Of a stretch of 56,702 bases of DNA, positions 1-56,702 are shown in pieces. Location of the stretch: NCBI GenBank assembly GCA_048882485.1, contig JBHLRP010000020.1, positions 1-56,702 of the forward strand, written 5' to 3'. The translations under genes were made by a program, and so were the position numbers. Each line of letters opens with the position of its first letter. Within the stretch, counting starts at the first letter, position 1. The notes beneath the pieces are model-generated. The model was not told the DNA's origin and did no database searches. It saw only the letters and a program-made list of their open reading frames with translations. The DNA is from Candidatus Thorarchaeota archaeon. GTDB taxonomy: Archaea; Asgardarchaeota; Thorarchaeia; Thorarchaeales; Thorarchaeaceae.

Positions 1-234
1 TTCAGCATGGGTCAGGAAAAATCAAAAGAGAAGGAAGATGCCTTAATGCCATTCCAAGTCAATAGGGCTCTTGTTGGGAAAGCAAGCAAAGATGTGATTG
101 TGATGCACTGCTTGCCGGCTCATCGTGATGAGGAGATTGAGAGTGCAGTTATGGATGGTAAACATTCTGTTGTGTTCGACCAAGCAGAAAACAGACTTCA
201 CGCTCAGAAAGGGATTATGGCATTAATTGTATAA
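1..234 (+). CDS. argF: Ornithine carbamoyltransferase, C-terminal part (5' truncated by window)
   Basis: SMG, HCLP and [13 protein letters not shown] motifs of OTCase. Confidence 0.93.
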
Positions 235-245
235 TCGATAGGCGA

Positions 246-665
246 CTATAGCTCAGGATGCCGGCGAAACCAGCTCATTAGCCGTCTTCTCTTCTGGTTG
301 TCATTCGGTGGAACCCTTAAAGCCCACATCGCCGCGTCTTTTTGTTGGCGCGTCCTAGTTTGCCACTGAGAAGTCACCTGCCCAGTACGTTTCGATAACG
401 ACAATCGTATGAATCTGGGTTTTCTCATTAGTATGCCTAAATCAAGGCATATAGCGCATTCATCATCTAAATGACGACATCTATGATTCAAAACGAGTTG
501 TTTTAGCTCTTTTGCGATAGCTGCGGTCTTCCTGTTCTTCAGTTTAGACAGTCCGTCTAGGTCGCCAATCTTGAGAGTCAGATACTCTTCTGAAAAACCT
601 CCTCCATAGGTTCGTTTCTCTGGAGTCCCAAATTTCGATATGAACTCAAGATATTTGGAGGGCAA
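246..665 (-). CDS. Hypothetical basic protein (HxCxHxxxxCxxC cluster)
   Basis: 139-aa ORF with no recognised family; Cys/His cluster. Confidence 0.5.
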   Translation of the reverse strand: MPSKYLEFISKFGTPEKRTYGGGFSEEYLTLKIGDLDGLSKLKNRKTAAIAKELKQLVLNHRCRHLDDECAICLDLGILMRKPRFIRLSLSKRTGQVTSQWQTRTRQQKDAAMWALRVPPNDNQKRRRLMSWFRRHPEL

Positions 666-714
666 TCGCTGGCCCCCTCGGGATCATGAATTGTCACTGA
701 TCGATTGATGCCAA

Positions 715-1211
715 TCAGATCTTCATCATTTCTGTAAATCGTAATCCATTCATCTTCAGGAATAACTTCCTTGAGATACGCGATTTTGATTTCGTCTTGT
801 AGTCAACAACTGAGGCGATGACCTTTGAGAGTTCCAGAATCCGTATCGTTTCGAACTTCTTGAGTTTTCTCTTGATAAGCATCCTAGTATTAGAGTCCCT
901 CCAAGAAACCAGCCCGCAAACAGCAGGCGTCCCCCTCTTCTTACGGATGTAGAAGATACTGTCGTTGTTTTCTATGCTCTTTGTGAGCAACTTTCTTTCG
1001 ATTCTCTGTTGTTTTTTATCTTATGATTTCTCCAGCCCTTGTCAAGGAAACAGTTCACCGAAGCAGACACCACTAGAGAATGCCATCTTCGATTCAAACA
1101 TTCAATCAGGGATTCTTTCAGGTCTGATTCCTTCCAGGTGACTTGCTCATCCATGGCCCTCACTTTGCGCAGCATTTCCTTTGCATGAATAAAAATGACT
1201 GTTCCGGTCAC
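715..1211 (-). pseudogene. Two short overlapping ORFs (972..1211, 715..990), possibly one frameshifted or degraded gene
   Basis: Consecutive overlapping minus-strand ORFs inside the argF-bracketed island; no family recognised. Confidence 0.25.
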
Positions 1212-1304
1212 CTGCCTAATTGAGCTCAGACCGAGGCTTGATGCTACATAGGCAAATGAAGAAGTGGAAAATGATTAAATTCCCTCCGATTTCATACATC
1301 CATT

Positions 1305-2735
1305 GTGACAGGTAGAAGGAACCCTCCTCCCAGAAGGATTCAGAGTAGAATTGTTAAGTTGGAGCCAGTAGAGAACACGCAACAGCTGAAGTCGAAACTA
1401 GATGGGTGTGACACCGAGAACACTGAACAGCTCACTATCCGATTGTATCATGAGATCTTTACCGAAACCCTGTCACTTCGGATGTTGTCCCAATTCCAGA
1501 ACCTGAGGCGTGTCGAGATATCTGGAGGTAGTTATAGCTCAATAGACCTATCTTCCCTGCAGGAATTGGTTCCTCTTGAGAAACTCATCATCAAAAACAA
1601 TAGAACTCTAAGAGAGGTTGACCTTTGCCCCGTCTTCAAGGCTCCACGTATCAAGTCTATTTTGCTGTGGAAGATGCCATACCTTGATACCATAAAACTG
1701 GACGATATAGGGTCGTGTGAGTCATTACGTTCTCTCATGTTTGAGAGTGGATTTATAGGTTCAAATCTCTCACTCATCGGCGAGTGCGGGGGACTACAGG
1801 AACTCACGTTCCATGCCAGAATGGAGGACATTGACCTCTGGGACATCGCTGGACTACGAAACCTTTCACTCCTCTCAATAAAGCTAATGCTACAGTCCTA
1901 TAGAAACGAGTCACAACCAGTAGACTGCACTCCGCTCCTGGCACTACCAAAGCTCATGTCTCTGCAACTCCTTAGTTATAGCGGACACACTCAGAATATG
2001 CCAATCAAGATCGGTCTTCCGAGATTTGTTTCGATGGAATGTGGAAAGACATGGGAGCGAGTCAATGAGTCCTTGGACAAGATCGAGTACTCCCATGTCT
2101 TGAGCCTGACCTGGAGGAAGGCCTATCCAGTACTTGAGGAATATGCATCACGTTTTGCTCCCATCTACTGGCCAAGCATCAACAGGTATGTCTTGGAAAC
2201 CTGCGGTGTCAGTAATACCAGATACCACATTGACTTGGCAAGGTGTGTTATCCCTTCTGATTTGCTACAGCTGGCCGAACCGGAGCCCACGAAACCAGCC
2301 ACTGAGAAGATTGAGAGAGCCCTTGATGAGAACATCGTTGACATGGTGACAAGATACCTGGAGGAGGGCAATGACACGAGCGGGTTCGACATCGATAAGA
2401 TTGCAACCAATGAACCAAGGCTATCTTCCTTTATCCCGAAGGTAATAGAGTTACGTTCCCAGGAGATACGCGGCCTTACCTTCATTCAGGTACCGTATAG
2501 AGCTGGTGCAGGATTCGAGAAATGGCAGGCTACAGAACAATACCACACGCATCCTTTGATGGACACGGTATATGGCAGACAGGCTATTGAGGACAAAGAA
2601 TCACATATCAACAGACCAACACTCAGAGAACAATATATGATGCCGTTGAAGGAAATAGAGAGCATTGAGAGGCGGTTGAATGAATCAGACATCGAAACAG
2701 ACTGGAGATACATATCAGTATATGAGTGGAGGTGA
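1305..2735 (+). CDS. Leucine-rich repeat protein with C-terminal non-repeat domain
   Basis: Degenerate LRRs (SIDLSSLQELVPLEKLII, EVDLCPV, IDLWDIAGLRNLSLLSI). Confidence 0.8.
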   Translation: MTGRRNPPPRRIQSRIVKLEPVENTQQLKSKLDGCDTENTEQLTIRLYHEIFTETLSLRMLSQFQNLRRVEISGGSYSSIDLSSLQELVPLEKLIIKNNRTLREVDLCPVFKAPRIKSILLWKMPYLDTIKLDDIGSCESLRSLMFESGFIGSNLSLIGECGGLQELTFHARMEDIDLWDIAGLRNLSLLSIKLMLQSYRNESQPVDCTPLLALPKLMSLQLLSYSGHTQNMPIKIGLPRFVSMECGKTWERVNESLDKIEYSHVLSLTWRKAYPVLEEYASRFAPIYWPSINRYVLETCGVSNTRYHIDLARCVIPSDLLQLAEPEPTKPATEKIERALDENIVDMVTRYLEEGNDTSGFDIDKIATNEPRLSSFIPKVIELRSQEIRGLTFIQVPYRAGAGFEKWQATEQYHTHPLMDTVYGRQAIEDKESHINRPTLREQYMMPLKEIESIERRLNESDIETDWRYISVYEWR

Positions 2736-2925
2736 GCCTCAGTTTACCTATGCAAGTATTGGCTCACTCTGCGTCTTCTCTTTCTACTCATTACGGTTCT
2801 CAATGGTTGCCTTCCTTAGAAGAAGGCATTGTTCATTCATCTCTCCTGAGATGAAGTGATTCATTCTCCAGTCAAGACTTATCACGGTATCGTTCTCTGG
2901 TATAAGACGACCTGAGGAATGAAGT

Positions 2926-3969
2926 ATGAGCATCACACTGACCTGTACATTCAAGTCAGGAGAAGGACCTAAGAGTATCGAGTTTCCGAAAGATGTAGAA
3001 GAGATAAACCTTCCAGGGAGGGGGATGGTCAGCATTGATCTCTCAGCTATCAGTTTATGCACCAATCTTCAACGGCTTATTCTGAACAGCAACTACCTTC
3101 AAGACATCGACCTTACACCACTCAGGACATGTGCTGAACTCCAAGAGATTAACCTTGGTGCCAATGATCTCAAGAATATCGATCTCACGCCACTAAGTTC
3201 GTGCAATTCACTCAATCAGATTGAGTTGGAGGTAAACTCTCTCATGGAAATTGATCTCACGCCACTTGGTTCCTGCATAAATCTTGAGCAGCTCAAGTTG
3301 AACAGGAATAAATTCCAGCACATCGATCTTACGCCACTGAATTCCTTGATCTTTCTTGAAGACCTTGACTTGGGATTCAATCAGCTCAGCAGTATAGACC
3401 TTGGACCACTCCAAAATTGTTCGAATCTTCAAATATTGGGACTACACATCAACAATATCAAATCCATCGATCTTGAACCGCTCAAAGGATGCCAGAATCT
3501 TCTGGAACTTAGGCTCAGCCAAAACAAGCTTCTATCTATCGACCTAGAGCCTCTCAGGTCTTGTGTGTTCTTAGAAACACTCAGTCTATTTATGAATCAG
3601 CTGCAGGATATCAATCTCTCACCTCTAAGTAAATGTACTCATCTTCGTATTCTCCTCCTCTCTCAGAACCAACTTCAAAACATAGATCTTTTCCCCCTCC
3701 GGGCGTGCACTGAGATCCGCCGTCTCAATCTGGGTGGCAACCAGCTCCGAGAGATTGACCTGAAGCCACTCAGCCGCAGTGACAGCCTTGAATTTCTTCA
3801 CTTGGATAGAAATCAACTTCAAAGTGTTGATCTCACTTCAATCCAATCGGGAATTGTGGAATTGAACGGAAACGATCTCCATACATTAGAACTGCCTAGT
3901 ATCTCTAGAGAGGTCTTTGTACACTATGAGCATAATCCAAAGACCAGAATCATACAAAGCATACCTTGA
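2926..3969 (+). CDS. Leucine-rich repeat protein, about 13 tandem 22-aa repeats
   Basis: Regular IDLxPLxxCxxLxxLxLxxNxL repeats. Confidence 0.93.
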   Translation: MSITLTCTFKSGEGPKSIEFPKDVEEINLPGRGMVSIDLSAISLCTNLQRLILNSNYLQDIDLTPLRTCAELQEINLGANDLKNIDLTPLSSCNSLNQIELEVNSLMEIDLTPLGSCINLEQLKLNRNKFQHIDLTPLNSLIFLEDLDLGFNQLSSIDLGPLQNCSNLQILGLHINNIKSIDLEPLKGCQNLLELRLSQNKLLSIDLEPLRSCVFLETLSLFMNQLQDINLSPLSKCTHLRILLLSQNQLQNIDLFPLRACTEIRRLNLGGNQLREIDLKPLSRSDSLEFLHLDRNQLQSVDLTSIQSGIVELNGNDLHTLELPSISREVFVHYEHNPKTRIIQSIP

Positions 3970-4122
3970 TTGTGAGCCTTGCCAATCCCATCATCCCCGA
4001 GCCGCCTAGTTCCTATGTAGGATTCGCTACTTCAACTTGAGAAGACCCTGCATTAAAGTTATTACTGGCATGAAGTCATCTGGAAATGGTGATGGTAGCT
4101 ATCGCAGGAGAAATCTGAACTC

Positions 4123-4239
4123 ATGCTAATCCCAGAACTGACCTCCGATATAATGGATGATGCAAAGTATACTGTTGTATTTGACCAAGCAGAGAACCGT
4201 CTGCATGCGCAAAAGGGAATAATGGCACTCATAGTGTAA
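4123..4239 (+). pseudogene. Second copy (orphan fragment) of the argF 3' end
   Basis: Frame reads [38 protein letters not shown]; the last 21 aa are identical to argF at 169..231. Confidence 0.88.
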
Positions 4240-4251
4240 GAGGCTGTAGAA

Positions 4252-5223
4252 TTGGTGCGAGAAATTGTTGCCGTGGGCAGAATCAATGTGGACGTGATTA
4301 TGGAAGTCGGCAGGATTCCAGCAAAGAATGAGCATGTCACAAGCAGACAAGGTTTCATATCTTTTGGCGGTTCGGCATCAAACTTTGCTGCCCAAGCAGC
4401 TAGACTCGGTGTGGGTACAGGGATAGTCGGTTGCATTGGTGATGACCTCTATGGGCAACAGGCCTTGAAAGACCTATCAAATGCTGGTGTGGACACTAGT
4501 TCAGTTCTAGTCTTGGACAACCAGCCAACTGGCATATTCTTTCTAGCGGAGCAGAAGAATGGGGACAGAGTTGTTGTTTCAGAACCAGGCGCAAATCGAT
4601 TTCTAGAGAAACATGTTCTCGATGAAGACCTTCTGATAAAATCTACAGTTGTGCATCTCGCTGGTGCATTTCCAATGTTGACATCTAGAATCCAAGAGGT
4701 GTCCACAGCGAATGGAATGATATTTTCCTTTGATCCGGGAAGGGCCGCGGGCTCTTTAGACTTCAAATCAATCCTTCGGAGAACCGATCTTCTGTTTCTA
4801 AACCAAGGAGAGCTACGCAACTACTTCAAGATCAACCCGAACGAGAAGGCATTGAAAGCGTTTGCCAAGACAATACCGGGAATTGTGATAGTCAAGAAGG
4901 GAGAGAAAGGCGCGGTTGCTACTGATGGGTTTGAGTACTGCACGTCCCCGGTTTTCGATGTCCCTGCGGTTGACACATTGGGAGCTGGAGATGCTTTTGC
5001 AGCTGGCTTTGTCACTGCCTGGACGCGCTCAGAGAGGATTGAACAAGCGCTTCATGTCGCTAATGCGGTTGCGGCTCTGACAATTACCAAGAAGGGTGCT
5101 CAAAACGGACAGCCCACAATGGATGAAACAGCTAGGCTTCTGAAGAAGAACAGAGTAGCAATCGACTCAGTATTGAGAACCTTCAAGCCCAAGAAACGAA
5201 GAAAGGGAAAGGGTAGGCGATAG
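4252..5223 (+). CDS. PfkB/ribokinase-family carbohydrate kinase
   Basis: GGSASN and DTLGAGDAFAAG PfkB signatures. Confidence 0.92.
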   Translation: MVREIVAVGRINVDVIMEVGRIPAKNEHVTSRQGFISFGGSASNFAAQAARLGVGTGIVGCIGDDLYGQQALKDLSNAGVDTSSVLVLDNQPTGIFFLAEQKNGDRVVVSEPGANRFLEKHVLDEDLLIKSTVVHLAGAFPMLTSRIQEVSTANGMIFSFDPGRAAGSLDFKSILRRTDLLFLNQGELRNYFKINPNEKALKAFAKTIPGIVIVKKGEKGAVATDGFEYCTSPVFDVPAVDTLGAGDAFAAGFVTAWTRSERIEQALHVANAVAALTITKKGAQNGQPTMDETARLLKKNRVAIDSVLRTFKPKKRRKGKGRR

Positions 5224-5293
5224 TCGGTATTACCGTCGTAGTATTCCACTTTTTCTTAGGAGAATACACCGATATTAGCACGGAACTGAAGGT

Positions 5294-6487
5294 GTGATTG
5301 AGCTTATGCATCCATTATTGGAAGAGGTCCTTCGAACAGCGCCAACTGGGCAACGTGAAACACAGTATGGCAAGTCCTCAAAGAAGACTCCTGCGAAATC
5401 TGCCACAACTGATGAGGATCTGGCTAATATTTTGGAATCCGTCAGCGCCAGGATACTCGTAGTTGGAGTTGGGGGAGCTGGTAACAATGCAGTAACACGT
5501 TTGATGCAAGTTGGAGTAGAAGGAGCGGAAACACTTGCAGCTAACACGGATGCGCAGGACCTCTATTTTTGCAGCTCAAACCATAAGCTGCTTCTAGGCA
5601 GGGAAACCTGTGGAGGACTTGGAGCTGGAAACGACCCCGACATAGGTGAAGCCGCAGCTCTAGAAACATATGAGGTCATTAAAGATGTGATTCGAGGCGA
5701 TCTTGTGTTCATAACCGCTGGAATGGGCGGTGGAACAGGAACAGGCGCCGCACCGCTAATTGCCAAAGCCGCACAAGAAAATGGTGCTCTGACAGTGGCT
5801 ATTGTGTGTCTGCCCTTTGAAGTGGAGGGTGACACTAGAAGACGGAATGCTCAGCGTGGCCTCAATGCAATCATGGAACATGTGGATACTCTGATAGCCA
5901 TACCCAATGAGAAGCTCCTGGAGATAGCTCCTGATCTTTCTTTGCCAGAGGCCTTCATGGTGGCCGATGAAGTCCTAGTGAGAGCTGTAAAGGGCATCGC
6001 GGAATTGATTTCAAAGCCTGGGCTTGTGAACCTAGACTTTGCTGATGTCCGTACAACGATGAAGAATGGTGGCGTTTCAATCATCGCACTTGGCGAGGGA
6101 GAGGGAGAAAACAGAGCCGAAGACGCTGTAATCAATGCTCTCAGGAACCCCTTGATAGAAGTTTCAATTGAGAACGCGCGCAACATTCTTGTGAATGTCA
6201 GTGGTAGCACTGACCTTCAGTTGTCTGAGGCAAAGCAAGTCGTACAACTGGTGACTGAGCAAGTGAATCCTGGAGTAGAGATAATCTATGGGGCATTGAT
6301 CGCTCCAGAACTTGAGGACCGAATTCGTGTGACCATTATTGCATCTGGTGTGAGCTCTCCGTATGTCTTTGATAAGACAGAGAGAGTAATGCCTTTAGCA
6401 GACGACCTGAAGACTGACTTGGGACTTCAGAGGTTGGATGAATCCGACATGGACAATCAGGAAGGGTTAAAAGAAGACTCGGACTGA
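5294..6487 (+). CDS. ftsZ: Cell division GTPase FtsZ (FtsZ1 type)
   Basis: GVGGAGNN, GGGTGTG tubulin signature, NLDFAD; archaeal ftsZ-secE-spt5 synteny. Confidence 0.97.
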   Translation: MIELMHPLLEEVLRTAPTGQRETQYGKSSKKTPAKSATTDEDLANILESVSARILVVGVGGAGNNAVTRLMQVGVEGAETLAANTDAQDLYFCSSNHKLLLGRETCGGLGAGNDPDIGEAAALETYEVIKDVIRGDLVFITAGMGGGTGTGAAPLIAKAAQENGALTVAIVCLPFEVEGDTRRRNAQRGLNAIMEHVDTLIAIPNEKLLEIAPDLSLPEAFMVADEVLVRAVKGIAELISKPGLVNLDFADVRTTMKNGGVSIIALGEGEGENRAEDAVINALRNPLIEVSIENARNILVNVSGSTDLQLSEAKQVVQLVTEQVNPGVEIIYGALIAPELEDRIRVTIIASGVSSPYVFDKTERVMPLADDLKTDLGLQRLDESDMDNQEGLKEDSD

Positions 6488-6537
6488 GAGCAGTCGAATC
6501 CTACTTGAGGGATTCAGACACCAGGATGTGAATACAT

Positions 6538-6753
6538 TTGGGCATTAGTGAATTCATTCAAGAAAGCAGACGCATCCTAAAGCTAGCTACCAAGCCTTCC
6601 AGGACGGAACTTTGGACAAGCACAAAGATTACGCTATTAGCTATGGTTCTAGTTGGTCTGCTTAGTTTCATTGTCCAAATCTTCATGACTACAATTACCG
6701 GCGAATGGGGTACCGAAAGCTGGATACCGATATCATTGGTAGGGCTGTTATAG
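6538..6753 (+). CDS. secE: Protein translocase SecE/Sec61-gamma
   Basis: RILKLATKPSRTEL followed by a TM helix; synteny. Confidence 0.92.
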   Translation: MGISEFIQESRRILKLATKPSRTELWTSTKITLLAMVLVGLLSFIVQIFMTTITGEWGTESWIPISLVGLL

Positions 6754-6797
6754 TCCTTAACCTATCCAGCAGTCGAACATATCAAGGGGGTTTCTAG

Positions 6798-7475
6798 TTG
6801 GAGCCAAAAAGCAGCATTTACGCGGTTCGTACTACCATAGGACAAGAGAAGGGCGTTACAGACCTTATAACTACAGCAGTCATAGGTGAAACAGATGTCT
6901 GGGTGTGTCCTTTCTGTTCTGAGGAGTTTTCTTCCAATGAAGCCACCCTAGAGCACATGAGCAGCTGCAAGAAGAAGAAAAGGAAGACAGGAGAGCCCAA
7001 GTTGGTATCGACCAACCAGCTTCTGGGACGGGTCAAGGCAATTTTGGTACCCGAAACTCTTCGAGGCTATGTATTCCTAGAGACCCTTGAGTTTAGAGAT
7101 GTGGAGATTGCAATCTCAGGTGTACCGCATGTTAGAGGCCGTGTAGGTGGCAAGGTCAGCTTTGAAGAGATTGATAAGTTCTTGGTGCCAAAGCCGGCTG
7201 CAGAAGGAATCTCAACTGGAGATGTTGTAGAGATCATTTCTGGACCATTTAAGGGAGAACGAGCCAAGGTTGCACGAGTTGATGCGGCAAAGGAAGAGCT
7301 CATTTTGGAGCTGTTAGACAGCCCGCATACAATTCCGATACGTGTCCACGCAGACTTTGCTAAAATAGTTGAGAAAGCACATCGTGAGGAAGAGGTCGAG
7401 GTTTCCGGTGAAGATGAGGACCGAGCTGGGAAGGAAGAGGATTTGGAAGACGACTCTTTCTGGGCGCACGACTAG
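6798..7475 (+). CDS. spt5: Transcription elongation factor Spt5 with inserted CCHC zinc finger and acidic tail
   Basis: NGN (YAVRTTIGQE, LRGYVFLE) and KOW (GDVVEIISGPFKG) domains. Confidence 0.95.
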   Translation: MEPKSSIYAVRTTIGQEKGVTDLITTAVIGETDVWVCPFCSEEFSSNEATLEHMSSCKKKKRKTGEPKLVSTNQLLGRVKAILVPETLRGYVFLETLEFRDVEIAISGVPHVRGRVGGKVSFEEIDKFLVPKPAAEGISTGDVVEIISGPFKGERAKVARVDAAKEELILELLDSPHTIPIRVHADFAKIVEKAHREEEVEVSGEDEDRAGKEEDLEDDSFWAHD

Positions 7476-7697
7476 CTGGAAGCATTCAGTCACTCCAAAA
7501 TGCTTAAAACATTCTAGATATGGGGTCGAATCATCTCCTTAATTGGACATCGACGCAAGACGTCGTGTCTGGGGTGAAGAAATTGACAATGAATGCAGTA
7601 GACCGAACTGGACAGAGTACTACTTGTGCCATTAGGTCGACCATAATCGGGGTGTGTAAAGACCCATCGATGTTACTGCATCAGGAGTTGTGAAGAA

Positions 7698-8204
7698 TTG
7701 AGCGAAACTAAGCCAATTATTGTAGAGGCGATGGTGGAGGGTGGCAAAGCTTCCGGAGGGCCGCCAATTGGGCCGGCTCTTGGACCTACTGGGGTAAACA
7801 TATTCCAGGTCGTCACCAAGATCAATGAGGTCACTGAAGCCTTTGCTGGTCTCAAGGTACCTGTGAAGATAACAGTCAACCCAAATGACAAGAGCTTCAC
7901 CGTTGATGTGGGAACTCCACCAACTAGCGCACTAATCTTGAAAGAGATTGGCCAACCAAAGGGCTCGGGAGAGCCAAACACAAACATCATTGGGAACCTG
8001 ACCATTGACCAGATTAAGTCAATTGCAAAAGGCAAAGCGAGTGATATCTCCGCACTCAACATGAAGAGTGCAGCTCTGATTGTGTCTGGCACCTGCGTTT
8101 CAATGGGTGTGACTGTGGAAGGAAAGACTGCCAAGGAGTTCCAGCAGGAAATCAAAGACGGGGTCTGGGACAGCCAGCTGGACGAACCACTCAGGGAGGG
8201 CTAA
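7698..8204 (+). CDS. rpl11: Ribosomal protein uL11
   Basis: GGKASGGPPIGPALGP, GTCVSMG. Confidence 0.96.
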   Translation: MSETKPIIVEAMVEGGKASGGPPIGPALGPTGVNIFQVVTKINEVTEAFAGLKVPVKITVNPNDKSFTVDVGTPPTSALILKEIGQPKGSGEPNTNIIGNLTIDQIKSIAKGKASDISALNMKSAALIVSGTCVSMGVTVEGKTAKEFQQEIKDGVWDSQLDEPLREG

Positions 8205-8207
8205 TTT

Positions 8208-8870
8208 ATGTCAGTCAAAGTTGAACCCATAGAAGCTGCCGTCGCTGAGGCAAGAAAACTAGGAACTAAGAAGAAAAGGAAGTTCAAGCAGAGCTTTGAT
8301 GTTGCTGTCAACTTCAGGAAGAAGGAGCTTGATATTACCAAGCCAGAGAATCGATTCAATCAGGAAGTTGTGCTCCCGAATGCGATGTTTCCGCCTGCAA
8401 AGGTATGCGCCTTTGGTGATGGTGAGTTCGCGGAAAATGCTCTGGCTGCTGGAGTTAAGAGAGTCGTATCAAAAGACGAGATCCCAAAGCTGGGCGATGA
8501 GAAGAAGGAGAGAAAGGCCCTAGCAAAGGGCTTCGACTTTTTCATTGCAGCAGTAGACGCGATGCCCCTCGTGGGTCGTTACCTGGGACAGGCATTGGGG
8601 CCCAGAGGGAAGATGCCAAGACCCTTCCCACCACAAGCAGATCTCAGTCCTGTGGTAGAGCAGTATCAACGGACTGTCCGAGTAAGGATGAGGAATACCC
8701 CAACCTTCCACGTCAAGGTTGGTCATGTGAATATGGCTGACAAGGAGATTGCTGACAACATTGCGGCAGTTCTGAGCTTCGTGGACAGCAAGGGATTCCT
8801 GGACCGTGTCGGCAGCGTGGTCGTAAAAAGCACAATGGGACCAACGGTCAATGTGCCAATCGAGAGGTGA
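8208..8870 (+). CDS. rpl1: Ribosomal protein uL1
   Basis: RKFKQSFD, LGPRGKMP, KSTMGP. Confidence 0.96.
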   Translation: MSVKVEPIEAAVAEARKLGTKKKRKFKQSFDVAVNFRKKELDITKPENRFNQEVVLPNAMFPPAKVCAFGDGEFAENALAAGVKRVVSKDEIPKLGDEKKERKALAKGFDFFIAAVDAMPLVGRYLGQALGPRGKMPRPFPPQADLSPVVEQYQRTVRVRMRNTPTFHVKVGHVNMADKEIADNIAAVLSFVDSKGFLDRVGSVVVKSTMGPTVNVPIER

Positions 8871-8875
8871 TTGAA

Positions 8876-9886
8876 ATGTCAGTTTACGAGAAGACGATTC
8901 CACAATGGAAACTTGACAAAGTGGCTGAGCTCGCCGCCAGAATTGACGAGAACGAGATGATTGGCCTTGTGAACGTGGAAGGCGTTGGAGCAAAACAACT
9001 TTCAGGCATCAGAGAGAGCCTAAGAGGCTCGGCCACTATGATGATGGCCCGAAATACTCTGATGATTAGGGCTCTTGAAGCAGCTAAGAAGAAGGGAATC
9101 AAGGACCTCATAAAGCATGTTTCAGGTCCTGTGGCCTTCATGTTCAGCAATCAGGATCCATTCGTTCTGACAACGTTCCTTGGTGAGAACAAGGCTGCGG
9201 CACCAGCCAAAGGCGGTCAGACTGCACCAAAGGACATCATTGTTCCAGCCATGAATACGGGTGTTGCTCCTGGTCCATTCATCAGCGAGTTGGCCGCATT
9301 AAAGATTCCGGCTCGTGTAAAAGGAGGAGTCATTCATGTCACTGATGACACTGTTGCTGTCAAGGCTGGAGATGTAATCTCAAACGCCATGGCGCAGATG
9401 TTGACAAGACTGGGAATCGAACCCATGGAACTCCAGCTGAAGCTCATAGCAGCATATGCTGATGGAGCGGTAATGATTGGTGACAGTCTTGAGATTGACC
9501 TAAGTGGTCTGTTGTCACAGGTCATAGCAGGACATCAGTACGCGGTCAATCTTTCGATAAACATCGGCTACCCCACGGTAGAAACGATGCCATTGCTGCT
9601 TGCTAAGGCTAGTATTGAAGCCAAGAGGCTGACTATGGAGATAGGCTTTTTCGAGCCAGATATGATTGGCGAGTTCTTAGCCAAGGCAAACTCAGAAGCG
9701 TTTGCGCTTGCAGCAATAATCTCAGAGAAAGACCCAGACGCAATATCCTCCGATGCCCTTAGCCAAGTTCAGGCTGCTGCTGCATCAGCTACGGCGGCTC
9801 CAACAGAAGAGCCGGAGCAACCTGAAGAGGCTGAGGAAGAAGAGGAAGAGGAAGAAGTTGCAGGCCTCGGCGGCCTGTTTGGATAA
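8876..9886 (+). CDS. rplP0: Ribosomal protein uL10 (P0)
   Basis: ARNTL, TGVAPGP, acidic hinge and GLGGLFG C-terminus; ATG 8876 follows an AGGTGA SD. Confidence 0.95.
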   Translation: MSVYEKTIPQWKLDKVAELAARIDENEMIGLVNVEGVGAKQLSGIRESLRGSATMMMARNTLMIRALEAAKKKGIKDLIKHVSGPVAFMFSNQDPFVLTTFLGENKAAAPAKGGQTAPKDIIVPAMNTGVAPGPFISELAALKIPARVKGGVIHVTDDTVAVKAGDVISNAMAQMLTRLGIEPMELQLKLIAAYADGAVMIGDSLEIDLSGLLSQVIAGHQYAVNLSINIGYPTVETMPLLLAKASIEAKRLTMEIGFFEPDMIGEFLAKANSEAFALAAIISEKDPDAISSDALSQVQAAAASATAAPTEEPEQPEEAEEEEEEEEVAGLGGLFG

Positions 9887-9906
9887 TAATAACGAGGTAG
9901 ATAGAA

Positions 9907-10212
9907 ATGGAGTACGTATATACAGCACTTCTGCTCCACAAAGCAGGCCAGAAGGTCAACGCCAAGAACATGGAGGCTGTACTCACCGCTGCAGGTGTTA
10001 CGGCTGACAAGGGCAGAGTCAAGGCACTTCTTGCAGCCCTGAAGGATGTTGACATTGATGAGGCTGTGAAGGGTGCAGCTATGCCAATGGCTGTCGCTGC
10101 AGCTCCCACAGCTGGTGGCGCCGCTGAGGCAACCCCTGCTAAAGAGGAGAAGAAGGAAGAAGCGGAAGAGGAAGAAGAGGTCACTGCTGGTCTCGGTAGC
10201 CTCTTTGGGTAG
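9907..10212 (+). CDS. rpl12: Ribosomal stalk protein P1/aL12
   Basis: [11 protein letters not shown] start, GLGSLFG end. Confidence 0.96.
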
Positions 10213-10250
10213 AGTGGAACCCGATCTTCGGATTATTCCCTCTAGTGAGA

Positions 10251-10292
10251 GAGCGGACAGGTCGCGAGCCTATCCGCTCACCAGCGTTTTTT
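10251..10292 (+). terminator. Hairpin plus T-tract after the ribosomal operon
   Basis: GAGCGGA/TCCGCTC stem with cGCGAg loop, then TTTTTT. Confidence 0.55.
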
Positions 10293-10342
10293 GTCTGATT
10301 TGACCCACAGAAACATATGCCGCCGAATTAAGACTCTGGGAC

Positions 10343-11131
10343 GTGAAGATTGTATATCATCCCCTGATGCGCAATTCGTATGATGGGACTCCTGCAGGTG
10401 CATCGGGTAGACTTGACACTGCTATTGAGATTCTAAGTAAGCATCCAGAATACGAGTTCGTTGAGCCAAGTCCTGCTACAGATGAGCAAATTCTACGAGC
10501 TCATGGTCCGGGACATCTGGATGAGGTAAGGCGAGATAATGACTACACACGCCAGGGGCTCCTTTACGAGATAGCGGCGCTCGCAGCTGGTGGAGCTATT
10601 ATGACTGCAGAGATAGCAGTGGAAGGAGAGCCTGCCTTCGGACTGATCCGTCCTCCAGGTCACCATGCATCGTGGGACAGCTATTGGGGATACTGCTATC
10701 ACAACAATATTGCAGTGTCACTCCTCCATCTTAAGGCTCTGAGGAAGATCGAAACTGCATTCATACTGGACTTTGACCTTCACACTGGAGATGGCAATAT
10801 CAATATCTTGGGAGATGACAGGGATTTTGTCATCTATAATCCTCGGGGGCATGGAGATGATGCGTATCTGGCAGACACGAAGAGAGCTTTAGACTCCGTT
10901 CAAGATGTGGACATTATTGTTGCTTCTGCTGGATTTGATCAATATATTGACGACTGGGGAAGCAACCTCTCAACATGTGCCTTTAGGAAGATTGGTAAGA
11001 TGATGCATGATTTTGCTATGGAGAGATGTGAGGGCAGGAGATATGGTCTCCTAGAGGGAGGTTATAATTTTGAGGACCTCGGAAAGAACATTCTTGCCTT
11101 TTGCGAGGGTATAAGATTAGGGATAGACTAG
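10343..11131 (+). CDS. Zn-dependent histone deacetylase-family (AcuC/HDAC-like) protein
   Basis: RPPGHHA, DFDLHTGDG, SAGFD, LEGGY motifs. Confidence 0.93.
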   Translation: MKIVYHPLMRNSYDGTPAGASGRLDTAIEILSKHPEYEFVEPSPATDEQILRAHGPGHLDEVRRDNDYTRQGLLYEIAALAAGGAIMTAEIAVEGEPAFGLIRPPGHHASWDSYWGYCYHNNIAVSLLHLKALRKIETAFILDFDLHTGDGNINILGDDRDFVIYNPRGHGDDAYLADTKRALDSVQDVDIIVASAGFDQYIDDWGSNLSTCAFRKIGKMMHDFAMERCEGRRYGLLEGGYNFEDLGKNILAFCEGIRLGID

Positions 11132-11187
11132 ATTGTGCCCCTGATATTCATGGTGACCTTAAATTACAAAGCCATGACTCACTGCTG

Positions 11188-11445
11188 GTGAGAGGCTTGC
11201 GGCTATTCAATCTCCTTAGTCCACTATCAGACTTTGTAAGCATGGTAGCAATATACTTAGCTGAGATATGGGACTTTCTGATCTTCCTTGGGAGGGTTTC
11301 AGGAGTAATTGTCATCCTTGTTGGGGCGATTCTCTGGTTTACTGAAGTCAATCCCGGTCGGGGAAAGGGATTGGTCGCCAGTGGGATACTCCTGTCAATT
11401 GTGGTGCAATACTTCGTGATGTATCCACCATCATTCGTACTCTGA
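11188..11445 (+). CDS. Small two-TM membrane protein, TrbC/VirB2 pilin-like topology (start uncertain: 11188 GTG or 11242 ATG)
   Basis: Two hydrophobic helices separated by EVNPGRGK. Confidence 0.6.
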   Translation: MRGLRLFNLLSPLSDFVSMVAIYLAEIWDFLIFLGRVSGVIVILVGAILWFTEVNPGRGKGLVASGILLSIVVQYFVMYPPSFVL

Positions 11446-11594
11446 CCTCATAACAAACATCCCCGGTTTCACACACACCCGCTAGGCTCGGGGGCGATCT
11501 GCTCTCGAGCCACCTTTTATGAGGCCCACATGTTGTTCTTGCTGGATTTTCCATTTCCAACAAATTTATTAATTATAGTTAAATTTGGAAAATT

Positions 11595-12407
11595 ATGTCT
11601 TCAAAAATAAATCCAATCTACCTACAGATTGCCAATGTGGTGGCGGTCGTAGGGAGCACAGTGTTCAATGCCTTGGTGAACATTCTACCTCTCAACGGGA
11701 TAACCACTGGTCAGGTTTCAAATGCGTATCCTAACCTCTTCACGCCAGCAAACTACGTGTTCTCAATTTGGGGTGTCATCTACACATTACTATTCGTATT
11801 CATGTTCTATCAGATTAGAACGAGTCAACGCGACTCACAATACCTTCAGGACATTGGATTCCTATACCTACTTAGTGCCGTGATAAACATCGCTTGGCTC
11901 ACGGTATTCCATTATTCATATCCAGCCCCCAATGATCTAATCATTCTCACAACAGTTCCCATTTTTGGGCTGTTTCTGACCCTTCTCTACATCTACCTGC
12001 GATTAGGTGTCGGTGTGAAAGAAGCACCAAGGGGAGTGAAACTTGCAGTTCATTTGCCCCTGAGCGTCTATCTCGGTTGGCTATCAGTCGCAACAATTGC
12101 AAATACAGCCTCTGTCCTCAATCATCTAGGGAGGAGTCCAGAGATACCTATCCCGATTCAGGAAACTTGGACTGCGCTAGTGATAGTGGTTGCGTTCCTC
12201 ATCACGGTTCTGATGTTGATTAGAAGAAGAGACTTTGCTTTCGGTTTCGTGGTCATCTGGGCCACAATAGGGATTGCAGCAAAACAAGCCGCTTCTCCTC
12301 TGATCTACTTCACTGCGTTGGGAGTTGCAGTCGCCATTCTTATACTCATTCTTCTACTTCCATTGTTGAAGAAAGAGGGTTTCTCAAAGTACTACATGAT
12401 GGGCTGA
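11595..12407 (+). CDS. TspO/MBR-related multi-pass membrane protein
   Basis: LFTPANYVFSIWGVIY and SVYLGWLSVATIAN motifs. Confidence 0.8.
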   Translation: MSSKINPIYLQIANVVAVVGSTVFNALVNILPLNGITTGQVSNAYPNLFTPANYVFSIWGVIYTLLFVFMFYQIRTSQRDSQYLQDIGFLYLLSAVINIAWLTVFHYSYPAPNDLIILTTVPIFGLFLTLLYIYLRLGVGVKEAPRGVKLAVHLPLSVYLGWLSVATIANTASVLNHLGRSPEIPIPIQETWTALVIVVAFLITVLMLIRRRDFAFGFVVIWATIGIAAKQAASPLIYFTALGVAVAILILILLLPLLKKEGFSKYYMMG

Positions 12408-12455
12408 GAGGGCGCGCGTTGGGCAAGTCTTTGCTCAGCGCACCTCTTTTACTTT
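12407..12455 (+). terminator. Long hairpin plus T-tract
   Basis: TGGGCAA/TTGCTCA, GCGC and AGAGG/CCTCT stems followed by TTTT. Confidence 0.55.
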
Positions 12456-12533
12456 CTACAGGAGGTAGAAAGGTACCAGTGAGTATATCACGGACGATGA
12501 CCTAAGACTCCGAAAACAGATGATATCGGTGGG

Positions 12534-12998
12534 ATGAAAATGACTGGAAGACAAATGGATTCAAAAACTCAGGAGAAACTAACGCAACTGTTCGATTCTC
12601 AACTAATAGCTGTATTGGGAACTTCGAGTGATGACGATCCTTACACTTGTCTTGTGGGATTCAAGTTCACATCGGACCTCAAGAATGTCATTTTTGCTAC
12701 CATGAGGAACCGCTTGAAGTATCGCCAAATCAGTTCAAATCCCAGAGTTTCATTAATCATTGATGATCGGAAGAATTCCCCTTCGGATTTCAGTCATGCC
12801 ACATCGGTAACAATAGTAGGCAATGCAATAGACACTGAAGAACCAGAGCGTGAGAGGCTTGCAGACATGTTGGTTGAGAAACACCCGTTCCTGACGGATT
12901 TCGTGAAAGATCCCAGCTGTGCAATCATGAAAGTTATGGTTGAGAAGATGTATATTGTCGGTGATTTTGAGAAAGTGCAGAAAATCAATATGGCATAG
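12534..12998 (+). CDS. Pyridoxamine 5'-phosphate oxidase-family (split-barrel flavin-binding) protein
   Basis: AVLGT...PY, KYRQISSNPRVSL. Confidence 0.85.
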   Translation: MKMTGRQMDSKTQEKLTQLFDSQLIAVLGTSSDDDPYTCLVGFKFTSDLKNVIFATMRNRLKYRQISSNPRVSLIIDDRKNSPSDFSHATSVTIVGNAIDTEEPERERLADMLVEKHPFLTDFVKDPSCAIMKVMVEKMYIVGDFEKVQKINMA

Positions 12999-13047
12999 TC
13001 TCGCCCAACCAATTCTCTTTTAAGAATATGAAAATGTGAAACAGTTA

Positions 13048-13156
13048 GGGCCCGTTGCCTAGTCTGGTTTCAGTGAGCTTTTCGCCTCTGAAAGGCACAT
13101 AGGGCGCTAGCCTTCTAAGTTAGAGGTCGACGGTTCAAATCCGTCCGGGCCCGCCA
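13048..13156 (+). tRNA. tRNA-Arg(TCT) with a 31-nt D-loop intron (13068..13098)
   Basis: GGGCCCG/CGGGCCC acceptor, CTAGC-CTTCTAA-GTTAG anticodon arm, TTCAAAT T-loop, CCA; perfect bulge-helix-bulge. Confidence 0.95.
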
Positions 13157-13166
13157 TCTGCTTCTT

Positions 13167-14906
13167 CTAATCAAACTTGAGAGCTCGTGCCAACCATGGC
13201 AAGACCTCGGTTCCTGCTACTGATTCCAAGTGGCAAAGCCCCTCCAAGGATTCTTCAGTTCTTATTCTGGCTGCTCTTTTTGAGCCTATTCCTGGAATAG
13301 CCTTCCACTGCGCTAGGGAAACAGAGTGGACCTTGAGGGGATAAGGAAGGACTGTGACTGATCGAGGTCCATGATCAACAACAAATACGTCGGCATATAC
13401 CCCCGGATTTGGTCCGCTCGGCATGAAGCAGAGCAGTGGATATGTACCAAGAGGCCGCAGAAGGTAGTTGTTGCCTTCCATTTGTTCCATGAAGACTGAC
13501 TGAATAACGGTTCCAGAAGGTGCGACTCTCTTAATCATTTCCACATCGATTTCTTCACGGACCTGCTTCTTGTGTTGAAAGAAATCGTGTTTCTTGACTT
13601 TGCTTTTTCTCGTATCCCCCACTCTCGTGCCAGAAAACCCAATGACCTGGCGAATATTGATTCGACGTACGATGAGATTCTCTTCCACTAGTTTCTGAAG
13701 GAACGCATAGTTGTACTCCAGAGTCTTTTTGCTCTCTCCCGGAAGACCGTATAGGAGATTGATTCCAGGCAGTAGATGTGGAAGACCCCACTCTGGTCTA
13801 TGGCCTCCCACCTCATTTAGCAGTCTTACCGCTTCAATCACTTGGTCCTCGTCAGCCTTCAAATTGTTACGACGAATCACTTCTGGGTCTACTGATTCCA
13901 CCCCAAATGCAGCAACATCCCCAGAAGTATGATGTTTAATGATAGATTTGGCTACCTCTGTGCTCTCATGTGGATGCCGTGCAATGGTGCCAGGATTCAC
14001 GTTGTCGATATGAAGGACATGCAATTCGGGGGCAGCTCTGCGAACCTTAGAGAAGAGCTCCTCGATTACATCAGGATTTGGTTTTGGAAACTCTTCTTCA
14101 CCGATTTCGATGGACCCAAATGTAAACAGGTCTGCCTGATTGCCAATCCTGAACGCTCTTACACCCTGCTCATAGAGAGATTCTATCTCCTTTGCCACAT
14201 CAGACGCAGTCCTTTGCATCGGTTTCCCATAGAGAGGCTCAGTACAGAAGGAGCAACCACCGGAGACATAGCGAGGGCAGCCGCGGTATGTTTCAACCTC
14301 ACAAATTATGTAACCTGCTGAATATCCAGGATGCTGTGGTAGTACGCATGCGCCCCGTTTCGCAAACTCTTCCACTTCATCCAATGCGTTTCTGGTGCTA
14401 GAGAAATCGACTGAAGATAGATCTCCGTGCGCATCCATTATTCTAGCTGATACTATCTCGGGGTCTCCCGTGGCAATGTAGTCGAATGGAGGGCTGAGGA
14501 CATCCGAGCTCAGAGCTAGTCGTCCACCCTCAATTCCACAGCCAAATCGCGCCCATGGACCGACTAATACCTTTGGAATATCTTCTAGCCTAGCATCAGA
14601 AAAGAATCGTTTCGCTTCCTTCACAGAAATTGGCGTACCACCAAGATACTTGCCAGGGACAATCATCCCAGCAATGAGAAGGATAAGATCAGTAGTCGAC
14701 CAAAGGTCTTGTGGGTCAGGATGCCTGCGAACAGTATCAATAGTCTGATAGAGGACCTCGGTTCTCGCTGACCTGCTCCAGATGGCTCCTGCGATATATC
14801 TGGGATAAGGACTAACGTAGGGAGGCACTCCCAGATTCGTGGGTTCATCAACATAGCCATCAACGATGACAATTCTGTCCAGCTCATTCCCACTCCCTGA
14901 AGTTAT
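13167..14906 (-). CDS. Radical SAM protein with C-terminal helix-hairpin-helix (archaeal COG1031-like); start uncertain, possibly CTG 14882
   Basis: DGYVDEP N-terminus, GCPRYVSGGCSFC cluster motif, IPGIGSKRA HhH. Confidence 0.85.
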   Translation of the reverse strand: MTSGSGNELDRIVIVDGYVDEPTNLGVPPYVSPYPRYIAGAIWSRSARTEVLYQTIDTVRRHPDPQDLWSTTDLILLIAGMIVPGKYLGGTPISVKEAKRFFSDARLEDIPKVLVGPWARFGCGIEGGRLALSSDVLSPPFDYIATGDPEIVSARIMDAHGDLSSVDFSSTRNALDEVEEFAKRGACVLPQHPGYSAGYIICEVETYRGCPRYVSGGCSFCTEPLYGKPMQRTASDVAKEIESLYEQGVRAFRIGNQADLFTFGSIEIGEEEFPKPNPDVIEELFSKVRRAAPELHVLHIDNVNPGTIARHPHESTEVAKSIIKHHTSGDVAAFGVESVDPEVIRRNNLKADEDQVIEAVRLLNEVGGHRPEWGLPHLLPGINLLYGLPGESKKTLEYNYAFLQKLVEENLIVRRINIRQVIGFSGTRVGDTRKSKVKKHDFFQHKKQVREEIDVEMIKRVAPSGTVIQSVFMEQMEGNNYLLRPLGTYPLLCFMPSGPNPGVYADVFVVDHGPRSVTVLPYPLKVHSVSLAQWKAIPGIGSKRAARIRTEESLEGLCHLESVAGTEVLPWLARALKFD

Positions 14907-15876
14907 CATATCCCGCTGTAGAGATTTCGAGTGGCCCTTCCGAGGTTTCGTAGTAGACTCCTTTGCCTGCCAACGCATATCCTATCTGTTTCAGTGGAAC
15001 ATGCATTCTGGTGGCAATCGTGTATGCTTCATCCCAATGAGCCTCAGGTATAGCAAGTACTAGTATGAATTCCTCTCCACCCTCCATTACCATTTTCCAT
15101 TCAGGAATGTAAAGGTTTCTTGAGAAATAAGTCACACCTTCTGCTATGGGCAAGTCTTCAATCATAATAGACACACTGCTCTGGGCAGCCATTGTGTTCA
15201 GTGTAATGCCGAGGCCATCACTACTATCCATCGAAGCTGATACAAGACCTCTCTCAGCCAGTGCAGAAACAATTCCAAAATGGATATCTGGCCTATATGC
15301 AGCGCCGATTGCTCGACTCCTAAGGTCATCATCAGCCTGTTTTCCCTTCAAAAGCACTTCAAATGCGACGGATGTAAGGCCAAAATCACCAGTGACGGCA
15401 ATTATATCACCTTCTTTTGCGCCTCCGCGAGGCACAATGCTGTCAGGTGATGCAATTCCTATTGCTACTCCAGTAAGCACCACGTCACTCGAAGATCCGA
15501 CATCTCCTCCAATGAATGGAACACCAGACTTCACACAATATTGAGAGAACCCTCGAATCAGTTCTTTAGCTGCAAGGGCATCAAACTCCTTTGGAACGCA
15601 TAATGAGAGCATCGTTGCAAGAGGCTTGGCACCCTTTGCAACGATATCGCTCAAGGCCATGACAGCTGTCTTTCTACCAGCCTGGGCTTCAGTCATGCCT
15701 GGTAGCCAGTCCGTTTCACGGACAAATGTATCAACGTTGACAACGATACTCTTTCGGTTGGAGATTGGAATGTCAGAAGCGTCTTCATCAAATCCGAGTT
15801 GGGCATCAGCAATTTCGTCAACGAACTCTCTGATTCTCTTGAGAAACTCACGCTCTCCAATCTCTTTGGTGCTCAT
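14884..15876 (-). CDS. thiL: Thiamine-monophosphate kinase
   Basis: IGEREF, SDIVAKGAKP, GGD, DSSDGL, GGEEF. Confidence 0.93.
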   Translation of the reverse strand: MSTKEIGEREFLKRIREFVDEIADAQLGFDEDASDIPISNRKSIVVNVDTFVRETDWLPGMTEAQAGRKTAVMALSDIVAKGAKPLATMLSLCVPKEFDALAAKELIRGFSQYCVKSGVPFIGGDVGSSSDVVLTGVAIGIASPDSIVPRGGAKEGDIIAVTGDFGLTSVAFEVLLKGKQADDDLRSRAIGAAYRPDIHFGIVSALAERGLVSASMDSSDGLGITLNTMAAQSSVSIMIEDLPIAEGVTYFSRNLYIPEWKMVMEGGEEFILVLAIPEAHWDEAYTIATRMHVPLKQIGYALAGKGVYYETSEGPLEISTAGYDNFREWE

Positions 15877-15953
15877 CTGCTAGCCTCCTACCTGAATCCT
15901 TTGTGTTCATGATAAACTTTTATAACAAATGCAATAGGTTGCGCCGCAGACTG

Positions 15954-16030
15954 GCCTCGGTGGCCAAGCGGTTTAAGGCGACTGCTTCGTAAGCAGTAGA
16001 TCGGGGGTTCAAATCCCCCCCGGGGCTCCA
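15954..16030 (+). tRNA. tRNA-Thr(CGT)
   Basis: GCCTCGG/CCGGGGC acceptor, ACTGC-TTCGTAA-GCAGT, TTCAAAT, encoded CCA. Confidence 0.96.
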
Positions 16031-16116
16031 CTTGTTCTTCTCATGATATCATTTGATTTAGGATAGTGGTCATTAGGACCAAAATGATATATCCCTCTCA
16101 CGCAGCAAAGTAATGC

Positions 16117-16392
16117 ATGACGACGAAGAAGTCATTCACTAGTATAGAGGCAAAAGAGGTTGGAGAGAGGCTTGGCATCAAGTGGGATGAATTTGATTTA
16201 GAGCAATTTCGAATGGGAATGGACGTGGAGTTAGAACACGGGAAACGAGACGAAACCACAAATGTGACTAACGACGATGCAATGATGACAGGCAAGATTG
16301 CGTTGGCCCACCTAAAGGAGTTCCCAGACTACTATGATAGGCTGGACAAGCTTGAGGAAGAAGCAAAAGCCTTCTGGAGGGAACGGCAATAG
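16117..16392 (+). CDS. DUF5661-like small protein
   Basis: GMDVELEHG...KIALAHLKEFPDYYDRL motif. Confidence 0.8.
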   Translation: MTTKKSFTSIEAKEVGERLGIKWDEFDLEQFRMGMDVELEHGKRDETTNVTNDDAMMTGKIALAHLKEFPDYYDRLDKLEEEAKAFWRERQ

Positions 16393-16434
16393 AGTCGGAT
16401 TGAAAGTCCTTACTTTTGACCGAAATCATTTATC

Positions 16435-17049
16435 TCAAGCAACTATGCCGCTTTTGACGACAATTCGCAGAGTGTCCTTAATTTTGCCCCAATCAAATGG
16501 CTTCCCTGTGACTAGTGAATAGAGCGACAGGCCGTTTGATGATCCTATCAGTATTCCAGCCAGGCTCTCAGCATCGATGTTTCTTCTGAACTCACCATTC
16601 GCTTGACCCTCTTCAATTATCTCAGCGAGAAAGCGAAGTGTCTTGATGTACTGTTTCTGGAACTTCGACCTCCAAGACTTCTGTCTCGAGGCCTGTATTT
16701 GGAGCTCAAATGTAAGTCGACATTGTTCATCGGATTCATCGAACATAGAGTCTGGTAGGAGAGACAATGTCTTCTCCAACTTGGTCCAAGCTGAGTCTTC
16801 TGGGGAGAACAACGTCTTTACCCCCTCAAGACTAGTATCACTTGCCTTTTCCATTACGGATAGGAAGAGCTGCTCCTTGCTGTCGAAATGTCCGTATATG
16901 GCGCCTTTACTATAGCCGCTTTCCTTGACGATGTCGTCCATCGAGGTCCCATGATATCCCTTTTCTGAGAAAAGGGATTCTGCGGCTCCCAGGATTGTGT
17001 TCAGAATCTGCTGCTTCTTTTCCGCGGTGACTTTGGGCATTTTAACCAA
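16435..17049 (-). CDS. TetR/AcrR-family transcriptional regulator
   Basis: LFSEKGYHGTSMDDIVKESGYSKGAIYGHFDSKEQL HTH. Confidence 0.95.
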   Translation of the reverse strand: MVKMPKVTAEKKQQILNTILGAAESLFSEKGYHGTSMDDIVKESGYSKGAIYGHFDSKEQLFLSVMEKASDTSLEGVKTLFSPEDSAWTKLEKTLSLLPDSMFDESDEQCRLTFELQIQASRQKSWRSKFQKQYIKTLRFLAEIIEEGQANGEFRRNIDAESLAGILIGSSNGLSLYSLVTGKPFDWGKIKDTLRIVVKSGIVA

Positions 17050-17069
17050 TCATCTCATTCAATTCTAAT

Positions 17070-17194
17070 GAAACCGACTGGTTAGTTTCCAATAAATGTA
17101 TCGATTGGTGACTTAGAACTTGCGTCAGGAGAAAGATTTATATTAAAACCGACCGGTTAGTTTTAATAGTAATAGAAACCGACCAGTCGGTTTC
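17070..17194. promoter_or_regulatory. Three 20-bp palindromic operators (17070..17089, 17145..17164, 17175..17194), likely TetR sites
   Basis: GAAACCGACTGGTTAGTTTC, AAAACCGACCGGTTAGTTTT and GAAACCGACCAGTCGGTTTC between divergent tetR and MFS; TTTATA at ~17137 abuts site 2. Confidence 0.85.
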
Positions 17195-17219
17195 TTCCAA
17201 GACGGCAGAGGTAAGACAG

Positions 17220-18578
17220 TTGAAAGCTGAAATAAAAGAGAAGCAACAGCAGCTCACGAGGGAAGCAGTCACCGAGGATATTGAATCAACAGTTCTTGTA
17301 ACTGATGATGTGTCAATGGACTCGCAAATTGACACTGAGAAGGAACACCAACTGAAGGATTTCATGAAGATACTAGGAGGGCAAGGATTCTCATTAGTTG
17401 GTAGTGCATTAGTTCAATTCTCACTTGTCTGGTGGCTGACCATAACAACAGGAAGCGCAATAGTTCTGGCGATTGCCACAATCATGGCTTTACTGCCTCA
17501 GATATTGATTAGTCCGTTCGCGGGAGTCCTAGTTGACAGGTGGGATCGTCGCAAGGTCATGATCACTTCAGATGGCATAGCAGCTTTGATGATTGTGATA
17601 CTAGCATTTCTGTTTGCTCAAGGGTCTGCTAATGTTTTCCATGTATATGGCATAATGGCGATACGTTCAGCAGTTGGAGTGTTTCAATGGCCGGCATTGC
17701 AGGCGTCAGTTTCACTCATGGTACCCGACGAGCACCTATCTAGAATCAATGGACTGTATCAGTCCCTGTCCGGACTGGCTCAGATAGCAGCTCCTCCTCT
17801 GGGAGCGATGCTCTTACTGATCATGCCAATCCAGACGATATTGTTGATTGATATTGGCACTGCAGCTCTGGCAATCTTTCCATTGATGTTCATTAGGATT
17901 CCACAGCCTGACAGAGAACCATCAACACAGGAAAGCTCTTCCATTCTGACGGATATGAGGCGAGGCGTGAGATTCCTTACACGATGGAGAGGTGGTCAAT
18001 TCACGCTCGTTGCAATGATGATTACGAACCTGATTCTTATTCCTTCGATGTCATTAGTACCCATCTTAGCATTGGTTCACTTCAATGGCGGCGCATTTGA
18101 GCTAGCATGGCTTCAATCAGCCGCGGGTGTGGGAATGTTGGTAGGTGGAATAGCATTGAGCGTTTGGGGCGGATTCAAGCGTAGAATGGATACAGTGGTG
18201 GTAGCAGTGGTAGCAATGGGCATAGCCATACTCACGGTCGGATTAACTCCGAGCGGATTATTCTTTCTGGCTGTTGCGGGACTGTTTATAACGGGAGTTA
18301 TGGTTCCAATGGCTTCTGGGTCCATAATGGCTATTCTACAGGCTATTGTTCCTAAGGAGATCCAGGGCCGCGTCTTCTCAGTTGTCATCAGCCTCTCACC
18401 ATTGATGGCGCCTATAGGTCTAGCAATAGCAGGCCCCATCGCTGAGACGTTTGGAACGTCCCTCTGGTATCTAATCAGTGGTGTTGTGATTATGCTAATA
18501 GGCCTTGTAGGTCGTCTTGACACCACAATCATGGAGATGGAAGAAGCTGAAAACTTGTCCATATCCTCTCCATTATGA
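17220..18578 (+). CDS. MFS efflux transporter (MefA/DHA3-like)
   Basis: GVLVDRWDRRKVM motif A, about 12 TMs, VPKEIQGRVF. Confidence 0.92.
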   Translation: MKAEIKEKQQQLTREAVTEDIESTVLVTDDVSMDSQIDTEKEHQLKDFMKILGGQGFSLVGSALVQFSLVWWLTITTGSAIVLAIATIMALLPQILISPFAGVLVDRWDRRKVMITSDGIAALMIVILAFLFAQGSANVFHVYGIMAIRSAVGVFQWPALQASVSLMVPDEHLSRINGLYQSLSGLAQIAAPPLGAMLLLIMPIQTILLIDIGTAALAIFPLMFIRIPQPDREPSTQESSSILTDMRRGVRFLTRWRGGQFTLVAMMITNLILIPSMSLVPILALVHFNGGAFELAWLQSAAGVGMLVGGIALSVWGGFKRRMDTVVVAVVAMGIAILTVGLTPSGLFFLAVAGLFITGVMVPMASGSIMAILQAIVPKEIQGRVFSVVISLSPLMAPIGLAIAGPIAETFGTSLWYLISGVVIMLIGLVGRLDTTIMEMEEAENLSISSPL

Positions 18579-18601
18579 ATATCAAATGCGTCAGGCAGAA
18601 C

Positions 18602-18646
18602 CCGGGGAGTGGCAGGCCAAACAACACTCCCCTGGTCCCCCTTTTC
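18602..18646 (+). terminator. Hairpin plus T-tract after MFS gene
   Basis: GGGGAGTG/CACTCCCC stem followed by CTTTT. Confidence 0.5.
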
Positions 18647-18753
18647 TAGCGTTATTCAGTGACCCATGATGATTTGCATGATTCGTGAAGAGCATCCATT
18701 GAGTCGGCGTTTACCTTAAGGATTATAGTGTACGAGCTGATTATCTGTAGCAT

Positions 18754-19098
18754 GTGAACGACATGACCAAAGCTTCCTATCCAGATATCATCAAGAAGCT
18801 CCCGAAAGTAAAACACTCAATGGATGGCGTCGAGGGCTGGCTCGCTCAGGGGAAGGATTTTCAGATAGCATTCTTTGAGATTCAACCCACAGCAAAGGTG
18901 CCACCACACAGCCACGGAGCTCAGTTCGGAGTCGTAATGGAGGGCGAAATTACCTTAACAGTAGGCGATAACACTCAAGTCTATGGCAAGGGTGACACCT
19001 ATATTATTCCTGCAGGCGTTATTCACCATGCAGAGTGTAAGTCTGTTGTCCTTGTAATGGACTATTTTGATGATGCAGACAGATATGAGACCGAATAG
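18754..19098 (+). CDS. Cupin-domain protein
   Basis: PPHSH...QFG, IPAGVIH cupin motifs. Confidence 0.88.
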   Translation: MNDMTKASYPDIIKKLPKVKHSMDGVEGWLAQGKDFQIAFFEIQPTAKVPPHSHGAQFGVVMEGEITLTVGDNTQVYGKGDTYIIPAGVIHHAECKSVVLVMDYFDDADRYETE

Positions 19099-19102
19099 AT
19101 TC

Positions 19103-19357
19103 CTATTCACTCCAAGCCTCATTCGAGAACTCGATTGCATGTAGCACCTTCTGACTGAACTCGTTTGTATCGCATTCAAAAGTGTACATCACAAATCCAT
19201 CATAAGCAAAGAAGTGCATTCTTCGCACATGATAGATGATCTTCGGCTGTGCAACTTGCACCAGCTCGAGGAACTCATCACGTCTAAACTTTACACGGTA
19301 GGAACTTGTATGTTGAGCGGCTGCCGCAGCGGCGGCTGCTCCACCTGCAAATGCCAT
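19103..19357 (-). CDS. Small hypothetical protein with N-terminal poly-Ala
   Basis: 84-aa ORF MAFAGGAAAAAAAAQ; SD-like AGGTG upstream. Confidence 0.65.
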   Translation of the reverse strand: MAFAGGAAAAAAAAQHTSSYRVKFRRDEFLELVQVAQPKIIYHVRRMHFFAYDGFVMYTFECDTNEFSQKVLHAIEFSNEAWSE

Positions 19358-19470
19358 CTTATTGCACCTAATGGTATTCTGAGTTTCTTGATATCTAAAC
19401 TTGGCTTTTGAAGCAGCTTATTGCCGTGAATTACACAGTGCTTATCTGATGGGGACTGTACTGTCGAGGT

Positions 19471-20238
19471 ATGGCTCATCCAAGAGTAATGCGCGATTCT
19501 GAGGGGCGAGTTCCTCATGTATACCTGAAAGAAGGTGATGTTGCGGAATATGTCTTGCTGCCTGGCCCTCCAGAGAGAGCAAGAGCGACAGCCTCAATGT
19601 TTGACAGTTCCAAAGAATTGGGATTCCATAGGGAATACCTCAGCTTCACCGGAGAGTATCAGGGTATTGAGGTCTCAGTTGTGTCCACGGGGATGGGAGT
19701 GTTCTCAGCAGTTGTAGCAGTTGAAGAACTCGCCGCCATTGGAGCTAATACCTTCATTAGAATTGGATCATGTGCCACGTATCAGGAGCAGATTCAACTC
19801 GGGGATAACATCATAGCTACCGGTTGTATCAGAGACGAGGGGTGTACGTTGGAATATGCACCATTGGCGTTTCCGGCAATACCTGACCTGACTGTGATGA
19901 CAGCGCTCATAGATTCAGCCAAGGAAGTCGAGGCTACTTATCATACGGGAGTTGTGCGAACCTGTGAGAACTTTTACTTGCGCGACCGGTCACCAGCCCT
20001 CAATGCACAATATGCGAAACTGGGTGCCGTTGCTCTTGATATGGAACTCTCTGCTATATTGATGGCTTCGATTGATTTGGGAAAAAGAGCTGGTGGCATT
20101 CTCACTGTGGGATCCAACATGGTAACGACTGAGAACCGGTATAAGGGTGACCGAATAGCTGAGTTTGACGCCGGCGAGAAGAATATGATAAGAATCGCGC
20201 TCGAAGCTGTGAAGAGATTGCACTTGCAGGATAGCTAG
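19471..20238 (+). CDS. Nucleoside phosphorylase (uridine phosphorylase-like, PNP_UDP_1)
   Basis: LLPGPPERA, STGMG, FIRIGSC, DMEL. Confidence 0.9.
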   Translation: MAHPRVMRDSEGRVPHVYLKEGDVAEYVLLPGPPERARATASMFDSSKELGFHREYLSFTGEYQGIEVSVVSTGMGVFSAVVAVEELAAIGANTFIRIGSCATYQEQIQLGDNIIATGCIRDEGCTLEYAPLAFPAIPDLTVMTALIDSAKEVEATYHTGVVRTCENFYLRDRSPALNAQYAKLGAVALDMELSAILMASIDLGKRAGGILTVGSNMVTTENRYKGDRIAEFDAGEKNMIRIALEAVKRLHLQDS

Positions 20239-20311
20239 CCGCTTTCTAGGGAGCCATGTCCGACAGCTTTAAGTGATTTGCAACTTCAGACACGAATAAT
20301 CCCTCATCTCT

Positions 20312-20399
20312 GCGGAGGTTGCCAAGCCTGGCCAAAGGCGCTAGGTTGAGGGCCTAGTTCAGTAGTGATTCGCGAGTTCAAATCTCGCCCTCCGCACCA
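20312..20399 (+). tRNA. tRNA-Leu(GAG)
   Basis: GCGGAGG/CCTCCGC acceptor, CTAGG-TTGAGGG-CCTAG, long variable arm, encoded CCA. Confidence 0.96.
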
Positions 20400-20417
20400 C
20401 TTTGCTATTCGATCAAT

Positions 20418-20816
20418 TCAGCCGTATACTGTATAATAGTGGGTTAATTCAATGTGGGTTACTTCATCCATTCTTGCTAAGCTGAATATCTGGTCTGCTG
20501 TACGAAATGACTGAAAACTTGGAGAATACGGAGAAATGTCTCCTACAAACTCTTCGCCAATTGTATCGATGACTGCATGCATGTCGTCCCTCGTTTTGCA
20601 TGTTACTGTACAATCATATGGATAGTTTCTCCATCCAGCCTCTATGCTCTCTATCAGAAACGCTTCCAACTTGTCTCTTACGTCGTCTGGAACGGACACT
20701 CTGGGATTAAATCCGGTAAGTCCCAAGTATATGAACGAAAAGGGCACTATTGAAAGCAATAATAATGCAACAACTAGCTCCCTCCTATCTCTATTCACTC
20801 GCCGTACCCCACACAC
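20418..20816 (-). CDS. Hypothetical N-terminally membrane-anchored protein (cassette 1)
   Basis: Hydrophobic helix then soluble domain; fills the space between tRNA 3' repeats 1 and 2. Confidence 0.65.
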   Translation of the reverse strand: MCGVRRVNRDRRELVVALLLLSIVPFSFIYLGLTGFNPRVSVPDDVRDKLEAFLIESIEAGWRNYPYDCTVTCKTRDDMHAVIDTIGEEFVGDISPYSPSFQSFRTADQIFSLARMDEVTHIELTHYYTVYG

Positions 20817-20875
20817 ACAATATTGGTCCGAGGGCTTATCATTTTTACCTCAATATTCGTTTGAGCTATGAAGAC

Positions 20876-20898
20876 TCAAATCTCGCCCTCCGCACCAC
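20876..20898 (+). repeat. Direct repeat of the tRNA-Leu 3' end (att-like copy 2)
   Basis: TCAAATCTCGCCCTCCGCACCAC identical to 20378..20400. Confidence 0.95.
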
Positions 20899-20929
20899 CT
20901 TCTTCTTGATTCATTGAAATAGATTATTA

Positions 20930-21157
20930 CTATTCTTTGTCATCAATTCCAGGTAGACGACCCCCATAAAACCTGCCCATGCCCATGCCTTTAACCGCTC
21001 CCAAGTTTGAAGCTTGTGGTGCCGTATCTGAATACCTCGCTTGTGCAGAAGGAACACTAGTTTGCGAAGACTTGTTCCTTCTATCTTCTGGATGAAGCAA
21101 GAGAATGAGTGCGATAATGACTACACCAGCGATAAGCCCAGTAAACCACAGATTCAA
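20930..21157 (-). CDS. Small single-TM hypothetical protein (cassette 2)
   Basis: N-terminal TM LWFTGLIAGVVIIALILLL; lies between repeats 2 and 3. Confidence 0.6.
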   Translation of the reverse strand: MNLWFTGLIAGVVIIALILLLHPEDRRNKSSQTSVPSAQARYSDTAPQASNLGAVKGMGMGRFYGGRLPGIDDKE

Positions 21158-21220
21158 CTCAGTTAGCTTCCGTATTGATTTTGGTTTGAGTTGAGATAAA
21201 CATTACCACGAACGAGATAT

Positions 21221-21247
21221 TTCAAATCTCGCCCTCCGCACCACTTT
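21221..21247 (+). repeat. Direct repeat of the tRNA-Leu 3' end (att-like copy 3)
   Basis: TTCAAATCTCGCCCTCCGCACCACTTT identical to 20377..20403. Confidence 0.95.
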
Positions 21248-21322
21248 TCCTGTTCTCTTTGAGGACTAGCTATCTTCTTATTATCGGAGTCAAACCGGAG
21301 TGTGTTTGACGGGTGACTTCAT

Positions 21323-21826
21323 TTGAATGAAGGGAATCACAAATTCAATGACAAACTTGTAATGACATATGCTCAATACTTCAAGGCAATGACAAGCCGG
21401 GCTGTGAGCATAATCAGGGCATTTGAATCCGCCTTTGGAAGGGAAGATGTCCATCGAGTTCTCAAGGATTGGTCAGAGAACGCGGCGCGTAAAATGGCCC
21501 CGGACTCAATAGCTGATTTTCAGAAGTTCAAAAACTACTGGAAGACTACATTAGAGTCTGAGAATTGGTCAAAGATTCTGACATGCGAGTTTCTTGAAGA
21601 GTCCAATAAGAAGCTGGCGTGCAAGTATTACGAATGCCTATGGGCGGAAACAATGAAGGATATGAATACTGAAGATATTGGTTACATTCTATTTTGCCAC
21701 CCAGATTTTGAAATGGTAAAAGCAATACATCCGAATCTAAGATTGGAGCGATCTCGTACGCTTATGGAAGGGGATGAATTCTGCGATCACACATTCTATT
21801 GGGATGAGAAACCAACACCTGATTAG
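21323..21826 (+). CDS. L-2-amino-thiazoline-4-carboxylate hydrolase-like (ATC hydrolase/V4R-like) protein
   Basis: ECLWAE...CHPD...RTLMEGDEFCDH. Confidence 0.8.
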   Translation: MNEGNHKFNDKLVMTYAQYFKAMTSRAVSIIRAFESAFGREDVHRVLKDWSENAARKMAPDSIADFQKFKNYWKTTLESENWSKILTCEFLEESNKKLACKYYECLWAETMKDMNTEDIGYILFCHPDFEMVKAIHPNLRLERSRTLMEGDEFCDHTFYWDEKPTPD

Positions 21827-21878
21827 TGGCTGTGTGCTTCTATTGCACCCTGCGAACCATCTGCATCTAGGTGAGTTT

Positions 21879-22418
21879 TTACCTCACAAGCAGGATTGCG
21901 TATCTATTCATTGTCTGATCATAGTCAGATAGGACTTCTATCGGATAACCTACAGCCCTCGCAGTTGAAAAGACATCCACACCCATTGCTTCTGGTGGAG
22001 GTCTGGAGAGCCTCTTCTGCTTGCAGTCTTCTCTAGCACTGACACATTCATCGCACAATGAGCAGTTGTCTGCAGGGAGAATGAAAGCCTTGACTTCTCC
22101 AGAAAGAAACACCTCTCGCTCTAGCTTGAGAAGCTTCAGGTTTATTTCCTTCATTATTTCATGACGATCATCAGGATTGTCAAGTTCTATAGATAGGTGA
22201 AACAAAGCAATGTCATTATATTCGTCAAATAGCTCCCTGCACTCGGATACTGATGGCGTGTTAGGAGGGCATGCAGCGCATTGCCCATAGCTGGAGCATC
22301 CCCATGTGCATTTCATACGCACCCATTGGGAAACAACGACTTCCTTGGGATCAATCCATTTGTAGTCATCGAATCCATGTTTCATAAACAGAGTTTCAAG
22401 ATCTTTCAGACTGCTCAT
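21879..22418 (-). CDS. DUF2284-like Cys-rich metal-binding protein
   Basis: VRMKCTWGCSSYGQCAACPP, CSLCDEC, RPPPEAMGVDV. Confidence 0.85.
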   Translation of the reverse strand: MSSLKDLETLFMKHGFDDYKWIDPKEVVVSQWVRMKCTWGCSSYGQCAACPPNTPSVSECRELFDEYNDIALFHLSIELDNPDDRHEIMKEINLKLLKLEREVFLSGEVKAFILPADNCSLCDECVSAREDCKQKRLSRPPPEAMGVDVFSTARAVGYPIEVLSDYDQTMNRYAILLVR

Positions 22419-22543
22419 AGTCTATCATCTTTATGCAAATATTAGCTTGTTTTTAGATTTGCCTCTGAACGTAATCTTCGCTTTCTAGATTCCATGGGAC
22501 TTTTCAGAAGGAATAGTCTGGTAGCAGACAAGAGGCTGATACA

Positions 22544-22864
22544 ATGAGTCTGCATGATCAATTCAAAGAAGAGATGCGGGAGGTCTGCACTGAATATCAC
22601 AACTTGCTCCGACAAAAAGAGGCTCTTGAAGCCCAACTAGAGACGCTTCATGATTACATAGAAGCCACTATGAAGAAATACAGGCAGAATGAATACGATG
22701 AACCAGAAGTGCCTGTGAAGGTTGACAGAATCGAGTATATGACCGAGCGTATGAAGAGAGGTGGCAAGAAGAAGCTCAGGGAGATTCTGACAGAGAAGCA
22801 GTGGTCCGAAATTTATACAGAGAAGAAGGTTGTGAGCTATCGAATAACTCAGCGTGAAGAATGA
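22544..22864 (+). CDS. Hypothetical coiled-coil protein, possibly phage Gam/Gp157-like
   Basis: 106-aa ORF with SD GAGGCTGA; heptad helix then beta-rich tail. Confidence 0.65.
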   Translation: MSLHDQFKEEMREVCTEYHNLLRQKEALEAQLETLHDYIEATMKKYRQNEYDEPEVPVKVDRIEYMTERMKRGGKKKLREILTEKQWSEIYTEKKVVSYRITQREE

Positions 22865-23075
22865 GCCCCTTGTTTTGGACCCACCCACCACGGGGAGGCA
22901 AACCGCATGTTCAGGGTGGGTCCTTTGAGGGAGTTGTCGTCAGGAGCGTGATAGGGGGTTCCGAAGACAAAGGAACTCTCGCGCTTGGCGGGTCCGGATT
23001 GTCAAGGTGGGGAGCAAGAGAGGGCATAGGGACTCGGACTTTTAGAGAGGGCCAAGGGAACCCCCAGAGAGTCTT
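22865..23075 (+). ncRNA. Candidate structured G-rich RNA element
   Basis: Perfect 10-bp stem 22877..22886/22914..22923; long G-U-containing hairpin 22938..22990; stem 22992..23039. Confidence 0.4.
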
Positions 23076-23272
23076 GCACACTACTTACAATCATGAATCC
23101 TGTTGTGGAGATATAAGGCTGTAATGTGACTTGGTGACATTCAAGAATATGATAATTGCGAAAAATTCGTCAAAATGAAGTGGTTTTGAACGAGTAGCAC
23201 ATTCCACAGGGAAGAGGAATCTATAAAGGAGAACCAGTTTTTGATGAAATCAAACAGCAGGAGTGGTCAGCC

Positions 23273-24277
23273 ACGACAAATCCAAAGATAGGAATCATTG
23301 GTACAGGCAACATGGGAAGGATTCATGCCCGGGTTCTGAGTAACATTCGAGCTCTCACAGCCGTGGCTGATACCGATGTGAAGCAGGCTGAAGAAGTGGC
23401 CCAGATGTATAACGTAGAATCGTTTAACGACTTTGAGTCATTGATTGAGCACGCGGAGTTAGATGGCGTAATCATTTCCACTCCAACTGCAACACATGCC
23501 GAAATAGCTGAGAGTGTTGCCAAGAAACAGGATGGAATAAGGGGCATTCTGATTGAGAAACCGTTGGCGAGCAACCTCAAGGATGCCCGCAAGCTTGCTG
23601 AAGTCTTAAGGAAGAAGGATATCACTGTCCTAGTTGGACACTCTGAGATTTACAACCCTGTAGTTGAACGGGCATTAAACCTGATCAAAGAAGGCGCCAT
23701 TGGAGTCCCTCAGACGGTGATCCATGATAGGCGCGGATTTGTCCAGGCAGAAAGATTGTCATCTCTAGGAGACGTGTTTGAAGATATTGGGGTTCATGAT
23801 TTTGACATCATGACTCGGATAAGCAGTGGTAACGCCACTCTCTATGCTCAATGCCAGACCAAGAATGAGATTCTGAACACGGGAAATGTGACGGTGAAGT
23901 TTGAAAACGAGGCGCAACACATCTTCCATTTGTCAAGGCAATATGTGGGCAGGAAAAGGAGCATGGATGTTTCTGGAACAAAAGGAACCTTGAACCTTGA
24001 CCTCTTTGGACAGGTCATTAAGGTTCAAGACCTCGATCAAGCGCCTCTGGCTGACAGCAGGACGATTCAGCTAATAGAACGTGGTGCTACAATCAAAGTG
24101 TATGGAGAACCTATTCTACAGGTGATAACTGACTTCCTACACTGCATAGAAACAGGTAGCTCACCTAAGGTTGATTTGGATGATGGGATTTTAGCCCTCG
24201 AAGTGGTTGAAGCAGCGAGAAGGAGTGCAATCTCAGGGAAGGTTGTTAATATCAATATTCAGTCTCGACACATCTGA
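23273..24277 (+). CDS. Gfo/Idh/MocA-family oxidoreductase (probable ACG start)
   Basis: KIGIIGTGNMG Rossmann motif begins upstream of ATG 23312; EKP and DIGVHD motifs. Confidence 0.88.
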   Translation, partial: TTNPKIGIIGTGNMGRIHARVLSNIRALTAVADTDVKQAEEVAQMYNVESFNDFESLIEHAELDGVIISTPTATHAEIAESVAKKQDGIRGILIEKPLASNLKDARKLAEVLRKKDITVLVGHSEIYNPVVERALNLIKEGAIGVPQTVIHDRRGFVQAERLSSLGDVFEDIGVHDFDIMTRISSGNATLYAQCQTKNEILNTGNVTVKFENEAQHIFHLSRQYVGRKRSMDVSGTKGTLNLDLFGQVIKVQDLDQAPLADSRTIQLIERGATIKVYGEPILQVITDFLHCIETGSSPKVDLDDGILALEVVEAARRSAISGKVVNINIQSRHI

Positions 24278-25554
24278 GCGAAGAGATGAGTTCGCTCAGA
24301 AGATGTGATTTCAACATTGATAGTACTGCCCAGAGTGACTTCTTCAAGCAGTATTATTGGCTTATAGGCGAAGTTTCTACAGACGATGCCACCTCTAGGA
24401 CCGGCTTCCGTCGCAATCACCTCTCCAGTCCAACCAACCCAGGAAGCATTTAGATCAGTCACAGAATCCGATACAATGGAACTCAATTTCCGGCTTCTTT
24501 CCTTCTTGACTAAAGTATCAACTTTGTTGTTAGCTCTTGAAGCCGCCGTGCCAGGACGGTCACCATACTTTGAGATGTTTACCACCTCGGGACGCATCCG
24601 CCGCAACAGATCGATGGTATCTTCAAAATCGGAGGCCGTTTCTCCCGGAAATCCTACAATGATGTCAGTCGCAATTGTGGCTCTGGGTATTCCTCCTCTG
24701 ACTTTTGAAACGATTTCAGTCCATTCAGCAACTGTGTATTTTCGTCCCATCGCAGTGAGTAAACCATCACTTCCAGTTTGGAGAGGTACATGAAAGAATT
24801 TGAAGAAATGTTCTGATTCCATTACGGAGATTAGGTCATCTATTGTATCAAGGACTAGGTTAGGATTGAACATTCCCAGTCTGAATCTATGGTTTCCATC
24901 AATCTGATCTAAGTTCCTGAGAAGCCCAACAAGAGTTTCTCCAGTGTCATGTCCAAAAACTCCCGCATCCTGGGATGTCAGACGAATCTCTCCATAACCG
25001 ACATGTACGCATCTCTCTACTACGTTATGAATCTCAGAAATACTATAGCTACGCACGTTTCTTCTGGCGAATCGTACAGCACAATAGGCACAGCTTCCAA
25101 GGCATCCTTCACAGATTGGTATCGTGCAAATCACACTGTCCGGGGGCTCCTCAAAGAATCTTAATTTTGATTCAGAGTCAGAGTCAAGATGGACAATTCC
25201 CCTCTCTCCCTTTAGAACCCGATTGACGACATTTCCAAGTGTGTCCAGCGACTGAGGGCCTAGAAGCGCTGCAAAAGACGGGATTGCTCGTTGGATTCGG
25301 TCTATGGAGATTCGAGGCAGACATCCTGCTACTATAACTGGTACAGGCTGGTTTCCGAGCTCTTCGAGGCGATGAATAATTCTGTCCTCTGTAGGTTCCT
25401 TTACACCGCATGTATTGAGAACGATGAGATCCGCCACCTCAATATCAGATGTCTGCTCTGCTCCTAGCCCGCCAAGACGACTCACTATCAAATCCGAATC
25501 TGCTTTGTTTAGTGAACAACCATATGTTTCCAAGTAAAAGGTAGTATCGTCCAA
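24259..25554 (-). CDS. mtaB: tRNA t6A37 methylthiotransferase (archaeal e-MtaB/CDKAL1 type)
   Basis: ETYGCSLN, NTCGVK, GCLGSCAYC, TDIIVGFPGET, TRAM domain. Confidence 0.9.
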   Translation of the reverse strand: MDDTTFYLETYGCSLNKADSDLIVSRLGGLGAEQTSDIEVADLIVLNTCGVKEPTEDRIIHRLEELGNQPVPVIVAGCLPRISIDRIQRAIPSFAALLGPQSLDTLGNVVNRVLKGERGIVHLDSDSESKLRFFEEPPDSVICTIPICEGCLGSCAYCAVRFARRNVRSYSISEIHNVVERCVHVGYGEIRLTSQDAGVFGHDTGETLVGLLRNLDQIDGNHRFRLGMFNPNLVLDTIDDLISVMESEHFFKFFHVPLQTGSDGLLTAMGRKYTVAEWTEIVSKVRGGIPRATIATDIIVGFPGETASDFEDTIDLLRRMRPEVVNISKYGDRPGTAASRANNKVDTLVKKERSRKLSSIVSDSVTDLNASWVGWTGEVIATEAGPRGGIVCRNFAYKPIILLEEVTLGSTINVEITSSERTHLFAQMCRD

Positions 25555-25562
25555 GATTCAGA

Positions 25563-25844
25563 TTATCCTCCTTGGACATGGGGAAGCATTGCTATCTCAT
25601 CATCTTGAAACACGACGGTGCCTTCACCCTCCAGCGTTGTGACATCTTGCTTGTTGAGCATAATAATCAGATTGCCGCTTATCTTGTCACCTTCCATGAT
25701 TATCTGTTCCAACTCAGGCCCACCAATCTCAAGTACCCTGTTAACCACGTCTCTAATGGTGGACCCATCTGGCACATCCACAGTAAGTAATTGACTATCA
25801 AGAGCCCTTCGAATTGGACCAAAAGACTTGAACTTCACCTGCAC
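25563..25844 (-). CDS. MoaD/ThiS/SAMP ubiquitin-like protein
   Basis: Beta-grasp pattern, C-terminal PHVQGG. Confidence 0.9.
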   Translation of the reverse strand: MQVKFKSFGPIRRALDSQLLTVDVPDGSTIRDVVNRVLEIGGPELEQIIMEGDKISGNLIIMLNKQDVTTLEGEGTVVFQDDEIAMLPHVQGG

Positions 25845-25880
25845 CGTAAAGACCGACCATTTGAGCTCTTCAGAAAAGTG

Positions 25881-26252
25881 CTATTCAGCGTTTTGATAGT
25901 GCAGTATAGCTTCATCTACCAAATCATCAACAACCTGGACGATATTCTGAATCTCCTTAGACGTTGCTGCTTCATAATGAATACCGACGGTTGATATCAC
26001 AGGACGCATCAGTGCCTTGCACATTTTCTCTGCAGACGAGTTTGCCACCACGTAGTCCTTATGCCCAGGTAGTGTGATGCTATTCACGCTAATGGTGGAG
26101 GCGTCTCTATAATGACTTCTGGTTGGATATGCAACTGCTACACCACCAATATGATGCTCATCCCCTCCGAAGATCGCCACTAACAGATCCTTGCCAATAC
26201 TCTTTGCTTCAAGATAGATGGTGTGACGTCCAGCCTGTTTCTCAAACATCAT
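25881..26252 (-). CDS. LpdD/PAC-like small protein
   Basis: GKDLLVAIFGGDEHHIG, GHKD, GIH motifs; GGAGG SD before ATG 26252. Confidence 0.7.
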   Translation of the reverse strand: MMFEKQAGRHTIYLEAKSIGKDLLVAIFGGDEHHIGGVAVAYPTRSHYRDASTISVNSITLPGHKDYVVANSSAEKMCKALMRPVISTVGIHYEAATSKEIQNIVQVVDDLVDEAILHYQNAE

Positions 26253-26286
26253 AGGAAACATCCTCCTTGTGATCGGAATACATCCC

Positions 26287-27828
26287 TTATGCATCTATAT
26301 CTTCGCGCTTTTGAAACATGCGCCATGACAGAGTCAATGTCTTGGGATGGGCAGCACGGTACTCATCCAGATGACGGACGGAAGTGGAATACGGAGCGCC
26401 TTTGACCTTCTCGGGTTCTTTGTACGCCTCTTCAGATATCTTTCTGAAAGCGGAAATGAGAACGTCTAGCTCCTGTTTTGACTCTGTTTCAGTTGGCTCT
26501 ATCATCAGAGCCTCAGGAACAATCAACGGAAAGTATACGGTTGGTGCGTGAACACCGAAATCCAGAAGGCGCTTCGCAACATTCATGGCTGACATTCCGG
26601 TTTCATCCAGAAGCTCTTCACCTGAGATGACGCATTCATGCATTCGGGGAGCATCCTGTGAATATGGGAGGGTGAAGCCTGGAATAGCACTTGCATGATG
26701 CGCAACATAATTGGCATTCAGAACTGCATTCTCAGCTACTGCACGAAGCCCTCTCTTGCCGAGAGAATAGATGTAAGCATAAGCCCTCACCAACATTCCG
26801 AAATTCCCGAAGTATCCATGGACTTTCCCTATTGTCTGAGGGTAATCATAGTTCCAATCGAAGCGACCATCAGGCTGTTTCACAATACGAGGAACTGGGA
26901 GAAAGTCCACCAGCTCTCTCTTAACTCCAACAGCGCCAGCACCTGGACCACCTCCACCGTGCGGAGTTGAGAATGACTTGTGCAGGTTCATATGGACCAC
27001 GTCAAAGCCCATATCTCCTGGTCGTGTTATGCCCATAATGGCATTCAAGTTAGCGCCATCATAGTACAGAAGCCCGCCAGCATCATGGACGATGTCAGCA
27101 ATCTCCTCGATATCTTTCTCAAACACTCCTATTGTATTGGGATTTGTTAGCATCAGCCCAGCTGTTTTTGGTCCTGTTGCAGATTTTAGAGCTTCAATAT
27201 TCACAAGCCCATCTTCGCTAGATGGTACGACAACTACTCTGTAGCCTGCCATAGCCGCTGATGCAGGATTTGTACCATGGGCCGCATCGGGAATCAGCAT
27301 TTCATTGCGTTGATCGCATTCTTCTGTGATGCATTTATGATACTCACGAATCAGCATAACGCCTGTATATTCACCTTGAGCCCCTGCTGCAGGCTGTAGT
27401 GTCACTGCATCCATGCCAGTGATTTCAGCCAACCAATGTTCTAGCTCCCACATCAGTTCAAGGGCGCCTTGGCTCATTGAAGCATCCTGACTTGGGTGAA
27501 GCCATGCGAATCCGTCTAGATTGGCAGCCCAGTCATTGATGACTGGATTATATTTCATCGTGCAACTGCCGAGCGGGTACGTGCCTGTGGAAACAGAGAA
27601 ATTCATCTGTGAGAGGCGGGTGAAGTGTCTGATGATCTGGAGCTCAGAAACCTCAGGAATTGCAGGCGGAGTCTTGCGCTGCATCTCCTTTGGGATAAAG
27701 GAGTCGATTTTCCCGGCGGACTGCCTGACTTCAGCTTCAACTTCAGGAAACTGATGACTGGTGGCTCCCATACTCGACTTCTCAAATATTAGAGGGACAT
27801 TCCAGCGGGCTTGGCGATATTCAGTCAT
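26287..27828 (-). CDS. gcvPB: Glycine dehydrogenase (decarboxylating) subunit 2
   Basis: PLGSCTMKYNP, AHGTNPASA, NLHKSFSTPHGGGGPG. Confidence 0.97.
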   Translation of the reverse strand: MTEYRQARWNVPLIFEKSSMGATSHQFPEVEAEVRQSAGKIDSFIPKEMQRKTPPAIPEVSELQIIRHFTRLSQMNFSVSTGTYPLGSCTMKYNPVINDWAANLDGFAWLHPSQDASMSQGALELMWELEHWLAEITGMDAVTLQPAAGAQGEYTGVMLIREYHKCITEECDQRNEMLIPDAAHGTNPASAAMAGYRVVVVPSSEDGLVNIEALKSATGPKTAGLMLTNPNTIGVFEKDIEEIADIVHDAGGLLYYDGANLNAIMGITRPGDMGFDVVHMNLHKSFSTPHGGGGPGAGAVGVKRELVDFLPVPRIVKQPDGRFDWNYDYPQTIGKVHGYFGNFGMLVRAYAYIYSLGKRGLRAVAENAVLNANYVAHHASAIPGFTLPYSQDAPRMHECVISGEELLDETGMSAMNVAKRLLDFGVHAPTVYFPLIVPEALMIEPTETESKQELDVLISAFRKISEEAYKEPEKVKGAPYSTSVRHLDEYRAAHPKTLTLSWRMFQKREDIDA

Positions 27829-29243
27829 TAGCTACCACCTCCACTGGCGACAATTTGATCTATGGCATCCACAAGCTCATCAATTGCATCCTTTGTGTGA
27901 ATCTCTGTAAAACATACAAGCATAGATTCACCGAGTTCCGGGAAGTCCGAGGTCAGAATCTTGCCGCCGTGAATTCCTCGGTCCAAGAGACCCTGATGAA
28001 CCGAATGAGCTGAAACACCATCGGCAAAAGAAATCACGAATTCCTTCCAAAAGGCATTACCAATTGAGGGCGCCTGCACACCCGATAGTGCATTCAGCCT
28101 GTTGGCTGCGTAGTGTGATTTGTAGGCGATTGCTTCTCCAAGTTCTCTGAAACCATCTGGACCCATTAATGATGTATCTATAGCAGCAGTGACAGCAATG
28201 AGCGCCTGGTTTGAACAGATGTTGCTTGTAGCTTTCTCCCTACGTATGTGCTGCTCGCGGGGACTTAGTGTCAGGACGAATCCCCGTTTGAATGGTTCTT
28301 CAGAAGTCCTTGTCATTCCCACAAGTCGACCTGGCAATTGACGAATTAGCTTCATGTCATCAATACAGCCGAATATTCCAAGAAGAGGCCCGCCATATGA
28401 TATGGGGGATCCAAGGCCTTGTCCCTCCGCGACGACAATGTCTGCTCCATAATCGCCTGGTGGACGCAATATACCCATTGACATTACGTCAACTCCTGCA
28501 ATTAGTAGGGCGTTTGCGTCATGCACCAGCTCATTGATTTTGTTGACATTCGCCTCTATGAATCCGAGATAACTGGGATTCTCAAGATACACCCCTGCAA
28601 CGTCCTCGCCTAGTCTAGACTTGAGGGCGGCAAGGTCCATCTGTCCGCTCTTTTTGTCATAGTCTATCTTTTCAACCTCTATACCAAGAGGCTCTGCATA
28701 GGTGTTGATGACTCTCCAATGAACTGGATTAATTGTGCCTGGAACCAGGACTCGGTTACGCTTCTTTTTCACTCTAACACTCATCAGGACAGCTTCAGCA
28801 AGTGCACTTGCCATGTCATACATGCTGCTATTGACAACTTCAATCTCTAGCAGCTCAGCCATCAGACTCTGATATTCAAAAAGGGTCTGAAGCATCCCTT
28901 GACTGATCTCCGGTTGGTAGCTTGTATATGCAGTGACAAATTCTGACCGCCCTGCTAGGGCTCTTGTGGCAGAAGGTATGTAATGCATTCCAAGCCCGTC
29001 ACCAAGGAACACCCTCCCACTGTGCGCTGGCTTATTCTTGTCTGCTAGCTCCTGCATCCTTCGTGCTACTTCTATTTCTGTGTGAGACTCGGTGATTTTC
29101 AAATCACGACCAAGTCTGAACTTCTCGGGAATATTCGAGAAGAGGTCGTCAAGACTCTTCTTTCCTATCGATTTGAGCATCTCTTTTTTCGCGCCTTCAG
29201 TCAACGGAAGCCACGGATGTTTGAATTCCATAGATTGGGCCAC
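27828..29243 (-). CDS. gcvPA: Glycine dehydrogenase (decarboxylating) subunit 1
   Basis: YQPEISQG, REQHIRREKATSNICSNQAL. Confidence 0.97.
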   Translation of the reverse strand: MAQSMEFKHPWLPLTEGAKKEMLKSIGKKSLDDLFSNIPEKFRLGRDLKITESHTEIEVARRMQELADKNKPAHSGRVFLGDGLGMHYIPSATRALAGRSEFVTAYTSYQPEISQGMLQTLFEYQSLMAELLEIEVVNSSMYDMASALAEAVLMSVRVKKKRNRVLVPGTINPVHWRVINTYAEPLGIEVEKIDYDKKSGQMDLAALKSRLGEDVAGVYLENPSYLGFIEANVNKINELVHDANALLIAGVDVMSMGILRPPGDYGADIVVAEGQGLGSPISYGGPLLGIFGCIDDMKLIRQLPGRLVGMTRTSEEPFKRGFVLTLSPREQHIRREKATSNICSNQALIAVTAAIDTSLMGPDGFRELGEAIAYKSHYAANRLNALSGVQAPSIGNAFWKEFVISFADGVSAHSVHQGLLDRGIHGGKILTSDFPELGESMLVCFTEIHTKDAIDELVDAIDQIVASGGGS

Positions 29244-29380
29244 CAGTTATTCTTGCTGACTCTGGTCCGAGGGACCCGGTAAAATAGCCTTTCCTCTTGA
29301 CCCAGAAGGATGACTTGAAAGGCTCGAATGCTTTTTATGTGATTTGAAGAGAGGGCTTTCATGCAGGAGGCTCTGAACTC

Positions 29381-29701
29381 ATGAAACCATGGCTGATGGA
29401 TATTCTGGCGTGTCCAGTGAAAGAGTGCAGAAGCGAGCTGCAGCTGGATGTCTACGAGAGCCACACCAAGCATATAGAGGAGGAGGAATTTGAGGAGATC
29501 GAGGCTGCGCTAATAACCTGTCCAAAGTGTGGTCGTTGGTACCCTGTAATTGATGGAATCCCCTGCATGTTGCCTGATGACCTTAGGATGACAGGAAAGC
29601 AGAATATTGAGGAGACTGCATTTCTAAGGCGATGGAAAGAACGCATTCCTTCCGAAATCCTTGAAAAGGGAGTGCCATTTAGCCTGCCAACCGAAGATTG
29701 A
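29381..29701 (+). CDS. trm112: Trm112-family methyltransferase activator
   Basis: DILACP...CPKCGRWYPVIDGIP. Confidence 0.9.
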   Translation: MKPWLMDILACPVKECRSELQLDVYESHTKHIEEEEFEEIEAALITCPKCGRWYPVIDGIPCMLPDDLRMTGKQNIEETAFLRRWKERIPSEILEKGVPFSLPTED

Positions 29702-29732
29702 AAGGTCTTGGTGTCTGCAAAAGGATACAATT

Positions 29733-29808
29733 AGCCCCGTGGTGTAGCGGTCCAGCATTGAGGGTTTTGGCCTCTCAGACCCAGGTTCGAGTCCTGGCGG
29801 GGCTACCA
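29733..29808 (+). tRNA. tRNA-Gln(TTG)
   Basis: AGCCCCG/CGGGGCT acceptor, GAGGG-TTTTGGC-CTCTC, TTCGAGT, encoded CCA. Confidence 0.95.
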
Positions 29809-29809
29809 C

Positions 29810-30655
29810 CTACTTCTCCTTTACACCAATAGGCTCAGATGGGTCCTCGATTTGTACTCTGAAAAGCCTCTTGACCTGAGTCAGGACAAGACGACTTCCA
29901 TTGACTAATACTTCAATCTCTATATGGTCTTGAAGACCCGAGGTCGATATCTTCTTCTCGAGAACTGCTTGGACTTGAAAGACCCCGGCCGGATTGTCCA
30001 TGACTACGGTCAATCTGAGCGGCTTTTCCCCTTTGTCTAGAATTATGTCCCGAATGGCCATAGCACTGACAGAGTGTATGTCAACTTTTCCTTTCTGAAA
30101 AGGTATGATTGTACGACCTTTTGTCAGGTCGCAACCATCGCCCAGCTTAGTGATACCAGCTTCAAATGTCAAACATTGTGTGTCATCATCATGTGCGTAA
30201 ATCCCATGCGCAATGAAGCTGAGAATATCAGTTGCTTTGGCCGGATCGTCATATATCTCAACCAATTTGGATTCAAGGATAGGGATAGCCAAAGACAATG
30301 ATGCTTGAGGATGTTCAGTCCTATGCACAACCATTCCTATATCGTGGAGATAGGTGGAGGCCAGTACAACAAGACGGGCGTCATCAGTGTCACCAATCCC
30401 TTCAGCTACAATGTTGGGCTGGAATGTTTCGTCTAAGATGTCAAAGGCCTTTAGTGCATTCCATGTAGCCACTTCAGCATGAACATGCCCATGGTCTGTG
30501 TATCCAAGCCTAGAAACAGCCATCCTATTTGCAGTCCGAAGGTATGATTGGACTTTAGGAGAGCCAGCAAGATATTGATACATCTGCAATGCCTTTGTTT
30601 TCGGAGTTAAGAGCTCGCGCGCGCTGACTCCATCGCGATTGAGGAATTCGTTCAT
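29810..30655 (-). CDS. HD-domain phosphohydrolase (COG3294-like)
   Basis: RLGYTDHGHVH, YLHDIG, DIHSVSA. Confidence 0.9.
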   Translation of the reverse strand: MNEFLNRDGVSARELLTPKTKALQMYQYLAGSPKVQSYLRTANRMAVSRLGYTDHGHVHAEVATWNALKAFDILDETFQPNIVAEGIGDTDDARLVVLASTYLHDIGMVVHRTEHPQASLSLAIPILESKLVEIYDDPAKATDILSFIAHGIYAHDDDTQCLTFEAGITKLGDGCDLTKGRTIIPFQKGKVDIHSVSAMAIRDIILDKGEKPLRLTVVMDNPAGVFQVQAVLEKKISTSGLQDHIEIEVLVNGSRLVLTQVKRLFRVQIEDPSEPIGVKEK

Positions 30656-30726
30656 TTTAAGCCCTCGAGGGGGAAATCCACTTGTTGGTTCCTATGATAA
30701 GACTTGCGAAAGCTGATTAGCCACTC

Positions 30727-33705
30727 TTAAAGGTCACCGGCTTCCTCTTGGATAGTCAAAAGAGCACGATCAATCGCACTTGTCGCCTTCTGAATCGTCT
30801 TGAGATAGTCTTGACGGGACTTTTCGAAGGCAACTCGACTGATTCGCTGCTTCTTTTTCCGAAGCAGAAGCTGACGGAGTCCTGCCTTCGCACCTTCAAT
30901 CCGCTCATTGTGAAGCTCCAACTGAGACACCATATCACGGTATCTAGCGCCATGTTTGGAGAGCTCATCCTTCACCCGAGGAAGATCAGAGTCAATCTTA
31001 TCGAGCTGTGACTTGATATCACGCTCACGAATCATGAACTCTCTCTTCTTCACCTTGCCTCGCCTTCTTGCAGCTTCCAATTTCTCAAGGTCCATATTTA
31101 GAGCGGTCTTCCTAGAGTAGAGGTTTGCAAATTGGCGAAGTAGTTCTGGAGGGGCTCCAGACTGTCGTTGCTCTTCGACTTCATAGTCTTCCTCATCAAA
31201 CTCACCTCTCTCAATATCCAGGTGCACGCCTCTATAGGAAATGTAGGCAAGAGCTAGAAGACCTACAATTACAGTGAAGGTGAGAGGCCTTGCGGCGATG
31301 AGGGGGGATACTTGATACAAGAGCAGTATTTCTATTGGATTGTAGTTGGTCGTGTTGTACATATCATATCTCAAAGTTGTGTCAAACACACCATGTAATA
31401 GTCTGTATTCTCCGGAAACACTCAAGGTATTCACGGAATAGGGCAGAACCAAATCAACACAGTGATGCTCGATAAGAATATCGTCAAGTGCTCCAAATGG
31501 AATATCCAGAAGATTTCCACCTACGGCGAGTTCCTCATACTCGTTGATTTGAACTATGTATTCTATATTGAATTCGTAGGAGTAGCCGGGTAGGAATTGC
31601 TGTGGTCCAAACCTATCTTCCAAGAGGGTGATTCTAATCTGCCTGGAGGCGTTCCATTCGCCTTCTACAGTAAGTTGTGATTGAACCAGCAAACCAACTC
31701 GGTCATAGACCTTGACATTTGCTGAATAAGCGGGCAGTGTAAATGTGAGCTGACTTTCTGGTGACAACCCAATATTGTCAACGTTAATTGTTTCCTTGTA
31801 TGAAAGCCATCCCCAAGGATCTACTCGGACTACTGTTGTACGTTCTGCAACAATGTGCGGCGTGAAAGATCTGAAAGCATTGGTAAACTCCTCAATGGTG
31901 AGAGGAGCTAGATTCGATGCAGTGGTATCCGGAGATGGATAGTTTGGAGACTGCGAGTCACCCGTTCGATATACCATTGTGAGAGATGCCCGTCTAATGA
32001 CATAAGGCAACACTGGAAACTTCAGGAATGTGAATTCATATTCCTTGTCCGGGATGTTGGTCATAGTGTAGAGAGAATGCATCTGCATTGTCATGGTAAA
32101 TATGTAGGACTCGCCATAGCTGACAGGCTGTGCGAAATGAATGCGCCAACGTAGCATTCCACGCAGGTCCTCAAGTCGAACTACCTCTAGGGCAATGCCG
32201 TCCTGGTCTCTTGCACTTGATGAAAGCAGGTTTGTTTCCCACTCCATTGGAAGATAGATCTCTATTGCAGATATCACAGAAGAGCCGTTGTTTGTGACGG
32301 TAAACCTGTCACTAACGCTGGTCCTCATGTAGGACTCTGTACCAATGCTTCTATCCACATCAAGTTTCATTCCAAGCAGGGCAACGAATGGACGGTCCAA
32401 ATTGAAGACTACAGAGGCAATACCGGTTGCATTTGATGGATCTGTGGAATTAAACCAGATAGTATGAGGGCCCTCTTTGTAGCTGGTCAGGTCCAAACGA
32501 TCTTCCCAGAACGCGGTTTCGCGATTGAAGACCAAATCATTCCATGACTCTTCATCATCCAATCGATATTGGACATTCATTACTCGCGTGTTATCAGTGG
32601 CGTTGACCTCAATATCTGCAATCCATGAGAGAGTCTCTCCGGAGGAAGGACTCTCTATGATAATAGTGGGAGCTGAATTCGGAACCAGCTGCACTATTGG
32701 AGCTTTGGACCAGTGGGTACGTTGATCGGGAAGATTGGCAGTATTTTCTGTATTGCTGAACATAAAGATGAACGGGTACATGAAATCGGTGCTATTCAAG
32801 AGTGGTATATCATCCGAATCCGTAGTGTTCATAGCAATGATGTACTCCACTTGAGTTGTGGTACCATCATCCGATGCATTAGCAGACAGTATTCTGTCTT
32901 GATCAGCATCGACAATATGTTGGAGGGTGCTCAAACCGTGTTCATCACTGTATACAATCTGACTTGCATCAGCGGGATTCTCTCTCCTTGTCGTTCCTTC
33001 TCTAGTTATTCTTGTCAGAGTTATCTCATACTCGAGGTCAAGTCCATAGAGGTCGTGAGTGGGATCAGTGTAGGCCTCTGTCGCAGGAATTATGAAGTGA
33101 CGCACTTCACCGATTCTCATTCCGAAGATTGATTCTCGATACATTGCAAGCGAGGGTAGATTGGCTAGCTGATCTGCTGATTCGTCATTCGGAAAATCGT
33201 TTTCCTGTAATACTGTGCCATTGGGAAGAGTCAGGATATAGTGAACGGTTACAGAGTCTGTGCCAATTGCCCTCCAGACTTCATCTGATGGAGTCCCAGG
33301 AGCATATCCAAAGAGCAAATCGCTATTGTTCAGCCCTGCGGTGGTGAATCTGTCAGTATAGTTTTGCCAACCCACAGCAATCCAGCCAGAAGTTTGAGCC
33401 TTGAGTCCGAGATAGATATGCGTTCCATTGTGTTCCATATAAGCCGATATGCCAGCTACAGGATCTGTATAGTTAGATGCATATTCCCAAGGATCAATAA
33501 TCCCGTCAGCAGCTCCATAGTGCCAGTCCGCAAATGCAACTGATATCATATTTGAGGACTCGGCCACTGAACTTTGCTGCGTAGCATCATGAGCCATATT
33601 GTTAGAGTCCCATGTTCCTGTTGAGGGAACCAAAGCGAGGACGCCACTTGTTAAAAAGAGCGTCATTATCGCGATTGTTCCAATCCGTCTATGCAGCAGG
33701 CTCAA
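30727..33705 (-). CDS. Ribophorin-I-like membrane protein with N-terminal DOMON(+FKBP insert) and Ig-like domains
   Basis: Signal helix; DOMON (TSGWIAVGW..SDLLFG); FKBP (VTVHY..GMRIGE..IPATEAY); ribophorin motif RTTVVRVDPWGWLSYKETI; TM; helical cytosolic tail. Confidence 0.75.
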   Translation of the reverse strand: MSLLHRRIGTIAIMTLFLTSGVLALVPSTGTWDSNNMAHDATQQSSVAESSNMISVAFADWHYGAADGIIDPWEYASNYTDPVAGISAYMEHNGTHIYLGLKAQTSGWIAVGWQNYTDRFTTAGLNNSDLLFGYAPGTPSDEVWRAIGTDSVTVHYILTLPNGTVLQENDFPNDESADQLANLPSLAMYRESIFGMRIGEVRHFIIPATEAYTDPTHDLYGLDLEYEITLTRITREGTTRRENPADASQIVYSDEHGLSTLQHIVDADQDRILSANASDDGTTTQVEYIIAMNTTDSDDIPLLNSTDFMYPFIFMFSNTENTANLPDQRTHWSKAPIVQLVPNSAPTIIIESPSSGETLSWIADIEVNATDNTRVMNVQYRLDDEESWNDLVFNRETAFWEDRLDLTSYKEGPHTIWFNSTDPSNATGIASVVFNLDRPFVALLGMKLDVDRSIGTESYMRTSVSDRFTVTNNGSSVISAIEIYLPMEWETNLLSSSARDQDGIALEVVRLEDLRGMLRWRIHFAQPVSYGESYIFTMTMQMHSLYTMTNIPDKEYEFTFLKFPVLPYVIRRASLTMVYRTGDSQSPNYPSPDTTASNLAPLTIEEFTNAFRSFTPHIVAERTTVVRVDPWGWLSYKETINVDNIGLSPESQLTFTLPAYSANVKVYDRVGLLVQSQLTVEGEWNASRQIRITLLEDRFGPQQFLPGYSYEFNIEYIVQINEYEELAVGGNLLDIPFGALDDILIEHHCVDLVLPYSVNTLSVSGEYRLLHGVFDTTLRYDMYNTTNYNPIEILLLYQVSPLIAARPLTFTVIVGLLALAYISYRGVHLDIERGEFDEEDYEVEEQRQSGAPPELLRQFANLYSRKTALNMDLEKLEAARRRGKVKKREFMIRERDIKSQLDKIDSDLPRVKDELSKHGARYRDMVSQLELHNERIEGAKAGLRQLLLRKKKQRISRVAFEKSRQDYLKTIQKATSAIDRALLTIQEEAGDL

Positions 33706-33891
33706 TCCAAATCACCGTGATTCAATAGGGTCCGCGGTATACTGTCTACTAGATAGGCCGCGAACGATGCGCTCGAACCTCTGGACTCGTTAAATAGGTT
33801 TCGTCATGCGAATCGTTGTACCACTGCATTCTTCTATCCGAAAAGTGTAAAAAAGGGATGCAGTTGTGCCCGGCAAAGGAGACAACCCAAA

Positions 33892-34899
33892 TTGTTGACC
33901 ATCCTCATAGCAATCGCTCTTGCATTCTCGATAGTACTCCTTGCCATGCCTAGCACAATCCGGATTCTAAAAGAAAAGGGCATAGTAGGAGTGGATGTCC
34001 ATAAACTCGACAAGCCAGAGGTGGCGAAAGGAGGGGGCTTTGTAGTTCTGTTTGCTATAGTAGCCTCCCTGCTAATCGTGATTGGAATAACAACCTTTCA
34101 GGGTCAAGAGGTGGATACAGGACTCCTAGCCGCACTGGTTTCAATCCTCCTCGCAGGGATGATTGGGCTATTGGATGACAATCTTGACTTCAGGAATAGG
34201 ACTAAGATAGCACTTCCAATGCTTGCATCAATCCCAATGATGGCTATGCAGATAGGTACAACCACAATGTCAATTCCACTAATTGGGACTGTTGACCTTG
34301 GCGTGCTCTATCCTCTCGTGGTCATTCCTCTTATGATGACATTCATTATCGATTCCACCAATATGTATGGAGGAATGAATGGCTTGGAGGCCGGTCTCTC
34401 GACAATCAACTCCGCAGCTCTTATTCTATATGTGGTGCTCCTATCGCTCATTGACGGGATCGAAACTACGCAGGCGCTTCTTGACTCAGGAGTAGTGGCT
34501 GGAGCGCTTCTTGGTGCATCCATTGCATTTCTCATTTTCAACAGGCATCCTGCAAGGATATTGCCTGGTGACGTTGGAAGACTTCCAATGGGTGCGGCCA
34601 TAGCCACGGCACTCATTTTAGGAAACATGGACAGACTAGCCATTTTCCTTTATGCACCATTTGGTCTCAATTTTCTCCTATACATCTTTTATAGACTCCA
34701 TGTACGCCGCAGAGGAATCGAATATGTGAAGTTCGCCAATCCAAGAGAAGACGGTACTCTCGAGGTCGAGGGCCCATTCACTATGTACTGGATGCTACCA
34801 TACCTTTCAGAGAATGTAACTGAAGAGAGCAATGTTGCTCTGTTGATACTACTACAAGCAGTCATCGCCTTTGGTGCAGTGTTCCTGCTGGCATTTTAA
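33892..34899 (+). CDS. aglH: UDP-GlcNAc:dolichyl-phosphate GlcNAc-1-P transferase (AglH/DPAGT1, MraY family)
   Basis: GVDVHK, GLLDD, NMYGGMNGLE, FNRHPARILPGDVG. Confidence 0.88.
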   Translation: MLTILIAIALAFSIVLLAMPSTIRILKEKGIVGVDVHKLDKPEVAKGGGFVVLFAIVASLLIVIGITTFQGQEVDTGLLAALVSILLAGMIGLLDDNLDFRNRTKIALPMLASIPMMAMQIGTTTMSIPLIGTVDLGVLYPLVVIPLMMTFIIDSTNMYGGMNGLEAGLSTINSAALILYVVLLSLIDGIETTQALLDSGVVAGALLGASIAFLIFNRHPARILPGDVGRLPMGAAIATALILGNMDRLAIFLYAPFGLNFLLYIFYRLHVRRRGIEYVKFANPREDGTLEVEGPFTMYWMLPYLSENVTEESNVALLILLQAVIAFGAVFLLAF

Positions 34900-34908
34900 A
34901 GAGTGATC

Positions 34909-35958
34909 TCACTGTAGTTTGTCAGCAAGATAAGTGTCGACTACAAAATCCATACCATATCTACTGAAAGCCTGTTGCTCAGCTTTTCTTCGCAGCCCTT
35001 GAAACTCAGCAATGTGTTTCTGCCAATCTGGTCCTATGTATCTGATGTCACGTGCAAGCTCGTCTAGTCGTTTGAGGTCTGCACTGGTCATTGGTTCAGA
35101 TGGTAGTGAGTATTCTTGAATATCAGCTGGCGTCACTCCAATCCACTCAGCAGCTGGTATTGTTAGACCTGAGATATGGGCGGCATTAGCACTGCCAGTC
35201 ATCACAACTTGAGCTATGTGCATCCCCCAGGGGTCGCCATCAGTGAATAGAAAAACAGGAAGTCTGAAGGCCTCATGCAGTTTTCGCATCAGGGTACGTG
35301 TGGATCTTGGAGGTTGACCCCCAAGTTGTATAAGAATCGCTTGATAGCGTTTCCAGGCCTTGGTTTCAATCAGTCGAGAGAACATGCCACCAGACTCAAC
35401 TGCCAAAATCATCTCTGCGTCTGTTTCAAGAGGATTGGCTGTCATCAAGGCCCTTCCTATTGGAAAGCCATCAGGACTCAAGGTAAGATCAACCTCTCGT
35501 CCTTCGTATCCTGGGACGGTATAACTCATCTTGACTGACCCAAAAACGGCAGAGTGTTCCTCTGGGAAGATACCAAAAACTTCACGTGGTTTGCCTGTCA
35601 GACACTCAAGGTCCGTAATGATACGATTTGATTCTGCTTGGTCATTGAATCCCACTCCAAAAGCTTCACTGGAGTAATATAGGTCCCTCAATGAACTTGT
35701 TCTATCGCTCTCCAAGAGTTGCTTCGCGAAATATGCAACCCATATCAGTTGAGCAAAGCTTCGGATGTGTTTCAGATTGCTTGAATCTCGCCTAACTTGA
35801 GAGTCTCCAAGCACAAATTGATTCAGTTTTGAATCAAACTCAATATTATCCGTGCCTCGATTGGGAATTTCTATTGTTGGGAATTCTCCGCCAGTTATGG
35901 CTTCATTAATCCGCATCCCCATTGCGGTGAGTATGTCGATTGGATTTTGTTCAGACAT
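34909..35958 (-). CDS. top6A: DNA topoisomerase VI subunit A
   Basis: LRDLYY catalytic Tyr, VE..G, TDGDPWG, KAEQQA. Confidence 0.96.
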   Translation of the reverse strand: MSEQNPIDILTAMGMRINEAITGGEFPTIEIPNRGTDNIEFDSKLNQFVLGDSQVRRDSSNLKHIRSFAQLIWVAYFAKQLLESDRTSSLRDLYYSSEAFGVGFNDQAESNRIITDLECLTGKPREVFGIFPEEHSAVFGSVKMSYTVPGYEGREVDLTLSPDGFPIGRALMTANPLETDAEMILAVESGGMFSRLIETKAWKRYQAILIQLGGQPPRSTRTLMRKLHEAFRLPVFLFTDGDPWGMHIAQVVMTGSANAAHISGLTIPAAEWIGVTPADIQEYSLPSEPMTSADLKRLDELARDIRYIGPDWQKHIAEFQGLRRKAEQQAFSRYGMDFVVDTYLADKLQ

Positions 35959-37468
35959 CAGTGTTCACCTCAAACAGGGATTCGACCATGTGTGCCGTAG
36001 ACGGGGGTGGCTCTGAATCTGCAAGAGCTGAGCTATATTTGGCAATTATTCCGAACATCTCTGAGAATTCACGCATCTTTCTCGCATCGCGCTTGGCCTT
36101 ATCGCGGCGACCTGTATGCTTCCTCAGCGCGCGTCCAAGCTTTCGAATAAGACTAGTGACCTCTACTTCAATCTCTGACGTATGTGCCAATGACTGCTTT
36201 CCAGCTGCCCTGTACGGTACTTTTGTTGAACCAAAATGAATGAAGAGTGCTACAGGCAGGGACATAGAGATCCCGTAATGCTTCCAATTGAGTCGCTTCA
36301 CAATCTTCGTCATTACGTCTTCGCTCCCATCATAGAGTAGGGGGACTCTATTTGCAAAACGATAGAGAGTCGGCGTATCTACATGTGAAAACTCGCTCCC
36401 AAACGCAATGGCTCCTTCCACGAAGAACGGATTTCCCTGCCACTCCGAAGGAGGCTGCCTCGAATACTGCTTCCATGAGGGATGAGAGAGAGATTCAATA
36501 GAAGCAAGGAAGGGCTCCTCACCGATTGGACTAAGACATCTGCTATCAGGACGCCCAAATCCATCAAATCGGCGTAGAGATGAACTCAGACGCGCGATTT
36601 CAGCACGTGTGAGAGACTCGATCTTAACACCTGTATTGAAACCAATGAATTTCAGAAATCTCGCGGCAGTTCTTGAGCCTACTTGCTGAAATTCATCGAT
36701 TAGGAAATCTTGGATTTTCTTTGAAGGGCTCCTTATTATCAATCTCCGCAGTAGTTCCAAATCCGCAGATCTGGGGTGTGGCTTGGAAGATACAGGGGAA
36801 TCCGGGACCCCTTTTGACCAACCGCCTACTCTAACTATTTCGTCACCGTTAAAGTTCAACTCGATGACTGCGTGAGGAGAGGCAATTGTGCTCAGTCTAA
36901 CGTATTCAATGACACGCTCTGAAGCCCGCTTCCAATCACCTCTGAGCGTGAGTGTCACAGTTGTACCGTCTGATAGTCTGACCTCTTCCCGTACGTTCTC
37001 AACAATCGGCAAGTTCTCTTCAATGTCAATAAGGAGGTTGTAGACCCTTCCAGGACCCGAATCGTTCTGAGTGTGAACAACGACTGACGAATCAGTAGTG
37101 ATTTGGCCGTATAGGATTGCCATCGTCACTCCAAGTCCAAAAGTACCTCTCTTCTGCCTCAGATCATATTTGCTGCCATACAAGACCTTTCCAAATGCCT
37201 CAGGTACCTTCTGATAGGGAAGCCCTGTACCATTGTCAGCAACTTTGATGCATAATATATCAGAAGACTGAACAGCGATATCGACCTTTATTAGCGGAAT
37301 ACGCTGTGCATCTTCACAGGCATCTAGGCTATTTTCAACGAGTTCTCGCACCGTAGAATAGACTGCTTGTGTTGAGTTCCCAAATCCTGCCATTTGGCGA
37401 TTCCTGTAAAAGAACTCGGCTGGCGAGAGACTGCGAAAACCTTCCACAGATTGGTCCATCACGGTCAT
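35951..37468 (-). CDS. top6B: DNA topoisomerase VI subunit B
   Basis: SPAEFF, ELVENSLDA, DNGTG GHKL domain, RFANRVPLLY. Confidence 0.96.
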   Translation of the reverse strand: MTVMDQSVEGFRSLSPAEFFYRNRQMAGFGNSTQAVYSTVRELVENSLDACEDAQRIPLIKVDIAVQSSDILCIKVADNGTGLPYQKVPEAFGKVLYGSKYDLRQKRGTFGLGVTMAILYGQITTDSSVVVHTQNDSGPGRVYNLLIDIEENLPIVENVREEVRLSDGTTVTLTLRGDWKRASERVIEYVRLSTIASPHAVIELNFNGDEIVRVGGWSKGVPDSPVSSKPHPRSADLELLRRLIIRSPSKKIQDFLIDEFQQVGSRTAARFLKFIGFNTGVKIESLTRAEIARLSSSLRRFDGFGRPDSRCLSPIGEEPFLASIESLSHPSWKQYSRQPPSEWQGNPFFVEGAIAFGSEFSHVDTPTLYRFANRVPLLYDGSEDVMTKIVKRLNWKHYGISMSLPVALFIHFGSTKVPYRAAGKQSLAHTSEIEVEVTSLIRKLGRALRKHTGRRDKAKRDARKMREFSEMFGIIAKYSSALADSEPPPSTAHMVESLFEVNTDV

Positions 37469-37521
37469 TGTACAACAGTTGAAAGGGCCTATGGCATTAT
37501 TAGCTCGGGTATTACATCGCT

Positions 37522-38088
37522 TCAGAGATCGGTATCTTCCCAGAGCTCTGCCTCCAATCTGCTCATATTTCTACGGGCTCTCTCCAACATCCCGTATACT
37601 GCGCCATGAGGGGCTCCGCCAATTAGCATATCTATGGCTTTCTGGGCATATTGTAGGCCAGGATCATATCCAATGAGAGATACTGTTCTGCCGTAAATCG
37701 AGATCTTTGACTCTGTAATCTGTTCTATTGCTCGTCTAGTTCTACCGTTCTCTCCTATGATTCTGCCAGCTACTCGCTTTAATTGGTTGGGGGATGAACC
37801 AACTACTTCACGCAATGAGATTACGACTAGGCGTGCATCCTCATCAATGAGGGACAGCGCATTCTTGGGGCTGAATCCGCGAGCCATAGCTCGAATTATG
37901 TCTTTGGCTTTCCAAGCTAGGACTGGATCCTCCGTGTCCTCACGACCGGTTATCTTTACGATGCCCTCTGAGTCGACCTCAATCTTTGTATTTGTTAGCT
38001 TCTCTACTCTTTTTCTCACTCTACCGTTACGACCTACGATAACGCCAACACGTTCTGCTGGCACTCTAACAGTTTCGTGTAAGTGCAT
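37522..38088 (-). CDS. KH-domain rRNA-processing protein (aDim2/Pno1)
   Basis: GVIVGRNG and GRIIGENGRTR KH loops, ARGFSP. Confidence 0.92.
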   Translation of the reverse strand: MHLHETVRVPAERVGVIVGRNGRVRKRVEKLTNTKIEVDSEGIVKITGREDTEDPVLAWKAKDIIRAMARGFSPKNALSLIDEDARLVVISLREVVGSSPNQLKRVAGRIIGENGRTRRAIEQITESKISIYGRTVSLIGYDPGLQYAQKAIDMLIGGAPHGAVYGMLERARRNMSRLEAELWEDTDL

Positions 38089-38877
38089 CTAATCTTCACC
38101 AGAGGACAGTATTTCATTTGTTATCTCCTTTGGGTCTTGAGCCTCCACCCCGAGCTTCTGGAAAAAGGTTGTGATGTTGCTAATATCCCGAAGCAAGTAG
38201 CGGCTTGCGTGGTCGTGATTCTTGAGAACAGCCTGTGACACATCGATTATCACAGGTCCATCTTGCCAGAGGATATTGTACTCACTTAGGTCTGCATGGA
38301 CAAGTCCTGCCTCATTATAGCCAGTATGAATCATGTTGATGATTTCGTTGAATGTATCAACTGGAGACTCGATTTCTACATTCTTCATCAGTCTGGCTGG
38401 TGTTCCAGCATCTAAATCACCAATGAACTCCATAACAAGTACATTCCGTTGAATGTCGATGGGTTTGGGGACACGAACTCCCGCTTTGTGATACCGATTC
38501 AGGTTCTTATACTCCTTCAATGCCCATTGTGGAATCAGAGTTCTGCTGCGGCGGCCAACACGTTTGAACCGAGGATCACCCACTATATACTCAAGCATGT
38601 AGTCTGTTTCAGCGGTACTCACACGGAATATCTTGACGGCAACTGGTGTGCCCTCAGGGTCTTCGCCGGTGTAAACATTGGCTTCTTTTCCAGTGCTAAT
38701 TGTGCCATGGATTACATTGATTGTACCTCTATTGAGAAGCTTGTATAAAGCCTTCAAGGTTGGAGGGTCAATTACACCCTCAATTACCTTGAATTCATCT
38801 GAGTCCTTCCGCCGTTTCATCTTTCGGCGGTCAAGCTCAGATAGAAGTCGCTCATGCTTCTTGTCTAGGTCTTTCAA
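38089..38877 (-). CDS. rio1: RIO1 kinase
   Basis: ISTGKEANVY, VHADLSEYNIL, IDVSQ. Confidence 0.96.
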   Translation of the reverse strand: MKDLDKKHERLLSELDRRKMKRRKDSDEFKVIEGVIDPPTLKALYKLLNRGTINVIHGTISTGKEANVYTGEDPEGTPVAVKIFRVSTAETDYMLEYIVGDPRFKRVGRRSRTLIPQWALKEYKNLNRYHKAGVRVPKPIDIQRNVLVMEFIGDLDAGTPARLMKNVEIESPVDTFNEIINMIHTGYNEAGLVHADLSEYNILWQDGPVIIDVSQAVLKNHDHASRYLLRDISNITTFFQKLGVEAQDPKEITNEILSSGED

Positions 38878-38953
38878 CTTACAATGACTTCCTAACAGAG
38901 CCAGTTGAACTGAACTCAGTGCTAATCTGGCTGCATTTCAGAAAAAGGTTAGC

Positions 38954-39283
38954 CTAGAACATCTTCAGAAGACCCCTCTTCTGAAGCCAGTCCAGCTCAT
39001 TGCCTCGGTATCTGTAGACAACGTCACACTTCTGATCGGATTGGAAGTCCCAAGGCACAATTACAACCGTGTCACCCACACGCATCCAGACTCGTTTCTT
39101 CATTCGCCCGGGGATACGTCCGACACGAATCTCACCATCCTCACATCGCACCCTGACTCTGTCGAAGCCTAACATCTGGATGATGATTCCATACATCTCT
39201 CCGTCATCGCGTCGGGGAGTTCTAACCCGGACTAGTTCTTCGGTTGGGGGGCCTTGCTGTTTTCGTTTACCTCTGCGGGACAA
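38954..39283 (-). CDS. eif1a: Translation initiation factor aIF-1A
   Basis: RIPGRMKKRVW..GD..PWDFQ; TTG start after GGAGG. Confidence 0.94.
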   Translation of the reverse strand: MSRRGKRKQQGPPTEELVRVRTPRRDDGEMYGIIIQMLGFDRVRVRCEDGEIRVGRIPGRMKKRVWMRVGDTVVIVPWDFQSDQKCDVVYRYRGNELDWLQKRGLLKMF

Positions 39284-39383
39284 AATAATCCTCCGTTCAT
39301 GGTCCATACCATAGAGTGCTTAGGACCTGAATCTGAATGCCGAGGGTGGCCATTTAAGCGTAGCTCTCCACACATTCGAGAAT

Positions 39384-40472
39384 TCAGTCGTTAGGTGGAA
39401 TCAGGAATACTCGGTTGTCCAAGTAAAGTCCAAAAGCTGTATCGCCATTTGATACATCTATTGTCATATCTTTTTGGTCAATCTCATGCATTTCAAAGCT
39501 CTCAGAGTCCATGAGTTGGACTGGTTGATTTTGGAGATTCGATACTATCATGAATTGACGTTTGTCGGATTCCGGTGCAATGAACTCGATAGTCCTCCAC
39601 TTTGCGCTTTTTGGATTGATTGTGAATCTATTCCCATTCTTGAGATCATAGCAACTGAGACCACCACGACCCATTGCTGTCACCTGACATGGCTTTGAGT
39701 CAACTCGGATGAAATCCCCAAGCGCGAATTTCTGTAGACGAATGAGGATAGTTATCCGATACTTCTTCCTACCCCCCTTGTCTTCGCCAATGAGTTTGTA
39801 GTTCTCCTTGCGCTCGGCAAGATACCTTTGCTGAAGATTATCTGCTATTCGTTTGCAAAGGTGCTCAGAACCAATCTTGAAGTCTAGTCCATATTTGTCC
39901 CTGCTTATCTCTGTAACGAAGGCCTTGATGTCCTTGCCATACTCCGCCACAGTTAAATCCGTGACCACTGAGACTATCTCATCCTCTTCCATATCTGTAA
40001 TTGATCTCTCATCAGCTCGAACTTGAAGTATAGCTTCATGGTAACCCCCACTCATCATAGCACATGTATCACATGTCGCGTAGCTGAATCGCAACTCAAC
40101 AGGATAACTCTCAGAATGTGCACCTAGGGATAGATTAGAAGTTCCTGCAGCAATTACCATGATATTACGTACTCTATCCAGTATCTTTTCCTCTGTGTAC
40201 TCTAGCTGGACACCGCCAACATTTAGCTCGACTTCTTGCTGCAAAAGAATCTCTATTTGACGTTCTATAAGCTCTTCAGTGTCAGATGGCTGTTCGGTAA
40301 TTGTCTTCCATCCACCGGGTACTTTGACTGCTCCACACCGCTTGCAAGTAAGTAATTTGAGTGGAGACCTGACCTTGACTAATGGGTGTGCTTTTCTGTA
40401 GCATTCAGCACAGAGCCCATCAATCTCGGACTTGTTTCCGCACTCGTAACAGGGAGCAGTCAAGGTCATCAA
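39384..40472 (-). CDS. nmd3: 60S/50S maturation factor Nmd3
   Basis: Four CxxC pairs, GYHEAILQVR, C-terminal OB/eIF5A-like domain. Confidence 0.92.
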   Translation of the reverse strand: MMTLTAPCYECGNKSEIDGLCAECYRKAHPLVKVRSPLKLLTCKRCGAVKVPGGWKTITEQPSDTEELIERQIEILLQQEVELNVGGVQLEYTEEKILDRVRNIMVIAAGTSNLSLGAHSESYPVELRFSYATCDTCAMMSGGYHEAILQVRADERSITDMEEDEIVSVVTDLTVAEYGKDIKAFVTEISRDKYGLDFKIGSEHLCKRIADNLQQRYLAERKENYKLIGEDKGGRKKYRITILIRLQKFALGDFIRVDSKPCQVTAMGRGGLSCYDLKNGNRFTINPKSAKWRTIEFIAPESDKRQFMIVSNLQNQPVQLMDSESFEMHEIDQKDMTIDVSNGDTAFGLYLDNRVFLIPPND

Positions 40473-40575
40473 CCGTGATAGATTACTGATTCCTTAAAAC
40501 GTGGTAGGATTCACCAGCGTGTTGAACTCTTTGTGTCATCGGAAGCCTTTTTTGAATTATGATTAATAACTCTTC

Positions 40576-41007
40576 ATGCCTCGAAGGAAGCAGTTCAGAA
40601 AGGTTTCTGAAGAGCCCTCGATATCCATCTTTAAGCCTGCTGGCATTCCTGCAAAAGAGCTAGATGAGATTCTCATTACAGTTGACGAATTTGAGGCAGT
40701 GAGACTCGCGGATTACGAGGGAATGAATCAGAGAGAAGCCAGTGATGTGATGCATGTTAGCCAACCCACGTTCAATCGGATTTTGACTTCGGCAAGAAAG
40801 AAGATTGCAGAAACCATAGTGCGTGGAATTGTGCTCCGAATCGAGGGGGGAGAATATGTCCTGCCCTGTGATGTCCGTGTTTTTGAATGCGATAAATGCG
40901 GGAATTCAATAGAGGCCCCTCTAGGACAACCCAGACCTAAGATTTGTCCCGAGTGTGGTTCAGACACTCTATACAGAAAGAAGATGCTCAAAGAAGCCAA
41001 AGAGTGA
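40576..41007 (+). CDS. DUF134 DNA-binding protein with C-terminal zinc ribbon
   Basis: FKPAG..DEFEAVRLADYEG..VSQPTF; CxxC..CPEC. Confidence 0.9.
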   Translation: MPRRKQFRKVSEEPSISIFKPAGIPAKELDEILITVDEFEAVRLADYEGMNQREASDVMHVSQPTFNRILTSARKKIAETIVRGIVLRIEGGEYVLPCDVRVFECDKCGNSIEAPLGQPRPKICPECGSDTLYRKKMLKEAKE

Positions 41008-41013
41008 TCCAAA

Positions 41014-41415
41014 ATGACTTTACACAAAATAGCAGTACCCGCGATTTCTGAACAGGGACTCGATAGTCCAATAAGTGCACATTTCGGTCATAGCCCAATG
41101 TTTGTTATTTCCACTGTTGAAGACGGAAGGGTTGTTGAGGTGGAAACTCTGAGGAATGCAGGGCATTCCAGTTGTGCTGAACCGGTGATGGCATTGGCAG
41201 ACAGAGGGATCAAGGTCCTAATAGTAGCAGGAATGGGGGGGCGACCGTACATGGTGACTCAGCAAGTAGGAATCTCTGTAATCAAAGCAGAAGGAGCCAC
41301 AGTGAGAGAGGCCCTGAATAGCTATCTGGAAGGAATCGCATCAGATATGAGAATGGATGCACTCTGTGGTGGAAAATCAAAGAGAGGATGTAGTGGAGAA
41401 CCACATAATCACTAA
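41014..41415 (+). CDS. NifB/NifX-family (dinitrogenase FeMo-cofactor-like) protein
   Basis: KIAVP..SAHFGHSP, GMGG. Confidence 0.88.
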   Translation: MTLHKIAVPAISEQGLDSPISAHFGHSPMFVISTVEDGRVVEVETLRNAGHSSCAEPVMALADRGIKVLIVAGMGGRPYMVTQQVGISVIKAEGATVREALNSYLEGIASDMRMDALCGGKSKRGCSGEPHNH

Positions 41416-41714
41416 AGGCGAACCCATTGAGCGTGTGGATGTCCCTCTATATAGGCGACGGCTTGTTCATGGACGAAACCTGCCTTCATTGCAGTCTTGA
41501 CGCTTGTTGAACCAACCATGTTTGCAATGGTTGCTTTGTTGAGGTGTTCGACACAGACCTTGACATCGACCAATTCGTTTCCATAGAACTCTGGAGAAAC
41601 CTTGAACTCGACCGCACCCTCCGTCAGTGTCTTTCCGAGAAGTGCCTCATCGCATATAGCAACTACATAGTGTCCGTCATGTGTTTCACGTACACGCATG
41701 TAGACGTTAGGCAT
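41412..41714 (-). CDS. DUF424-family protein
   Basis: VVAICDEALLG, FYG, ANMVG. Confidence 0.88.
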   Translation of the reverse strand: MPNVYMRVRETHDGHYVVAICDEALLGKTLTEGAVEFKVSPEFYGNELVDVKVCVEHLNKATIANMVGSTSVKTAMKAGFVHEQAVAYIEGHPHAQWVRL

Positions 41715-41728
41715 ACGTATTTCTCCTA

Positions 41729-42142
41729 TTAGACCGGTCTTACTGAAGTTCGAGCTCCACATGCTGAGCAGATTAGATAGTAGGCGTTACCCGCTTTGGC
41801 CATGCTAGTATCTGGACGTGTACATACTGGACAAATAACATATGATTCGATGTATCTGCCCAATACATCATCTACTTGATCAGACATAAACTTCCCATTG
41901 AAGATAGCATTGCTCCCTTCGATATTGCCCGCTGTGGCTAGCTGACCAGCCACATATTTGAGCACCTCTTTCCCTGGCCGGTTCAGAATGTTGATTATCT
42001 CCTGAAAGTTCTGCCAAAAACTTCTACTGCCCTGAACCATCAATTGGACTTTCGGAACTTGGAATCTCTCTCCAGACTTCTTGAATGCATCTTCTGGGAC
42101 TTGAGAACGCGCCCTTTCTAGTAGACTCTCGTAGTCGTCCAT
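41729..42142 (-). CDS. eif2b: Translation initiation factor aIF-2 beta
   Basis: YESLLERA, ERF..P, YVICPVCTRPDT..CSACGA. Confidence 0.95.
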   Translation of the reverse strand: MDDYESLLERARSQVPEDAFKKSGERFQVPKVQLMVQGSRSFWQNFQEIINILNRPGKEVLKYVAGQLATAGNIEGSNAIFNGKFMSDQVDDVLGRYIESYVICPVCTRPDTSMAKAGNAYYLICSACGARTSVRPV

Positions 42143-42191
42143 AATCCAAATCACTCGGCATTCGCTATTAAGCTGTCGCTCTGTACTTCGT

Positions 42192-42932
42192 TCAGGAGTC
42201 AGCCGGACGATAGACTCCGACTCTCACTTCTACTAGACTCCCCTGACCTTGAAGATCTAGGACCTTTAGCTGAATATCTGTCCGGTCATGTCCTTTCTCC
42301 TCAAAGAAATCAACAATAGATGCTATAGGAACACCTTCTTCCTCAGAATTCTCTTCAATGTACTGCATAATTTGCTTGTAGATCTTGCCAGAGAGGGGCT
42401 TTCCTTTCTTCTCCGGAGGCTTTTCTGCAACTTCGCGTTTCGGAGGCGGAGCTGATTCCTCGAAAAAGTCCTGCGAGTCAGAAGTAGTTTGAAGCGATAC
42501 CCCGGTGCGAGTGAGCATTGCAGCATATCGTTCTAACTGATGGACTGTCATGTAATTTGGGTCGTCGAGTTCACGCACTATTTCGGGAGAAACGTAGATT
42601 TCACCCTGGTACTCTTTTACTTTCCCGATAATGAGTGCTAGAATATTCGCCTGAACCTTCTCGAGAGAGGATGCTTCGCCACCCCAAGCCTTTGCTCTAA
42701 TCGTTTCAGTTCCATCATCAATTGTTATGCTTGCATAGCCTTCTTTCGAATAATGGTCGACTATTAGACCAACTAGGGCAACCCTTCGCAATTCTACGCC
42801 AAATGGAGAGATAACATGAGAGCCATTATCATCCCCAAAGGTTCCGTTCACAATATCACTCACTGCAGCTCGTACCGCAGTCATTCTCTCTCGACTCAGG
42901 GTAGTCCACCTGTCTGTACTTGTTTTGTTCAC
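42192..42932 (-). CDS. RPA32/RPA2-like OB-fold protein with C-terminal winged helix
   Basis: RVALVG..ITIDDGTETIRAK OB fold, linker, wH ending LVEVRVGVYR. Confidence 0.8.
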   Translation of the reverse strand: MNKTSTDRWTTLSRERMTAVRAAVSDIVNGTFGDDNGSHVISPFGVELRRVALVGLIVDHYSKEGYASITIDDGTETIRAKAWGGEASSLEKVQANILALIIGKVKEYQGEIYVSPEIVRELDDPNYMTVHQLERYAAMLTRTGVSLQTTSDSQDFFEESAPPPKREVAEKPPEKKGKPLSGKIYKQIMQYIEENSEEEGVPIASIVDFFEEKGHDRTDIQLKVLDLQGQGSLVEVRVGVYRPADS

Positions 42933-42970
42933 TCTTCAGTATTTATCGTTCTCTATGTGATTAAAACCCT

Positions 42971-44002
42971 CTAAAAGAAGTCTGTTAGTGAACTCTGATG
43001 AGTAGACTCTCTCAGCTCCTTTAGAGCTTCGCCCAAGCGCTCTAGAGACTTCTCGACACGATTTGAGCTGAAGTCGTGCTTTCCACAGAGAGTTCGAACA
43101 ATCGCGTCACGATCTGGATCGGCCCATTTTGGCTCCTTAACATCCATCTTGGGGGGTTTCAGAAAGATTTCCCTTATCTCTTCGTAGGGAAAGTCCAGTT
43201 TAATCTCGCGTTCCTCCTCGATTTTCTCAAGACTTCCATACTGCTTGACCCATTTCAGTGCAGTCTTGGGGCCCACTCCCTCCAACTTGTCATTGTAGTC
43301 GGTGCCAATAAGGATAGCAATGTCAATGAGTTGTTCTCGAGTTATCTCCAAGTGTCTGAGATTCAAGTCCAAGTCAATGATTTCAGGACTGATTGTCCTA
43401 TACTTGGAACGTCCAAATCTCCTTCTTCCTGAGATATTCAGATTTCTGATCATCCGAGGACAGTTGTATAACAGTGAGTCATTGTCCTGACTTGCACTTG
43501 CCCATACGATGTTAGCCCTGGTCATCTGCGCAGCCAGAGCCTCACCCTCAGATGGCGCTTGTATCACTGGAATCCCGAGAGCTTCTAGCAGCTCTTTACT
43601 CTCCTCAATCATTGGACTAGTAAGTCTAGAGCTGGCTTGCCCAGCCTTCCGTGCATCCTCAATTCGACCTTCTGCCTTGGCTCGTGCCCACTCCTCTCTT
43701 GCTGCCTCGCGAATTTCTTGTCGTCGTTGAACCTCTGCAGCCTTTAGCGTGGGAGCCTCACCATCGAATACAAAGACGGGACTTATTCCATTCTCAAGTA
43801 AGTTCAAGTTTCTATAGAAGAGCCCAGAGAGATGACTGGTCACACGACCTTGTCGATCCATGAGAGGAGTCCCATCTGGTTGTCTGATGCTTGCGAGAAA
43901 GGCATAGATTGTGTTGAAGGCATCAATCGCAATTCTGCGTCCACTAAGCTCTCTCAATGAGATTGGCTCGGCAGTCACTATATCACCTAGTTTGGTACCC
44001 AT
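42971..44002 (-). CDS. fen1: Flap endonuclease 1
   Basis: IDAFN, IRQPDG, SEGEA, GTDYN, PIP box QSSLTDFF. Confidence 0.97.
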   Translation of the reverse strand: MGTKLGDIVTAEPISLRELSGRRIAIDAFNTIYAFLASIRQPDGTPLMDRQGRVTSHLSGLFYRNLNLLENGISPVFVFDGEAPTLKAAEVQRRQEIREAAREEWARAKAEGRIEDARKAGQASSRLTSPMIEESKELLEALGIPVIQAPSEGEALAAQMTRANIVWASASQDNDSLLYNCPRMIRNLNISGRRRFGRSKYRTISPEIIDLDLNLRHLEITREQLIDIAILIGTDYNDKLEGVGPKTALKWVKQYGSLEKIEEEREIKLDFPYEEIREIFLKPPKMDVKEPKWADPDRDAIVRTLCGKHDFSSNRVEKSLERLGEALKELRESTHQSSLTDFF

Positions 44003-44177
44003 AAGATTCTCTCCAGACTTCCTAGCAGGTCTTCATAGCCCCTACAGCCATATATGGATTAAGCTCAATCGTGATGAGTTGTGCAAGGTATACGCTTCGA
44101 CAGGTTTATAAAAACCGCACAGCTGGGCCCATGAAACGCAACCAGCGATAATACCCTCTGGTGATAATTTGTCCAAT

Positions 44178-44345
44178 ATGAGAGCTATTAGATGCACTTC
44201 ATGTCACCGTTCAATCTCGCCACAGGAGAACAGCGTGAAGTTTCAGTGTCCATCATGCGGCGAATTCATGATCTGGCGGTGTGAGGTCTGTAGACGCTTC
44301 TCTGTCAAGTATAGCTGCCCCAATTGCGCTTTCGAGGGCCCATAG
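44178..44345 (+). CDS. Small double zinc-ribbon protein (DUF1610/HVO_2753-like), not in ORF track
   Basis: MRAIRCTSCH..FQCPSCGE..RCEVCR..YSCPNCAFEGP; conserved position upstream of EF-1beta. Confidence 0.92.
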   Translation: MRAIRCTSCHRSISPQENSVKFQCPSCGEFMIWRCEVCRRFSVKYSCPNCAFEGP

Positions 44346-44367
44346 TCAGAAATGGAGTTGGTTTGTA

Positions 44368-44634
44368 ATGGCAAGAGTTGTTGTCACATTAAAGGTAATG
44401 CCAGAAGACATAGATGTCAATCTCGAGGATCTATTGGAACGCATCAAGTCTAATATTCCGGATGGAACAGATGTTCGAGCAACTGAGATAGTTCCAGTGG
44501 CATTTGGCCTGAAGGCGCTAAGGATGAATGTTGCCAGAGAGGAATCGATGGGTGGCACTGACGATATCGAAGAAGCGATTGGTTCTCTTGAAGGTGTGGC
44601 TCAGGTCGAAGTCGAAATGGTTTCGCGCATGTAG
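44368..44634 (+). CDS. ef1b: Elongation factor 1-beta
   Basis: MARVVVTLKVMPE, PVAFGLKAL. Confidence 0.95.
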   Translation: MARVVVTLKVMPEDIDVNLEDLLERIKSNIPDGTDVRATEIVPVAFGLKALRMNVAREESMGGTDDIEEAIGSLEGVAQVEVEMVSRM

Positions 44635-44862
44635 AGGGATTCGCGCCAACTACATACAGTGTTGCGAAATAACGATTAGAACTCAGGGTTTATAACTAGT
44701 CTTTCATCGGAATTTTCTGTAAATCAACTTCTCTTGGAGCCTGATTATATCGGTGTTAAAAAACCCTTTATGGAAACTTGAGAGAGAGGAGTTGAAGGTT
44801 GTCAGTAAGCCGTCCTGTTTCTGAGCCATCAGAATCTACAACCAGAAGGATGTTGCCAAGCA

Positions 44863-47064
44863 TTGGTCGAAATAGTACTAAAGGTGACAGAAGCCGAGCA
44901 TCGGGATATTGGTCGATTCATTGTCAGAATCGATGCCATGTCTATGGAGAAACTAGGCGTAAGGACTGGAGACATCATCCAAATCAAAGGAAAGCGTGTG
45001 ACTGCTGCAATTGCTTGGCCAGCTTATCAAGGAGATAAAGGCCGAGAGATCATCAGAATGGATGGTCGAATAAGACGAAATGCAGGAGTTAGCTTGAGCG
45101 AAAAGGTCACTGTTTCACGAGCGAATGAGGAACCTGCACGTAATATCACCCTTGCACCAACATCAGTACCGATTCGTCCTGAGCCAAGATTTGAGGAGTT
45201 CGTTAAGCGCAAACTTCTCAACTGCCCTGTCACCACAAATGATACGGTTTTCATTCCAATTCTGGGACGGGCAATTCCTTTCAAAGTCACCGGCGTGAAG
45301 CCAGCTGGGACAGTTGTAGTTCAGCACTCTACAATGCTCTCAATCGCAGAGAAGCCAACTGGAGATGTGGTTGGAGCCGCACAGGTGACATATGAGGAGA
45401 TTGGTGGTCTTGCTGATGCGATACAGAGAATCCGTGAGATGGTCGAGCTACCAATGCGCCATCCGGAGATTTTCAAGCGTCTCGGTATTGATCCACCGCG
45501 CGGTCTGATTCTGCATGGTCCACCTGGGACAGGAAAGACCTTGCTCGCCAAGGCTGTAGCAGGAGAGTCGGAAGCCAATTTCGTACACATAAATGGGCCA
45601 GAAATCATGTCCAAGTTCTATGGGGAGTCAGAACAGAAACTTAGGAAGATCTTCGAGGAGGCAGAAGAGAATGCTCCGAGTATCATATTCATAGACGAGC
45701 TAGACGCCATTGCACCTAAACGAGAGGATGTGCAAGGCGAGGTTGAGAGACGTGTTGTCGCTCAGCTATTGGCGACCATGGATGGTCTCAAGGCGCGAGG
45801 GCAAGTGATTGTAATAGGAGCTACCAACCGAGTGAATGCACTCGATCCTGCATTACGACGGCCTGGACGATTTGATAGAGAGATAGAGATTGGAGTGCCT
45901 GATGAAACTGGTCGATTAGAGGTGCTTCACATACATTCGCGCGGAATGCCATTAACTGCTGAAGGGGACAATCGGGTTGACCTTCAAAACCTGGCTCACA
46001 TTACACACGGTTTTGTGGGGGCAGACCTAAACGCACTCTGTAGAGAAGCAGCGATGAAGGCGCTTAGAAGATACCTTCCACAGTTCAATCTGGAGGATGA
46101 GGAGATTCCTCAAGAGGTTCTTGACCAACTCGAAGTCAATAATGAAGACTTTCTAGATGCACTCAGAGAGATACAGCCATCTGCAGTGAGAGAGGTATTC
46201 ATTGAGGTTCCAAATGTCAGATGGTCTGATGTTGGCGGTCTTGAAGAGATCAAGGAAAAGCTCAAAGAGGTCGTTGAATGGCCACTGAAAACACCAGAAG
46301 CATTCAAGAAGTTTGGAATCGAGCCACCAAGGGGCGTGTTGATTTTTGGACCCCCCGGATGTGGAAAGACGCTCTTGGCTAAAGCCGTAGCTACTGAGAG
46401 TGAAGCCAACTTCATTAGTGTAAAGGGTCCAGAACTGCTCTCAAAATGGGTTGGTGAGAGCGAGAAAGCGGTAAGAGAAGTGTTCCGAAAAGCTCGGACT
46501 GCGGCACCAGCGATAATATTCTTTGATGAGCTCGACTCAATTGCTCCCTCAAGAGGCAGAGTTTCTGGAGACAGTAATGTGACGGAGAGAATGGTGAGTC
46601 AGCTACTCACTGAGATGGACGGTTTGGAGTCCATGAAGGATTTGGTGGTAGTTGCAGCAACCAACCGACCAGACCTCATAGACAGAGCCCTTCTCAGAAA
46701 GGGAAGATTCGATAGATGGATCTACATTCCACCACCCACTGCAAAGGGACGCGAAGCAATTTTCGAGATATACTTGGACAAAATGCCACTTGACAATGAT
46801 GTGAAGACCAAGAAATTGGTGGAAATGACTGAGAATTTCGTTGGCGGTGACATTGAGAACCTATGCAAGGAGGCTGGAATGCATGCGCTTAAAGAGAATC
46901 GCACAAATGAAATCGAGTTTGTTTCTTGGAGACATTTCGAGGAGGCATTGAAGGCAGTGCAGGCCTCTATTACGCCCAAGGACATCGCAGACTACGAGAA
47001 GATGAATGAGGAGTTCCAGAGAACTGCAGCAAAGCCATCAACTGCGCCGCCGGGCTATATTTAG
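44863..47064 (+). CDS. cdc48: CDC48/VCP/VAT AAA+ ATPase
   Basis: N-domain plus two AAA modules ([20 protein letters not shown]). Confidence 0.97.
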
Positions 47065-47077
47065 AGAGGGATAAGGA

Positions 47078-47338
47078 ATGACATCGTGGAGCATCATGCC
47101 TCTCAGAAACATAGTGATGGATATACTTCAGAAGAGAAGAGGGGTCATTCTTGATGATGAACTCGGGAGATCTCTGAAGAAGGAACTTGGTCAAGAGCCA
47201 AGCGATGCTGAGCTAAACTCTGCGCTAATGGAGCTGGAGATTAACGGTCTCGTGCATGTGAGTCAAATCACAAAGACGAAGAGAAGAATCGAAGTTATAA
47301 CTGAAGGACACGAGTTCCTGGCTGTTGATGAAGACTAG
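47078..47338 (+). CDS. Small winged-helix-like protein downstream of cdc48
   Basis: ELNSALMELEINGLVHV wH pattern. Confidence 0.7.
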   Translation: MTSWSIMPLRNIVMDILQKRRGVILDDELGRSLKKELGQEPSDAELNSALMELEINGLVHVSQITKTKRRIEVITEGHEFLAVDED

Positions 47339-47349
47339 TAGAGGCACGG

Positions 47350-47817
47350 ATGATGTCAGGCAAACGTGTTCTAGCTGCGGGTAAGTTCGATATTTTACAC
47401 CTCGGGCATCTAGCATATCTTGAACAGGCCAAGGAGATTGCTGGTAAAGAAGGCGAGCTCATTGTTGTAATTGCCTTGGACAAGACCATTGAAAGGGAGA
47501 GGGGTGCTCCGCCTGTCTTTCCTGAGCATCAGCGTAGAAAGCTTGTGGAATCACTGGATGTCGTTGACAAAGCAATCCTTGGATATGACACATCTGATCA
47601 TTCTCTCATCGTTGCAGATGTGAAACCAGACATTATCGCACTTGGTTATGACCAGACGACTAATGTTCAGTCATTAGAGAAGAGATTCCAAGAGAAAAAA
47701 ATGAAGATTGAAATCGTGAGACTCAAACAGCGAAAGGCGGATGGTCCGTTCTCCTCAACTATGATACGAGAACGAATCATTGAATTCTACCGTGAGAATG
47801 GCAGGGCTCGGACCTAG
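47350..47817 (+). CDS. ribL: FAD synthase (cytidylyltransferase family)
   Basis: GKFDILHLGH, PDIIALGYDQ, SST. Confidence 0.88.
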   Translation: MMSGKRVLAAGKFDILHLGHLAYLEQAKEIAGKEGELIVVIALDKTIERERGAPPVFPEHQRRKLVESLDVVDKAILGYDTSDHSLIVADVKPDIIALGYDQTTNVQSLEKRFQEKKMKIEIVRLKQRKADGPFSSTMIRERIIEFYRENGRART

Positions 47818-49167
47818 CTACATCACCAGCTCGCCACGCGCTTTCGCATCTCTGACTAGAACCGCTTTTCTCTTCCTTCGGTCAATTGTCCATTTCCATG
47901 TACCGGTTGCGATTGCAGTCAATAGAACTAGACCAGACAGCCCCAGAAGCGTATACCAGCCAAATGGGAAATGTACTAGGAAATCTGGAAGAGGTCCAGA
48001 TACAAAATAGGGCCAGTTCACCACAACTCCAAATGCATAAAGAAAGCCTACTATTGTTAGCTCTTTTAGATAGCCAATTCTGTGTTCGTCTTTTTCGAAG
48101 AGGAATATTGCAGGACCAAGCCAGAAGAGATACCAGGGCATCTCCCATCTGAAAACAAAAAGGATTGCTGGAAGCATGTAGATATAGAGGGGTTTCAGAA
48201 GGTTGATTTTTCCTAACAAGGAAGCATTTCGGAAGGCCTCGCGCTCTGGGAGGTAGAGTCGAATCGTGAATAGCATGAAACTAGCATATATCAGAACCGG
48301 GATTAGCGCAGGCGGCCAGAGATAGCTCCCAACAACAGTACTGTTCTCGACAATCGGGGAGTTTGTGAATAGACCCGGATACATCGGATTCACTATATAG
48401 GAACTATAGGTGGACGTATTCAGAAAGTGATTCAACAGCGAGCTGAAATCAACACTTAGAAACAGGAACGGTATGATTGTGAGCGCCATGGATACAAGGA
48501 ACCAGATGAGTGACACAGGAGCTGCAAGAAACAATATTGGGAGAGCAACCACGGAATAAATCTTGGTCTGGACTGAGAGACCTAGCGCAAACATACCTTT
48601 CCCATATTGCTTCTCCTGGAGAAGAACTAGTGACATGAGAAAGAGGCAGTCTACAATAGGCTCTAGTTTACCCCCACCTGCAGACATAATCAGTCCATAA
48701 ACATAGTAACCCGCGAAGAAGAAACGTGCCCAATTGTCCTTGAAGATACGGTCGCCTAGAAGGATTGCAACTAGAACTAGATTCAGATTGAACACGAGTG
48801 TCAGTATGAAGTTTAGCCACACTGGCTGTAAGCCTCCCTGCCCGGGGAATAGCCACGTAGCTATTGAGAAGAAAATCAGACCAAACACAGGATACTCGTA
48901 GGTTATGTTGCCTAGGTAGTCGGGAAGCACATGGTTGCCATCATTGTATCCCCATTCTGGAGGAAGGGCTGCCGCAAGCTCATGGTCGTTCATCTCGTAG
49001 ACTTCGAACCCGTATATCCAGAATGCCTCTCCGTACATCTCATTCCGATTGCGGTCACGCTCTATGACCAACGTGTTGGCAAAGGGGATTGCAATCATAG
49101 AGATAATCAAGCTCAGTGCAAGCTCTCTTCGGAATCTCCAGATTGTGATTGAGATTGCGCGGAGCAT
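47818..49167 (-). CDS. Polytopic GT-C-fold (GT87/PIG-M-like) membrane glycosyltransferase candidate
   Basis: YEYP motif after a luminal loop, TKIY, PWY, about 10 TMs. Confidence 0.6.
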   Translation of the reverse strand: MLRAISITIWRFRRELALSLIISMIAIPFANTLVIERDRNRNEMYGEAFWIYGFEVYEMNDHELAAALPPEWGYNDGNHVLPDYLGNITYEYPVFGLIFFSIATWLFPGQGGLQPVWLNFILTLVFNLNLVLVAILLGDRIFKDNWARFFFAGYYVYGLIMSAGGGKLEPIVDCLFLMSLVLLQEKQYGKGMFALGLSVQTKIYSVVALPILFLAAPVSLIWFLVSMALTIIPFLFLSVDFSSLLNHFLNTSTYSSYIVNPMYPGLFTNSPIVENSTVVGSYLWPPALIPVLIYASFMLFTIRLYLPEREAFRNASLLGKINLLKPLYIYMLPAILFVFRWEMPWYLFWLGPAIFLFEKDEHRIGYLKELTIVGFLYAFGVVVNWPYFVSGPLPDFLVHFPFGWYTLLGLSGLVLLTAIATGTWKWTIDRRKRKAVLVRDAKARGELVM

Positions 49168-49287
49168 TTTCGGTTTCACCAGAATCCATAGTTGCGGGCT
49201 ACGATGGCCCGCTTCCCGATGTCCATAATTAAGGTTTTGTGAGCAGAGCGCAATCCTGTCATATATAATGACTAGCAATACAAGCTG

Positions 49288-51240
49288 TCAATTCAGGTAG
49301 GTTGGGCAAGGCCATGTGTCACACCTGAGACAGTTTGTGCACCTTTCAGAATCTACTGAAATCTTCTCATCATCAAGATTCAATGCATTATGGTCACACT
49401 GAGGGACACAGGATCCACATGCCTGACAAAAGAGCGCACGTTTCACCGTACGTTCCACTTTCTTGGCCAGAACCTCAACCTCAGACTCATCATTCCCACG
49501 AAGGACCAAGGATCCAGAGCTAAACAGGGTGATTGTATTGTCACCAGATCTTGCCCTGAGTGCACCGAGCTCTTCAGAAACCCTAGTTGTTCCAAAGATA
49601 GGCATCAGTTTCGAGATTCGATTTAAATCGACTCCTTCTGAGAATTGCCCCTCCAAGCTATATCCAGAATCTGTACATGGAGAAACTCCCTGTACTACTT
49701 CTAGCTCGAGGCGGTCAGCAGGTCCTGGACGAACGCCTTCAATGTCTAGCTCAAGTTCCTCTATCAACTTCAATTGACCTGGGGGAAGACTCTTCCATCT
49801 CCAGAAGCCAAGCTCAGCCCATTCCTGAGAATAGCCAAGCTTTTTGGCCCAATCGCCAATTGTCCCTTTCCATCTCACGTAGAGATCTGGATGAGTTTCG
49901 CGAAGACTCTCAATCTCGGCAAGGGGTGATGCAGGACAGAGGTAGCAACCCATTCTATGGTAGCCCTTATTGTACATAGGGTTGAACGGCTCTTCTTCTC
50001 TGAATATATAGAGCCAAACCTCCAATGCGTTCCACCTCTGAATCGGGCTTGCTGATGTTTGTCCAGGAACCCAAGGATTTGATGAAACTCTTGGCTCCTG
50101 TGAACGCTGAAAAGACTCGAGTTTTCTCTGACCCATAAAGCTCAGTGTATCGCCACCAATCTCCTCGCTGATTGCTATCGCAGCAGGACCAAGCTTGAGA
50201 ACTTTGCAGCACCAACGGAAATCCCTTGCGGGGGGTCCAAAGGTTTCTATTGACTCCCAAAATTGCTCACCAGCTTCCTGAGTCACCACTATAGCCTGAT
50301 GTCTGTCCGCAAAGCCATTCAGATACTCTATTGTTTCGGGAAGCTCAAGACCGGTGTCCATAAAGAACAGAGGAGGACTCTGATTCAGAGCCTTTTTCAC
50401 GAGAAGATATGTGACCAGAGAGTCCTTGCCCCCACTGAACCCTACAACCACAGGTAAATGGTACTTCTCAATGGTCCGTCTTATGAACGAAATTGCCTCG
50501 ATTTCTATTGCGTCAATGTCATTGGAACTAGATCGTACAGCATCGTCCCAAGAAGCCGTTGTGTGATTGATTAATGGCTGTCTTGGATCGTCCACGTCAC
50601 GGATTTTGACTGCGAAGCCTTTCGACTCACTGGCCATCTCCGCGCCGCTCATTCTTGCAATTCCAACACCTATCACGGCCCCATTAGGATCAGATATCCA
50701 AACTTCATCACCAACCTCAATGGCTGAGTCGCACCCAGCCACTCCTGGAAGCATCAGATTAGCACCGTTCTTCAGATACTGCAGGACTCCCTCATGGCAT
50801 GAAACCCATTTCTGCTTGCCATGTTGTGCGATTCTTCGGGCTCCTTCCAGCGAGAGAAGGAAGGTGTAGTTCCTCTGAGGGATATCATAACGATGCCGAC
50901 CGATAATATAGCCGTCCACAACATACTCAAACATTGCATCTAGTGAGGAAACTTTGTTGATCACTATGGTCTTGTCTGCTGGCAAGACTTTCTGGCCTAC
51001 TCCTTCGCCAAACTGTTTGTCAATAGTAGATATTGCAGACCGTAAATGCCCCTCCATCGCGGGATATGGATCTCCAGGTGGTGATATCTCCACTTTCCTT
51101 GGCTCTTGACCGCAGACTCCACAACTGGTTTCAGCTGGTTTTGGCACATTGCACTCATCACACCAGTATAGCCTGATTTTGGTAAGGAATGGTGCGTGAG
51201 ACCTTCTGAACTTTCTACGGCCTTGTTTCTTTCGAGCCAG
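49288..51240 (-). CDS. PAPS reductase-family protein with N-terminal zinc ribbon, PUA and C-terminal 4Fe-4S domains (probable CTG start)
   Basis: YWCDECNVP upstream of the tracked start; FSGGKDS, RWCC, RMGCYLCP, ferredoxin CxxCxxCxxxC. Confidence 0.88.
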   Translation of the reverse strand: MARKKQGRRKFRRSHAPFLTKIRLYWCDECNVPKPAETSCGVCGQEPRKVEISPPGDPYPAMEGHLRSAISTIDKQFGEGVGQKVLPADKTIVINKVSSLDAMFEYVVDGYIIGRHRYDIPQRNYTFLLSLEGARRIAQHGKQKWVSCHEGVLQYLKNGANLMLPGVAGCDSAIEVGDEVWISDPNGAVIGVGIARMSGAEMASESKGFAVKIRDVDDPRQPLINHTTASWDDAVRSSSNDIDAIEIEAISFIRRTIEKYHLPVVVGFSGGKDSLVTYLLVKKALNQSPPLFFMDTGLELPETIEYLNGFADRHQAIVVTQEAGEQFWESIETFGPPARDFRWCCKVLKLGPAAIAISEEIGGDTLSFMGQRKLESFQRSQEPRVSSNPWVPGQTSASPIQRWNALEVWLYIFREEEPFNPMYNKGYHRMGCYLCPASPLAEIESLRETHPDLYVRWKGTIGDWAKKLGYSQEWAELGFWRWKSLPPGQLKLIEELELDIEGVRPGPADRLELEVVQGVSPCTDSGYSLEGQFSEGVDLNRISKLMPIFGTTRVSEELGALRARSGDNTITLFSSGSLVLRGNDESEVEVLAKKVERTVKRALFCQACGSCVPQCDHNALNLDDEKISVDSERCTNCLRCDTWPCPTYLN

Positions 51241-51271
51241 TTGCAGTCAACTCCACTTTCTGGTGCTGCAG

Positions 51272-53062
51272 CTAGACATCCATTTTCAGCTTTTTGATGC
51301 GGTCTTTGGTGGGTCGACCCTCTTCATCCCAGCCCCTAAGGGAATAGTATTCGGTAAGCATTGTATCCAGATGAACTACGCGATCTCTGGAGTTACCCTC
51401 TGGAAGTGGGCTGAAGAATCGAGGAGGCAATTGATCATCTTTGGTTGTTAGGCCTTCACGATTGTTGAACAAGCGCTCTAGAGTATAGATACGTTCGCCA
51501 ATTTCAAGAATGTCTCGTCCACTTACTTGGAGGCCCGTGCCGGCAGCAAGGAATTCTGCGTAATCATCAACTGTCCAAGCAAAGTTTGTGAAACGACAGA
51601 GAACCATTGAGTCCATCACAGCAGAGAGGTTCTGATAGAGAATGACAAGATCAGCTTTCCCTCTTGGACTGTCTCGGTCAACCCTGACCGGACTCCCGAG
51701 AATCTCAGGGCCAATTAGGTATGACCGCAGGTGACAGCCGCCTCTATTGGACGTGGCATAGCCGAGGGCATGACCTTGAGCTCCCCGAGGATCATAGGCA
51801 GGAAGCTCCAGACCCTTTGCGTGCATTGCTAACTCTGGAGCGCCGTGTTTCTCTGCAAACGCTCGACTCCCTTCTCCTAGTTCAGCTCCAAGACCGCGGG
51901 CGTGTCCCATGTCACGTATTAGTTCAATGAGACCCTCTGTTTCTCCAAACCTCAGGGATGCATCAATCTTGCCTCTCTGCGCGAGTTCCATGGCACATCC
52001 TATAGTAGCACCAACCGAAATCGTGTCAAGTCCAAGTAGGTTACATTCATGATTGGCCAGGGTGATCCATTCTAGGTCGTTTATTCCACACTGGGGTCCA
52101 AAAGCCCAGATGGTTTCGTACTCTGGACCGCCAACCTCCTGATCGCCCACCCGGCTTATCCGGCCGCATCCAATTGGACATCCATAGCAGTTGTACCTTC
52201 CAACTAGCAGTCTCTCAATGAGTTTCTCCCCAGAAACTCCCACTGCATCATTGAAAGTCCCTTCCTGGAAATTATGTGTGGGTAGCATGCCGAACTCATT
52301 GGTCACATTAACAAGGACTGATGTCCCATAGATAGGAAGCGACTTGTTCGTCACGGCGTTCTTTTTGATAAGCCGTCTTGCCCGCTTGACAGCCTCAGTC
52401 AGTCTGTCTTTATCATCTACTCCAACGCTTCCAGTGCCTTTCACAACAATGGCCTTCAGGTTCTTCGAGCCCATCACGGCACCTACTCCACCACGACCTG
52501 CAGCTCTATGCTTGTCCGTCATGATGGCGGCCAGATTGACTTTGCTCTCTCCTCCTTGGCCAATACATGCCACCTGTGCCTTAGAATCGGTTTCTTCTAG
52601 AAGCATGTCTGTGGTTTTATACACATCTTTACCCCATACCTTCGAGGCATCACGGATTTCCACCTGCTCGTCGTTTATCCAGAGATATACTGGTTTGGTG
52701 GCGGCTCCTTCGAAGATAATGGCGGCATAGCCTGCGCGACGGAGCTGTGCACCTATATAGCCTCCAACATTCGAGTCGAATATTGTACCAGTGAGAGGAG
52801 ACTTCGTAATTACCTCAAGTCTGCCTGCAGTAGGAACAGGCATTGCTGTGAGAGGCCCAATAGCGAACACAAGGAGGTTCTCAGGGGAGAGTGCGTCTAC
52901 TCCAGGGGATAGCGTGTCGTAGAGAATCTTCACGCCTAAACCTCTGCCTCCAAGATAGTTTCGATACAAGTCTTCTGGAATTGACTCAGTGGCAATCTTT
53001 GACTCCGAAAGGGACACTCGAAGAATCTTGGCATGAATATATGATGTGGGTGAATCTGACAT
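51272..53062 (-). CDS. aor: Tungsten aldehyde:ferredoxin oxidoreductase
   Basis: KSPLTG, GRGGVGAVMGSKNLKA, CYGCPIGC, GPEYET, LGLDTIS. Confidence 0.95.
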   Translation of the reverse strand: MSDSPTSYIHAKILRVSLSESKIATESIPEDLYRNYLGGRGLGVKILYDTLSPGVDALSPENLLVFAIGPLTAMPVPTAGRLEVITKSPLTGTIFDSNVGGYIGAQLRRAGYAAIIFEGAATKPVYLWINDEQVEIRDASKVWGKDVYKTTDMLLEETDSKAQVACIGQGGESKVNLAAIMTDKHRAAGRGGVGAVMGSKNLKAIVVKGTGSVGVDDKDRLTEAVKRARRLIKKNAVTNKSLPIYGTSVLVNVTNEFGMLPTHNFQEGTFNDAVGVSGEKLIERLLVGRYNCYGCPIGCGRISRVGDQEVGGPEYETIWAFGPQCGINDLEWITLANHECNLLGLDTISVGATIGCAMELAQRGKIDASLRFGETEGLIELIRDMGHARGLGAELGEGSRAFAEKHGAPELAMHAKGLELPAYDPRGAQGHALGYATSNRGGCHLRSYLIGPEILGSPVRVDRDSPRGKADLVILYQNLSAVMDSMVLCRFTNFAWTVDDYAEFLAAGTGLQVSGRDILEIGERIYTLERLFNNREGLTTKDDQLPPRFFSPLPEGNSRDRVVHLDTMLTEYYSLRGWDEEGRPTKDRIKKLKMDV

Positions 53063-53074
53063 CAGTCATTCCTC

Positions 53075-53896
53075 CTAGTCATTGAATACATTTGACGCCT
53101 TGTCCGGACACACCAAGCAACGCTCCTTGTACCAGACGTAGACCTCCTTTGGTTGTTTAGCAAGGTTGGCGTGACGACTGGGACAGTCCCAGCATGGTCT
53201 GTCTTCCTGCATCCAGCTGTCGCTATACTGAGCCCATCGGAAATCTTCAACAATAGCGACACCGGCACTGGTTCCTAATCTGTCCGCACCTGCATCAAGC
53301 ATCTTAATCGCGTCTTTGAAGCTGCGAATACCCCCTGCAGCTTTTATGCCCATATTCTTGCCTACAGTTTCTCGCATCAACCTTACATCATATGGAGTCG
53401 CACCCATAGGACCAAAGCCAGTAGAGGTCTTCACAAAGTCAGCCCCAGCCTCTTTTGACAAAAGACAGCCTTTCCGTTTTTGATCATCGGTCAGTAGGCC
53501 GGTTTCAAGTATCACCTTGGTGTGCGCATCACCAGATGCGGATACAACCGCCTCAATGTCACTACGGACAAAATCATAGTTCTCATCTCTCAGAGCCCCA
53601 ACATTCACGACCATGTCTACTTCATGAGCACCTGCAAGAACGGTTTCTTTGGTTTCGAAAGCTTTGGTTTCAGATGTATTGGCGCCAAGTGGAAATCCAA
53701 CTACGACGCATACTTTCACATCTGAATCCTTCAAAAGCTCTGCAGCATAGGCGACGTGAACAGGATTGATACAAACAGCCGCGAAATTGTAAGTGAGAGC
53801 CTCTTCACAGAGTTGGAGAATCTTGCTCCTCTTTGTTTCGGCCTTTAGAACAGTATGATCAATAGTCTTTGCCAGCGCCTCGACTGTTAGCTCCAT
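53075..53896 (-). CDS. deoC: Deoxyribose-phosphate aldolase with Cys-rich C-terminal extension
   Basis: IDHT, GFPLG, KVILET, FVKTSTG, KAAGGIR, RLGTS. Confidence 0.95.
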
Positions 53897-53959
53897 AATA
53901 GTGCCACCAGACGCGGAATGCACTGTCGGGGGCTATTAACTCTTCCATAAGCCAGTAAA

Positions 53960-54298
53960 CTAACGTGTGCCGAGATATGACTTAATGTCATCCAAGACTT
54001 CTTTCTGTAACCGAATAACGTCGTGGACCTCTATCTCCTCAGCCTCTTTCACGACTGAGTTCAGCTGTACTACAGTCCCAACGGTTTCTACCTTTGCGAA
54101 GTCTACAGGAAACTCTACTTCTGCACCTTTCACGATTAGTTCTGAGCGGGTAGGATTCAGTCCAATCCTAATGCTGCGGACTATCCCAATCCTTCGTGCT
54201 CTACTGTCTAGGACTTCCTTACCCAATAGTCGGCCGGGCATGCTTAGTTCATATAGCTCAGCTTCGATACTAGGCATTGGCTCACTAGTTGTCATCAC
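53960..54298 (-). CDS. PRC-barrel domain protein
   Basis: LLGKEVLDSRARRIGIV..VETVGTVVQL. Confidence 0.75.
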   Translation of the reverse strand: MMTTSEPMPSIEAELYELSMPGRLLGKEVLDSRARRIGIVRSIRIGLNPTRSELIVKGAEVEFPVDFAKVETVGTVVQLNSVVKEAEEIEVHDVIRLQKEVLDDIKSYLGTR

Positions 54299-54500
54299 GT
54301 CTGGCTCCTATTCTTCCTCTGGTTGCAGGAGTCTTTTTAGACCTAGTATTATCAAGAGGCAGTCATTTTACCAAACCGCAGAATCCTGTAAGAAGCGATC
54401 TACATTGACGATTATCAGCCAAGTGTTATTTCATCCATCATACAAGACTACTCAATGCAAACATCAGCACTGTTTGAGTGTCGAATAAACATCTGTCTTC

Positions 54501-55781
54501 TCAAATGAACATCACGAAGAGCGCGATATAGATTGAGCAGAGTATAATCTGAATGATGTTCACCATTACCGCATTGAGAAGAAACTGGCGCCATGACATT
54601 TCTGATTTATCAAAGCTTATCATCGACAAAATTAGCAATGGCACTGCTCCAAACGGTGTTGCCACACCACCTAGAGCCGCCCCGAATCCTACACCCCAAA
54701 ATAGTGGATCTCGTATACCAGTAGGCCAGTTCATAACCGTGGCCATATCAACGACAAGGGGAGCGAACACCGTTGCTATGGGTGGTCCACCAATAATGAA
54801 GGTTCCAGCCCAAGCTCCCAAGAGTAACATCAAAGATGCAGGAATTAGTTGTCCGCCGCTTGCTGAAATAATGGCGTCTGAAATAACGCTCAGAATTCCG
54901 ACAAGTTCCAATGCTCCTGACAGAATGAAGAGCCCACCGATGAAAAAGATGATGTCCCATTCTATATCGCGAAGACTTGTCCGGGGTTCAGAGTGACTGA
55001 CAGTCATGAAAACAGTCATCCCCCCAAGAGCAACAACATACGGCTGAGGGAATAGGACAAAGGCAACAATTAGCAGAACAAACAATCCTGCGTATACCCA
55101 AAACAGTCGGCGATTTGGCACCATCATCCAAGGGTCCAAATCCATCAAACGATCATATGCCCTTGGGTCAACAACAGTCAGCTGACCACGAATTATGTAG
55201 TAAACAGCTACTAGTGATACTGCAATCACTAGTAGTGCAAATATCCCGAAACGTGTCAGGTAATAATCGAATCCGAATCCTGCGTAATCGGCAATGATGA
55301 TATTTGGTGTAGTGCCAATCAAAGTGAACGCACCGCCAGCACCAACTGCTAACATTTCTCCAAGGAAGAATCCATGCGGCTTAATCTCGAGTGCATAGCA
55401 TGTTAGAATCACTAGATAACCCATAATCAATATTACAACTGAATTCAGCAACACGGTTGATAAAACAGCAGTCAGTAAGAAGAAGATTACAAATAGCTTC
55501 TTTGGATTCCCTCGTGTCAACCGGACAAAATATACTGCAAGAAACTGAAAGACGCCTGCCCCACGCATTACCTCAGCAACTATTGTCATTCCGGCAATGA
55601 CAAGAATCGGCTCTAAACGTATCATAGCCAAGATTTCTTGATCTGAAAACCCATTCATGATAAGAGCGATTGATGCTAATACGGCCCCGAATAATGCAGC
55701 TGATGTATGATGAATCACCCGTGCTGCAATTAGCAACACGGTAAGGAGGAAGATTATCAGAATCAGCAGCCATAGCTCCAC
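54501..55781 (-). CDS. ArsB/NhaD (SLC13/CitMHS-like) permease
   Basis: GGAFTLIGTTPNIII, IEWDIIFFIGGLF, GAALGGVATPFGA. Confidence 0.88.
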   Translation of the reverse strand: MELWLLILIIFLLTVLLIAARVIHHTSAALFGAVLASIALIMNGFSDQEILAMIRLEPILVIAGMTIVAEVMRGAGVFQFLAVYFVRLTRGNPKKLFVIFFLLTAVLSTVLLNSVVILIMGYLVILTCYALEIKPHGFFLGEMLAVGAGGAFTLIGTTPNIIIADYAGFGFDYYLTRFGIFALLVIAVSLVAVYYIIRGQLTVVDPRAYDRLMDLDPWMMVPNRRLFWVYAGLFVLLIVAFVLFPQPYVVALGGMTVFMTVSHSEPRTSLRDIEWDIIFFIGGLFILSGALELVGILSVISDAIISASGGQLIPASLMLLLGAWAGTFIIGGPPIATVFAPLVVDMATVMNWPTGIRDPLFWGVGFGAALGGVATPFGAVPLLILSMISFDKSEMSWRQFLLNAVMVNIIQIILCSIYIALFVMFI

Positions 55782-55974
55782 CGTGGTTCACATACATCAA
55801 TTATTTAGTTCTATGAGCAAGATTTGAGCTATTCAAATTTGTCTTCTTGATGCTTGTATTCATCAGACTACCTTTCTCTGTGAGTATATCGATGAGTAGA
55901 AAACCATAGGAGTCTTTTTACATTGAGTACTAGCACTGTAAGTCAGAAACAATCTATTCCATGGAGCTTTGGTG

Positions 55975-56702
55975 TTGGATAGGAACGAAACCTACGTGAA
56001 TGGATCAATGATACGAAAAGATAGTGTTGATTATCGAGCGTATCAGGTCAATCTTGCTGAGGTCGCTGCCAGAGAAAGTACGATGGTAGTTCTTAGCACG
56101 GGATTGGGAAAGACCGTGATTGCAGCGTTAGTGGCTGCAGCACGTCTGACTCAAAATCCAAAATCAAAGGTCCTGTTTCTGGCACCTTCTCGACCTCTTG
56201 TGGATCAACAGGCTCGGTATCTAAGGAGGGTTCTGGATATCGATGCTGAACATGTAGTATGCATGACTGGACATGACTCCCCTGAGAACAGGCGCTCAAT
56301 GTGGAGTGAGGCTAGAGTCTTCGTAATGACTCCGCAGGCTCTGCAAAATGATCTGGTGCAGAGGAGCTATGGGCTCCAAGAGGTTTCTCTGATTGTATAC
56401 GATGAGGCCCATAGGGGTGTGGGTAACTACGCATACACCTTCGTTGCGGAGCTATATGAGAAACAAGGAAAAGACCAACTGTCCCTTGGTCTCACTGCAT
56501 CTCCAGGCCACAAGGCAGACCATATCAGGACGGTCTGCAAGAATCTCCGTCTTGGTCGTGTTGAGGTTCGTACTGAGAAGAGCCCAGATGTACGTGAATA
56601 TATTGTTTCCATTGATACTGACATTAGATATGTCAGATTACCGTCTGAGGTAGAGGTCCTAAAGGACATTCTCTATGGCCTGCTCGACGAATACAAGAAG
56701 CC
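55975..56702 (+). CDS. hef: Hef/FANCM-like DEAH helicase (3' truncated by window)
   Basis: RAYQ Q-motif, STGLGKT, DEAHR, GLTASPG. Confidence 0.92.
   Translation, partial: MDRNETYVNGSMIRKDSVDYRAYQVNLAEVAARESTMVVLSTGLGKTVIAALVAAARLTQNPKSKVLFLAPSRPLVDQQARYLRRVLDIDAEHVVCMTGHDSPENRRSMWSEARVFVMTPQALQNDLVQRSYGLQEVSLIVYDEAHRGVGNYAYTFVAELYEKQGKDQLSLGLTASPGHKADHIRTVCKNLRLGRVEVRTEKSPDVREYIVSIDTDIRYVRLPSEVEVLKDILYGLLDEYKK

Follow-up and report, generated by a model that had tools for sequence, protein, structure and literature searches.

A 4-kb insert in argF of a Thorarchaeota archaeon carries a replacement gene end and the remnant of a homing-endonuclease-like gene

The insert in argF and the two gene tails

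The window (the whole stretch of DNA analyzed, 56,702 nucleotides) begins at the start of contig C20 of the Thorarchaeota genome G000, inside argF, the gene for ornithine carbamoyltransferase. The native part of the gene occupies positions 1 to 135 of the plus strand (Pfam OTCace, E 2e-29). Its 5′ part lies on contig C40, the last 77 nt of which equal window positions 1 to 77, and joining C40 and C20 yielded an intact argF reading frame of 307 amino acids with 95% identity to the nearest relatives. Downstream lies a pfkB-family sugar kinase gene (4252 to 5223, plus strand; Pfam PfkB, 4.2e-53), the ancestral neighbor of argF. The initial annotation had taken the short distance between an orphan argF end and pfkB for a native operon junction; in all 14 relatives examined, argF indeed directly abuts pfkB (with a 12-nt spacer in 13), and the order argF-pfkB-ftsZ is conserved among relatives. 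In the window, an inserted element lies between the native part of argF and the orphan tail. It spans positions 136 to 4137 and measures exactly 4002 bp, where about 3.9 kb had been estimated, and it is absent from this locus in 14/14 relatives and from an empty allele.

The empty allele, in which position 135 is joined to 4138 and the 4002 nt are skipped, was found on contigs of sequencing runs X4, X5 and X6, at depths of 11.5, 14.5 and 33.4 in the three runs. For the occupied allele, the left junction was bridged with zero mismatches by contigs from X2 (92 to 993) and X4 (48 to 993), and the right junction by contigs from X2 (2276 to 5300), X4 (2218 to 4202) and X5 (3794 to 4242), with 2 to 3 differing letters each. 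The locus is thus polymorphic in natural samples, and the insertion, for which a chimeric assembly had been an initial concern, is bridged at both junctions in several runs and is not a misassembly. Between the two alleles, the flanking sequence diverges by only about 1%. The crossover was placed at 135|4138, just 3′ of the codons for HCLPAHRDE(E), near which it had been expected. Contigs of run X6 left parts of the island uncovered, to which no weight was given.

Two cargo genes, both on the plus strand, occupy most of the present insert. LRR347 (2926 to 3969) encodes a leucine-rich-repeat protein (Pfam LRR_8, 1.2e-24; LRR_4, 7.3e-22; LRR_5, 2e-14) with many paralogs in the same genome. The product of orf476 (1305 to 2735) has no Pfam match; its N-terminal part is weakly LRR-like (30% identity over 115 amino acids to LRR347), and full-length homologs were found only in two genomes, both of another genus. 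A search of 85 other genomes of the family did not recover the cargo DNA at the DNA level. The right end of the insert (3970 to 4137) is noncoding and ends in ...ATCCCAGAA; its terminal CCAGAR is also present at the right end of a related element in genome G052, and nothing beyond these bases aligns convincingly between the two right ends. No convincing terminal inverted repeats of the insert were found, and the two sides of junction 135|4138 share 0 letters, leaving no identical att core.

The insert supplies argF with a replacement tail (tail A; 136 to 234, plus strand), which is in frame with the native part of the gene and differs from the native type. A second tail (tail B; 4138 to 4239, plus strand) ends with a stop codon at 4237 to 4239, 12 nt before the pfkB start at 4252. 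As first reported, the same 21 residues are encoded by 169 to 231 and 4174 to 4236, with 14 codons (16 nt) differing synonymously; a comparison of 169 to 234 with 4174 to 4239 likewise gave 16/66 differing nucleotides and 14/21 differing sense codons, every difference being synonymous. This repeat is not due to chance (blastn, 76% over 71 nt, E 2e-7 within the 4-Mb genome), and the longest exact run common to both tails is 11 nt, located 50 nt away from the junction. The similarity was said to reach farther upstream, and in the downstream copy resemblance to argF starts with the E codon at 4135 (ELTSDIMDDAKYT...) and covers 34 codons in total; the 38-amino-acid downstream frame matches Pfam OTCace (E 4.9e-8). 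The claim that no nonsynonymous change separates the copies holds for the last 21 codons but fails for the preceding 13, where the two proteins are strongly different (ELTSDIMDDAKYT in the downstream copy). Native-like sequence of tail B may begin at 4134.

Tail B matches the argF tails of relatives, and tail A does not. At the protein level, tail B is 94% identical to the tails of the nearest relatives; at the DNA level, it shows few differences from G005 and G002 and 3 from the co-occurring empty allele. It carries one nonsynonymous difference (T for S, at 4172) relative to the empty allele and to all relatives. Tail A shares 30 identical nucleotides (codons 23 to 32) with the element-borne tail of G052, a member of another genus, and is therefore not a copy of tail B, as the proposed origin of the tails from different lineages rather than by local duplication had implied. 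Sequence comparison identifies the downstream copy as the displaced native tail and the upstream one as foreign, in agreement with the initial reading of the insert as the donor of a new 3′ end. A second argF tail occurs in only 2/86 genomes of the family, which shows that the orphan is not a conserved stand-alone gene. Genome G075 was considered as a third case and rejected, as argF is simply cut by a contig end there.

The endonuclease remnant and its protein family

On the minus strand of the insert, positions 249 to 1020 hold the remnant of a pseudogene for an HTH plus LAGLIDADG homing-endonuclease-like protein, convergent with argF and with 11 nt between the two stop codons. It was detected by tblastn with the paralog C57p (E 2.9e-18). 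In searches with the family profile, window positions 249 to 683 matched profile positions 402 to 532 (E 4e-36), 581 to 802 matched 354 to 394 (E 1e-9), and 718 to 1020 weakly matched 158 to 204 (E 0.011). The gene is damaged by a frameshift near 660 to 680, an internal deletion of about 150 residues and loss of the N terminus; of the two LAGLIDADG motifs, the first is lost with the deletion and only the second survives, together with the C-terminal region. The initial annotation had seen no mobility gene in the island. This stands with regard to recombinases, since Pfam detected no integrase or transposase domain in eight larger island frames (nor in the G052 element), but it overlooked the LAGLIDADG homing-endonuclease-like remnant on the minus strand (249 to 844 within the stretch given above). 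The C-terminal part of the remnant is 29% identical to the argF-associated protein of G052 and 37% identical to members at other sites; therefore, the two argF elements do not clearly represent one endonuclease lineage. Used as a query against metagenome contigs, the remnant gave one weak match (39% over 54 residues, on a 2.3-kb contig).

Proteins of the family measure about 570 to 1470 amino acids and have HTH and acidic N-terminal regions. The family is multicopy and patchy, lies frequently at contig ends and is frequently reduced to C-terminal fragments. An AlphaFold2 model of the G052 member (pLDDT 88.6) showed a predicted two-domain fold with two LAGLIDADG helices. Its top Foldseek matches in the PDB were all LAGLIDADG proteins, mostly homing enzymes; they include I-Tsp061I (E 2.5e-5, TMt 0.62), PI-SceI and I-DmoI (TMt 0.65), and also WhiA, a nonnuclease regulator. 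In the motifs LYSIVISDG and LEELLPEEA, all 28 aligned members carry D at column 297 and D or E at column 396 (28/28 each). The motif helices of the model end at 297 and 395, consistent with an acidic residue ending each of them. Model and alignment together demonstrate a LAGLIDADG fold with conserved acidic residues. Pfam searches with family members returned HTH matches, and no curated LAGLIDADG entry scored above threshold; the G052 protein had no match, and member C14p had a single subthreshold match to LAGLIDADG_3 (E 0.042). A sequence profile search of the PDB with the family gave only a chance match and nothing relevant, and a search of viral contigs with the G052 protein found nothing.

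Recurrence of the layout at argF and other genes

A survey of other genomes for variable content at this site, as initially suggested, revealed an occupied argF in G052 (genus g7). There, argF is followed by a convergent, near-intact family member of 574 amino acids, an orphan argF tail and pfkB, so that the endonuclease relative lies between two argF tails at the same position as in G000. This minimal element contains only the LAGLIDADG-like gene, in which an in-frame TAG separates the N-terminal 151 amino acids from the core. The orphan tails of both genomes begin with (I/V)PELTSD after CCAGAR, and the insertion junction falls at the same codon in the two genera. Tail duplications also flank family members at ahcY (G000 contig C4 and G094) and at cysteine desulfurase genes (G078 and G045), and the endonuclease gene is opposite in strand (convergent) to the host gene at all tail-duplication loci. 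These cases demonstrate that the layout recurs at argF and two other genes.

Tail duplications were found at 6/40 endonuclease loci, compared to 4/120 random windows; the other 34 surveyed loci were without tail duplication within about 7 kb. The intact C57 paralog, which lies beside a thiolase/DUF35 gene pair, likewise had none on contig C57. LRR genes do not appear to be regular cargo, as they were not enriched near family members (3/44 other loci, approximately the genome background). A different trace was observed in G014, where argF is of the tail A type over 15 codons from the exact insertion point (3 differences in 45 nt) and of the native type beyond them (5 differences in 66 nt); in its sister G009, argF is of the native type throughout. 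At the sequence level, the mosaic tail of G014 looks like a footprint such as loss of the element or repair of a break would leave.

Origin of the insert and comparison with known systems

We consider it probable that the argF island is a decayed homing element that has no integrase, carries LRR cargo and is comparable to the mORFs of fungal mitochondria. The engine of such an element would be the large HTH plus LAGLIDADG homing-endonuclease-like protein, and its passenger would be the recoded replacement 3′ end. The endonuclease would cut an empty argF immediately 3′ of the conserved codons for HCLPAHRDE(E), and the occupied allele would then serve as the template for break repair, by which the replacement tail and the endonuclease gene are copied in. 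The in-frame tail of the element would keep argF intact, and the altered tail sequence beside the insertion point would remove the cleavage target. The native tail would be displaced downstream as the orphan that adjoins pfkB. In G000, the endonuclease gene would have decayed afterwards through the frameshift, the internal deletion and the loss of its N terminus. Both the cleavage of argF by the endonuclease and the spread of the insert by homing, as opposed to ordinary recombination, are steps that we infer.

The endonuclease-like gene could instead be a passenger or a regulator, with the insert derived from illegitimate or homologous recombination (for example, as a divergent argF-flanked segment transferred from another lineage) and spread only by ordinary strain-to-strain recombination. 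The remnant in G000 is dead, the flank difference of about 1% makes interstrain recombination plausible, the proteins of G000 and G052 are not closely related, and LAGLIDADG plus HTH proteins of the WhiA type can be nonnucleases. However, the identical junction codon in two genera, the repeated association of the family with duplicated tails at three housekeeping genes, in each case convergent and beside the replacement tail, and the retention of the catalytic acidic residues in 28/28 members argue against this possibility, and we regard it as unlikely. A chimeric assembly of two strains, or else a tandem duplication at this site, could be suspected from the contig break inside argF with its 77-nt overlap and from the strain variants present in the samples. 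The break is explained by single-nucleotide polymorphisms that the co-occurring empty allele has at positions 78 and 81, though, and the contigs that bridge both junctions have already refuted this explanation, to which we give next to no credence.

An integrase-type island at an att site in the 3′ end of argF, which carried a replacement end and later lost its integrase, would follow a well-known precedent. When e14 or phage 21 resides in icd of E. coli, the element substitutes its own copy of the 3′ end of the gene, which differs at many synonymous sites, the former end persists as a pseudogene at the far junction, and a tyrosine integrase acts on an att core. The argF insert resembles this arrangement in its synonymously diverged replacement end and in the old end left at the far junction. 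It differs in that Pfam detected no recombinase domain in the island frames searched and that the junction has no shared core; the longest exact match of the tails (11 nt) lies away from 135|4138, and the minimal G052 element consists of the LAGLIDADG-like gene alone. An integrase-type origin is therefore highly improbable.

The homing interpretation finds its closest parallel in mORFs, in which an ORF for a homing-type endonuclease, mostly LAGLIDADG, moves together with a divergent 3′ end of its host gene; the inserted end continues the reading frame, the native end has been moved downstream and most resembles that of close relatives, and ORF-less alleles exist (PMC3630166). Foreign C termini of this kind are known from atp6 of Allomyces macrogynus and from atp6, atp9, cox2 and nad3 of Glomus sp. 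(PMC3630166). The argF insert likewise has a divergent in-frame C terminus, a displaced native C terminus that is the relative-like copy, an endonuclease-family ORF adjoining the inserted end (the remnant 11 nt from the argF stop in G000; the 574-amino-acid ORF in G052) and element-free alleles (in 14 relatives and in three runs). In contrast to the mitochondrial mORFs, it resides on an archaeal (Asgard-type) chromosome, followed by ftsZ and ribosomal protein L11 genes, and the targets are argF, ahcY and cysteine desulfurase. Its endonuclease gene lies on the opposite strand and is never fused, whereas mORFs lie on the host-gene strand and are often fused in phase; the family proteins are much larger (the sizes and N-terminal regions are given above), and the G000 copy also has accessory LRR genes. 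Within Asgard chromosomes, HeimM2 of Ca. Heimdallarchaeum lies between a 16S rRNA gene and a tRNA gene, and its endonuclease was proposed by the authors to give site-specific integration (Wu et al. 2022, PMC8813620). As described there, it similarly combines a leucine-rich-repeat gene and a homing-endonuclease-like gene at one fixed site, and the description consulted mentions neither a replacement gene end nor a displaced copy (PMC8813620).

No account of gene flow by such a mechanism in cellular chromosomes emerged from the literature searched, in which movement with an own replacement gene end was described only for fungal mitochondria. We lean slightly toward a broader reading, in which a widespread class of integrase-free chromosomal homing elements, each a giant HTH-LAGLIDADG gene plus a recoded gene end, would insert at the 3′ ends of essential genes (among them argF, ahcY and cysteine desulfurase) in Thorarchaeota and in one or more further Asgard families, leave orphan tails or mosaic footprints, and turn gene ends into sites for accessory genes such as those for LRR proteins. 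If true, Asgard archaea have site-specific gene insertion without integrase or transposase, in which a homing endonuclease brings along a spare copy of the end of the essential gene that it cuts. This would account for the occurrence in these genomes of islands that lack an integrase, of orphan gene ends and of mosaic tails and would constitute a chromosomal counterpart of mORFs in the archaeal lineage closest to eukaryotes. The family would also supply a series of large, naturally occurring LAGLIDADG proteins whose targets can be predicted and put to direct test, and, as the argF locus is polymorphic in natural samples, field sampling could track how the element is gained, decays and is lost.

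Phages have free-standing homing endonucleases, such as the Seg and Mob proteins of T4, whose genes spread by cutting of alleles that lack them, with coconversion of the flanks ("intronless homing"). To our knowledge, these genes lie between genes and have no duplicated replacement gene end. The argF element resembles them in that its endonuclease gene is located outside introns and inteins.

Two argF ends and two argF alleles

The argF gene at the start of the window encodes a 21-residue C terminus that is encoded a second time downstream (169-234 and 4174-4239). As the initial annotation had described, the copies differ at 16 nucleotides in 14 codons, all differences being synonymous. The upstream end (tail A) lies at 136-234. 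The orphan end (tail B) is argF-like over 34 codons starting at 4135; its 38-amino-acid frame is matched by the Pfam OTCace model (E = 4.9e-8), and its stop codon lies 12 nt before pfkB. The first base of the window is also the first of contig C20 and lies within argF. The last 77 nt of contig C40 are identical to window positions 1-77, and joining both contigs restored an unbroken argF of 307 amino acids.

To decide which end is native, argF of relatives was aligned with both tails. The order argF-pfkB-ftsZ, with argF directly adjoining pfkB, was found in 14 relatives, of which 12 belong to the same genus and two to other genera, with a 12-nt spacer in 13 of the 14. Their argF tails read EELTSDIMDDxKYS..., as does tail B, which shares 94% amino acid identity with the nearest relatives and shows few nucleotide differences to G005 and G002. 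The relatives resemble tail B, whereas tail A belongs to a different type. The native end is therefore tail B, which was displaced, and the insert brought in tail A, as initially proposed. Among the 86 species-level genomes of the taxonomic family, two argF tails were found only in the host genome (G000) and in G052; thus, the possibility that the 38-amino-acid frame is a conserved stand-alone gene was rejected. At position 4172, the orphan tail carries ACT (threonine), whereas the empty allele described below and all relatives examined have a serine codon (AGT, AGC or TCx). In the displaced tail, this is the sole difference that changes an amino acid, and it may mark the onset of decay.

Logan contigs from four public sequencing runs were mapped to window positions 1-5300. 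Run X2 is a possible sample of origin and is not independent; X4 carries no flag as a possible source. The left junction was spanned by contigs without mismatches (X2, 92-993; X4, 48-993) and the right junction by near-identical contigs (X2, 2276-5300; X4, 2218-4202; X5, 3794-4242). An assembly artefact, the reason for which a check of read support had been suggested, was thereby rejected. Other contigs of X4, X5 and X6 (depths of 11.5, 14.5 and 33.4) joined position 135 straight to 4138, skipping 4002 nt, which sets the bounds of the insert at 136-4137. A single 2558-nt contig from X6 comprised both flanks of this empty allele. Empty and occupied argF alleles thus occur together in the same sediments, with a divergence of about 1% in the flanks. 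The empty allele has single-nucleotide polymorphisms at 78 and 81, which accounts for the break of the assembled contig after a 77-mer. At 4042-4043, where the window has AA, TT was found at full depth in the contigs of X2, X4 and X5 alike; the AA is probably a small error or variant of the assembled genome.

A further type of allele was found in G014, in which argF carries no insert. Its tail is of the tail A type for 15 codons, beginning exactly at the point of insertion (3 of 45 nt differ), and of the native type beyond (5 of 66 nt differ). In its sister G009 the entire argF tail is native, and the flanks of the two genomes are near-identical. Such a mosaic would be expected from recombination between tails A and B upon loss of the element, and equally from repair of a break partly copied from an occupied allele.

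Island content and the endonuclease-like gene family

Tail A is followed by pieces of an endonuclease-family gene on the minus strand (249-844, perhaps to about 1020), orf476 (1305-2735), a leucine-rich-repeat protein identified by Pfam (2926-3969) and non-coding DNA (3970-4137). orf476 had no Pfam match, and its full-length homologs were found only in two genomes of another genus. The initial annotation reported no mobility gene; this needs correction, as the pieces at 249-844 represent a decayed gene resembling LAGLIDADG homing endonucleases. They are related to two large proteins of the same genome, encoded at C57:6809-10864 (1351 amino acids) and C14:1-2424 (truncated by the contig end). 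A profile built from 28 family members matched 249-683 at profile positions 402-532 (E = 4e-36), 581-802 in a different frame at positions 354-394 (E = 1e-9) and, weakly, 718-1020 at positions 158-204 (E = 0.011). These matches imply that the gene has been frameshifted, has lost about 150 internal residues by deletion and lacks its N terminus. No recombinase domain was detected by Pfam in the eight frames submitted from the island region, and no convincing terminal inverted repeats were seen in the insert.

Pfam recognized in the family only helix-turn-helix (HTH) domains and a sub-threshold LAGLIDADG_3 match. The 574-amino-acid member from G052 was modelled with confidence by AlphaFold, using a 28-sequence alignment (pLDDT, 88.6; pTM, 0.82). 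The best PDB matches were all LAGLIDADG proteins, including I-Tsp061I (E = 2.5e-5; TM on target, 0.62), I-DmoI (TM on target, 0.65), PI-SceI, the TliVMA intein endonuclease and the bI3 maturase, as well as the non-nuclease regulator WhiA. In G052 the first motif helix is LYSIVISDG and the second LEELLPEEA; they terminate at D297 and D/E396, respectively, and 28 of 28 aligned members have an acidic residue at both positions, which favors an active nuclease over a WhiA-like regulator without proving it. The family is multicopy, with as many as 8 matches in a genome, and patchily distributed, with matches in 52 of 87 genomes from the class. Its members often lie at contig ends and are often reduced to the C-terminal part. 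It is also common in one other taxonomic family of the phylum (14 of 19 genomes) and was not detected in several others searched (e.g., 0 of 21 and 0 of 40). The 1351-amino-acid C57 member is intact; its long N-terminal region is acidic, and it contains several HTH motifs. Its gene lies downstream of a 1019-amino-acid open reading frame (ORF) on the same strand (locus C57:6809-13934) and converges on a thiolase/DUF35 gene pair, at which no tail duplication was found.

Equivalent layouts at argF and other genes

G052, which belongs to another genus, shows the same layout: argF (6972-8099), a convergent family member of 574 amino acids (8149-9873), ~600 nt of non-coding DNA and an orphan argF tail (10946-11059), followed by pfkB and ftsZ. 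An in-frame TAG (L042:9886-9888, a locus on G052 contig C109) is the sole break between an upstream, N-terminal frame of 151 amino acids and a LAGLIDADG core of 578; it may reflect early decay, two separate products or read-through. Both orphan tails start with (I/V)PELTSD after CCAGAR, which places the junction at the same codon in both genera. The element-borne tails are identical at codons 23-32 (30 nt), whereas the native tails differ from these and from one another.

At 45 family loci we looked for ORF ends that recur beyond the endonuclease gene; in five the flank was too short. Tail duplications were found at 6 of the 40 loci with both flanks, and target and endonuclease genes were convergent in all six. 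Besides the argF pair, these were ahcY in G000 and G094 and a class V aminotransferase (cysteine desulfurase) in G078 and G045. As a control, random windows of G000 gave 4 positives out of 120. Since the genomes surveyed are related and the control was searched in a single direction, the comparison is indicative rather than a formal test. The G000 ahcY locus (C4:101061-104614) is a second locus of this kind in the host: the gene (C4:101061-102320; 419 amino acids) is followed by a family remnant (C4:102402-102602, minus strand) and, 2.1 kb downstream, by a repeat of its last 60 codons (C4:104435-104614; 73% identity over 60 amino acids). In G012, of the same genus (locus C4:19177-22289), ahcY matched as two pieces 8 nt apart (amino acids 1-359 and 350-419), followed by an intact convergent 618-amino-acid member.

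Proposed homing and its alternatives

In the known cycle of homing-endonuclease genes, site-specific cleavage allows empty alleles to be invaded; fixation or polymorphism ensues, the endonuclease gene then decays, and loss follows. The data from G000 and its relatives are consistent with such a cycle, in which we infer cleavage by family members. The insertion point lies six codons past the HCLP motif, which is universally conserved in carbamoyltransferases, and homing enzymes favor conserved target sites. Divergence between element-borne and native tails peaks in the 13 to 14 codons beside the insertion point (56% of nucleotides in G000 and 38% in G052, versus 24% and 15% further along). Immunity of the occupied allele would need such divergence; however, the pattern is not specific, since the protein is also least constrained here. 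Homing is weakened by the similarity of the G000 remnant to the argF-associated G052 protein (29%) not exceeding that to family members located elsewhere (37%), and by most family loci having no tail duplication within ~7 kb. Moreover, ordinary recombination is now the only means by which the dead G000 island can move. On balance, the best explanation, and a probable one, is a LAGLIDADG homing element, now decayed, that carries a recoded replacement end for argF and leucine-rich-repeat cargo. The insertion-and-replacement model of the initial annotation is right.

The e14 element in E. coli icd reportedly presents the same picture by means of an integrase. Two features that define it were looked for at the argF island: no recombinase was detected in the eight frames searched, and no att core was seen at the junctions. 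The closest described kind is a mobile endonuclease ORF of fungal mitochondria that brings a foreign C terminus of atp6, atp9, cox2 or nad3 (PMC3630166). It shares the logic of the argF element but is organelle borne, small, encoded on the same strand as its host gene and in many cases fused with it. Among Asgard archaea, HeimM2 of Heimdallarchaeum has a fixed site adjoining the 16S rRNA gene, where it unites a leucine-rich-repeat gene with one that resembles homing endonucleases, and the part of its description consulted does not mention a replacement gene end (PMC8813620). In the literature searched, no such elements were described from chromosomes of archaea. Newly reported are argF as a target, direct evidence that empty and occupied alleles exist in natural samples, a near-intact counterpart inserted at the same codon in a different genus, and the mosaic footprint of G014.

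Repeated gene ends were also observed elsewhere in G000. The last 22 to 23 nt of tRNA-Leu(GAG) (window 20312-20399) recur exactly at 20876-20897 and 21221-21243 and delimit two small cassettes (20312-21243), at which the profile search detected no endonuclease-family member. In one control window on C27, the last 56 residues of a 380-amino-acid ORF were repeated 5.4 kb downstream (about 18607-18819 and 24067-24234; 59% identity; E = 1e-25), which may represent another gene-end cassette site.

What the first reader, a model, noticed from the sequence alone, without database searches (positions are those of the whole stretch)
20312..21247. tRNA-Leu-anchored array of tiny single-gene cassettes with no integrase (integron-like)
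Seen: the tRNA-Leu(GAG) 3' end, from the T-loop through CCA, occurs three times as exact direct repeats (20378..20400; 20876..20898, 23 bp; 21221..21247, 27 bp). The repeat units are only 498 and 346 bp. Each unit holds exactly one small membrane-anchored ORF, both antisense to the tRNA and each with a TATA-like box upstream. Local inverted symmetry lies at the junctions (TTTGAG..CTCAAA; CGAGAT-7-ATCTCG). Known: tyrosine integrases target the T-loop of tRNAs and duplicate the 3' end, but such islands are usually kb-sized and carry the integrase. Inference: these are minimal cassettes stacked by an integrase acting in trans, making a tRNA-based cassette-acquisition system for surface/membrane genes.
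Basis: partly seen in the sequence, partly recalled or inferred. Interest (0 to 1): 0.85.

Follow-up and report, generated by a model that had tools for sequence, protein, structure and literature searches.

The report
One-gene cassettes stacked behind tRNA-Leu
Behind a leucine tRNA gene of an uncultured Asgard (Thorarchaeota) archaeon lies a row of tiny one-gene DNA modules, each closed by a spare copy of the tRNA's last 22 bases; relatives gain, lose and relocate these modules exactly at those copies, and no recombination enzyme was found, so the site collects genes much as an integron does, by machinery still unknown.

Summary
The last 22 nt of tRNA-Leu(GAG) (T-loop to CCA) occur three times exactly, at 20378, 20876 and 21222, where chance predicts none. 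They bound units of 498 and 346 bp, each with one small N-terminally hydrophobic ORF antisense to the tRNA.

The array is longer than reported. A decayed fourth copy (21822-21859) follows an ATC-hydrolase-like gene, and DUF2284 and a 106-aa gene also behave as units, up to a shared right border near 22870.

Same-genus genomes carry different subsets, with breakpoints at the copies. Unit 2 sits at tRNA-Leu(TAG) in another species. Every homologue found of the unit-1 gene (across genera, 35-40% identity) lies in a 475-498-bp unit at tRNA-Leu GAG, CAG or TAG. Two metagenome strains 99.96% identical differ by a unit exactly at the copy.

Of 62 att(Leu) units, 47 are 850 bp or less. No integrase appears in 80 such loci. 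This assembly has no tyrosine or serine recombinase, Cas1 or reverse transcriptase hit.

Best reading: discrete integrase-less cassettes recombining at the tRNA 3' end, with the enzyme supplied in trans or unknown. Recombination on short homology is the main rival.

The scan noted the same layout at other tRNAs of this genome and in other Thorarchaeota.

The parts
19471..20238 (+). Conserved left flank: purine/uridine nucleoside phosphorylase-family gene (PNP_UDP_1)
   Evidence: Pfam E 4.6e-28. Collinear at 79-94% identity in all same-genus relatives.
20312..20399 (+). tRNA-Leu(GAG), the anchor of the array; CCA is encoded in the gene
   Evidence: ARAGORN; Rfam RF00005, 48.4 bits.
20377..20403 (+). 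att copy 1: T-loop to CCA of the tRNA plus 4 nt
   Evidence: the repeat finder family D1; exact 22-mer.
20418..20816 (-). Cassette 1 gene (unit 20400-20897, 498 bp): membrane-anchored protein of 126-132 aa with a subtilisin-propeptide-like alpha/beta domain
   Evidence: ORF. No Pfam hit. Eight-sequence family alignment. Model pLDDT 82, helix 3-28 followed by a beta-alpha-beta-beta-alpha-beta domain. Best PDB hits are weak (E 3e-3) and are subtilisin propeptides. Absent from sister species G005, with the break exactly at the repeat.
20875..20901 (+). att copy 2 (22/22 core)
20930..21157 (-). Cassette 2 gene (unit 20898-21243, 346 bp): 75-aa protein with one N-terminal hydrophobic segment
   Evidence: ORF. 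The frame is open at the same length in G005 (92% aa) and G015 (77% aa). dN/dS is about 0.4 against G015. Homology to G015:C31 runs exactly from att to att.
21221..21247 (+). att copy 3 (22/22 core; 27/27 with copy 1)
21323..21826 (+). Cassette 3 gene: ATC_hydrolase-like protein (167 aa), sense to the tRNA
   Evidence: Pfam PF14196, E 8e-20. Present in G005 and G002. Missing between cassette 2 and DUF2284 in metagenome contigs L126 and L130.
21822..21859 (+). att copy 4: decayed copy of about 40 nt of the tRNA-Leu(GAG) 3' part
   Evidence: 15/24 match to the core. It aligns with the tRNA from the variable arm to CCA and is better preserved in G002. The G002 and G009 breakpoints fall here.
21879..22418 (-). 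Cassette 4 gene: DUF2284 metal-binding protein (179 aa)
   Evidence: Pfam E 1e-45. It directly follows the tRNA in G009 and G015. It is absent in G002 and G011. In L146 it is bounded by att copies of 21/22 and 18/22.
22544..22864 (+). Cassette 5 gene: 106-aa charged, coiled-coil-like protein
   Evidence: It directly follows the tRNA att in G012, follows a degenerate att in G007, and is absent in G002, G011 and G009.
22867..22894 (+). Right border of the variable region, with a possible fossil of the original tRNA 3' end (…CCCACCCACCA)
   Evidence: Homology to G002, G011 and G009 resumes at 22867-22873. The resemblance to att is weak (11/23, read by eye), so this is inference only.

Best explanation
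The finding is the tRNA-proximal part of a tRNA-Leu(GAG)-anchored array of at least five one-gene cassettes.

Each cassette is a discrete module: cargo gene, short flanks and one copy of the tRNA's T-loop-to-CCA segment (att, 22-27 bp, sometimes about 40 bp). None carries a recombinase of its own.

Cassettes enter and leave by recombination within att. Integration into the tRNA regenerates the tRNA and pushes the previous att copy downstream. Recombination between two att copies deletes a cassette or frees it as a circle. Because tRNA-Leu GAG, TAG and CAG share this 3' end, a cassette can settle at any of them. Distal copies decay and their genes become fixed.

Shown: the modular structure, breakpoints at att, gain/loss differences between near-identical strains, relocation between tRNA-Leu loci, long-term linkage of a gene family with att(Leu), and the absence of any recognisable recombinase.

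Inferred: that the reaction is site-specific and catalysed in trans by an enzyme not yet recognisable, host-borne or on an unbinned element. Circular intermediates are also inferred.
For: - Exact repeats far beyond chance.
- Same-genus loci carry different subsets, with breaks at att. G005 lacks unit 1. G002 has an S9 peptidase unit and then ATC hydrolase. G011 has a thioesterase unit. G009 and G015 go straight to DUF2284. G012 goes straight to the 106-aa gene.
- Unit 2 lies at the tRNA-Leu(TAG) locus in G015. The upstream flank there is 85.7% identical to this genome's contig C51, and homology to the window runs att to att.
- Every unit-1 gene homologue found, including a pseudogene on contig C6 of this genome, lies in a 475-498-bp att(Leu)-bounded unit, antisense, at tRNA-Leu GAG, CAG or TAG. 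This holds in at least two genera, at 35-40% identity to the window protein.
- Near-identical strains differ by whole units exactly at att. L104 and L148 are 99.96% identical over 2.5 kb. L132 and L171 are 99.8% identical and then drop to 82% across an att.
- 45 of 80 metagenome loci hold 2 or more scored copies (17 of 22 matches or better; a few of the weaker ones are neighbouring tRNAs of similar sequence). 47 of 62 units are 850 bp or less. Recurrent cargo families mostly keep their unit size and orientation.
- Several copies differ from their own tRNA only at the A/G site that distinguishes tRNA-Leu variants, for example L160 and L073. This fits exchange between att variants.
- No integrase hit in the 80 loci or in this genome with a profile built from 26 Asgard integrase domains.
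- No hit in this genome to PF00589, PF16795, PF00239, PF01867 or PF00078.
- The layout recurs at 9 or more other tRNAs of this genome.
Against: - No enzyme, helper element or attP-bearing virus was found. The IMG/VR scan for att(Leu) gave 0 hits.
- The integrases present in related genomes are not next to tRNAs.
- Orphan copies have no conserved left arm or dyad, and the left edge of tRNA identity varies from T-loop only to about 40 nt. This is unusual for a single site-specific recombinase.
- tRNA-Leu genes with an intron exactly at the left edge of att carry arrays as often as intron-less ones (4/7 against 20/49). An intact T-arm in the DNA is therefore apparently not required.
- G000 alone has unit 1 and alone among its nearest kin lacks that intron. 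One homologous replacement of the tRNA 3' part explains this more simply.
- The decay of copies with distance from the tRNA is only a trend (rho -0.23, p 0.12).
- The assembly is 90.5% complete in 157 contigs, so an enzyme could lie in unassembled or unbinned DNA.
Confidence: 0.55

Rival explanations
1. There is no dedicated recombinase. The host's homologous recombination moves units between genomes and loci, after DNA transfer between relatives and by loop-out or slippage. It uses the perfectly conserved tRNA (up to 88 bp) as left homology and a 22-27-bp att copy as right homology. Deletions arise by att x att recombination.
For: - No recombinase of any standard class was found.
- The left edges of tRNA identity vary.
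- Arrays lie behind tRNAs with a T-loop intron as often as behind intron-less ones.
- G000 gained unit 1 and lost the T-loop intron relative to its sister G005, as a single replacement of the tRNA 3' part would produce.
- L132 against L171 shows mosaic identity: 99.8% up to an att and 82% beyond it.
- The relative order unit 1, unit 2, ATC hydrolase, DUF2284, 106-aa gene is kept wherever these units co-occur.
Against: - It does not explain how a new gene first acquires a flanking att copy.
- It does not explain why units are so uniformly one gene long.
- It does not explain why a gene family stays inside a 475-498-bp att-bounded unit while diverging to 35-40% identity and moving among three tRNA-Leu genes.
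- 22 bp is very short for a crossover. Whether this lineage can use it is unknown.
Confidence: 0.25
2. The units are deletion remnants of ordinary kilobase-sized, integrase-bearing integrative elements or proviruses that inserted one after another at the tRNA, as in tycheposon islands and archaeal integrated elements.
For: Partial tRNA repeats are the classical scar of such elements (established knowledge; bioRxiv 10.1101/2020.12.28.424599, read). A few larger units of 1.8-4.6 kb with OLD-family nucleases or unknown ORFs exist in metagenome arrays. Tyrosine recombinases occur sporadically in the family: 4 of 16 other genomes of the genus, 9 of 24 of the family.
Against: - No integrase or fragment of one in 80 att(Leu) loci or in this genome.
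- Unit sizes cluster tightly around one small gene: 47 of 62 are 850 bp or less.
- The same unit boundaries are conserved across genera.
- Strains 99.96% identical differ by a whole small unit.
- Random decay would not give such regular modules.
Confidence: 0.07
3. A homing-type endonuclease cuts the tRNA gene. Repair then copies in a module that brings a replacement tRNA end and pushes the old end downstream, as with fungal mitochondrial mobile ORFs and yeast WHO elements. Earlier notes of this scan proposed this for other Thorarchaeota arrays.
For: The pushed-down ends and the polarity towards the gene resemble that mechanism. The earlier notes are leads only.
Against: No endonuclease domain turned up among the array ORFs scanned at this locus, in relatives or in metagenome arrays. 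The only hint was one weak NERD/PDDEXK match, E about 1e-3, in one large unit. The copies next to the tRNA are exact rather than cleavage-resistant variants. Movement among three different tRNA-Leu loci is not allelic homing. The LAGLIDADG, HNH and GIY-YIG families were not searched genome-wide.
Confidence: 0.08
4. The repeats are target-site duplications made by a transposase or casposase that cuts the tRNA 3' end with a long stagger.
For: By recollection, not checked in a paper here, casposons insert at tRNA 3' ends and duplicate the target.
Against: No Cas1 in the genome. No terminal inverted repeats or conserved unit ends. The 22-40 bp of duplicated sequence is longer than the roughly 14-15 bp I recall for casposons, and its length varies. 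Some copies differ from their tRNA at the A/G variant site.
Confidence: 0.03

Closest known systems
Additive flexible genomic islands at tRNA genes (e.g. 'Ca. Actinomarinales' fGI1, PMC7771536; Prochlorococcus tycheposon islands, bioRxiv 10.1101/2020.12.28.424599)
   Same: A tRNA gene serves as the docking site. [quoted passage not shown] Newer insertions push older ones outward. Content differs between close relatives, and cassettes are shared across genera (for the papers; here).
   Different: Here most units are a single small gene (346-850 bp). They recur as fixed modules. No integrase-carrying element was seen at this att in 80 loci, whereas tycheposons carry a tyrosine or large serine recombinase and a replication module. 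The host is an Asgard archaeon.
CIMEs (cis-mobilizable elements) and tandem accretion at one att site (reviewed in PMC5704250; that paper came up in search but was not read here)
   Same: att-flanked DNA without its own integrase, stacked in tandem at the 3' end of a conserved gene, and thought to be moved by an enzyme supplied in trans.
   Different: As I recall the definition (not read here), CIMEs are defined relative to a co-resident ICE or IME with the cognate integrase. No such helper was found here or in relatives. CIMEs are also, by recollection, kilobases long, not one-gene units.
Integrons (IntI, attI, attC cassettes), including those reported from archaeal MAGs (preprint 10.1101/2022.02.06.479319, named in an earlier scan note; not read here)
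   Same: An ordered array of mostly single-ORF cassettes, each closed by a recombination site. The array is anchored at one fixed site, and cassette content varies between relatives.
   Different: No IntI. The sites are copies of a tRNA 3' end, not structured attC palindromes. Cassettes lie in both orientations, with about 60 nt upstream of each ORF inside the unit (read). The anchor is a functional tRNA gene, and many tRNAs serve as anchors in one genome.
Archaeal and bacterial integrative elements that target tRNA T-loop/3' ends with tyrosine integrases (the sublocation classes of tRNA integration sites, recalled from Williams 2002, not checked here; the SNJ2 integrase family, PMC5861418, listed, not read)
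   Same: The identity block runs from the T-loop to the 3' end of the tRNA, and the tRNA is regenerated after insertion.
   Different: No integrase, no kilobase-scale element, and arrays persist behind tRNAs whose T-arm is interrupted by an intron.

Membership tests
Integron | Integron integrase (IntI-type tyrosine recombinase) next to the array | tested here: not met
   No PF00589 or PF16795 hit in the whole assembly. No hit with a custom Asgard integrase profile in this genome or in 80 att(Leu) loci.
Integron | Cassettes end in attC sites (imperfect palindromes of variable sequence that fold) | tested here: not met
   The sites are sequence-conserved copies of the tRNA 3' end. The profile of 55 orphan copies shows no conserved or symmetric left arm.
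Integron | Array of mostly single-ORF mobile cassettes whose content varies between relatives | tested here: met
tRNA-targeting integrative element / genomic island (Islander-type definition) | Direct repeat of the tRNA 3' part at the far end of the inserted DNA | tested here: met
tRNA-targeting integrative element / genomic island (Islander-type definition) | An integrase gene inside the island | tested here: not met
   Pfam scans of all ORFs from 19471 to 22864 found no integrase. Genome-wide searches were also negative.
CIME / tandem accretion | att-flanked, integrase-less segment in tandem at the same att | tested here: met
CIME / tandem accretion | A related autonomous element with the cognate integrase at the same att in the same or related genomes | tested here: not met
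   Not found in 41 relatives; their integrases are not beside tRNAs. Not found in 80 metagenome loci. IMG/VR holds no att(Leu) match.
Tycheposon / additive flexible island | tRNA-anchored island whose cargo differs among close relatives, with partial tRNA copies between modules | tested here: met
Tycheposon / additive flexible island | Elements carry tyrosine or large serine recombinase plus replication genes | tested here: not met
   The Pfam scans run on cargo gave no recombinase, primase or polymerase.
Casposon / TSD-making transposon | Cas1 casposase or transposase, terminal inverted repeats, fixed-length target duplication | tested here: not met
   No PF01867 hit. No conserved unit ends. 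The length of duplicated tRNA sequence varies.
Homing-endonuclease tail-replacement element (mORF / WHO-like) | Endonuclease gene in or at the head of the array | tested here: inconclusive
   None among the ORFs scanned with Pfam. The LAGLIDADG, HNH and GIY-YIG families were not searched across the genome.
Excision as circles (any site-specific cassette system) | Circle junctions and empty-site reads within one population | not testable with these tools
No circular contigs among the 80 loci. Filled and unfilled alleles do exist between contigs that are 99.96% identical.

The most novel reading that the evidence does not exclude
Thorarchaeota have a lineage-wide gene-capture system that works like an integron but is built differently. 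Most tRNA genes serve as docking sites, and single-gene cassettes carry a copy of the tRNA's 3' end as their only mobility signal. They are moved by a recombination activity that belongs to none of the known tyrosine, serine, Cas1, DDE or reverse-transcriptase classes, or by an unusually short-homology host pathway. The junction coincides with the place where tRNA-Leu genes of this lineage carry a T-loop intron, so tRNA intron dynamics and cassette traffic may be linked.
Probability: 0.3. Interest if true: 0.9.

Novelty: new variant of a known kind. Interest (0 to 1): 0.74.

Why it matters
[quoted passage not shown] This locus, with its counterparts at other tRNAs, shows accessory genes being added, dropped and moved one at a time at tRNA genes, in a genome where none of the standard recombinases searched for was found.

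If the driver is a new enzyme, it is a new class of site-specific recombination machinery. If it is host recombination on 22 bp of tRNA homology, tRNA genes act as universal, cross-genus landing pads for gene exchange.

Either way the system is easy to test. The units are 350-600 bp with exact ends, and near-identical natural strains already differ by single units.

Tried and rejected
- **Recombinase searches in this genome.** PF00589, PF16795, PF00239, PF01867 and PF00078 gave no hits. tblastn with five same-genus integrases gave nothing below E 0.006. A custom HMM built from 26 Asgard integrase domains gave nothing at E <= 1.
- **Integrases in relatives.** None lies beside a tRNA. One apparent 'tRNA-Ser' next to an integrase is an ARAGORN false positive inside the integrase ORF.
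- **Viral contigs** with att(Leu): none.
- **Circular contigs** among the 80 loci: none.
- **Large unknown ORFs** in big units, compared with PDB sequences: nothing useful.
- **tRNA-primed cDNA idea** (units as reverse-transcribed mRNAs). Rejected: no reverse transcriptase, 20 of 50 small units are sense-oriented, and units include about 60 nt upstream of the ORF.
- **'T-loop intron protects the tRNA from insertion'.** Not supported: 4/7 against 20/49.
- **Decay gradient of copies with rank.** Significant only at a loose threshold that admits chance hits. At a strict threshold it is only a trend.
- **ATC-hydrolase-like genes** in the Leu and Gly arrays are only 19% identical, so they give no evidence of a recent switch of att.
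- **The GC-rich stretch after the array** has no Rfam hit and no fold signal.
Full report
**1. The observation**

ARAGORN places tRNA-Leu(GAG) at 20312-20399 on the + strand. Rfam confirms it at 48.4 bits.

The last 22 nt of the gene, TCAAATCTCGCCCTCCGCACCA (T-loop, 3' strand of the T-stem, 3' strand of the acceptor stem, discriminator, CCA), recur exactly at 20876-20897 and 21222-21243. No match turned up in 100 dinucleotide-preserving shuffles, even with three mismatches allowed. Copies 1 and 3 agree over 27 nt, and the spacings are 498 and 346 bp.

Each interval has one main ORF on the minus strand:
- 20418-20816: 132 aa from GTG. Homologues suggest the start is at 20798.
- 20930-21157: 75 aa from TTG.

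Both open with a hydrophobic segment.

**2. The array is longer than the finding**

A fourth, decayed copy lies at 21822-21859, right after the ATC-hydrolase-like gene (21323-21826). It aligns with about 40 nt of this particular tRNA, from the variable arm to CCA, and is better preserved in relative G002.

Comparison with same-genus genomes shows that everything from the tRNA to about 22870 is variable. Left and right flanks are collinear at 79-96% identity.

| Genome or contig | Content after the tRNA |
|---|---|
| G000 (this window) | unit 1, unit 2, ATC hydrolase, DUF2284, 106-aa gene |
| G005 (sister species) | the same, without unit 1; homology resumes exactly at 20876 |
| G002 | an S9-peptidase unit, att, ATC hydrolase, then the right flank |
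| G011 | one acyl-CoA thioesterase gene, then the right flank |
| G009 and G015 | DUF2284 directly after the tRNA |
| G012 | the 106-aa gene directly after the tRNA |
| G007 | a 632-aa gene, a degenerate att, then the 106-aa gene |
| L126 and L130 (metagenome contigs) | unit 2 followed directly by DUF2284 |
| L146 (metagenome contig) | DUF2284 between att copies of 21/22 and 18/22 |

So ATC hydrolase, DUF2284 and the 106-aa gene are older units of the same array whose att copies have decayed.

**3. The units are discrete, mobile modules**

(a) *Unit 2 sits at a different tRNA-Leu gene in another species.* In G015 it occurs with the same 346-bp spacing and 85% identity as the second unit behind tRNA-Leu(TAG). 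The upstream flank there is orthologous to contig C51 of this genome (85.7% over 1.1 kb). Similarity to the window runs exactly from att to att. The 75-aa frame is intact in all three species, with dN/dS about 0.4 against G015.

(b) *The unit-1 gene family stays inside an att(Leu)-bounded unit.* Every homologue found lies antisense in a unit of 475-498 bp bounded on both sides by att(Leu) copies, behind tRNA-Leu GAG, CAG or TAG. These are a pseudogene on contig C6 of this genome, the copies in G051, G088 and G089, two in Thorarchaeota MAG E44_bin77, and the copies on contigs L112 and L144. They come from at least two genera and are only 35-40% identical to the window protein. A gene that keeps the same unit boundaries while diverging that far, and while sitting at three different tRNA genes, is travelling as a module.

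(c) *One cassette is shared across genera.* The thioesterase unit is 81% identical in protein between genus g1 (G011) and genus g5 (G088). Both copies are at tRNA-Leu(GAG), but at different ranks in the array.

(d) *Near-identical strains differ by whole units.* Contigs L104 and L148 are 99.96% identical over 2.5 kb, starting at the att. To the left of that att, L104 has the tRNA body and L148 has another unit. L132 and L171 are 99.8% identical up to an att. Beyond it L132 lacks a 735-bp unit that L171 has, and identity between the two drops to 82%. L171 has two extra tRNA-proximal units relative to L134.

(e) *The A/G marker.* Some copies differ from their own tRNA only at the A/G position that distinguishes tRNA-Leu variants (L160, L073). 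This is expected if units move between att variants.

**4. How general it is**

A metagenome scan for att(Leu) returned 80 loci, and 45 of them hold two or more scored copies. That count uses a threshold of 17 of 22 matches, and a few of the weaker copies are neighbouring tRNAs of similar sequence.
- The 62 units between copies are mostly small: 47 are 850 bp or less.
- Recurrent families (CxxCxxCC, PrcB_C, GNAT, the propeptide-like protein) mostly keep their unit size and orientation.
- Among distinct tRNA-Leu loci with enough downstream sequence, 24 of 56 have at least one downstream copy.

In this genome the same layout occurs at tRNA-Gly(CCC), Ala, His, Phe, Arg, Asp, a Val-like tRNA and others, with units of 0.3-3 kb holding one to four ordinary genes.

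Earlier notes of this scan describe the same thing at tRNA-Tyr, Lys and Gly(GCC) of this genome and in other Thorarchaeota. I treated these as leads. The G005 and G002 notes were checked here.

**5. What moves them**

No classical enzyme was found.
- This assembly (90.5% complete, 157 contigs) gives no hit to PF00589, PF16795, PF00239, PF01867 or PF00078.
- tblastn with five same-genus integrases and a profile of 26 Asgard integrase domains also find nothing, either here or in the 80 metagenome loci.
- Only 4 of the 16 other genomes of the genus have any tyrosine recombinase, and none is next to a tRNA.
- IMG/VR holds no att(Leu).
- Cargo is ordinary: hydrolases, acetyltransferases, small membrane proteins and some defence-like OLD nucleases.

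Features that fit a site-specific reaction:
- the constant right part of the identity block;
- the usual left edge at the T-loop;
- the strict one-gene modularity;
- the long-term linkage of gene families with one att.

Features that fit recombination on short homology instead:
- orphan copies have no conserved left arm;
- the left edge varies, from T-loop only to about 40 nt;
- tRNA-Leu genes with an intron inserted exactly at the left edge of att carry arrays as often as intron-less ones;
- G000 both gained unit 1 and lacks that intron relative to its sister G005 and to G002 and G011, which a single replacement of the tRNA's 3' part would give.

I therefore commit to 'integrase-less cassettes recombining at the tRNA 3' end', which is shown. 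I prefer an unidentified trans-acting site-specific activity, which is inferred, at roughly twice the odds of homology-only exchange. Remnants of large islands, homing endonucleases and target-site duplication are minor rivals.

**6. The cargo of the two units**

The unit-1 protein has a membrane helix followed by a beta-alpha-beta-beta-alpha-beta domain (model pLDDT 82). Its best structural matches are subtilisin propeptides, but they are weak (E 3e-3). It may be a membrane-tethered propeptide-like or inhibitor-like domain.

The unit-2 protein is a 75-aa single-pass protein with a conserved tail and no known family.

**7. Comparison with known systems**

The closest known systems are additive flexible islands at tRNA genes and tycheposon islands, then CIMEs and tandem accretion, then integrons.

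This array shares the docking logic of the first, the lack of an integrase of the second, and the single-ORF array architecture of the third. It fails a defining test of each: it has no integrase-bearing element, no helper element and no IntI or attC (see the membership table).

I found no paper in the held library that describes such arrays in Thorarchaeota.

**8. Verdict**

The feature is real and dynamic. It is a new variant of tRNA-anchored island building: integron-like in form, with an unknown engine.

Noticed in passing
L027:2294-2325 (G005), also G002 (L028), G011 (L029) and several metagenome loci (e.g. L102, L122, L140, L167): tRNA-Leu genes of many Thorarchaeota carry a conserved hairpin-forming insertion of about 32 nt (a likely non-canonical intron) exactly between the 5' strand of the T-stem and the T-loop. 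That is the left edge of the repeated att segment. G000 lacks it although its sister G005 has it.
   Followed up: partly
window 13047-13156 (+): A likely intron-containing tRNA (anticodon loop reads CTTCTAA, so possibly Arg-TCT) that ARAGORN missed. Its T-loop-to-CCA end showed up in the motif scan.
   Followed up: partly
G000 contig C51:23423-23611 and contig C50 near 24040-24370: Contig C51 ends 101 bp after tRNA-Leu(TAG). In G015 the orthologous site carries two units, and its far flank matches the end of C50. The assembly probably breaks at another, possibly heterogeneous, cassette array.
   Followed up: partly
G000 contig C6:89580-90191 (L066:1417-2028): A pseudogenised paralogue of the unit-1 gene (35% identity, two stops) sits in a 495-bp unit behind tRNA-Leu(CAG), closed by a decayed att (17/22). 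ARAGORN mislabels this intron-bearing tRNA as Pro(CGG).
   Followed up: yes
whole assembly G000: No hit to tyrosine recombinase (so no XerA-type enzyme either), serine recombinase, Cas1 or RVT_1 reverse transcriptase in a 3.96-Mb assembly that is 90.5% complete. Tyrosine recombinases are sporadic across the family.
   Followed up: yes
window 22868-23130: A G+C-rich stretch (about 55%) just past the array, conserved in relatives. It has no Rfam match and folds no better than shuffles (z -0.47). The 87-aa ORF over it looks unlike a protein. Its nature is unknown.
   Followed up: partly
window 20224-20260 versus L027:1880-2158: Relatives G005, G002, G011 and G009 have about 280-295 bp between the phosphorylase gene and the tRNA that the window lacks.
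   Followed up: no
G000 contig C103 (L008): tRNA-Gly(CCC) 1175-1281 (-), copies at 4877 and 5482 (+): Copies of the tRNA-Gly(CCC) 3' end lie in the opposite orientation to the tRNA on the same contig. This suggests an inversion between att copies, or a misassembly.
   Followed up: no
L150:4425-6104 and L154:6356-8026 (metagenome contigs): The few large att(Leu) units carry OLD-family ATPase/TOPRIM nucleases, so defence-type cargo also rides in these arrays.
   Followed up: partly
L010:1497-1949 (G000 contig C63, unit behind tRNA-Phe): The single gene in the 606-bp unit behind tRNA-Phe is a Staygreen-family protein (Pfam E 1e-45), a family I know mainly from plant chlorophyll breakdown.
   Followed up: no

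Follow-up and report, generated by a model that had tools for sequence, protein, structure and literature searches.

A conserved G-rich element in Candidatus Thorarchaeota is the predicted antisense image of a structured small RNA

The window analyzed here is a 56,702-nt stretch of DNA from Candidatus Thorarchaeota archaeon (GCA_048882485.1 JBHLRP010000020.1:1-56702). Within it lies a G-rich element that a first-pass annotation had described as a compositionally distinct, multi-hairpin stretch at 22865-23075. The compositional claim was borne out: the GC content of positions 22850-23074 is 0.58-0.59 and that of the flanks is 0.35-0.47 (overall contrast 0.59 vs. ~0.44). The sequences named as pairing partners are also present, namely the 10-bp stem formed by GGACCCACCC (22877-22886) and GGGTGGGTCC (22914-22923), GGGGGTTCC (22954-22962) with its alternative partner GGAACCCCC (23057-23065), and a third stem formed by GTCCGG (22992-22997) and TCGGAC (23034-23039). 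A TATA-like sequence, CGAAATTTATA, does occur at 22807-22817 as described, but it lies inside an ORF that exists only in genomes G000 and G005. The element is present in a single copy in the window's genome, an archaeal metagenome-assembled genome (MAG). Folding of the single window sequence relative to shuffled sequences was not significant (z = −0.85 for the plus strand and −1.38 for the minus strand); therefore, the single sequence proves nothing. The features of the locus, as delimited by the comparisons presented below, are as follows.

22544-22864, plus strand: 106-aa ORF with weak coiled-coil-type Pfam matches (TCO89, RasGAP_C)
22855-23088, minus strand: proposed small RNA gene of ~215-235 nt, delimited by conservation edges and TATA spacing, with no Rfam match
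22877-22923, minus strand: P1, the 3′ terminal hairpin, in which a one-sided internal loop separates the 10-bp outer stem from the inner stem and the apical loop contains GCCUC
22924-22944, minus strand: C/U-rich linker CCUGACGACAACUCCCUCAAA, kept in alignments A3 and A4 and unpaired in the minus-strand fold
23082-23077 and 22950-22945, minus strand: tentative closing helix H5 (AGUGUG/CACGCU), found in the minus-strand minimum free energy (MFE) fold
23065-23057 and 22962-22954, minus strand: helix Ha (GGGGGUUCC/GGAACCCCC), which closes the large 5′ domain and is 100% paired in five close species
23053-23045 and 22980-22972, minus strand: helix Hb, with a CUCUC/GAGAG core and comparative changes
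23039-23035 and 22996-22992, minus strand: helix Hc (GUCCG/CGGAC), the third stem above, with a G-C to A-U change in G009
23034-22997, minus strand: C/U-rich apical loop of 38 nt enclosed by Hc, CCCUAUGCCCUCUCUUGCUCCCCACC, in g1 (the window's genus)
23111-23122, minus strand: predicted promoter, a conserved motif made up of a BRE-like ACAG (23122-23119) and the TATA box CCTTATAT (23118-23111)
23221-23229, plus strand: TATA-like CTATAAAGG, the likely promoter of the dehydrogenase gene
23221-24277, plus strand: GFO/IDH/MocA dehydrogenase gene, the divergent partner, identified by Pfam and NCBIfam (frame open from 23198, stop at 24277)
23273, plus strand: ACG of the likely dehydrogenase start region, GGAGTG-N7-ACG

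Four congeners carry the element with 89-98% identity. Alignment with them revealed a sharp left edge of conservation at approximately 22873; on the right, conservation extended beyond the edge set by the first-pass annotation, through GA(G/A)ATATAAGG at 23108-23118. That edge was too short: the conserved RNA continues to approximately 23088 and its promoter to 23122. Two ORFs are open across the element in the window, one of 87 aa on the plus strand (22861-23124) and one of 56 aa on the minus strand (22911-23081), and a protein-coding reading would rest on them. A 2-nt indel near 22971 in G011, G002, and G009 shifts both frames, and the 87-aa ORF is thereby broken in three of the four congeners; we therefore conclude that the region is not coding. 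The ORF had no Pfam match, the substitutions are paired rather than codon-like, and the length of the 5′ domain ranges from ~40 to 150 nt between genera. The probability that the region encodes a conserved protein is negligible.

The distribution of the element was determined by pattern and covariance-model searches. The pattern GGACCCACCN{20,50}GGTGGGTCC matched 37 of the 87 genomes of the order, in three genera, and the reversed control matched none. Matches to this pattern in high-GC bacteria of a species-wide collection look like chance palindromes, judging by their taxa alone. Covariance model R1, which was built from the linker and hairpin, was positive in five genera of the window's family (Candidatus Thorarchaeota), with the RNA detected in 47 of 86 genomes; among 124 genomes that represent 26 other families of the phylum, it had 0 matches. 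At 10 extra loci fetched after the R1 search (9 of them in new genomes, and including weak matches with E values of 1e-4 to 7e-4), the dehydrogenase gene adjoins the RNA, and this adjacency is a model-independent check of the R1 matches. The region upstream of the dehydrogenase orthologue was then inspected in ten R1-negative genomes. Diverged P1 hairpins were found in four of them (G046, G048, G017, and G016), and in two (G015 and G013) the dehydrogenase locus runs out at a contig edge. G004 and G006 have kept a g1-type 5′ domain, with P1 absent and tRNA-Leu 55 nt away. G042 and G093 have no RNA; tRNA-Leu lies directly before the dehydrogenase promoter, and the same proximal promoter is kept. 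As far as these searches extend, the predicted RNA family is confined to one family of Thorarchaeota (Asgard archaea).

Searches of Rfam 15 (4227 families) with the whole window at gathering thresholds returned three tRNAs and nothing else. A scan of positions 22500-23400 at E ≤ 10 gave no match in the element on either strand; three matches with E values of ~8 all lay at or to the left of 22812 and were to eukaryotic models. The element had been judged by eye to be neither RNase P nor SRP RNA, and that judgment held. The archaeal RNase P RNA model (RF00373) had no match in 22500-23400 at E ≤ 10, and this genome's copy is on contig C110 (162.7 bits); the archaeal SRP RNA model (RF01857) likewise had no match in the region and has a candidate on contig C58. 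The SRP RNA candidate (C58:5972-6282, minus strand) scored 90.3 bits relative to a Rfam gathering score of 96.5, and it would therefore be missed by standard annotation. Several other class assignments were tried and rejected. The resemblance of AAAGUCCGAG to RNase P CR-I is absent in the G010/G012/G007 subclade. A reading as an H/ACA guide RNA does not suit P1, in which the internal loop is one-sided (6-9 vs. 0-3 nt) and has no tandem G·A by eye; an ACA 5-7 nt after the P1 stem is found only in part of genus g5 and is absent in g1, g5c, and g7. The C/D and K-turn readings were rejected by eye. In the literature on Thorarchaeota and Asgard noncoding RNAs, no description of this RNA was found, nor did Rfam or the literature yield any structured RNA specific to a family of Asgard archaea, aside from the universal RNAs. 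These results support the earlier suggestion of an undescribed structured noncoding RNA. The RNA would represent a new family of a familiar kind, the lineage-specific archaeal small RNA (sRNA), and in our view the element is likely to be a stand-alone noncoding RNA gene.

Base pairing in P1 was counted in 44 sequences realigned to R1 (covariance-model alignment A4). P1 was paired in 94.1% of 730 cells, and none of 500 shuffles reached the observed values; when the partner was moved by 1-3 columns as a control, at most 50.5% of the cells were paired. Both sides change at 13 of the 18 pairs. The outer stem had 432 Watson-Crick cells, 8 minus-strand G·U cells, and 0 unpaired cells, with 5 pairs changing on both sides; in the inner stem all 8 of 8 pairs change on both sides. 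The outer-stem sequence is identical in 37 genomes belonging to three genera, and its covariation is found in the divergent members G003, G016, G022, G092, G099, and G088. GCCUC is present in nearly every P1 apical loop. P1 is thus a conserved structure supported by covariation, and the 3′ module of the predicted RNA is solid.

The linker that precedes P1 in the RNA has the C/U-rich core ACAACUCCCUC(CCUC). In genus g5 the linker sequence is ACAACUCCCUCCCUC; the G010/G012/G007 subclade has ACACCUCCC, with CACCUCC in the linker. At two loci, L220 and L221 (in G004 and G006, a subclade of the window's genus), which lie ~55-300 nt after tRNA-Leu, the RNA promoter and 5′ domain have been kept and a small hairpin, CUCUUC...GAAGAG, stands in place of the absent P1. 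Transcription of the minus strand in these two genomes would run into the antisense of tRNA-Leu.

The 5′ domain is less uniform than P1. RNAalifold, run on both strands of MAFFT alignments of subgroups, recovered a few helices in addition to P1, and its energies were biased by G content. In the window's genus the domain is predicted to form a long irregular hairpin. When the G000 clade, G009, and the G010/G012/G007 clade are compared, compensatory changes are seen in each of helices Ha, Hb, and Hc. The counterpart of Ha in G010/G012/G007 has compensatory changes and, in G012, one minus-strand G·U. In Hb a C-G pair becomes U-A, and in G009 the helix gains a minus-strand G·U and reaches 9 bp; its counterpart in G010/G012/G007 differs by two compensatory changes and contains four minus-strand wobbles. 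The loop enclosed by Hc is invariant in sequence in the five close species and is largely kept in G010/G012/G007 and in G004/G006. The tentative closing helix H5, in which one pair becomes a minus-strand G·U in G009, competes with an AGCG/CGCU pairing inside the domain, and that pairing covaries.

The first-pass annotation had proposed a conformational switch in which GGGGGTTCC exchanges a local partner, within a 53-nt hairpin, for the distal partner GGAACCCCC. In the five closest species, 96.7% of the cells of the local hairpin are paired, and the counts from these species do not separate the two partners; the more distant congeners decide for the distal one. G009 breaks 4 cells of the local hairpin, and by eye it has no counterpart in G010/G012/G007. 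The proposed switch is therefore not conserved, and only the distal partner is both conserved and covarying.

A different long-range pairing was noticed in the main type of g5 (for example, L049:1493-1699), where the predicted 5′ end of the RNA, AAUCCAAGA, can pair with an internal UCUUGGAU. This pairing, across a GGGACUC/GAGUCCC helix, would be a possible H-type pseudoknot in g5. Both sequences are invariant in the main g5 group, and L029 has two uncompensated changes.

Because Watson-Crick pairs look alike on both strands, whereas a G·U pair on one strand is an A·C mismatch on the other, the wobble pairs provide information about which strand is read. G-U pairs had previously been taken to favor a plus-strand RNA; the comparative data reversed that conclusion. 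In the ungapped P1 outer stem, a minus-strand reading gives 8 G·U and 0 A·C among the non-Watson-Crick cells. The inner stem has 33 minus-strand and 7 plus-strand wobbles, a ratio that may be inflated because A4 was fitted to a minus-strand model; the 8:0 count is unaffected by that fitting. The total for P1 is 41 minus-strand vs. 7 plus-strand wobbles. Position 10 of P1 illustrates the asymmetry, with C-G changing to U·G and then to U-A on the minus strand; on the plus strand the intermediate is a C·A mismatch. Likewise, in G003, G018/G098/G097, G054 (tandem), G057, G046, and G017 the plus-strand mismatches are minus-strand wobbles. In Ha and Hb the internal wobbles are on the minus strand only, and A·C is confined to helix ends. 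A few pairs favor the plus strand, in L035 and L047 (P1 inner stem) and in L037 (a hairpin of the 5′ domain).

Folding energies led to the same conclusion once composition was controlled. Raw energies were lower on the G-rich plus strand, as expected from composition alone. Relative to dinucleotide shuffles, the mean z of the whole RNA was −2.39 for the minus strand and −1.73 for the plus strand, with the minus strand better in 28 of 37 sequences, and the MFE of P1 was better on the minus strand in 26 of 37. Two strand-neutral counts were set aside. In strand-neutral folding of the whole RNA there were 365 plus-strand and 149 minus-strand G·U pairs; the plus strand is G/T-rich and a ratio of ~2:1 is expected by chance, so this composition-biased count was discarded. 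Strand-neutral folding of P1 alone gave 57 A·C vs. 24 G·U, from a routine that over-pairs. Taken together, the wobble asymmetry, the z-scores, and the orientation of the promoter described next indicate that the RNA is very likely read from the minus strand, in place of the plus-strand RNA first proposed. The G-rich stretch would then be the antisense image of a conserved, C/U-rich, structured small RNA.

The conserved ATATAAG at the right end of the element reads, on the minus strand, as ACAG followed by CCTTATAT. A motif of the form A(T/A)(A/T)TAAG was kept in every homologue inspected except for two tRNA-flanked loci without the RNA. Its arrangement is similar in form to the promoters of four other RNA genes of the same genome: those for RNase P RNA (CAG followed by CTTTTTATG), SRP RNA (ACG followed by TTTTTAGG, ~23 nt from the start), tRNA-Leu (ACAG followed by CTTTAAG), and tRNA-Thr (AAC followed by TTTTATAA). 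The predicted start of the RNA is at 23086-23088, 23 nt downstream of the TATA box, a spacing in the ~23-27 nt range expected of a stand-alone archaeal noncoding RNA gene; throughout the family ~22-23 poorly conserved nucleotides separate the box from the first conserved residues of the RNA. A private BRE/TATA promoter for the RNA at 23122-23111 is therefore strongly supported as a prediction. The 3′ end would fall between 22876 and ~22855. Runs of T (T4-T8) follow P1 on the minus strand in most of the g5 and g7 members compared, with few exceptions. The window's genus, g1, has no T-run after P1 and hence an uncertain 3′ end; pyrimidine-rich stretches such as AUUCUUCA are found there, and similar stretches follow the RNase P, SRP, and tRNA genes of this genome. 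A scan for bacterial-type promoters and terminators is not applicable to archaea and was uninformative.

These results also bear on the possibility that the element functions as a G-rich plus-strand RNA, either as a leader or riboswitch of the dehydrogenase gene or as a 3′ UTR switch that toggles the partners of GGGGGTTCC. On that strand the element and the dehydrogenase gene would be read in one direction, the two are strictly linked, and both the raw folding energies and the pairing of the local hairpin in the closest species agree with such a reading. However, the wobbles in P1, in its outer stem, and in Ha and Hb, together with the composition-controlled z-scores, are those of the opposite strand, and two conserved TATA-like boxes (in g5 also a T-run) lie between the element and the gene, on which grounds the leader was rejected. 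There is no plus-strand TATA box at a workable distance from P1, and genes upstream on that strand stop 11-40 nt short of P1. Different species have unrelated left flanks, the local hairpin lacks a counterpart in G010/G012/G007, and G042 and G093 have the dehydrogenase gene with the same proximal promoter and no element. We regard a plus-strand RNA as quite improbable.

The genes on the two sides of the element behave differently. To the right, on the plus strand, a GFO/IDH/MocA oxidoreductase of ~320-375 aa is present at 36 of the 37 pattern loci, the other (L033) being cut by the contig end. To the left, the neighbor differs in identity and orientation from locus to locus. Because the right neighbor is constant and the left variable, the element belongs with the dehydrogenase gene and not with the 106-aa ORF with which it had been provisionally partnered. 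Among the species compared, that ORF is found only in G000 and G005, which also argues against a 3′ UTR switch of the ORF, and the DNA to the left of the element is unrelated in the other three congeners, which do not have it. The description of the ORF as phage-like is unsupported, since it had no PHROG or NCBIfam match.

The TATA-like CTATAAAGG is the box nearer the dehydrogenase gene and its likely promoter; thus the RNA and dehydrogenase genes would be divergent. That the RNA gene stands head-to-head with the dehydrogenase gene, and that both stay together as a module while the other flank changes, is strongly supported by the locus comparisons. The two genes are not obligately coupled, since G004 and G006 have the dehydrogenase gene with no P1 and G042 and G093 have it with no RNA. 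The dehydrogenase best resembles the archaeal UDP-GlcNAc 3-dehydrogenase and inositol 2-dehydrogenase models, scoring below the cut-offs of both. In G072 there are two RNA-plus-dehydrogenase modules (L170, on G072:C209, and L035, on G072:C127), explained either by genuine duplication or by the binning of two strains into one genome (contamination 7%).

The start of the dehydrogenase gene is unusual. In the region 23195-23335 (plus strand), no in-frame ATG, GTG, or TTG is present from the stop at 23195 to the ATG after the GxGxxG motif. The sequence GGAGTG-N7-ACG is kept in seven of the eight g1 species whose sequences were compared and in several g5 species. At the position of the ACG codon, g7 and part of g5 have ATG or GTG. 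Where g5 species have ACG, several also have a TTG or ATG within a few codons of it; L031, L042, L047, and L051 lack any such codon upstream. Shortly before the ACG, a TGG found in other species is TGA in three. This pattern suggests noncanonical (ACG) initiation, or rapid turnover of the start codon, in the dehydrogenase gene.

In several relatives, a tRNA-Leu gene immediately precedes the dehydrogenase promoter or adjoins the RNA on its left side (L213, L214, L215, L220, and L221). In the window, 2.5 kb separate tRNA-Leu(GAG) from the RNA, and this interval (20312-22870) holds DUF2284, an ATC-hydrolase-like ORF, and the 106-aa ORF; the arrangement fits insertions at tRNA-Leu. An element acting as DNA, such as an inverted-repeat binding site for a protein or an attachment or recombination site at a tRNA-Leu integration hot spot, could account for the adjoining tRNA-Leu in several genomes, for the variable left flank expected at an integration site, and for inverted-repeat arms of invariant sequence in many genomes. 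It would not account for strand-specific G·U pairs, covariation of the inner stem 27-37 nt across, and kept loop motifs, all of which are signs of selection on RNA folding, or for a properly spaced promoter. We give this explanation a very slim chance.

With moderate confidence, we propose that the locus (22855-23088) encodes an independently transcribed, structured, minus-strand small RNA that represents a new RNA family in Thorarchaeota and acts in trans as a riboregulator. The unpaired parts of the predicted structure are C/U-rich: the linker, the P1 loop with its GCCUC, and, in g1, the 38-nt apical loop. The exposed CCUC/CUCC tracts would pair with purine-rich, Shine-Dalgarno-like sites on target mRNAs and thereby block initiation of translation; P1 would protect the 3′ end, bind a protein, or both; and control DNA common to both genes would couple the regulation of the RNA to that of the dehydrogenase. 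The tracts resemble what we take to be the anti-Shine-Dalgarno core of 16S rRNA, CCUCC; the comparison draws on general knowledge because no clear match to the 3′ end of 16S rRNA was found when this assembly was searched. Duplexes between the RNA and the translation-initiation region of the dehydrogenase mRNA were at the shuffled background (mean z −0.5, with 2 of 36 below −2); therefore, any target would lie elsewhere. Pairing of the anti-Shine-Dalgarno type, which is proposed by analogy, is offered only as a tentative mechanism.

The near invariance of the P1 stem across genera exceeds the need of a mere 3′ hairpin and hints at recognition by a protein rather than simple base pairing. The same minus-strand RNA might thus be a protein-binding RNA (a scaffold, a sponge, or a component of an RNP) instead of one that pairs with mRNAs, with the P1 stem and GCCUC loop as the recognition site and the C-rich tracts bound by a poly(C)/KH-type or Sm-like protein. 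The outer stem is invariant in so many genomes even though the divergent members demonstrate that it can covary, and the persistence of GCCUC, the background level of complementarity to the neighboring mRNA, and a U-rich 3′ tail in g5 and g7, which suits Sm-like proteins, all point the same way. Against it, the locus has no linked gene that is a candidate for such a protein, the 5′ domain persists in G004 and G006 although they lack P1, and a conserved stem sequence can likewise result from recent common ancestry. We consider a protein-binding role unlikely, although less so than a third reading, in which the RNA displays several CCUCC-like motifs as a decoy or competitor for Shine-Dalgarno sites and so tunes the initiation of many mRNAs; that reading is improbable. 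If it were true, the module, with its ACG-starting dehydrogenase, would link an RNA to start-site selection in a lineage near the root of the eukaryotes.

The trans-acting riboregulator that we favor belongs to a well-delimited family, with ~50 genomic instances, a core supported by covariation, a predicted promoter, and a strand assignment, which is ready for a Rfam-style seed. The correction of the strand matters in practice, since a target search or probing on the G-rich strand would address the wrong molecule, and the link to a sugar dehydrogenase with an odd start codon provides a physiological handle.

Hgc-type RNAs are GC-rich structured archaeal RNA genes that were found by composition. 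The Thorarchaeota RNA gene resembles them, and the RNase P and SRP RNA genes, in forming a GC-rich island (0.59 vs. ~0.44), and its BRE/TATA promoter is of the same form as those of this genome's RNase P and SRP RNA genes. It is distinct from the RNase P and SRP RNAs, whose genes lie on other contigs, and has no match among the 4227 Rfam families.

In bacteria, SgrS-sgrR and OxyS-oxyR are divergently transcribed pairs of an sRNA and a neighboring gene. The present module is similar in that the predicted sRNA lies head-to-head with a kept partner across a short control region and is inherited, and in G072 duplicated, together with it; here, however, the partner is an enzyme rather than a transcription factor, and co-regulation is inferred. 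RsaE/RoxS of the Firmicutes are bacterial sRNAs whose C-rich seed motifs base-pair with Shine-Dalgarno sequences. The RNA shares with them repeated unpaired C-rich motifs (UCCC/CCUC) in loops and linkers and, in most genera, a terminal hairpin followed by U residues. It differs from them in belonging to another domain of life with other transcription and termination machinery, in being approximately twice as long with a large variable 5′ domain, and in having no homology to them.

The closest parallels may be two intergenic sRNAs of the archaeon Methanosarcina mazei, sRNA41 and sRNA154, which act by masking ribosome-binding sites (PMC5867862). The Thorarchaeota RNA has no sequence or structural homology to these sRNAs, and it is distinguished from them by the unusual invariance of P1 and by its strict link to one neighboring gene. 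It is like them in being a stand-alone intergenic gene that is restricted to one lineage and has its own (here predicted) promoter, and in having several stem-loops and exposed single strands complementary to purine-rich ribosome-binding sites, a complementarity read here from sequence alone.
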